Virus record (IMG/VR): IMGVR_UViG_3300020045_013299
Location: 1 to 25,236 of that record
Source of the DNA: a virus
Lineage: Duplodnaviria > Caudoviricetes
Length of the DNA stretch: 25,236 bases
Reading direction: 5' to 3' (one strand)
Shown: piece by piece, positions 1-25,236 of the stretch
Layout: each line of letters opens with the position of its first letter
Numbering within the stretch: position 1 is the first letter of the stretch
The notes under the pieces: model-generated
Databases searched by the model: none
The model's input: only the letters and a program-made list of their open reading frames with translations
What the model was told of the DNA's origin: nothing
Program-made: the position numbers and the translations under genes

Positions 1-5
1 ATTAC

Positions 6-221
6 ATGAGCCTTAATAACTGTGCTATCGCCCAGTTTCTTAAAGCCCAGGGCCACACCAACATCCGTGTCGGCGGCTATGATTATAAACTAAATGGGAA
101 AAACTATGATATCCCATTCGCAATTAACGAGCCCCTCGGCAATCTTGCAAACGAAGGAAATGCTCACGAACTCCCTTGGTCAACCATCGTCGAAAGATTG
201 GAGGTATTCAATGCCCAATAA
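6..221 (+). CDS. hypothetical early phage protein (may be 5'-truncated)
   Basis: 71-aa ORF at the window edge; overlaps the start of the next ORF, whose SD GGAGG lies inside it. Confidence 0.55.
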   Translation: MSLNNCAIAQFLKAQGHTNIRVGGYDYKLNGKNYDIPFAINEPLGNLANEGNAHELPWSTIVERLEVFNAQ

Positions 222-327
222 ACTCGAAATCATCGCCTTCGCTTTCTTCTCCCTCTTCATGCTCGTGGTTGCGGAAAGAGCGGTGAATAACTGGGGCGAA
301 ACTCGCGCCGCCAATGCCCGAGTTTAG
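211..327 (+). CDS. small membrane protein (38 aa)
   Basis: ATG 211 after GGAGG; MPNKLEIIAFAFFSLFMLVVAE hydrophobic segment. Confidence 0.55.
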   Translation: MPNKLEIIAFAFFSLFMLVVAERAVNNWGETRAANARV

Positions 328-381
328 GTGTCGCAGAGAGACAGCCGGAATTGAGGAACTAGACAGGGCGAGGAGATCTCA

Positions 382-597
382 ATGCTTGAACATTTTCCTA
401 TTATGGAAATTGTGAAACAAAAACGGGTTGACTTAGCTAAAATGAAGCGACTCAACGCCCGTTTTACACTTCCGAAAGATTATTACAGACCCTACGTACA
501 AAGGACTAAAGAGGGCTGGGTTATAACTTACGGGCAGACCGGGCCGTTTAAAACCAAACACCTTGCAATGCGCTGGTATGAACAGAACGGAAAATGA
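382..597 (+). CDS. hypothetical protein
   Basis: GAGGAG SD directly upstream of ATG 382; 71 aa. Confidence 0.65.
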   Translation: MLEHFPIMEIVKQKRVDLAKMKRLNARFTLPKDYYRPYVQRTKEGWVITYGQTGPFKTKHLAMRWYEQNGK

Positions 598-604
598 CAA
601 TTCC

Positions 605-647
605 CTCAGAGGTCCCCCGAGATTTATTTCTCCGGGGGACTTTTGAG
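605..647 (+). promoter_or_regulatory. long intergenic stem-loop (terminator or RNase III-type processing site)
   Basis: CTCAGAG-GTCCCCC-GAGA / TCTC-C-GGGGGAC-TTTTGAG, about 18 bp with G-U pairs, one bulge and a TTTATT loop. Confidence 0.55.
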
Positions 648-667
648 TTAATTGGAGTGCAAAGCAC

Positions 668-868
668 ATGACGAACTCTAAAGCCTTCCCAGTTGTTTGT
701 GGAACCAATCCCCTTCACAAGGGTATGGATCTCCGAGACTACTTCGCCGCTGCGGCCCTCACGGGGTTTATCGCACGTACAACTCTTATCGAAGATAACT
801 ACGCAAAAAAGGCGGCAAGGATATCCTACACTATCGCCGATGCAATGATGGAGCGCCGCAATGCGTAG
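668..868 (+). CDS. conserved small phage protein (GMxLRDYFAA family)
   Basis: GMDLRDYFAAAALTG...SYTIADAMMERR matches a widespread phage hypothetical family; GGAG SD. Confidence 0.85.
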   Translation: MTNSKAFPVVCGTNPLHKGMDLRDYFAAAALTGFIARTTLIEDNYAKKAARISYTIADAMMERRNA

Positions 869-1022
869 CTTCGCTATCTTCGGCTGGCTTCTTTGCACCT
901 ACCACGGCGGAACTCTCGCGTGGTTCGAGACCCGGGAAGACTGCCAGCTCGCAAGTAAATACACCGAGGGCTGGACCAGCAATTGCATCCCCGACCGTTT
1001 CGAAATCGAGAAGCTAAAGTAA
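861..1022 (+). CDS. hypothetical protein (53 aa, not in the ORF track)
   Basis: ATG 861 after GGAG, MRSFAIFGWLLCTYHGG...EIEKLK, TAA at 1020-1022 abutting the next ATG; fills the gap exactly. Confidence 0.6.
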   Translation: MRSFAIFGWLLCTYHGGTLAWFETREDCQLASKYTEGWTSNCIPDRFEIEKLK

Positions 1023-1238
1023 ATGGACCCCAAAATCGCCTTCCTCTTCTCCCTCATCGAGGGCACATCTTTAAACAAGATGCAGCTTGAAAAACGGTCC
1101 GGCGTCTCCCGCCGCACCTTCCCGAAATGGCAGCACTCCCACCGCCCCCTTCTCCAAAACTTCGAGGCCCTCCTCGGCGTCTTTGGATACCATTTGGAGA
1201 TAGTGAAAGATGGAAACGATAATCGCGATAAGCGTTGA
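1023..1238 (+). CDS. XRE/Cro-like helix-turn-helix protein
   Basis: LNKMQLEKRSGVSRRTFPKW...PLLQNFEALLGVFGYHLEIV is a typical HTH_XRE pattern. Confidence 0.8.
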   Translation: MDPKIAFLFSLIEGTSLNKMQLEKRSGVSRRTFPKWQHSHRPLLQNFEALLGVFGYHLEIVKDGNDNRDKR

Positions 1239-1419
1239 GGGCGACAATCTCGGCGACCTCACCTTCACCCTTTCGAACAACGACCGGCTTCTCCTTCGCC
1301 GCCTCATCTACTTCTGCCTCGCCGAAGCGTCGATGGATAAGGAGGATGCGGTGGAACTAGTCGAGTTCAACAATCGCATTGCAACCGAAACGCTGGAAAG
1401 GATGGCAGATGCAAATTAA
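1210..1419 (+). CDS. hypothetical protein
   Basis: GGAG SD; overlaps both neighbours; 69 aa. Confidence 0.65.
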   Translation: METIIAISVEGDNLGDLTFTLSNNDRLLLRRLIYFCLAEASMDKEDAVELVEFNNRIATETLERMADAN

Positions 1420-1684
1420 ACTCCTCGGCGGTGACATCATCGCGCAGATACCCTCTCCTTCCGGCGGCGAGCAATCCGTCACCATCCCGCTCACCCTCGA
1501 GGGCCTTCGCATACTCAAGCGGATACTTTCCGCCGAGCCCCATCGTGAGTTCGGCACCCGCCTCGGAACCCCGGCCGAACCTACCCAGGCGCTGGTCAAC
1601 GCGTGGTTGCGCAGCGAGCGGCAACGGACGTTGGCGACAGAGGTTTCGGACGTTGAAGATCTTGAACTGGAGATTGAAATATGA
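1409..1684 (+). CDS. hypothetical protein with acidic C-terminal tail (LELEIEI)
   Basis: ATG 1409 after AAGGA; ATGA overlap with the next gene. Confidence 0.7.
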   Translation: MQIKLLGGDIIAQIPSPSGGEQSVTIPLTLEGLRILKRILSAEPHREFGTRLGTPAEPTQALVNAWLRSERQRTLATEVSDVEDLELEIEI

Positions 1685-1932
1685 ACATTTATCTTATTTC
1701 GGCAGATACTTCCGGCTACGATGTTTATTCCGACGCCGTAGTAGCCGCGGAAACAGAAGAGGCCGCTCGTATCACTCATCCTTCCAAATTTATAAAAGAA
1801 ACGGATTGGAGTGGGGATGCATGGGCGATTATGATCTGGGCTCCCGTTAACCGTGTCACGGTAAAACTTATCGGATCGGCCGCACCGGGTATTGAGCCCT
1901 GCGTCATCTGTTCCTCTTTCCACGCAGGATGA
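1681..1932 (+). CDS. hypothetical phage protein
   Basis: GYDVYSDAVVAAETEEAAR...VICSSFHAG resembles a recurring phage hypothetical family; SD plus ATGA coupling. Confidence 0.75.
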   Translation: MNIYLISADTSGYDVYSDAVVAAETEEAARITHPSKFIKETDWSGDAWAIMIWAPVNRVTVKLIGSAAPGIEPCVICSSFHAG

Positions 1933-1936
1933 AACA

Positions 1937-2308
1937 ATGAAAAGTGACTCCCAATATCGTTTCGAGAAAGAGGCCCTCGACATCGCTCTTTCCACCGGCA
2001 GCGCTTCCGTTTCCTTCACCACCCCCGGCAAAGCCGTTCAGTTCCGCCAGCGCTGCTACACCTTCCGCAAATGGAAGAGAGAAACGGTCGGCGACTCTTC
2101 CCCTTACGAAATGCTTACAATCAAGATGCTCGAAAAGGGGTCAACAACCGTCGAGATCGTACAACGCACTTTCGAGGGCCAGATCACGCCCGGGGCCGGT
2201 AAGCCGCTAGTTGAGGTTGAAGAGCGAGGAGATCCGGAACTTTCCCCGGAAGATCTCGAGATCCTCGGCCCAACGTTGAAGAAAGTTTTTGGGGAGGTTG
2301 AGATATGA
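1937..2308 (+). CDS. hypothetical protein (RQRxYxxR motif)
   Basis: ATG 1937 after AGGA; C-ending codon bias; coupled to the next ORF. Confidence 0.7.
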   Translation: MKSDSQYRFEKEALDIALSTGSASVSFTTPGKAVQFRQRCYTFRKWKRETVGDSSPYEMLTIKMLEKGSTTVEIVQRTFEGQITPGAGKPLVEVEERGDPELSPEDLEILGPTLKKVFGEVEI

Positions 2309-2556
2309 TCTTACCTAACGACATCACCGGCCTCCAACTAACGTCCCGCTGGTGGAAACAACCCCCGGACTGGTTCTGCATCGTCTGCAAGGTCGATGAG
2401 AACTTCCGCCGGGTTCAAGCGATTTCAACTGATGGCCTTTCAGCTACCGACGCGGTGGACAAAGCCCTCGTCCTCGCCGCCGCCTACACTTTCGCCCCCG
2501 TCACCTACACCCCCCAGTTCAGCACCGCTGAGCTAGATTTGGAGATCGACCTATGA
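2305..2556 (+). CDS. hypothetical protein with LDLEIDL tail
   Basis: GGAGG SD; ATGA overlaps at both ends. Confidence 0.7.
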   Translation: MILPNDITGLQLTSRWWKQPPDWFCIVCKVDENFRRVQAISTDGLSATDAVDKALVLAAAYTFAPVTYTPQFSTAELDLEIDL

Positions 2557-2762
2557 TCTACATCGAGTTTACCGAAACCGCCGGCGGAGTCCCCGTCTCC
2601 CACGCGGTCGAACTCCCCTCATCCACCCTCGCCGAAGCCGCTCAGCTCCTTCTCGCATTCGGGGCCGGGGTTAAACTCGCATCCAACACCGAAGTTGAGA
2701 TGACCTCGATGAGCACGGGGAAGAAGCGCGGCGTCACTTACGCTCGTTGGAGGGGGTTGTGA
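2553..2762 (+). CDS. hypothetical protein
   Basis: GGAG SD; ATGA coupling; 69 aa. Confidence 0.65.
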   Translation: MIYIEFTETAGGVPVSHAVELPSSTLAEAAQLLLAFGAGVKLASNTEVEMTSMSTGKKRGVTYARWRGL

Positions 2763-3010
2763 TGCATCCAATCCGCGCCCTCGCTCTCCGCACCCAACAC
2801 CAGTCAATAACCGGCCCCGAGTCCATCATCGACTACGCTAACAGCCCCAAGTTTTTTATAAAAAAGGCTGCCGACGCCCTTTTCTCCGCTCACTTCGGCC
2901 CCAGAGACTTGCGTTTTACGAATCTGGCCCGGGCGGCGAAATTTCGCGAGAAGGCGCTGGCCGCAAAGGCCGGGGTGAAGACCGCAAAGATAAGGCATAT
3001 CTCATGGTAA
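2762..3010 (+). CDS. hypothetical basic protein
   Basis: ATG 2762 (TGATG overlap) after GGAGG. Confidence 0.65.
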   Translation: MHPIRALALRTQHQSITGPESIIDYANSPKFFIKKAADALFSAHFGPRDLRFTNLARAAKFREKALAAKAGVKTAKIRHISW

Positions 3011-3201
3011 TCAGAAAAGAAGATATCATCTACGCCGCGAATGAGCATTTCAATGATTGGGAACGCCTTGACGAACTCGTTCTTTGCACGATAGGGGGAA
3101 TAAGCGAATTTCGCTATCCTTGGCGTAACAAGGCGACCGGGGAAATAGAGTTCCGGTCCCTTCAAATTATTAATATTGACGAGAAGGGGAGAAGGAAATG
3201 A
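3004..3201 (+). CDS. hypothetical protein
   Basis: TAAGG SD; overlaps both neighbours. Confidence 0.6.
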   Translation: MVIRKEDIIYAANEHFNDWERLDELVLCTIGGISEFRYPWRNKATGEIEFRSLQIINIDEKGRRK

Positions 3202-3386
3202 GCAAAAGATCTCAGGAACGTTGGCGCCACAACAGCTACCTAGGTTGGGCGGCGATGATGAAGATCCAGGCTTCTGGAATTGCCTCCGCCCCAACAACTA
3301 CCGGGGTGACGAAACGTATCGCAAGTGAAATTGCTAAGCTCGCTGACGAACTCAGCCGGGCGTTGAAGGAAAGGGTAGGCCCTTAA
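3198..3386 (+). CDS. hypothetical protein
   Basis: purine-rich SD; ATGA coupling; 62 aa. Confidence 0.65.
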   Translation: MSKRSQERWRHNSYLGWAAMMKIQASGIASAPTTTGVTKRIASEIAKLADELSRALKERVGP

Positions 3387-3413
3387 CGAATCTTTCGTTG
3401 AACACGAGAGGGC

Positions 3414-3442
3414 TTGACATTGCATTCAATGTAAGATAACAT
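3414..3442 (+). promoter_or_regulatory. sigma70-type promoter with overlapping palindrome
   Basis: TTGACA (3414-3419), 17 bp, TAACAT (3437-3442); ACATTG-N4-CAATGT palindrome at 3417-3432. Confidence 0.65.
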
Positions 3443-3471
3443 GACGAAACTATCATTAGAGGAGTTTCGCC

Positions 3472-3924
3472 ATGAAGCAACGGAAAGCAAGTCTTTTTCG
3501 TCGAGGTACAATTGAGGAGAAACTATATCATGTCTGGTTCAATTTCATAGACCGTTGTAGTAACCCTTTTCATCCGGCATACAGTCGATACGGTAAACGA
3601 GGGATTAAAGTCTGCGAAGAATGGAAAAGCTTTGGTCCGTTTCTTAAGTGGGCTCGTCAAGGATATAAAGAGGGACTTTGGCTGGATCGTGAAGATAACG
3701 ATGGAGATTATACTCCAAACAATTGTCGATGGATCACCCCGGAAGCTAGTAGAAATAACGTCCGGGGAACTAAATGGCTAACCGCTTTTGGCGAGACCAA
3801 AACAATCAGTGATTGGGTTAAAGACCCTCGTTGTAAAGTTCGTCACGACACACTCGCAGCTCGTATCAAATATGGATATGAACCCGAAACAGCAATCATA
3901 ACACCTTCAAGAGGTTTGAAATGA
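3472..3924 (+). CDS. HNH-family (homing-type) endonuclease
   Basis: YGKRGIKVCEEW...LDREDNDGDYTPNNCRW...RNN motif; AT-richer than neighbours; AGAGGAG SD. Confidence 0.85.
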   Translation: MKQRKASLFRRGTIEEKLYHVWFNFIDRCSNPFHPAYSRYGKRGIKVCEEWKSFGPFLKWARQGYKEGLWLDREDNDGDYTPNNCRWITPEASRNNVRGTKWLTAFGETKTISDWVKDPRCKVRHDTLAARIKYGYEPETAIITPSRGLK

Positions 3925-5378
3925 GTTTTACACCGACAGAAGAGCAGGTGACTATCGTTACTGCTGCTCGAGAAACAAAAGAAAACCTGATTATATCGGC
4001 ACTAGCCGGGGCTGCAAAGACATCCACGTTGGTACTCGTTGCCAATGAATTGAAATCAGTACCTATCTTGTGTTTGGCTTTTAACAAGCGTATCGCGGAT
4101 GAAATGCGGGAACGCCTCCCAGGCAACTGCGAGTCCCGCACCCTCAACTCCCTCGGCAACAGCATCCTCCGCGACATGATCGGCAAGTTCCCCAAGGTTG
4201 ACGGCCGCAAGATCTCCACCCTCATCTACGAGGCAGTCTCCGCCATGGACTCCGGCGATGAGAAGAAGCGCGCCTTCGAGTCTCTTTCCGACTACGGCCG
4301 CGTCATATCCCTCGCCAAAGCCAACGGCTATATCCCTGATGGTTACACCCGGCCAGGGCTCCCTCCCCCGAAACCTCTTTGCGGTGACGAGGCGTTTGAA
4401 GACTTCTTCCAAGAGGAACCGGCCCCCTTCGAGATCGCTCTCTTGCGAAGCATCTACATCGAGTCCCTGAACATGGCCTTCGCCGGGAATGCAGACTACG
4501 ACGACCAGATCCTAATCCCAACCGTATTCCAGGCCCCATACCCTCGGCCTCCGTTGACCCTGATCGACGAGGCCCAGGACCTTTCGCCCCTCAACCACGC
4601 GATGCTGAAGAAACTGGTGGGAACTAGAAGGCTGATCGCAGTGGGCGACGAGTGTCAGGCCATCTACGGTTTTCGCGGGGCGGACGCCCGGTCGATGAAG
4701 AAACTGGAAGATGAGTTCTCGATGAAAAAACTCATCCTTTCCGTTAGCTTCCGCTGCCCCGTCTCCATCGTCGAACACGCCCGCTGGCGAGCCCCCCACA
4801 TGAAGTACCCCTCCTGGGCCATCCCGGGGGAGGTCCGCGATTGGCATGAGTGGACCATCGAGGAGATTCCTTCGGAAGCTGCGATCGTCTGCCGCAACAA
4901 CGCTCCGCTCTTCGCCCTCGCGATGAAGATGCTCAAATCCGGGCGCTACGCTCAGATCGTCGGTACCGAACTTACGAAGAACTTGCTGAAGACGATGAAG
5001 AAACTCGGCCCCCCGTCGATGCCACAAGAGAAAGTGCTCATCGCCCTTGACCAGCAACTGGCAACCAAGTTGGAGAAAAGTAAAGACCCCGGGCCACTCC
5101 GTGACCGCTTCGAGTGCATGAAGGTATTCGCGAGGGAGGGGAAGACGTTGTCTGAAGCCATGGCCTTCGCTGAGCATATCTTCAATGCTCAGTCGCCAAC
5201 GCTCCTAATGACAATTCATAAGAGCAAGGGGTTGGAGTTCAACGACGTTTTCATCCTCAACCGTGAATTGCTGAAGAAGGAAGGGCAGGATAAGAACCTA
5301 CTTTATGTAGGTCAGACTCGAACGAAGAACACGTTGACGTATATTGATCTTGAAGGAGTGAATGAAAATGTCAATTAA
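3921..5378 (+). CDS. SF1 UvrD/Rep-like DNA helicase
   Basis: motif I ALAGAAKT, II LIDEAQD, III VGDECQAIYGFRGA, IV SFRCP, V TIHKSKGLEF, VI YVGQTR. Confidence 0.93.
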   Translation: MSFTPTEEQVTIVTAARETKENLIISALAGAAKTSTLVLVANELKSVPILCLAFNKRIADEMRERLPGNCESRTLNSLGNSILRDMIGKFPKVDGRKISTLIYEAVSAMDSGDEKKRAFESLSDYGRVISLAKANGYIPDGYTRPGLPPPKPLCGDEAFEDFFQEEPAPFEIALLRSIYIESLNMAFAGNADYDDQILIPTVFQAPYPRPPLTLIDEAQDLSPLNHAMLKKLVGTRRLIAVGDECQAIYGFRGADARSMKKLEDEFSMKKLILSVSFRCPVSIVEHARWRAPHMKYPSWAIPGEVRDWHEWTIEEIPSEAAIVCRNNAPLFALAMKMLKSGRYAQIVGTELTKNLLKTMKKLGPPSMPQEKVLIALDQQLATKLEKSKDPGPLRDRFECMKVFAREGKTLSEAMAFAEHIFNAQSPTLLMTIHKSKGLEFNDVFILNRELLKKEGQDKNLLYVGQTRTKNTLTYIDLEGVNENVN

Positions 5379-5616
5379 TCCAGTGATAGTCACCACCATC
5401 GACAAGCTCGCCGACACCTTCGACAACCTCAACCTCTCCATCGCCCCCATGCTCACCATCGAGTTTCAGAGCGAACGAGACCTCGACATGTGGTTGAATC
5501 AACTTCACAAAGAGTTGGCCGTCTATTCTAAGAACGGAGTTGTAATGCGACCCCGGGCCGGCGAGGTGAATAAGTTCAACGATGTGCTTTGCGTTTTTAA
5601 GTTGCGAAGCAGCTGA
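5362..5616 (+). CDS. hypothetical protein
   Basis: AAGGAG SD; overlaps the helicase stop; start is 5362 or 5368. Confidence 0.7.
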   Translation: MKMSINPVIVTTIDKLADTFDNLNLSIAPMLTIEFQSERDLDMWLNQLHKELAVYSKNGVVMRPRAGEVNKFNDVLCVFKLRSS

Positions 5617-5703
5617 TATGGCCCCATGAATCATTCACGCCGCCATACGTAACCCCGTCCTGCAAAAAGTTACCCCAAAACCCGCCGTCCCTGCAGTTTG
5701 CCA

Positions 5704-5739
5704 TTGACACCGCCCGCGAATCATATATAGTGGGCGGTG
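5704..5739 (+). promoter_or_regulatory. sigma70-type promoter embedded in an inverted repeat
   Basis: TTGACA 5704-5709, TATAGT 5726-5731 (16-bp spacer); CACCGCCC 5708-5715 / GGGCGGTG 5732-5739. Confidence 0.65.
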
Positions 5740-5770
5740 CAATCAACCATCCAACCCCAAGGAAACCAAG

Positions 5771-6262
5771 ATGAAGTCCAAGATTATCCACGGCCACACT
5801 TTCTCCGTCTCCATGCCGTACGCCGTCGGCCACGTTCTGACCGAGGCTGAAGCCAAGACCCTGAACCAGACCCGCGCCGAGAATATCGGCAACAACGTCC
5901 GCGAAGCAATCAAGGCCGCGCTTGAAGCCGGCAACACTACCGAAGCCGAGAAGATCGTCGCCGACTACGACGCCCAGTACACCTTCTCGATGGGCGGCGG
6001 TGAGCGGGTTGTGAAGGACCCGGTCGAGCGCGAAGCGGTGAAGATCGCCAAGGAGCAGATCAAGCTGGCACTGGCGAAGAAGGGCCGCAAGCTGTCCGAC
6101 ATCCCCGAGGGCCAGACCAAGGAGTCGTGGGACGAAACGCTGCAGGCCAAGATCGATGAGGTCGCCGCCAACCCTGCCGTCCTCGACGCCGCGAAGAAGG
6201 CCGTTGCCGCGAAGAAGAAGCAGGCTGATGCGCTTGCCGCGGCCATCAACCTCGACGACTGA
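5771..6262 (+). CDS. Ala/Lys-rich helical protein, probably abundant, possibly nucleic-acid binding
   Basis: own promoter; AAGGA SD; strongly biased codons (AAG, GCC, ATC); 163 aa. Confidence 0.8.
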   Translation: MKSKIIHGHTFSVSMPYAVGHVLTEAEAKTLNQTRAENIGNNVREAIKAALEAGNTTEAEKIVADYDAQYTFSMGGGERVVKDPVEREAVKIAKEQIKLALAKKGRKLSDIPEGQTKESWDETLQAKIDEVAANPAVLDAAKKAVAAKKKQADALAAAINLDD

Positions 6263-6283
6263 AACCTGCACAGTTGTTGAGTA

Positions 6284-6434
6284 GCCCCGAGTCTTTAGCC
6301 ATAGGGACTCGGGGCACCATTTCTTCGCACTTCACCTCCTCCCGAAGATGCGAAGCTCCCGCGAAGCAAGGTTTCCCCTCATTTTCCTTGCAACGCAAAT
6401 TGAGTCCCCGGTTCCGCCATGATCCGGGGACTCA
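6284..6434 (+). ncRNA. putative structured RNA: four hairpins, one with a CCUCCUCCC anti-SD loop
   Basis: stems at 6284-6315, 6323-6355, 6366-6391 and 6401-6434 in a 198-bp intergenic gap. Confidence 0.5.
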
Positions 6435-6460
6435 TTCACTCCACAGCCAAGGAGGCTTTC

Positions 6461-6757
6461 ATGAAATTCCAATGCGAACTACGCGGCGCCAACTTCCGCT
6501 CTGCCGAGGATAAAGACGCGCTGAAGGCGTGCGCAACCGGGGATGAGCTTTACCTCCTCCGCGACACCAACAACCAGTATGACGAAAACGCCGTCGCCAT
6601 CTACGCCGACGCCGAGTTTGACTTCCATGTCGGCTTCGTAGCGAAAGAGACCGCGGAAGAACTTGCCCCGCTCCTCGACGAAGGCCACGAGTTCCGCTGC
6701 TACATTCACTCATGGCTATCGACGCTGAAGCCCTATGTCATCATCGAGCAAGTTTGA
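6461..6757 (+). CDS. HIRAN domain protein
   Basis: LRGANFR...GDELYLLRDTNNQYDENAVAIY...HVGFV...LAPLLD is the HIRAN signature; AAGGAGG SD. Confidence 0.88.
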   Translation: MKFQCELRGANFRSAEDKDALKACATGDELYLLRDTNNQYDENAVAIYADAEFDFHVGFVAKETAEELAPLLDEGHEFRCYIHSWLSTLKPYVIIEQV

Positions 6758-6962
6758 GCTTTTCCTCCACGAGGCCCTCGGCGCGGACATCGGTATCAAG
6801 GTGGACGTGACGGGGGACCGTGAGCGAGCACGGCAGCGCTTCTATCAAGCCCGGGCCAAAGACCTCTTACTCTTCGAACACCTTTCCATCGTCATAGACC
6901 CCATAGTTAGCACTAGACTGTGGATTATAAACAAAGGAGGCAACGTTGCCGAAACTGAGTGA
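6735..6962 (+). CDS. hypothetical protein (RQRFYQAR motif)
   Basis: 75 aa overlapping both neighbours; resembles ORF 1937-2308. Confidence 0.7.
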   Translation: MSSSSKFELFLHEALGADIGIKVDVTGDRERARQRFYQARAKDLLLFEHLSIVIDPIVSTRLWIINKGGNVAETE

Positions 6963-7131
6963 AGACTTGACAAAGCACACGTTCCACCTCCGCCGGGGCG
7001 ACGTTGCTAAACTCCGCGAAATCTACCCCAACGTAGCGGCGGCGATCGTGATCCGGCGTTTGATTTCCACAACAGTGGATCGCTTCGAAAGAAACGAGCC
7101 CATCGTTAACATTGGGGAGGTAGTCCTTTGA
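6946..7131 (+). CDS. putative ribbon-helix-helix-like DNA-binding protein
   Basis: TTG start after AAGGAGG; KHTFHL strand followed by two amphipathic helices. Confidence 0.6.
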   Translation: MPKLSEDLTKHTFHLRRGDVAKLREIYPNVAAAIVIRRLISTTVDRFERNEPIVNIGEVVL

Positions 7132-7331
7132 ACCAATACTTTATCACTGTCCTCGACGACGACGGTTTCGTCTTCCTCAAACGAGGTCTCTTCGAAACCC
7201 ATCACGAAGCCGTCGAGGCTATGGTTGAAAACCCGGCCGACGTTATCTCCGTGATTGAGATTGCTGAGGAAGTTCAGGCCAAGGTATGGCTTTCAGATTC
7301 TTCTGAAATTTTGGTAGAGGAACTCATATGA
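7128..7331 (+). CDS. acidic hypothetical protein
   Basis: TTG start after GGAGG; TTGA and ATGA overlaps. Confidence 0.65.
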   Translation: MNQYFITVLDDDGFVFLKRGLFETHHEAVEAMVENPADVISVIEIAEEVQAKVWLSDSSEILVEELI

Positions 7332-7546
7332 CCGACGGCACAGTAATAGACATGTCGGAACTCTTCCGCCGCGATCCCCTCGGTTACTCAAAACAGGACA
7401 TCGAGGTCATCGTCGCTCGGTTCCGCGAGTCGCGCAAGCAGTTCGACCTCGGTAATAAGCGGGCCGGCTCGACCAAGCCGTTGTCCCCGGCTCAGAAGAA
7501 GATCGCGGATATGGGCAACGCACTCGGACTGGAGATTGATCTATGA
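7328..7546 (+). CDS. hypothetical protein with LGLEIDL tail
   Basis: GAGG SD; coupled to the nuclease gene. Confidence 0.75.
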   Translation: MTDGTVIDMSELFRRDPLGYSKQDIEVIVARFRESRKQFDLGNKRAGSTKPLSPAQKKIADMGNALGLEIDL

Positions 7547-8529
7547 TCGAACGCAAGAGCTTCCGCGATGGAATGCAATTCGCCTGGAACTCATCTTCAA
7601 TCACCGTCGCCAGCGAATGTCTTTACAAATACAAGCTACAAGTGATCGATGGTTGGGCCTCGTCCCGCACCAGCGTGCATTTGATCTTTGGAGGTCTTTA
7701 CGCTACTGCGTTAGAGCATTATCATCAACATGTTGCTCTTGGTGATGGTTGGGAAGAAGCGCTAGGGAAGGTGGTTCACGAGGCGCTGATTTCTTCGTGG
7801 ATGCCCGAGATTGAATGTGAAAAATGTTGTGATGGTTATCAGATTGAAATGGATGCCCCTTGCTCTTATTGTGAGGGTACTGGAAAAATTGGGGGCCACC
7901 CCATGGAGTTCGATCACAACACCAAAACCCGGGAGAACCTCATCCGTTCTATCGTCTGGTACGTCGACCAGTTCCACGACGAGCCCATGTTCGTTATGAA
8001 GGACTCCGAGGGCAAGCCGCTGGTCGAACACACCGGGGTCTTCCAGGTCGACAACGATATCCTCTTCACCTGTCACCTTGACTCCGTTGTTGAGTACGCT
8101 CACGACCCTTACATCCGGGACCAGAAGACCACGGGGACAACCCTGACCGCCCGCTACTTCGACGGCTACAAACCCGACGTTCAGATGTCCATGTACACTT
8201 TTATGGGCAAGGCGCTGTTCAACATTCCGGTTAAGGGAGTGATTATCGATGCAGCTCAAATCGCAGTGGGCTTCACAAGGTTTGAAAGGGGTTTTACATT
8301 TCGGACGGATAGTGAACTTTCGGAATGGTACGACGACAGCATGTTTACTATTGAACTTGCCAGAAGGGCAGCAAAAGAAAATCACTTTCCTCGGAATACA
8401 ACAAGTTGCGGAAATTATGGCGGATGTCCGTTTCGAGCTGCTTGTTCTAGATCACCAGAAGTCCGCGAACAGTTCCTAAAAGCCGACTTCGTTAAGGGCC
8501 TTCGTCTCGATCCTCTAGATATTAGGTAG
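7543..8529 (+). CDS. PD-(D/E)XK Cas4/RecB-like exonuclease with an inserted Zn finger
   Basis: N-terminal Cys (ECLYKY), HLD...IRDQKTT catalytic motifs, QMSMY, C-terminal CGNYGGCPFRAAC (Fe-S-type Cys); extra CEKC...CSYCEGTG. Confidence 0.88.
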   Translation: MIERKSFRDGMQFAWNSSSITVASECLYKYKLQVIDGWASSRTSVHLIFGGLYATALEHYHQHVALGDGWEEALGKVVHEALISSWMPEIECEKCCDGYQIEMDAPCSYCEGTGKIGGHPMEFDHNTKTRENLIRSIVWYVDQFHDEPMFVMKDSEGKPLVEHTGVFQVDNDILFTCHLDSVVEYAHDPYIRDQKTTGTTLTARYFDGYKPDVQMSMYTFMGKALFNIPVKGVIIDAAQIAVGFTRFERGFTFRTDSELSEWYDDSMFTIELARRAAKENHFPRNTTSCGNYGGCPFRAACSRSPEVREQFLKADFVKGLRLDPLDIR

Positions 8530-8534
8530 CACCA

Positions 8535-9302
8535 ATGCCCACAGCTGACCAGTTCCTCACCTCGCCCCTCATCAAGCTGTTGCTTCTAGGAGATAGCGGC
8601 GCCGGCAAAACCAGTGCCTTGGTCTCCTTGCTGGAAGCGGGCTACCACATTCGCATGCTCGACATGGACAAGAACCTTCTCAACCTCGTCCTTCACACCC
8701 GCAAGCGCTGCCCCGAGAAACTCCCGCACCTCGAGTACGAGTCCTACACCGACGACTACAAAGCATCGCAGGGCGGCTTGATCCTCAAGGGCCAGCCCCG
8801 GGCCTTCACCAACATGCTCGGCAAGCTAACCGAGTGGGCGAACATCGATGACCCCAATTCCATCCTCGTCATCGATTCCCTTTCCGCGGTCGGCCGTTCC
8901 GCATTCGAGTGGGCTAAGGGGATGAACCCCGCGAGCAAAGACCCTCGCCAGTGGTACGGCGCGGCGCAGAAAGCAGTCGAGGACACCATTGCGCTGTTGA
9001 CTTCCGATCAGGTAAAGCAGCACGTCATCGTCATCACCCACATCAAATACGCTGAGTCGGACACCGGCTCGCAGAAGGGCTATGCCAACTCGATCGGCCA
9101 GGCCTTGAACACCGTCGTCCCCCGATACTTCTCCACCATGATCCAGGCGGAAGTAACCGGGACCGGCAACAATCTTAAACGAGAACTCCGGACAGTACCG
9201 ACCGGGCTCGTAGATCTCAAAGCTCCGCCCCTCGACCTTCCCGCCAAGCTCCCGCTTGACACCGGGTTGGCCGAGATCTTCGCGAAGCTAAAAGCGGCCT
9301 AG
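8535..9302 (+). CDS. Sak4-like / AAA_24 RecA-fold ATPase (single-strand annealing)
   Basis: Walker A GDSGAGKT, Walker B LVIDSLS, VIVITH; lies between the nuclease and an SSB-like gene. Confidence 0.82.
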   Translation: MPTADQFLTSPLIKLLLLGDSGAGKTSALVSLLEAGYHIRMLDMDKNLLNLVLHTRKRCPEKLPHLEYESYTDDYKASQGGLILKGQPRAFTNMLGKLTEWANIDDPNSILVIDSLSAVGRSAFEWAKGMNPASKDPRQWYGAAQKAVEDTIALLTSDQVKQHVIVITHIKYAESDTGSQKGYANSIGQALNTVVPRYFSTMIQAEVTGTGNNLKRELRTVPTGLVDLKAPPLDLPAKLPLDTGLAEIFAKLKAA

Positions 9303-9347
9303 CCCCCCGTCACGTGGGCTGTAAACGAAACCAAGGAAACGAAACTA

Positions 9348-9812
9348 ATGGTTGATTTTAAATCTATCGCCTCGAAGAAGATCACAGATATCGAGAAGCC
9401 CCCGCTTCCGCCCGTCGGTACCTACCGCTGGACCATCACTAAGATCCCCGAGGTCCGCGAAGTGTCCTCCGACAAGGGCTCGTGGGATGCGGTTGAGTAC
9501 CAGCTCAAAGCGCTCGAAGCCATGGACAACGTGGACATGGATGGTTACAAGGGCGGGATCGCCTCGATCACTTCCCGCATCTCCTTCATGTTCGACAAGA
9601 ACGACCCGGCCAACTTCGCGAAGACCGAGTACCGTCACAAGGTCTTCCTCGAGAAGCACGTCGGTTGCGCCACCGCGGACATGTCGCTGAGCGAAGCGAT
9701 GAACGCTTCCGTGGGTGGTCAGTTCCTCGCCGACCTCCGCTGGGATCCGGACAAGAGCAACCCCGGCGAGTACAACGCTAACATCGCGAAGACCGCCCCG
9801 GTTGAGTTATAG
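9348..9812 (+). CDS. putative single-stranded DNA-binding protein (DUF669-like)
   Basis: PPLPPVGTYRWTI N-terminus, beta-rich pattern, optimised codons, typical position after Sak4. Confidence 0.7.
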   Translation: MVDFKSIASKKITDIEKPPLPPVGTYRWTITKIPEVREVSSDKGSWDAVEYQLKALEAMDNVDMDGYKGGIASITSRISFMFDKNDPANFAKTEYRHKVFLEKHVGCATADMSLSEAMNASVGGQFLADLRWDPDKSNPGEYNANIAKTAPVEL

Positions 9813-9825
9813 CTGAAGCTAGGCG

Positions 9826-9848
9826 AAGGGGAGCTTCGGCTCCCTTTT
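9826..9848 (+). terminator. Rho-independent terminator
   Basis: AAGGGGAGC-TTCG-GCTCCCTTTT, a C(UUCG)G tetraloop followed by a short U tract. Confidence 0.75.
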
Positions 9849-9865
9849 GCTGCTAGGAGGACCCA

Positions 9866-10093
9866 ATGACTGACCATGACTACGGAAATTTCTTGCCCGA
9901 AAAATATTACCTTTGGAGCACCCGCCTATCCGGCTGGGCTACCAACGCCGGCACCTACACCAGCGACCGTCACTCAGCCGTTCTTCTATCCCACGCGGAT
10001 GCGATAGAGCGCTGCAAAGTACACCGGGGGATGGGCGGAGAGTTCGGGCTCGTCCCTGTTTCCGAAACGATGTTGAGGGAGATCTTAAAATGA
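9866..10093 (+). CDS. hypothetical phage protein
   Basis: AGGAGG SD; YYLWS...W...GTYT pattern. Confidence 0.75.
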   Translation: MTDHDYGNFLPEKYYLWSTRLSGWATNAGTYTSDRHSAVLLSHADAIERCKVHRGMGGEFGLVPVSETMLREILK

Positions 10094-10233
10094 CCGAGTT
10101 TGATCGCTATGTATTTTATTATAACAAAAACGTATGCTATTTTCTTCATAGCTACGCCGGCATGTCATCCCCTGGACCGTTTATAACATTACATACCGTT
10201 TGCGTATTCGGATTGGATGGAGTAACCGGATGA
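10090..10233 (+). CDS. small AT-rich hypothetical protein (47 aa)
   Basis: ATGA overlaps at both ends; GAGGG SD. Confidence 0.5.
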   Translation: MTEFDRYVFYYNKNVCYFLHSYAGMSSPGPFITLHTVCVFGLDGVTG

Positions 10234-11498
10234 CCAGCGGCTCCTTCCAATCCATCCCCCTTTCCTCCATCATCATCAACCGCTCGGAGCGCCAACGCCG
10301 TGACCTCACCGACATCGAGGAACTCGCGGACAGTATTAATCGTATTGGTCTTATCCACCCTATTGTGGTCACTCCAGATATGGTTCTTGTTGCTGGTGAA
10401 CGTCGCTTCACAGCAATCAGCCTTCTCGGCTGGACCGCCATCCCCGCTCAGTTCACAACCGACCTGTCCGAACTAGAACTCGGCATCATCGAGCTTGAAG
10501 AGAACATTAAGCGGCAGGCGATTTCGTGGCAAGACGAGGCCCTAGCTGTTGATAAGTTCCACCGGCTGCGCCTTCAACAGAACCCCGAGCAGACCCTTGA
10601 CGAGACCGCGCAGGAACTTGGCCAGTCTTCCTCCGGCATATCTAAAAAGATAGCTGTAGCTAAGGAGATCGCCCGGGGTAACGTGCTGGTGAAGAACGCG
10701 GACAAGCTTTCAACCGCACAGAACATCACTGCCCGGGAACAGTCCCGTCGGCAAGCCTCGCTCGACACCATCGCAACCGGGCTGCTGGACGACTTCACCG
10801 GGGAGGTAACCGATGTTACAAAGAAAGTCCCGCTACTTAACACCGACTTCATCGAGTGGGCTGATGCATACACCGGCCGCCCCTTCAACCTTCTCCATTG
10901 CGACTTCCCCTACGGGGTCGACATGCACAAGTCCGGCCAGGGTGCGAACCAAGAGTTCGGTAGCTACGCTGATTCAGCTGACGTTTATTGGAAGCTGCTT
11001 GATTGCCTCGGGCGCAACATGGATTCTTTGGTAGCGCCATCAGCGCATTTGATCTTCTGGTTCTCGATGGATTATTACAATGAGACAATGGACATTCTCA
11101 CAAGGGCCGGCTGGAGAGTTAATGCTTTCCCACTTATCTGGTTTAAGTCTGACAATACCGGAGTCATACCTGACGCCCAGCGCGGACCTCGCCGGGTATA
11201 TGAAACTGCATTTCTCGCAAGCCGCGGAGATAGAAAACTTACTCCACGTGGGGCTGTGTCTAACCTCTTCGCTCACGCAGGCCGCAACAAAGAACTCCAC
11301 ATGAACGAGAAGCCGGTCCCCATGCTCACCCACTTCCTCAGCATGTTGACCGACGAATACACCCACTTCCTCGACCCCACCTGCGGCTCGGCCAACGCGG
11401 TCAAAGCGGCGGAGGCACTCGGTGCCAATTCGGTGCTGGGGATTGAGAAGAATGAAGAGTTCTTTCTGCGTTCTTCAGCCGCGTACTATGAAGACTAA
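10230..11498 (+). CDS. ParB-like N-terminal domain fused to an N6/N4-type DNA methyltransferase
   Basis: IHPIVV...LVAGERRFTA...IELEENIKR (ParB/Srx); HTH-like TLDETAQELG; HCDFPYG (motif IV variant), HMNEKP, FLDPTCGS (motif I). Confidence 0.85.
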   Translation: MTSGSFQSIPLSSIIINRSERQRRDLTDIEELADSINRIGLIHPIVVTPDMVLVAGERRFTAISLLGWTAIPAQFTTDLSELELGIIELEENIKRQAISWQDEALAVDKFHRLRLQQNPEQTLDETAQELGQSSSGISKKIAVAKEIARGNVLVKNADKLSTAQNITAREQSRRQASLDTIATGLLDDFTGEVTDVTKKVPLLNTDFIEWADAYTGRPFNLLHCDFPYGVDMHKSGQGANQEFGSYADSADVYWKLLDCLGRNMDSLVAPSAHLIFWFSMDYYNETMDILTRAGWRVNAFPLIWFKSDNTGVIPDAQRGPRRVYETAFLASRGDRKLTPRGAVSNLFAHAGRNKELHMNEKPVPMLTHFLSMLTDEYTHFLDPTCGSANAVKAAEALGANSVLGIEKNEEFFLRSSAAYYED

Positions 11499-11546
11499 CT
11501 GGGCCATACCCTTGAACCATTCACAAAGCCATATCGGAGAATCCAC

Positions 11547-11957
11547 ATGCCAAAGACATCCTTCATCGACTCCGTTGATTCCAACGCTCTTTCCGAAGCT
11601 ATGCAGAACGTCGACGCTGATCACCCCTTCACCGGCAATCAGGACTTCACCGTCGATGTAGCCGAAGAAGCGCCGATGCCCCACGCTCAGTATTCCGACC
11701 CTCTCCTCATCGAGCGCGAGACAACCCACGGAGACTACCGCAACACCGCCCGGATCATCCAGCGGTTGAAGGACACGCTGCTCGTCGAACAAGTTCGGCG
11801 GACCAAGCGCGGTCAACCCCGGCTCACCGACACACAGAAGGAATGCCTCGACATGATCGTTCACAAGATCGGGCGGATCGTATCCGGCGAGAGCGGACAC
11901 GCGGATCACTGGCAGGACATCGCCGGCTACGCCAAGCTCGCAAGAGCCGACGTATGA
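11547..11957 (+). CDS. DUF6378-like protein (putative nucleotide-processing alpha-helical domain)
   Basis: LIERETTHGDY...KIGRIVSG...DHWQDIAGYAKL signature; GGAG SD. Confidence 0.8.
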   Translation: MPKTSFIDSVDSNALSEAMQNVDADHPFTGNQDFTVDVAEEAPMPHAQYSDPLLIERETTHGDYRNTARIIQRLKDTLLVEQVRRTKRGQPRLTDTQKECLDMIVHKIGRIVSGESGHADHWQDIAGYAKLARADV

Positions 11958-12985
11958 AAATCCTCCTTCTCGGGGAAGCATTCTCGGAGGCCGACGAGCG
12001 TGTCGGTCTTCCGTTCCAGGGGCCGGCGGGGTGGTTCCTTCGAGACGCCCTGTCTTCCGTCGGAGTCGATTACAAGGATTGTTTCGCAACCTCCGTCTTC
12101 AATCTCCGCCCCCAGCCGAAGACCGACATCATCAACCTCTGCGGGTCAAAGACCGAGGCCATCCCGGGCCTCCCCGCGCTAGTCAAGGGCAAGTACGCCC
12201 GCTCGGAGTACATCAATGAACTTCGTAGACTTTACAAAGAAATTAACCGCGAGAACCCAAACATTATCATCGCGCTGGGAGCGACAGCGACGTGGGCGCT
12301 CTGCCACAGCGCTGGTATCCGTGCGGTTCGGGGGGCGTTCACCGTTACGCATCAGGATTGCGGGAAGAGTGTCGGTGTTCCACTCGCCCGCCAGTTCAAG
12401 GTAATGCCCACGTACCACCCCGCGGCAGTACTTCGCGAGTGGACCCTTCGCCCGATCGTCTATTCAGATCTAGATAAAGCGACGAGGAACAGTGGGTTTC
12501 CAGAAGTCATCCGCCCCACCCGTGAAGTCTGGATCGAGCCCACATTGGAGGACATGCTTCGTTATGAGAAAGAATACATCCTCCCGGCTGAACGACTATC
12601 GATCGACATCGAGACTAAGGGCGATCAAGTTACTTGTGTTGGCTTTGCTCCTTCCGTATCCTCCGCTATCGTCATCCCCTTTTATTCTTTCTCAGTCCCC
12701 GAAAGAAACTACTGGGCAAAGAAAGAAGACGAGTTATCCGCGTGGAAAATGGTGAAGAGGTGGTGCGAAAGCAAACCCTCAGTGTTTCAGAATGGCTGTT
12801 ACGACATGCACCGTCTCTGGCGAACCTACGGCATCCGCTGTGTACCAGCTGAAGACACCATGCTCTTGCACCACAGCTTGCAACCGGAAATGGAGAAAGG
12901 CCTCGGCTTCCTCGCTACCATCTATACCGAGGAGGCCTCTTGGAAATTCATGTCAAGGGTCGAAACATTGAAGAAGGAGGACTAG
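11954..12985 (+). CDS. uracil-DNA glycosylase-like domain plus the N-terminal part of the 3'-5' exonuclease (DNA polymerase subunit 1)
   Basis: LLGEAFS...PFQGPAG, IIALGATA, PTYHPAAVLR (family 4-like UDG); SIDIET (Exo I), QNGCYD (Exo II), DTMLLHH; no Exo III. Confidence 0.88.
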   Translation: MKILLLGEAFSEADERVGLPFQGPAGWFLRDALSSVGVDYKDCFATSVFNLRPQPKTDIINLCGSKTEAIPGLPALVKGKYARSEYINELRRLYKEINRENPNIIIALGATATWALCHSAGIRAVRGAFTVTHQDCGKSVGVPLARQFKVMPTYHPAAVLREWTLRPIVYSDLDKATRNSGFPEVIRPTREVWIEPTLEDMLRYEKEYILPAERLSIDIETKGDQVTCVGFAPSVSSAIVIPFYSFSVPERNYWAKKEDELSAWKMVKRWCESKPSVFQNGCYDMHRLWRTYGIRCVPAEDTMLLHHSLQPEMEKGLGFLATIYTEEASWKFMSRVETLKKED

Positions 12986-13183
12986 ATGAGTAAGACAGTC
13001 AGCACAAAGAACATCTACGCCCCGGATTTAGTTTCCGTGGAAGAGTTTGGCGAGCATAAATCTTTCGTCAACCGCGCAGCAACAACCAGAGTATGGACTT
13101 TTAAATCTGCGGATGACGCGAGAAAATTTGAAAAAGCTATTCAAGAAACACCGTCTAGATTTATTAGAGGGAAAAAGAAATGA
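12986..13183 (+). CDS. hypothetical protein between the polymerase halves
   Basis: AAGGAGG SD; abuts the upstream stop; ATGA coupling downstream. Confidence 0.65.
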   Translation: MSKTVSTKNIYAPDLVSVEEFGEHKSFVNRAATTRVWTFKSADDARKFEKAIQETPSRFIRGKKK

Positions 13184-13515
13184 TCTACCTCGCTTCCCCC
13201 TACTCCCACCCCGATCCACTCATCCGCAAGACCCGTTTCTTGCTAGCCGAGGAGTTCGTCGCCAACAACTTTCCCAAGCATATCTATTCCCCCATCGTTC
13301 ACTACCACGAGATGGCATTGAAGTTTAATCTCGAATCTGATTTTCAGAATTGGAAACAGATCAACTTCGACATGATCCGCCGAGCCGACGCCTTCTGGAT
13401 TCTTGACATCGACGGCTGGTATGAAAGTAAAGGCGTGACAGCAGAGGGTGACTTCGCCCGGGAATGCGGTTTCGATCTTCAACTAACGAGTGGAAAAGAA
13501 TGGCCCGGATCATAG
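13180..13515 (+). CDS. DUF1937-like protein (nucleoside 2-deoxyribosyltransferase-like fold)
   Basis: MIYLASPYSH...YSPIVH...W...ESKGVTAE signature. Confidence 0.82.
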   Translation: MIYLASPYSHPDPLIRKTRFLLAEEFVANNFPKHIYSPIVHYHEMALKFNLESDFQNWKQINFDMIRRADAFWILDIDGWYESKGVTAEGDFARECGFDLQLTSGKEWPGS

Positions 13516-15023
13516 ACACCTCGACCCTCACCCCCGAACGCCTCCGTTCCATGACCCAGGACGAATCTTACTGGGTCTACAACGGCCTTGACGTATGTGT
13601 CACCGAGGAAATCCTGCAACAGTTGTTGCCCCAGCTCGACGAAGTCACCCGCCCCACTTACGAGCTATCCAAAGCACTTCAAGCCCCGGTCCTCGAAATG
13701 TCCATGCGCGGGATTCTCGTCAACCAGAACACCCGCCGCAAGATTATGTCGAAGTTTCAAAAGCAGCTTAGGCAGCTTGAAGAACAGCTCGACGCCATCG
13801 TGGGTGAAGGGATCGGGGTGCCGCTTAACTGGCGCAGTCCCAAACAACTTGGCGAGCTTCTCTACGACATCATGGGCTTGCCCGAACAGAAGAAGAGGAA
13901 TACGAATGGAATCTTTGCAAGAACTACCGGCCGAGAGGCCCTCGAAAATCTTGGTGTGCATTTCCTCGCCGAACCACTCGTCAACCATCTGCTGCTCTTG
14001 CGAGACATTGGCAAGGCTCTCGGGTTTCTTGAGACTGGCATCGATACTGACGGACGTATGCGGACCAATTTCAATATCGCTGGAACTAACACCGGACGAT
14101 TTGCATCCTCAGCTTCGGATTACGGTACAGGAACCAACCTTCAAAATGTGGCGAGAGACCTTCGACGAGTCTTCGTCGCCGACCCGGGAATGAAATTCGC
14201 CAACCTCGATCTTGAGCAAGCTGACTCGCGCAACTTGGGCGCGCTACTTTGGGAGGTATTCTACGATGAACTCGGACCCGACGAAGCCGGGAAGTATCTT
14301 GACGCTTGTGAGTCGGGGGATCTGCATACTTTTGTCTGCCGCATGTGCAATTCGCAGCTCGCCTGGGGAACCGCACCGGACCGACAAATTGCGGATACAG
14401 TATTCTACCGTGACAAAACTTACCGAGACGGAGCTAAAGTTCTTGGACACGGCTCAAACTATCTTGGTACCCCCAGGACAATGGCAAAGCACACCAAGTT
14501 TCCAGCGAACCTTGTCGAGCAATTTCAGCACAAATATTTTGGGGCTTTCCCTGCCATCCCTCGCTATCATTCCTTCGTACGCGGCGCTATTAAAGACTAC
14601 GCCAGTCTCACAACATTATTTGGTCGACGTAGATTTTTCTTCGGAAGGCACACCGACGATGCAACCATTCGAGAGGCTGTTGCTTACTCTCCACAATCTA
14701 TGACCGCCGATGAGATCAACACCGGCATCCTCAATCTTTGGCGGGCGAACAAAGTTCAGCTTCTCGTCCAGGTCCACGACTCCATTCTCTTCCAATTCCC
14801 CGAACATCTTGAAAATGAAATCATTCCTTGGGCTCTTGAAAATCTCCGCGCACCTTTGAAACTAAAACACGGACGAGACTTTGTTGTTCCTACTGAAGCC
14901 AAGACAGGCTGGTCGTGGGGTGACTGGTCGGAAGATAACCCTGATGGATTAAAAAAGTGGAAGGGAAGTGATTCCCGAGAACGGAGTGAAAAATATGCCA
15001 AGCTCTCGATTAGAGCTCTCTGA
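13500..15023 (+). CDS. polA: family A DNA polymerase (Exo III + polymerase domain; subunit 2)
   Basis: YNGLD (Exo III), NWRSPKQL, GTNTGRFAS, NLQN, motif A DLEQAD, motif B RDGAKVLGHGSNY, motif C QVHDS. Confidence 0.93.
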   Translation: MARIIDTSTLTPERLRSMTQDESYWVYNGLDVCVTEEILQQLLPQLDEVTRPTYELSKALQAPVLEMSMRGILVNQNTRRKIMSKFQKQLRQLEEQLDAIVGEGIGVPLNWRSPKQLGELLYDIMGLPEQKKRNTNGIFARTTGREALENLGVHFLAEPLVNHLLLLRDIGKALGFLETGIDTDGRMRTNFNIAGTNTGRFASSASDYGTGTNLQNVARDLRRVFVADPGMKFANLDLEQADSRNLGALLWEVFYDELGPDEAGKYLDACESGDLHTFVCRMCNSQLAWGTAPDRQIADTVFYRDKTYRDGAKVLGHGSNYLGTPRTMAKHTKFPANLVEQFQHKYFGAFPAIPRYHSFVRGAIKDYASLTTLFGRRRFFFGRHTDDATIREAVAYSPQSMTADEINTGILNLWRANKVQLLVQVHDSILFQFPEHLENEIIPWALENLRAPLKLKHGRDFVVPTEAKTGWSWGDWSEDNPDGLKKWKGSDSRERSEKYAKLSIRAL

Positions 15024-15495
15024 ACAACTTGTGGGTCTACTAGATTATAATTCAGGTACAGGAGAGTTACGTTGGAAATATATAATGTCCACAAAGAAAC
15101 CAACATTGGAGGCCGGATGTATAAATAAAGATGGCTATCATGTAATTACATTTTGTGGAGTTCAGTTCTTTGGGCATATCTTAGCTTGGAGAATTCATTA
15201 TGGAGTTTGGCCTTCTTCTTTACTTGATCACAAAAACAGAAAACGAAACGAAAATCAAATAGATAATCTTCGAGAAGCTACAAGTCGCGAAAATCAACTA
15301 AACAGTTGTCGTTTCGATAAACCTTCAGTTGGTATTTCTTATAACGCTAGATGTAGAAAATGGAAAGTTACGGGAGGACGGCCTCAGAGAAAACACCTGG
15401 GGTATTATGAAACTTTCGAGGAAGCACAGGCGGCACGTGATGAACAACATAAAAACACTTCAGTCGGTAACACCAGCATCCGTGCGGAAATGTAA
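14995..15495 (+). CDS. HNH endonuclease with an AP2-like C-terminal DNA-binding domain
   Basis: LDYNSGTGELRW, HILAWRIHYG, LDHKNRKRNENQIDNLREAT, HLGYYETFEEAQAAR; AT-rich; GGAG SD before ATG 14995. Confidence 0.87.
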   Translation: MPSSRLELSEQLVGLLDYNSGTGELRWKYIMSTKKPTLEAGCINKDGYHVITFCGVQFFGHILAWRIHYGVWPSSLLDHKNRKRNENQIDNLREATSRENQLNSCRFDKPSVGISYNARCRKWKVTGGRPQRKHLGYYETFEEAQAARDEQHKNTSVGNTSIRAEM

Positions 15496-16672
15496 TAACT
15501 GGGTGGACTCCTTCGAGAATTACTGCGCTCACAAAGGCTCCCCCCAAATCTTCACTAAGTGGGCGGGCATCTTTACAGTGGCCGCCGCCCTTGAACGACG
15601 AGTCTGGATCAACACTAATAAGGGGAAGAACTTCGCGGGCATGTTCACCTTCCTCGTCGGTCCCCCGGGCGCGGGTAAAACCCTGGCGATGAAACTATCC
15701 CGGGAGTTCCTCGCATCCCTCGACAAGTTCCACCTAGCCCCGTCGTCAGTAACCAAGGCCTCGATGGTCGATGCACTTAGCGAAGCCGTACGTCAGATCA
15801 TCCGGCCGAAGGAGACCCCATCGATCATCAACTTCAACTCCGTCACCGTATCATCGAACGAGCTTGGAACATTCCTAACCGCTTATGAGTCCGACTTCAT
15901 GTCCTTCCTCACCGATCTTTGGGATGCGGATAACTATTCCGAGACCCGGCGTAGTTCCAAGCTCAACATCAAAATCGACAACCCTCAGATCAACATGATG
16001 GCCGCTACCACCCCGGCTTGGCTCACGGGCTTTCTCCCCGAGGGCGCGTGGGACATGGGTTTCCTATCCCGCGTCATGCTCGTCTACTCCGGCGCCGATG
16101 AGCCGGGGGATCTCTTCGCCGAGAACACCTACGATCAAGCCTTGAAAAAGGATCTCACCCATGACATTAAACAGATCTTCGAGCTATATGGGAAGATGGA
16201 GTTCACAGAAGATGCGGCGAAGCTTATCACGGCTTGGCACAAGGCAAAGGGCCCTCCCATCCCCGACCACCCGAAGCTTGCTCATTATAACACTCGCCGG
16301 ACTCAGCATCTTCTCAAGCTGTGCATGGTATCTTCTGTATCAGCTGGCAATGATCTTCTCATCACGGTAGAGAACTACGTCGAGGCCCTCGATTGGTTGA
16401 CCGAGATGGAGGAGACAATCCCCGATATCTTCAAATCAATGAAGACAGCCGGGGATAGTAAGACGATCGAAGAGGCGTATTATTATGTGTATAAAAGTTT
16501 CGCCCGGGATAAGAAGCTTGTCTCCGAACACCGCCTCCTCGCCTTCCTTTCCGAACGGACCCCGGCTCACAACGTCGAGCGTATCGCGGGGATCATGGTC
16601 AAGGGCGGGCTGCTTGTGAAGGAGTTCATGACCAGCGGTCTTTACGGGTATAAGCCGGGGGCAAAGGACTAA
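15440..16672 (+). CDS. DUF3987-like AAA+ ATPase, putative replicative helicase
   Basis: Walker A VGPPGAGKT, Walker B-like SNELG, LTDLWD, AATTP, GFLSR; start uncertain (ATG 15440 or GTG 15482). Confidence 0.75.
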   Translation: MNNIKTLQSVTPASVRKCNNWVDSFENYCAHKGSPQIFTKWAGIFTVAAALERRVWINTNKGKNFAGMFTFLVGPPGAGKTLAMKLSREFLASLDKFHLAPSSVTKASMVDALSEAVRQIIRPKETPSIINFNSVTVSSNELGTFLTAYESDFMSFLTDLWDADNYSETRRSSKLNIKIDNPQINMMAATTPAWLTGFLPEGAWDMGFLSRVMLVYSGADEPGDLFAENTYDQALKKDLTHDIKQIFELYGKMEFTEDAAKLITAWHKAKGPPIPDHPKLAHYNTRRTQHLLKLCMVSSVSAGNDLLITVENYVEALDWLTEMEETIPDIFKSMKTAGDSKTIEEAYYYVYKSFARDKKLVSEHRLLAFLSERTPAHNVERIAGIMVKGGLLVKEFMTSGLYGYKPGAKD

Positions 16673-17118
16673 GGGTAGAAGTCCGTAGTCGAGATCCAAA
16701 ACGGGTGACACCGATGTTGGAGCTGGGCAAAAGTTCCCCGGGTGAACTCCTTCGTGTCAACCGCGACCAGCCACGGGCCGGCTCTTTGCAACCCCAGCGG
16801 TCTATTTGGTGATCCCGTGTCTTCGGGGTCTCGTTGCACACTCACGGCTATCCGCTCAAAATTATCCGGCCGCTGACCCACATACCAGCTTAGCCCAACG
16901 TATTCACAATCTCTCAGTTTTTCAAAGTTCACCCGGATCAGCGTCCAGCCCGGGCGTGGTGTTTCCATAGAATTAATTTTCAGCTTCCCAACTACCGGCC
17001 ACCACTCAGTTTCTAACCGCGGCCCGAGAGAATAAAACGCCGCGATCATACAGATAGCGATGAAGGTAGCGCAGACCGCCTTGACCCCGGTGTGAAAGAG
17101 TTCAGTTGTCCTAGACAA
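16669..17118 (-). CDS. membrane-anchored protein at the end of the lysis operon
   Basis: N-terminal TM segment (AVCATFIAICMIAAFYSL) followed by a soluble domain with two Cys; stop overlaps the convergent helicase stop. Confidence 0.7.
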   Translation of the reverse strand: MSRTTELFHTGVKAVCATFIAICMIAAFYSLGPRLETEWWPVVGKLKINSMETPRPGWTLIRVNFEKLRDCEYVGLSWYVGQRPDNFERIAVSVQRDPEDTGSPNRPLGLQRAGPWLVAVDTKEFTRGTFAQLQHRCHPFWISTTDFYP

Positions 17119-17419
17119 TTTTCAACCCTCCCTTGATAATGAAGTTGAGTATAGCCAGCACCAGCCCCGATCCAATCGCGGCTAGAATCCACCGTCCCAG
17201 TGATTTAATCCCCGAAACATCGGCTTCGATCCGATCTAGCCGCTCATTCAAATTCTTATCTCGTTCTTCTCTCACCGCCCTATCAATCTTTAACTCATCA
17301 AGAATGTCCTTGGTCCTTCTATGATCGTGAACAATCTCAGTAATTGATTTACCTTGGTCAGATAGATTACGCTCGAGTGTATCAGTCCGCCGGCCGAGTC
17401 TTTCCAAATTCTCTTCCAT
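17111..17419 (-). CDS. coiled-coil protein with a C-terminal TM helix (holin-like)
   Basis: heptad-rich N-terminus, WILAAIGSGLVLAILNFII; AAGGA SD before ATG 17419. Confidence 0.65.
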   Translation of the reverse strand: MEENLERLGRRTDTLERNLSDQGKSITEIVHDHRRTKDILDELKIDRAVREERDKNLNERLDRIEADVSGIKSLGRWILAAIGSGLVLAILNFIIKGGLKIV

Positions 17420-17424
17420 CGGAT

Positions 17425-17628
17425 CTAATCCTTCTTGCATCCTTTATCCGCCCTACACTGTAGTTGAAATGCCGCCAACTCCTTTGCAAAGTTTCGATCG
17501 GTAGTGATGAGGTAATCCACAGACTCAGGTTTTGGGTGCATAAGTGAATAACCCAGTCCATCAGCGGTTCTTCCCTGGCACGAGGATAGTGTCACGCAGC
17601 CCAGTATCATCAAGCTTATTAACCGCAT
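17425..17628 (-). CDS. o-spanin (Rz1-like lipoprotein)
   Basis: MRLISLMILGCVTLSSC lipoprotein signal; starts inside the 3' end of the i-spanin; GGGAG SD. Confidence 0.75.
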   Translation of the reverse strand: MRLISLMILGCVTLSSCQGRTADGLGYSLMHPKPESVDYLITTDRNFAKELAAFQLQCRADKGCKKD

Positions 17629-17782
17629 TCTGAATCTCCCGTTGTTCATCTAGTTGCTCTTGGTCCGCCTTTGCATCGCGGAGTCTCTCCACCGTCCCCC
17701 GATAGATATACCCCTGCCAGTAAGCCCCCGAAATAAGCAAGATGAGAAACACTACCGCCCCGGCTGCGAACCATTTCGCCAT
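17561..17782 (-). CDS. i-spanin (Rz-like)
   Basis: N-terminal TM segment followed by a helical periplasmic region; immediately after the endolysin. Confidence 0.72.
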   Translation of the reverse strand: MAKWFAAGAVVFLILLISGAYWQGYIYRGTVERLRDAKADQEQLDEQREIQNAVNKLDDTGLRDTILVPGKNR

Positions 17783-18465
17783 CAGTTCCTCCGCTTCTTA
17801 ACATACAGGTACATGGCGAAACCAACCGCGGCTACCAGCACCACAGCCAGCGCAATCTGCACCGGGCCATTTCCCTGAAACCAGCCCGTGCCCGCCGCGG
17901 TCAGCACACCCGTAACCGCGGTGATGTTAGTCGAGTTCACCAGCGAAGGTGTATCCCGCTCCGGCTGCGAACCCGAGCTTTGAATGAAACTCCCCTTCGA
18001 CCATAGCCCGGCCTCGGCGCTTCTCCGGTTCACCAGCCCGGTCATCTTTTTCCCCTTCGAGTTAATCCACTTCATCATTTCGCCGGGGACTTCATCGTGT
18101 CGGCCCTCGTTCAATTTCCGTAGCAAGGTCGAGGACCGAAACGCCCCATTCCCCACGTTGAAGATAAACGAAGTCAGCGCGTCGTATTCATTCTGATTCA
18201 ACTCCACCTTGACGCTGCGGGAGATTTCCCTTTCCGCCACAGCGATATCCTGCCGCAGCAACTCTTCCGCCCGATCTTCATTGATAGTCATCCCCGGGCG
18301 CACATCGGACCCGGTATGTCCATAGCCGATCGTGAGCGTACCTTTCACCGCATCACCCGGCTTAATCCGTCGACGTCCCCGGGGCGGATCAAAATCGTCA
18401 TAGGCGAAGGGAATAAACGCTTCCCAGGCTTTAATCTTATTCACACCATTGTCGCTGATCTTCAT
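17782..18465 (-). CDS. endolysin (GH24 lysozyme) with C-terminal hydrophobic helices
   Basis: WE...AYDD...TIGYGHT, NQNEYDALTSFIFNVG, SSTLLRKLN, GLVNRRSAE; C-terminal IALAVVLVAAVGFAMYLYVKKRR. Confidence 0.92.
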   Translation of the reverse strand: MKISDNGVNKIKAWEAFIPFAYDDFDPPRGRRRIKPGDAVKGTLTIGYGHTGSDVRPGMTINEDRAEELLRQDIAVAEREISRSVKVELNQNEYDALTSFIFNVGNGAFRSSTLLRKLNEGRHDEVPGEMMKWINSKGKKMTGLVNRRSAEAGLWSKGSFIQSSGSQPERDTPSLVNSTNITAVTGVLTAAGTGWFQGNGPVQIALAVVLVAAVGFAMYLYVKKRRN

Positions 18466-18469
18466 GATT

Positions 18470-20560
18470 TTACCTCTTCGCTGCAAGGATAAGGAGCTTT
18501 CGCGCCGTGATGTTAGTCGTACCCGCTGACGCCCGCTTCAGCCAGAACGTCAGACCAGCCCCGGAAACTACTCCCGAGGGTATCATATCAATATACTGTT
18601 CGAAGGAACCGCCGGTTGGCACTAGCGACTTACCGCCTCCGATGATTGAGCTTCCCCCGCTTCGTACATCAATTTCCAGTTCGTCTGTGTTACTCGCCTT
18701 GAACTGGCAGAAGACCCAAATGGATGCGCTCGCCCCCCAGCTCACCGTCACCGTTTGCATTTGGGAGTACGAAGTACCAACACTAGCACCGCCCGCCGTT
18801 TCCGCCCCGGCCTGCACTGTCACGGCGTTACCCGCGATGTTCAGTGTATCAACCGTCAAGCTTCCCATGATAGCGGAAGAGATATTCACCGCACCCAAGG
18901 TAGCTGAAATCGCCGAGAGCGAAGTAACATTCATCTTCGCCGCCGTGATCGCCCCGGCTTGCACCTTATCAGCGGTGATTGCCCCGGCCCCGATTTCAGT
19001 CGCCGTTACCGCCCCAGCCGCAATCTTCGCGGTCAAGATAGCCCCAGCTAGAATCGCATCCGAGGTCACAGCCCCGGCCGTTATCTTACTCGCGGTCACA
19101 GCCCCGGCGCTAAGCTTCGGGGTGCTAATCGCCCCGTCGCTAATCTGCGTTGAGGTGATCGTTCCCGCGATATCCGCCGCTGCCGTTTCCCTTGTCCAGC
19201 CCGACGCCGTATATCTATACAGCTTCCCATCCGAGTTAAGATACGCAACATCGCCGATGGTGTTACCCGAAGCTGGCAACGTATTCACAATATGAATACC
19301 CGTGAAGCCGTCGGGGAAGTTAACGTCTTCCGCGGTTACTAGCGGCACCCATTCCGTACCATCCCAGCTATACAACTTCCCATCAAGTTCCTGATAGGCG
19401 GTCTGTCCAACGAACAGCCCCTCTTCCGGGAGAATAGGATAGATGTAGAAGTAGCTCGCATCATCGGGGAGTTCAACTTCACCACCCCCGCCACCTTCGC
19501 CACTTCCCAGCACCTGCGTCCACTCACCGCCGATGTAGATGTAAAGTTTGCTATCGGCAAGGTTGTAAACAGCCCGGCCTACAAAGTTATCGGTATCCGG
19601 CAGCGCATCCACCACCTCGATATATCCGAAGGTGGGAATACCGCCGCCACCTTCTCCGGTCCCCACCGTGATCCAGGTTGCCCCGTCGTAAACGTAAAGC
19701 AGGTTATCCGTGGTGAGAAATACTACCTGCCCCTCAACCGCTGACCCCGGCAACGCCCCGACAGTTTTAACAAAAGATGAGCCGGCCGGCGGTTCAGCTA
19801 CCGCATAAGCCGCAGCCATCTTCACCTCAACCTTAACCCCGTTGGGAACCGCGCCGGAAAGTATCAGCACCCCATCCACAACGATGTAAGACTCTTTGTG
19901 CTGATAAACGCCCGAGACATAAACGTCGATCGCGTCTTCGAGAATATCAACATTCTCAAGATCGAAATCAGTCTCCGTACCATCCCCGGTAAACTGCATA
20001 TAGTCGGGGATAACCGCGTCGATCATTTCAGCGAAGTCTTCGGCAGCCGCGAGGTAAGCCGCCGCTTGATCCTTATACGCCTCCGCTTCATCCGCGCTCG
20101 CCGCAGCATTTTCCGCAAATCCGGCGGCCGCTACAACCAGATCCCCAAATTCATCCGGGTCCTGCCCAAACGGAACTAGCACGGCTTGCGAGATATCGTC
20201 AACCAGCTGTTGAATCTGCATTTCCTGCCGATCCATCGCGGTCATGATACTCGGGCCATCGTAACCCCCATAGCGGGTCAATTCAAGTTCCTGAATGTAG
20301 GGAACCCGACGCTGGATCACGATGCGAGAGGTCGATGGAAGTTTCACCGTCGGGGAGTAGCTAACCGTCCCGCTTCCGTCATCGTTGAAAACCACAACGA
20401 CAGTTGGATCAGCGTCCGTGGTTACAAACGTTGTCGCATCTTGAATGTAGATGTTGAGAAGATCCTCGTCCGCCGGGGAAACCGGGAAGGAGAATGGAAA
20501 CTCCGTAGTAACCCCGTTGCCAGTGTACGCTACGATAGAGCCGGTGTTGGTGACGCTCAT
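18470..20560 (-). CDS. tail fibre / receptor-binding protein
   Basis: T7 gp17-like N-terminus YTGNGVTTEFPFSF...IQRRVP; internal repeats; position between the internal virion protein and lysis genes. Confidence 0.85.
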   Translation of the reverse strand: MSVTNTGSIVAYTGNGVTTEFPFSFPVSPADEDLLNIYIQDATTFVTTDADPTVVVVFNDDGSGTVSYSPTVKLPSTSRIVIQRRVPYIQELELTRYGGYDGPSIMTAMDRQEMQIQQLVDDISQAVLVPFGQDPDEFGDLVVAAAGFAENAAASADEAEAYKDQAAAYLAAAEDFAEMIDAVIPDYMQFTGDGTETDFDLENVDILEDAIDVYVSGVYQHKESYIVVDGVLILSGAVPNGVKVEVKMAAAYAVAEPPAGSSFVKTVGALPGSAVEGQVVFLTTDNLLYVYDGATWITVGTGEGGGGIPTFGYIEVVDALPDTDNFVGRAVYNLADSKLYIYIGGEWTQVLGSGEGGGGGEVELPDDASYFYIYPILPEEGLFVGQTAYQELDGKLYSWDGTEWVPLVTAEDVNFPDGFTGIHIVNTLPASGNTIGDVAYLNSDGKLYRYTASGWTRETAAADIAGTITSTQISDGAISTPKLSAGAVTASKITAGAVTSDAILAGAILTAKIAAGAVTATEIGAGAITADKVQAGAITAAKMNVTSLSAISATLGAVNISSAIMGSLTVDTLNIAGNAVTVQAGAETAGGASVGTSYSQMQTVTVSWGASASIWVFCQFKASNTDELEIDVRSGGSSIIGGGKSLVPTGGSFEQYIDMIPSGVVSGAGLTFWLKRASAGTTNITARKLLILAAKR
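18932..19171 (-). repeat. about eight tandem 10-aa AGA[VI]TxxKI repeats (30-bp period)
   Basis: AGAVTASKIT AGAVTSDAIL AGAILTAKIA AGAVTATEIG AGAITADKVQ AGAITAAKMN; GCCCCGGC-like words recur on the + strand. Confidence 0.85.
19196..19774 (-). repeat. four approximately 30-aa LP..G..LY..DG.W modules in the tail fibre
   Basis: ALPGSAVEGQVVFLTTDNLLYVYDGATW / ALPDTDNFVGRAVYNLADSKLYIYIGGEW / ILPEEGLFVGQTAYQELDGKLYSWDGTEW / TLPASGNTIGDVAYLNSDGKLYRYTASGW. Confidence 0.85.
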
Positions 20561-23500
20561 TGACCTCTCCTTTCAGGAAGGCTGGAACCAGCTGAAGCTT
20601 CGACTGCATCGATAGCTTGGCGAAGATAAAATACGTTTTGGAAGGGGAGGAGTTTACGGAACTCTTTAAGTGTAGCTTGGGTCGGCTCATTAATCCCGGT
20701 GACTACCGAAGCAACGCCCTGGCCAAAATCAAACGACGGGCCGAGCAAGGATTCCATAAGATTATCCCCCGGCCGCCGAGTGGATTTTTTCCCTGAGAAA
20801 CTTACGTAATCGGAGATAAGGGGGATGTTCTGGCCCACACGCTGGACTTCCCCAAGTCCGCCGATCAGGCCGCTTCGCCCGATAGCTTCATCAGCCCAAC
20901 GATTTATATCCGCGTTCATCATATCTTCATACGCCTGTCCCCCGGTTGATACTGCCCAGAAATAATAACCCAATGCCCCGAGTCCCATCGAGGCCATAGA
21001 CCCGGAAAGCACCGCAGCATCTTTCTGCTGCAGCCCGGCCAACATAATCTTCGGCGTTGAGGCCATTCCGAAACTCTTAAACTGGTACAGCATTCTTCCC
21101 AGTTCATTCGTGTCAGAAAGCAGCGGTCGTTCAAGCCCCGGCTGGATAATAGTCCGCGAGACTTCCCGGTACAATGCTTGCCGGTAGATCTGCGTGGCTT
21201 CAAAGTTCTCCCAGCTTTCAGTGTTCGGCCACCAGACCCCGTTCACCTTAGCCCCGCCGGCATTCTCCATAACTTCTTTCCAAAGCAGCGCCGCATCGGG
21301 GCCTTCAATCCCGATCATGGCGAGGTATTCCACCGCCTCTTGTTCTTTCATAATCCCCTTCGCGCCATTGATCGTCGCCAGGGCATCCATGATTTTCACA
21401 TTAGCTATATTAGCCGTAACCGCCTTCATTCCAACTGTCCAATAATCAAACAGCGCAATCAAGCCGATCTTATTCGTCGCCCACTGAACACCCTCCTCAA
21501 ACTTACTCCCCCGTTTCATATCGTCCAGAGTATCGGAAAGGGCCATAGCGCGGGAATGTAACGCGATGTCATTCGCGGCGTTGGCTAGCTTGGCTTCCCG
21601 AAAATTCATTTTGAAGGCTTTGAGGTTATTAATCAGCGGGAGAAAGCCATCCCGGAAAGTTCGAGTGAGTCCGTATTTCATCACCGGCTGCCCCATATCC
21701 GGAAGAGAGGCCCAGAGCACACCACCCATCTGCCGGGCTACGTTCAGTTCCCTTACCAGTTTAGCCCCCCGATAAGCCACGCCGTCTGGATCAGCGGGCA
21801 ACCCCCGGATATTTCTAATCCGAGCTATCGACGCTTCCCAATTATTCTTATACAGCGTGAAATCTTTATTCAGCTGCTGAGATTTCTTTTCCTTCTGTGC
21901 CGGGGAAAGATTGGGATCTTCGTCAATGAGGCGGAGTTTCTGGTCAAGCTCATCTCGGGCCGGCTGTTGAATAGTTTCCCAGTCCATCGAACCGAACTTC
22001 TTATTCAGTTCAATATCTGGTCCCATCGTCCGAACGTAGCGTTTCGTAATCTCATCAATGTCTGTTTCGAGGAAGTCGGAAATTTCCAGTGAAGAAATAT
22101 CAACGGCCCGGCGAAGTTCTGCGCCCCGCTTATGCAACATGAGGTCGATAGCGGGAAGCCGGTTGTAGTTCCCGACGATCTGGTCTTTCAGCACCGTGGC
22201 GATCTCTCTCGCGTGGTCCATGAAATTGGCAGCCCCGTTTTCCAAATCCATTCCCGCCGCCGTCTTAGCCCAACGATCTCCAAATTCACGAGTAATTTGT
22301 GCCGGCCGCTTCTTCAACTGTCCGATCTTATATTCAACTTGAGCCGGGTCTAGCTTCGCGGCTTCCCGATCCAGCGCGGCAATTCTCTTCCCTCGACGTA
22401 GGTTGATCTCCGCCATTTCATCATTCAGAAATGTCAGCCCTTCATTAACTGTGTTGCGGATTTCTTCGCGAGAGAGGTTCTCCGCGTTGTCAAGCTTCGC
22501 AGCAATAACGTTAAGCTTTTCTTGGCGAATGAGTTGTCTATCTTCCGCCGCTCCGAGTTCGGGACCAAAGCCTTCCGCCTGCAACTTAACTACCTTCTCT
22601 TCCCCCTTCTCAAACGTAGCCAACGCGGAAGTAAACTGGTTTTTAAACTTAACCAGCTCCGCATCCAGCTTTTCATCCGACCATTTCTGCAACTCCTTCC
22701 ACGTTGTCTGGGCTTTCCTCGCCACCCGTTCAAACGCTTCGATGCTTTTATCTTCCAGCGCCTCAATCCGGTCAAGCTTCTGCGCCCGGCGCTCACTCAA
22801 CACCGCCCGGGACCGGGACAAATTACGAATGCGAGTTTGCAGTTCTCTTTGCAATTCCTTCGCCCGCTTGAGATCTGCTCCCCCGGCGTTCTCCATATCC
22901 TTCGCGTCAGCACGAAGCTGCTTTCTCACCCGTTCCAGTCGGGTTTGATTTAGCTTGGTAATGTCATATCCGATGAGATCTTTCGCACCCCGGCGAGTTT
23001 CAATCGCCTCACTCATCTTCATAACCCGGGCTAGTTCTTCCGAAGACAACGCCGCCGGATTATTCGCAAGCCGGGACTCCAACGCCCGGGTTTCCGATAT
23101 CGCAGCCTGAAGATTCTTAACCGCATCCGGGGTGGTAGCTTTTACAATCGCCAGCTCATTGATGAACTTATCCCGCAGCGCCGCAACCGTTTCCGGGGGA
23201 GCTTCGACATCATCGATCTCCGTCTTAGCCTTCTTCACTTTCGTTTGCATTTTCTCAAGCTCGGTCTTAAACTGTGCTTCGAGTTTCTTCGAATAGTGAT
23301 TTGCTATCTTTTCGATAAATTCAATCGGCCGGCGCTGGATCGCAACGTCGTTATAAATGCGGTGGAGCCACGCCTTATCCCCAACTACTTCAATATCTTC
23401 CGGAAGGAGTTTAGCTTTTTTCGCAAGATCAAGAATAGGACCATAGACTTTGGCTTGTAACTCATTCGCGATTTCCACCACTTCCTTGTGTTGGGACTCA

Positions 23501-24612
23501 AATCCGCCCCAGATTGTTTTAGAAATTTCCGCGTTAAACTCTGGGCGGGACATTTTTGCCGCGGACATAGCTCCGCCGATGCGAGCCCGAGTGTTCGCGA
23601 AAAGCATCGGGGAGGCGCCTTCGAAGAAATATTTATTGTACGCCCGGTCGGTGGCTTCAATACCCTCGGTCAGCAAACCTCCATAAGTAGACTGGGCCCG
23701 GTTCCAGACTGTGCCGCCCGGGGAAGGAGCAACGCCTTCCAACGCACCTTCCAATTTCAACGCCGAGTCATCAAGGGCCGCGGTTAGAGAGCGCCAATTC
23801 AGATTACTAACCTGATCAATATTTTCCGTAATCGGGTTAGCCGTAACGCCGGTCTTATTAATCACCCGGCTCACGGCCCGCACGTCAGCCCCAACCAAAT
23901 TTCCAGGATCCCGGGCTACGACGTCAGCGCCCAGTCCACCGCTTCCTTGCACGTCTATATCATTTGCAGCCCGGGTTAGTTCTTCTTCAAACTGCGCTCG
24001 AACCTCCGGCGTCACCCGGTAGAACACCCCGCCGAGGATTCCCATCAGCGCTGTCGATGCAGCAATGCCAATCAGCGATTCATCCACGCTTCGGGTTTCC
24101 TGCGTCCCCTGCAACACACCTTCAGTGGCCACCCCGGTTGCGAAACCTATCGACGCCATCTTCGCCGCCTGTCGGGCTCGGGTAGCACCACCCACGAGTG
24201 GAACGAAAGATAAGGGGGAGGCCAGCCCGGCTGTGATACTCGCGGCGAACCCGGTCCAGCCCGAGCGGGATAGCGTATCCCGGTCCTGATTTTCCTGCGT
24301 TATCTTTGAGACCTTGTAAAGAAATTCATCGTCGCTTTCTACTCCGAGGAACGCATCAGGGTAGGTCTGGAACAAGTTTGTCTTGTTAGCCTTGTCATAT
24401 TCCTGCGCCCGGCTCTTAACATTGAAATCGCTTTTCAGCCCCTGGTTCTTAAACGGATGCTCCGAATATTCCATCAACGCCGCAACGTCATTCTCCATCC
24501 GAAACCCCGCGTCGAAGGTTTCAGAGACCGATGGATCGGGCTTCGGGGTGAGATCGGGCGTTTCGCTAAAGCGATTAAACTCACGAGACGGGGTGTCGAA
24601 AACAATCGGCAT
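20557..24612 (-). CDS. large internal virion / DNA-ejection protein (1351 aa)
   Basis: size, helical and coiled-coil character, Gly/Ala hydrophobic stretches, C-terminal QFKSF and LLPFQN motifs, position upstream of the tail fibre as in podoviruses. Confidence 0.72.
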   Translation of the reverse strand: MPIVFDTPSREFNRFSETPDLTPKPDPSVSETFDAGFRMENDVAALMEYSEHPFKNQGLKSDFNVKSRAQEYDKANKTNLFQTYPDAFLGVESDDEFLYKVSKITQENQDRDTLSRSGWTGFAASITAGLASPLSFVPLVGGATRARQAAKMASIGFATGVATEGVLQGTQETRSVDESLIGIAASTALMGILGGVFYRVTPEVRAQFEEELTRAANDIDVQGSGGLGADVVARDPGNLVGADVRAVSRVINKTGVTANPITENIDQVSNLNWRSLTAALDDSALKLEGALEGVAPSPGGTVWNRAQSTYGGLLTEGIEATDRAYNKYFFEGASPMLFANTRARIGGAMSAAKMSRPEFNAEISKTIWGGFESQHKEVVEIANELQAKVYGPILDLAKKAKLLPEDIEVVGDKAWLHRIYNDVAIQRRPIEFIEKIANHYSKKLEAQFKTELEKMQTKVKKAKTEIDDVEAPPETVAALRDKFINELAIVKATTPDAVKNLQAAISETRALESRLANNPAALSSEELARVMKMSEAIETRRGAKDLIGYDITKLNQTRLERVRKQLRADAKDMENAGGADLKRAKELQRELQTRIRNLSRSRAVLSERRAQKLDRIEALEDKSIEAFERVARKAQTTWKELQKWSDEKLDAELVKFKNQFTSALATFEKGEEKVVKLQAEGFGPELGAAEDRQLIRQEKLNVIAAKLDNAENLSREEIRNTVNEGLTFLNDEMAEINLRRGKRIAALDREAAKLDPAQVEYKIGQLKKRPAQITREFGDRWAKTAAGMDLENGAANFMDHAREIATVLKDQIVGNYNRLPAIDLMLHKRGAELRRAVDISSLEISDFLETDIDEITKRYVRTMGPDIELNKKFGSMDWETIQQPARDELDQKLRLIDEDPNLSPAQKEKKSQQLNKDFTLYKNNWEASIARIRNIRGLPADPDGVAYRGAKLVRELNVARQMGGVLWASLPDMGQPVMKYGLTRTFRDGFLPLINNLKAFKMNFREAKLANAANDIALHSRAMALSDTLDDMKRGSKFEEGVQWATNKIGLIALFDYWTVGMKAVTANIANVKIMDALATINGAKGIMKEQEAVEYLAMIGIEGPDAALLWKEVMENAGGAKVNGVWWPNTESWENFEATQIYRQALYREVSRTIIQPGLERPLLSDTNELGRMLYQFKSFGMASTPKIMLAGLQQKDAAVLSGSMASMGLGALGYYFWAVSTGGQAYEDMMNADINRWADEAIGRSGLIGGLGEVQRVGQNIPLISDYVSFSGKKSTRRPGDNLMESLLGPSFDFGQGVASVVTGINEPTQATLKEFRKLLPFQNVFYLRQAIDAVEASAGSSLPERRGQ

Positions 24613-25235
24613 TAGTAAGTGTTCCCCATTGCATCGGTAGCCGGCATCTGGTAATCATCCGGAGTTTGTTCCGCAGGTGGATTCTGCAGAAGATCCAACT
24701 GTTCCCGCAGTTCCTTTTCCTCGTCAATGATTTCCTGCGGCAGCGTCTTTCCGGTGTTGATAGTGTTAGCCATCATCTTCATTTCTACGATGTCGGTCAG
24801 CCGCTCACCGATTTTCTTAATCTCGTTATTGAGATCGAAGTCAGCCTCTTCCTTCAGCAGAAGTTCCGGCGGCTTCTGGAACCAGATCCGGGGCCGTTCC
24901 CCGTCTACCATCGTATCACGATATACACCGTTAGCATCCTGCGCCATCACGCGGTAGCTCGGCGGCTCGTTACGAACACCAGCCCGGAACTGCTCCCATT
25001 CCTGCCTCGTCTTATCATCGGAGAAAAGCTCGAAACGTTGATCCGGGGCTAGCTTCAGCTCTGCCCTTACCTGCTGATTAATCCATTCGTAGCTTCCGCC
25101 GGATGGTTTATACCCAACAGCCTGAGGCGGGAATTTCATCACGGTCTTTCCATCACCGACCGGGGACACCGCCCACTGAGCCTTGATCGTTTTAAACGCG
25201 GCTTCCAATTTCAACGCCGAGTCATCAAGGGCCGC
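24612..25235 (-). CDS. C-terminal part of another internal virion protein (5'-truncated)
   Basis: frame stays open to the window end; TAATG overlap with the 1351-aa gene. Confidence 0.65.
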   Translation of the reverse strand, partial: AALDDSALKLEAAFKTIKAQWAVSPVGDGKTVMKFPPQAVGYKPSGGSYEWINQQVRAELKLAPDQRFELFSDDKTRQEWEQFRAGVRNEPPSYRVMAQDANGVYRDTMVDGERPRIWFQKPPELLLKEEADFDLNNEIKKIGERLTDIVEMKMMANTINTGKTLPQEIIDEEKELREQLDLLQNPPAEQTPDDYQMPATDAMGNTY

Positions 25236-25236
25236 G
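25202..25236. repeat. exact 35-bp direct repeat of 23748-23782
   Basis: CTTCCAATTTCAACGCCGAGTCATCAAGGGCCGCG occurs at both positions. Confidence 0.95.

Follow-up and report, generated by a model that had tools for sequence, protein, structure and literature searches.

Fission of a phage family A DNA polymerase (PolA) into an exonuclease gene and a polymerase gene has been described for the S-SBP1-like group of T7-like cyanophages, as set out in the accessible text of Czernecki et al. (2023; PMC10201439; bioRxiv 10.1101/325100). The SPO1-like, N4-like (cluster 17), SP15-like phiLo and YerA41 enzymes, as covered by the accessible parts of PMC10201439 and PMC13697223, carry a uracil-DNA glycosylase of family 4 (UDG), an exonuclease and a polymerase in that order on one chain. 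In the window studied here (the whole 25,236-nt stretch of viral DNA that was analysed), the order is the same, with a family-4 UDG-like domain N-terminal to the exonuclease, but the three parts are distributed over two chains. The genes are cut between Exo II and Exo III, within the DnaQ-like domain, and we judge it very likely that their products, as predicted, dock non-covalently and rebuild one proofreading site.

Subunit genes and their motifs

The small-subunit gene (11954–12985; this and all features below lie on the + strand) encodes 343 residues comprising a family-4 UDG-like domain and then Exo I and Exo II of a 3′–5′ exonuclease, after which it stops; Pfam matches and motif positions agree with a sequence-only reading of the locus on each of these points. 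The Pfam UDG profile matched residues 2–165 (E = 7e-17), and a profile search of the PDB matched solved family-4 UDGs with a best E of 4e-20, as well as 9qhs, an entry grouped here with the single-chain phage UDG-PolAs. DNA_pol_A_exo1 matched residues 217–325 (E = 8e-5), covering only profile positions 25–128 of 173. Exo I is SIDIET (12599–12616; Asp218, Glu220) and Exo II is QNGCYD (12788–12805; Asn280, Asp284), and all four residues were kept in 140/140 clade loci. The chain ends 14 residues past a conserved Trp330-Lys331, and its stop codon (12983–12985) lies 592 nt ahead of Exo III.

The large-subunit gene (13500–15023) encodes 507 residues with an N-terminal head, an Exo III helix and a family A polymerase domain. 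As the sequence-only reading had also stated, Exo III (YNGLD, 13578–13592; Tyr27 and Asp31 from the ATG at 13500) is N-terminal in this separate ORF. Its Tyr and Asp were kept in 131/131 aligned heads and 122/122 complete chains, and a Y-x-x-x-D motif headed the second ORF in 142/142 split loci. An in-frame ATG at 13464 is an unlikely start; relatives begin MA(R/K)II and have the motif at residues 23–28 in 117/120 cases. The chain matched Pfam DNA_pol_A (E = 8e-33) and PolA entries in the PDB, and the fold identity of both chains rests on such sequence matches. Polymerase motifs A (DLEQAD, 14208–14225; Asp237), B (KVLGHGSNY, 14436–14462; Lys313, His317, Tyr321) and C (HDS, 14775–14783; Asp427) were all present, with Asp237, Lys313, Tyr321 and Asp427 conserved; Asp237 and His317 occurred in 122/122 complete chains and Asp427 in 119/122, the other three being truncated sequences. 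His317 occupies what we take to be the position of E. coli F762; a His is also found in the motif B consensus of 9 fused relatives, and a literature search on His at position 762 returned nothing relevant. PHROG 17 spans both ORFs end to end (profile positions 480–796, then 804–1235).

All five residues of a DEDDy 3′–5′ exonuclease (Asp and Glu of Exo I, Asp of Exo II, Tyr and Asp of Exo III) are thus present and invariant, against a median column conservation of about 0.61, and no one polypeptide has all three motifs in any of the 142 loci with this cut. The earlier proposal that the proofreading site would need carboxylates from both chains fits this invariance on each side.

The UDG-like domain (residues 1–178; 11954–12487) reads GEAFS..D14 at motif A and keeps Phe21 and His155-Pro156. 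In family-4 UDGs, the uracil-pocket residues are those of motif A (GE-x-PG), a Glu, a Phe, an Asn and the motif B His. At the uracil-pocket positions the window copy has Phe10, Ser11, Asp14, Phe21, Ser47 and His155, whereas among 140 clade loci Glu was found in 110, Phe in 125, Asn (the equivalent of Ser47) in 118 and His in 127, with N-terminal positions missing in 13 rows; the motif A Pro is mostly Trp or Tyr in the clade. Uracil sensing by this copy is doubtful because four pocket positions deviate from the clade majority or fused relatives, and uracil removal appears less likely than in most of the clade.

Spread of the cut and the predicted complex

The sequence-only reading anticipated that related phages share the layout, and a homologue survey agreed: 142/147 distinct loci with both halves scorable had the same cut, and the 5 fused loci were all distant. 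The count was made after setting aside 29 duplicate loci and 8 lacking the second half on the retrieved DNA. Because loci were selected by their similarity to split queries (the best 80 of 471 and the best 80 of 516 matches), it puts split forms at too high a proportion for the family at large. A locus scan seeded with fused relatives gave no usable pattern, so fused forms are under-sampled. The clade has hundreds of members, one IMG/VR scan giving at least 471 matches. Among proteins of 188–601 residues, the best 120 matches were 328–360 residues long and ended 11–16 residues past the Trp-Lys; a search of longer proteins gave 8 matches only (27–36% identity). The nearest fused relatives found (Mel-JY34, MW202489 and P0241–P0247) were about 30–36% identical over the small chain, and fused relatives span about 8–20 residues from Trp/Tyr-Lys to Y-x-x-x-D. 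Trees were built from 53 of the 142 split rows, leaving out L109. Distances in the small- and large-chain trees correlated (r = 0.83 over 51 rows). Two split loci, L105 and L106, which the 140-locus set omits, cluster with proteins of the fused type (2 changes; AU p = 0.38 with L107 left out), and this placement speaks against assuming a single origin of the fission.

Several results support a complex of the two chains. First, the two-chain prediction that the sequence-only reading had called for scored 0.90, compared to 0.00 for the best of 3 controls, with runs agreeing in at least 91% of contacts and partner pLDDT of at least 89; the mark applied to such scores was reached by 51/78 solved complexes and by 2/108 mismatched pairs. 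The score may nevertheless reflect memory of the single-chain PolA fold, as the halves resemble solved PolAs, and so likeness rather than binding. Second, the predicted interface (240–248 contacts) takes in small-chain residues 216–218 and 220 and large-chain residues 24–43; on the opposing side, Asp284 and Asp31 are absent from the lowest-error inter-chain pairs listed. Third, the large-chain head (MARIIDTSTL, 13500–13529), whose residues 1–10 lie in the predicted interface, is conserved in the split clade (Ile5 in 104/131, Thr7 in 121/131), whereas fused relatives have a short linker lacking its equivalent. The head strand is predicted to pair with residues 189–195 of the small chain (12518–12538), placing large-chain residue 5 against small-chain residue 192.

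Finally, covariation across 131 paired loci put 4 of the ten strongest and 13 of the fifty strongest inter-chain pairs inside the predicted interface, against a background of 7.2%; when each chain was paired with its nearest relative's partner, these numbers fell to 1 and 5. Pairs 195:3 and 189:8 link the 189–195 strand to the large-chain N-terminal strand, and residues of the 195:3 pair bore opposite charges in 76/131 loci (5 of them reversed) and like charges in 0/131. The set is shallow (effectively 102 sequences), 14 of the top 20 pairs fell outside the listed interface, and one of five shuffles gave 11 of the top 100 pairs in the interface compared to 18 observed. At this depth, covariation favours the predicted interface, including the new strand at the N-terminus of the polymerase chain.

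Gap genes, apparent coupling and alternative readings

The gap between the subunit genes measures 514 nt, close to the 515 bp first estimated, and is tiled throughout by two ORFs. One (12986–13183; 65 residues) has no Pfam or PHROG match and was seen at one other locus in a first survey; the other (13180–13515; 111 residues) is a DUF1937/DUF4406 protein, nucleoside 2-deoxyribosyltransferase-like by PHROG, that matched PDB 1t1j (E = 8e-5). The four genes of the window abut or overlap, the polymerase-chain start overlapping the preceding gene by 16 nt. Two coupled ORFs with Shine-Dalgarno sites, one ORF DUF1937-like, had been noted before; one qualification is that GAGTGG (13488–13493), ahead of the polymerase chain, is only a weak Shine-Dalgarno match. 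AAGGAGG (12974–12980), 5 nt ahead of the next ATG, is embedded in the terminal Lys-Lys-Glu-Asp codons of the small subunit. Tail codons beat synonymous recodings in anti-Shine-Dalgarno pairing in 110/140 loci, compared to 100/246 internal control stretches, and the following ORF begins –11 to +15 nt from the first stop in 135/140 loci, a count with no chance control. Across the clade, gap length ranges between –4 and 2802 nt. DUF1937/DUF4406-type ORFs are the commonest gap genes (35/78 split loci); in a scan of 11 of 131 gap proteins, gaps contained DUF1937, DUF7768, MazG, HNH, RNA polymerase alpha-CTD-like or FkbM methyltransferase genes, or were empty. We discarded the idea that the two gap genes serve a particular function; they are interchangeable passengers, as clustering of the 131 ORFs found in the gaps of 78 split loci gave 53 clusters. 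Scans of the gap found no + strand promoter-like or terminator-like site, and scans for repeats, tandem repeats, promoters and terminators gave nothing above chance. A look-up of sequencing runs listed none for the locus, a result that bears neither way on expression. Because the four genes overlap or abut, the gap lacks such sites, and 13/140 clade loci have at most 10 nt between the two genes, the subunit genes look translationally coupled and co-expressed, with the ribosome-binding site encoded in the tail of the first.

These observations bear on whether a genuine heterodimer has stayed split so that the chain ratio can vary proofreading or uracil sensing, as the sequence-only reading suggested. 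Differential regulation has been suggested for the S-SBP1 split (Czernecki et al., 2023; accessible text of PMC10201439), and none of the 140 clade loci has reverted to a fused form. Nonetheless, tuning by ratio is improbable: it goes unsupported because the genes look coupled through the tail-encoded site, the genes found in the gap vary at random from one close relative to the next, and the Exo III helix and those following it would leave the large interface bare without a partner.

The small chain might alternatively be a stand-alone repair enzyme, a UDG plus nuclease with its own active site (for example through an acidic tail) and loose or no contact with the polymerase, a reading to which we give very little credence. 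An Asp or Glu ends the chain in 120/140 loci, and the AlphaFold2 model of the single chain is confident (mean pLDDT 90). However, the tail itself has a pLDDT of about 50, and residues 301–330 fall to about 60–70 when the partner is absent. We rejected a catalytic acidic tail because its positions vary (at 343, Asp in 82, Glu in 30 and others in 19 of 131), its pLDDT is low and its codons are biased toward a ribosome-binding site; moreover, a stand-alone enzyme would leave the invariant Exo III Tyr and Asp on the other chain unexplained.

Group I introns are established as common in phage polA genes and are also discussed in PMC10580990 (accessible text), and a –4 overlap in ten loci could resemble a frameshift site. 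Rejoining of the halves through splicing of the RNA, a split intein, or hopping or frameshifting of the ribosome is nevertheless extremely improbable, and the sequence-only reading had likewise seen no intein ends or group I intron core: Rfam gave no match at E ≤ 1 in 11000–16500, the window gap is free of non-coding stretches and ordinary genes tile most clade gaps, gap lengths, up to 2802 nt, are spread over all three frames (38, 21 and 19 of 78), the window has no intein Pfam match, the 11–19 residues after Trp-Lys and the 19–26 before Exo III are too short for intein halves, and the true inteins of 6 relatives (247–297 residues, Cys to VTGN) lie within the polymerase domain.

For the non-covalent heterodimer, we propose that an ancestral single-chain UDG-Exo-Pol gene broke, probably long ago, in the loop after the Trp-Lys motif. 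Asp218, Glu220 and Asp284 of the small chain and Tyr27 and Asp31 of the large chain would form one joint proofreading site, with the large-chain Exo III helix packing into the exonuclease core much as in single-chain PolA. The new large-chain strand (residues 3–8) likely clasps the 189–195 strand and replaces the lost covalent link, and the UDG-like domain likely holds the template strand. A first-gene tail that serves as ribosome-binding site for any following gene would retain coupling and let small genes come and go at the junction. The replicase would thus have survived fission by means of a short new interface strand and this tail-encoded site. In the literature searched, we found no description of the predicted pairing of the split polymerase halves. 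Provided that the large chain is stable by itself, this would be a natural polymerase with proofreading as an optional subunit. A further reading, unlikely in our view, is a large undescribed lineage of obligate two-subunit PolAs, combining an inter-subunit proofreading site closed by a newly evolved beta-strand clasp, a small-subunit UDG and a His at position 762, which selects nucleotides, in which dimer assembly switches proofreading and template gripping on together; were it true, a phage or host defence could shift the mutation rate via one small protein.

Comparison with described polymerases

The CCPol-MP pair of staphylococcal cassettes resembles the window in that a PolA retains only the last exonuclease helices, which form the predicted docking surface for a second, small protein. 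In that pair, the remainder of the exonuclease is lacking and the beta-barrel MP is unrelated to it (accessible text of PMC10201439); in the window, an upstream gene encodes the missing part and keeps its catalytic residues. In LUZ24 (Bruynoghevirus; NC_010325), several unrelated genes likewise lie between the exonuclease (gp25) and polymerase parts (gp34/gp36), but gp25 bears all three Exo motifs (DLEGD, HNILDYD, YCLQD) and has no UDG domain. We ruled out VpV262 as a split polymerase, its record having one gene with both domains, and MEP401 and VS-ABTNL-3 as cases of the same cut, their splits falling within the polymerase domain.

S-SBP1 shares with the window a phage family A polymerase carried on two genes after fission and a predicted two-chain complex (accessible text of PMC10201439). 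However, gp15 of S-SBP1 carries Exo I, II and III (DLES, HNIIGYD, YCIQD) and so keeps the proofreading site on one chain, its genes overlap, and it is of T7-like lineage and, in that text, lacks a UDG domain; in the window, the polymerase chain carries Exo III, and the small chain has a UDG-like domain. Position 3 of motif B is Tyr in cluster 5 (accessible text of PMC10201439) and His here.

The closest counterpart is the cultured, plaque-forming Caulobacter phage Kuura (OQ067476), in which gp029 and gp026 (35% and 37% identical to the window chains) show the same cut, two gap genes and a DUF3987-sized gene in the same downstream position. Kuura gp029 is annotated as hypothetical and, in the accessible text of PMC9959647, is not described as split, and 'uracil' does not occur in the main text; 'split' does not occur in the accessible text of PMC13697223. 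Annotation should be corrected, as small chains labelled 'hypothetical' or 'uracil-DNA glycosylase' make these polymerases seem to lack proofreading. Kuura offers a cultured phage in which a shared site is testable. The published split PolAs that could be checked keep the proofreading domain whole; what appears new here is a cut through that domain, by which the catalytic residues of one nuclease site would come from two genes.

Two chains around a probable shared exonuclease site

The small-chain gene (11954–12985, + strand) encoded a family-4 UDG-like domain followed by the first two exonuclease motifs (D218/E220 and D284) and ended 14 residues beyond W330-K331. The large-chain gene (13500–15023, + strand) carried YNGLD at residues 27–31 with the polymerase domain after it. 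These domains and motif positions bear out the sequence-only reading, which had described a PolA cut through its proofreading site. A single PHROG profile spanned both ORFs end to end and, because nine fused relatives cross from W/Y-K to Y-x-x-x-D in about 8–20 residues, the cut can be placed in this loop. The 514-nt gap between the two genes contained two ORFs and no non-coding stretch. A 12-bp hairpin within the polymerase gene, directly before the Exo III codons (13553–13577), is probably a chance occurrence.

DEDDy nucleases require all three Exo motifs. We conclude with considerable confidence that these genes encode a real, old, and widespread split phage PolA in which both chains likely contribute to a single proofreading site. 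First, D218, E220, N280, and D284 were retained in 140 of 140 loci of the split clade. Among complete large chains, 122 of 122 kept the Tyr and Asp of Exo III; by comparison, the median column conservation was near 0.61. Second, the predicted two-chain complex scored 0.90, versus 0.00 for the best control, with contact agreement of at least 91% and partner pLDDT of at least 89. Of 78 solved complexes, 51 attained the mark for this score, as did 2 of 108 mismatched pairs. By itself, 0.90 indicates likeness only, because halves of split genes tend to pass through their likeness to solved single-chain PolAs. The predicted interface included small-chain residues 216–218 and 220 and large-chain residues 24–43. 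Modelled alone, the small chain folded well except for residues 301–343, the part expected to lie against the Exo III helix in the complex.

Third, and independently of the complex score, inter-chain covariation was scored in 131 paired loci, all split; the predicted interface contained 4 of the 10 strongest pairs, 6 of the strongest 20, and 13 of the strongest 50, against a background of 7.2%. With a slightly different correction, the top 10, 20, 50, and 100 pairs held 4, 6, 12, and 18 interface pairs, compared to 1, 1, 5, and 6 in a nearest-relative swap control; none of five shuffles exceeded 1, 2, 5, and 11. The signal was modest, and the majority of top pairs lay outside the interface list. 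Covarying pairs 195:3 and 189:8 (small-chain:large-chain positions) and predicted contact 192:5 had constant sums of 197–198, as expected for two strands paired in antiparallel register. At pair 195:3, 71 of the 131 loci had an acid opposite a base and 5 had the reverse; like charges occurred in no locus. The large-chain N-terminal head that would supply the strand is conserved across the clade, and the short link in fused relatives could not accommodate it. A strand clasp of this kind probably arose with or after fission.

Distribution, origin, and genome setting

The 120 best small-chain relatives (among proteins of 188–601 residues) were 328–360 residues long and ended 11–16 residues past W-K; a search among longer proteins gave 8 matches with 27–36% identity. 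The earlier suggestion that related phages share the cut held in a survey of 184 loci, including the window, in which 142 were split and 5 fused (29 were duplicates and 8 lacked a second half on the fetched DNA), a ratio that does not give a family-wide frequency because loci were ranked by likeness to split queries. The survey drew on two sets of viral hits (the best 80 of 471 and the best 80 of 516) together with 18 genome contigs, 7 close hits, and 4 named phages.

A quick tree was built from 53 split and 10 fused polymerase domains; the window and Kuura fell among 51 split rows that formed a single branch (SH-aLRT 91). Loci L105 and L106 (from position 4001) were cut at the same loop, yet their long branch fell within the fused polymerases and their heads were different or missing; they possibly represent a second, independent fission. 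A single origin was not rejected (AU p 0.38), so there may have been one fission or two.

The window is a 25-kb phage contig in which a + strand replication block (genes for a UvrD-like helicase, PD-(D/E)XK nuclease, Sak4-like ATPase, ParB-methyltransferase, the polymerase chains, HNH, and a DUF3987 primase/helicase-like protein) faces – strand lysis and virion genes; none of 21 ORFs scanned in the window was a further polymerase gene. For each half, the closest cultured phage was the Caulobacter podophage Kuura (35% and 37% identity). An AT-rich HNH endonuclease gene (14995–15495; 39% GC) overlaps the polymerase gene end and the DUF3987 gene start, and a homologue occurs within the split gap of L005/L012. 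Upstream of the polymerase genes, 10230–11498 encodes a protein that joins a ParB-like domain to an N6/N4 DNA methyltransferase; Mel-JY34, MW202489, and VS-ABTNL-3 have methylase genes in the equivalent place. A second HNH endonuclease gene (3472–3924) precedes the helicase gene, and 6419–6757 encodes a stand-alone HIRAN domain.

Probable co-expression, gap genes, and rejoining

The terminal K-K-E-D codons of the small chain are AAGAAGGAGGAC, and AAGGAGG lies 5 nt upstream of the next ATG. Relative to synonymous recodings, the last six codons paired better with the anti-SD in 110 of 140 loci; among comparable internal stretches, 100 of 246 did so. AGG made up 55% of Arg codons in the clade's tails versus 7% in the gene body. 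The next ORF started –11 to +15 nt from the small-chain stop in 135 of 140 loci, a raw count without a chance control. In the window, each of the four genes from small chain through large chain touches or overlaps its neighbour, and no + strand site resembling a promoter or terminator was found between them. The proposal that fidelity or uracil sensing is tuned by subunit ratio was thus not borne out; this arrangement would favour coupled, steady co-expression. Because the tail codons pair with the anti-SD and the genes adjoin, the conserved tail may be explained without a catalytic role.

Gap length in the 140-locus clade had a median of 534 nt and extremes of –4 and 2802 nt, with the two genes at most 10 nt apart in 13 loci. 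Across 78 loci, gap lengths occupied all frames and 131 gap ORFs formed 53 clusters; families among 11 gap proteins scanned included DUF1937, DUF7768, MazG, HNH, and others. An Rfam search of positions 11000–16500 gave no match at E ≤ 1. Rejoining of the halves was rejected on these all-frame lengths, varied gap genes, and Rfam result, and on the lack of room for an intein. Split-intein halves were likewise rejected, the tails of 11–19 and heads of 19–26 residues being too short.

One gap-gene cluster occurs in 14 loci (members include L010 5998–6267, L023 4992–5345, and L049 4974–5330), and two members match the C-terminal domain of the RNA polymerase alpha subunit. Intein-like inserts of ordinary intein size (247–297 residues) interrupt the polymerase domain in six relatives. 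These contiguous inserts (Cys ... VTGN then Ser/Thr) occupy two sites, one within motif B: after residue 318 in P0140, P0143, P0150, and P0197, and after residue 211 in P0181 and P0196; the three scanned matched no Pfam intein family. In the related Vibrio phage VS-ABTNL-3 (L004, 24872–28006), the exonuclease is fused and a 184-residue gene, possibly an intron, interrupts the polymerase domain.

UDG domain, polymerase motifs, and known split polymerases

The last residue of DLEQAD (14223–14225) occupies what we take to be the steric gate (E710 in E. coli). It is Asp in the window; among 122 relatives, 50 have Asp, 69 Glu, and 3 Gln. His317 of the large chain (14448–14450) corresponds, within motif B, to F762 of E. 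coli. The clade polymerases (122 of 122) and the fused-relative consensus all have His there; the literature searched on this position treats Phe, Tyr, and Leu.

In most clade members the family-4 UDG pocket retains its Glu, Phe, Asn, and His, with the motif A Pro replaced by Trp or Tyr. The window has D14, S47, S11, and F10 at pocket positions, whose roles we presume from family-4 enzymes. Passages on SP15-like polymerases describe contact of the fused UDG with the template strand (PMC13697223), and part of another paper suggests a processivity role (PMC3201878). By analogy, template gripping would be the safer guess for the window's UDG-like domain.

The split polymerase of a chimallivirus is reportedly the topic of one published study (PMC13648687). 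Split PolAs were first reported in S-SBP1-like phages, according to passages of Czernecki et al., 2023 (PMC10201439). S-SBP1 gp15 and LUZ24 gp25, as translated here, each contain Exo I, II, and III, and their cuts therefore fall after the exonuclease domain; the MEP401 split, as described in part of its report, lies within the polymerase domain (PMC10580990). Main-text passages of the Kuura paper do not mention the small chain (PMC9959647), and full-text literature searches, with most subscription papers outside their coverage, did not turn up any account of a PolA divided between Exo II and Exo III. Split phage PolAs are a known kind, of which the polymerase described here is a variant with a proofreading site to which both chains likely contribute.
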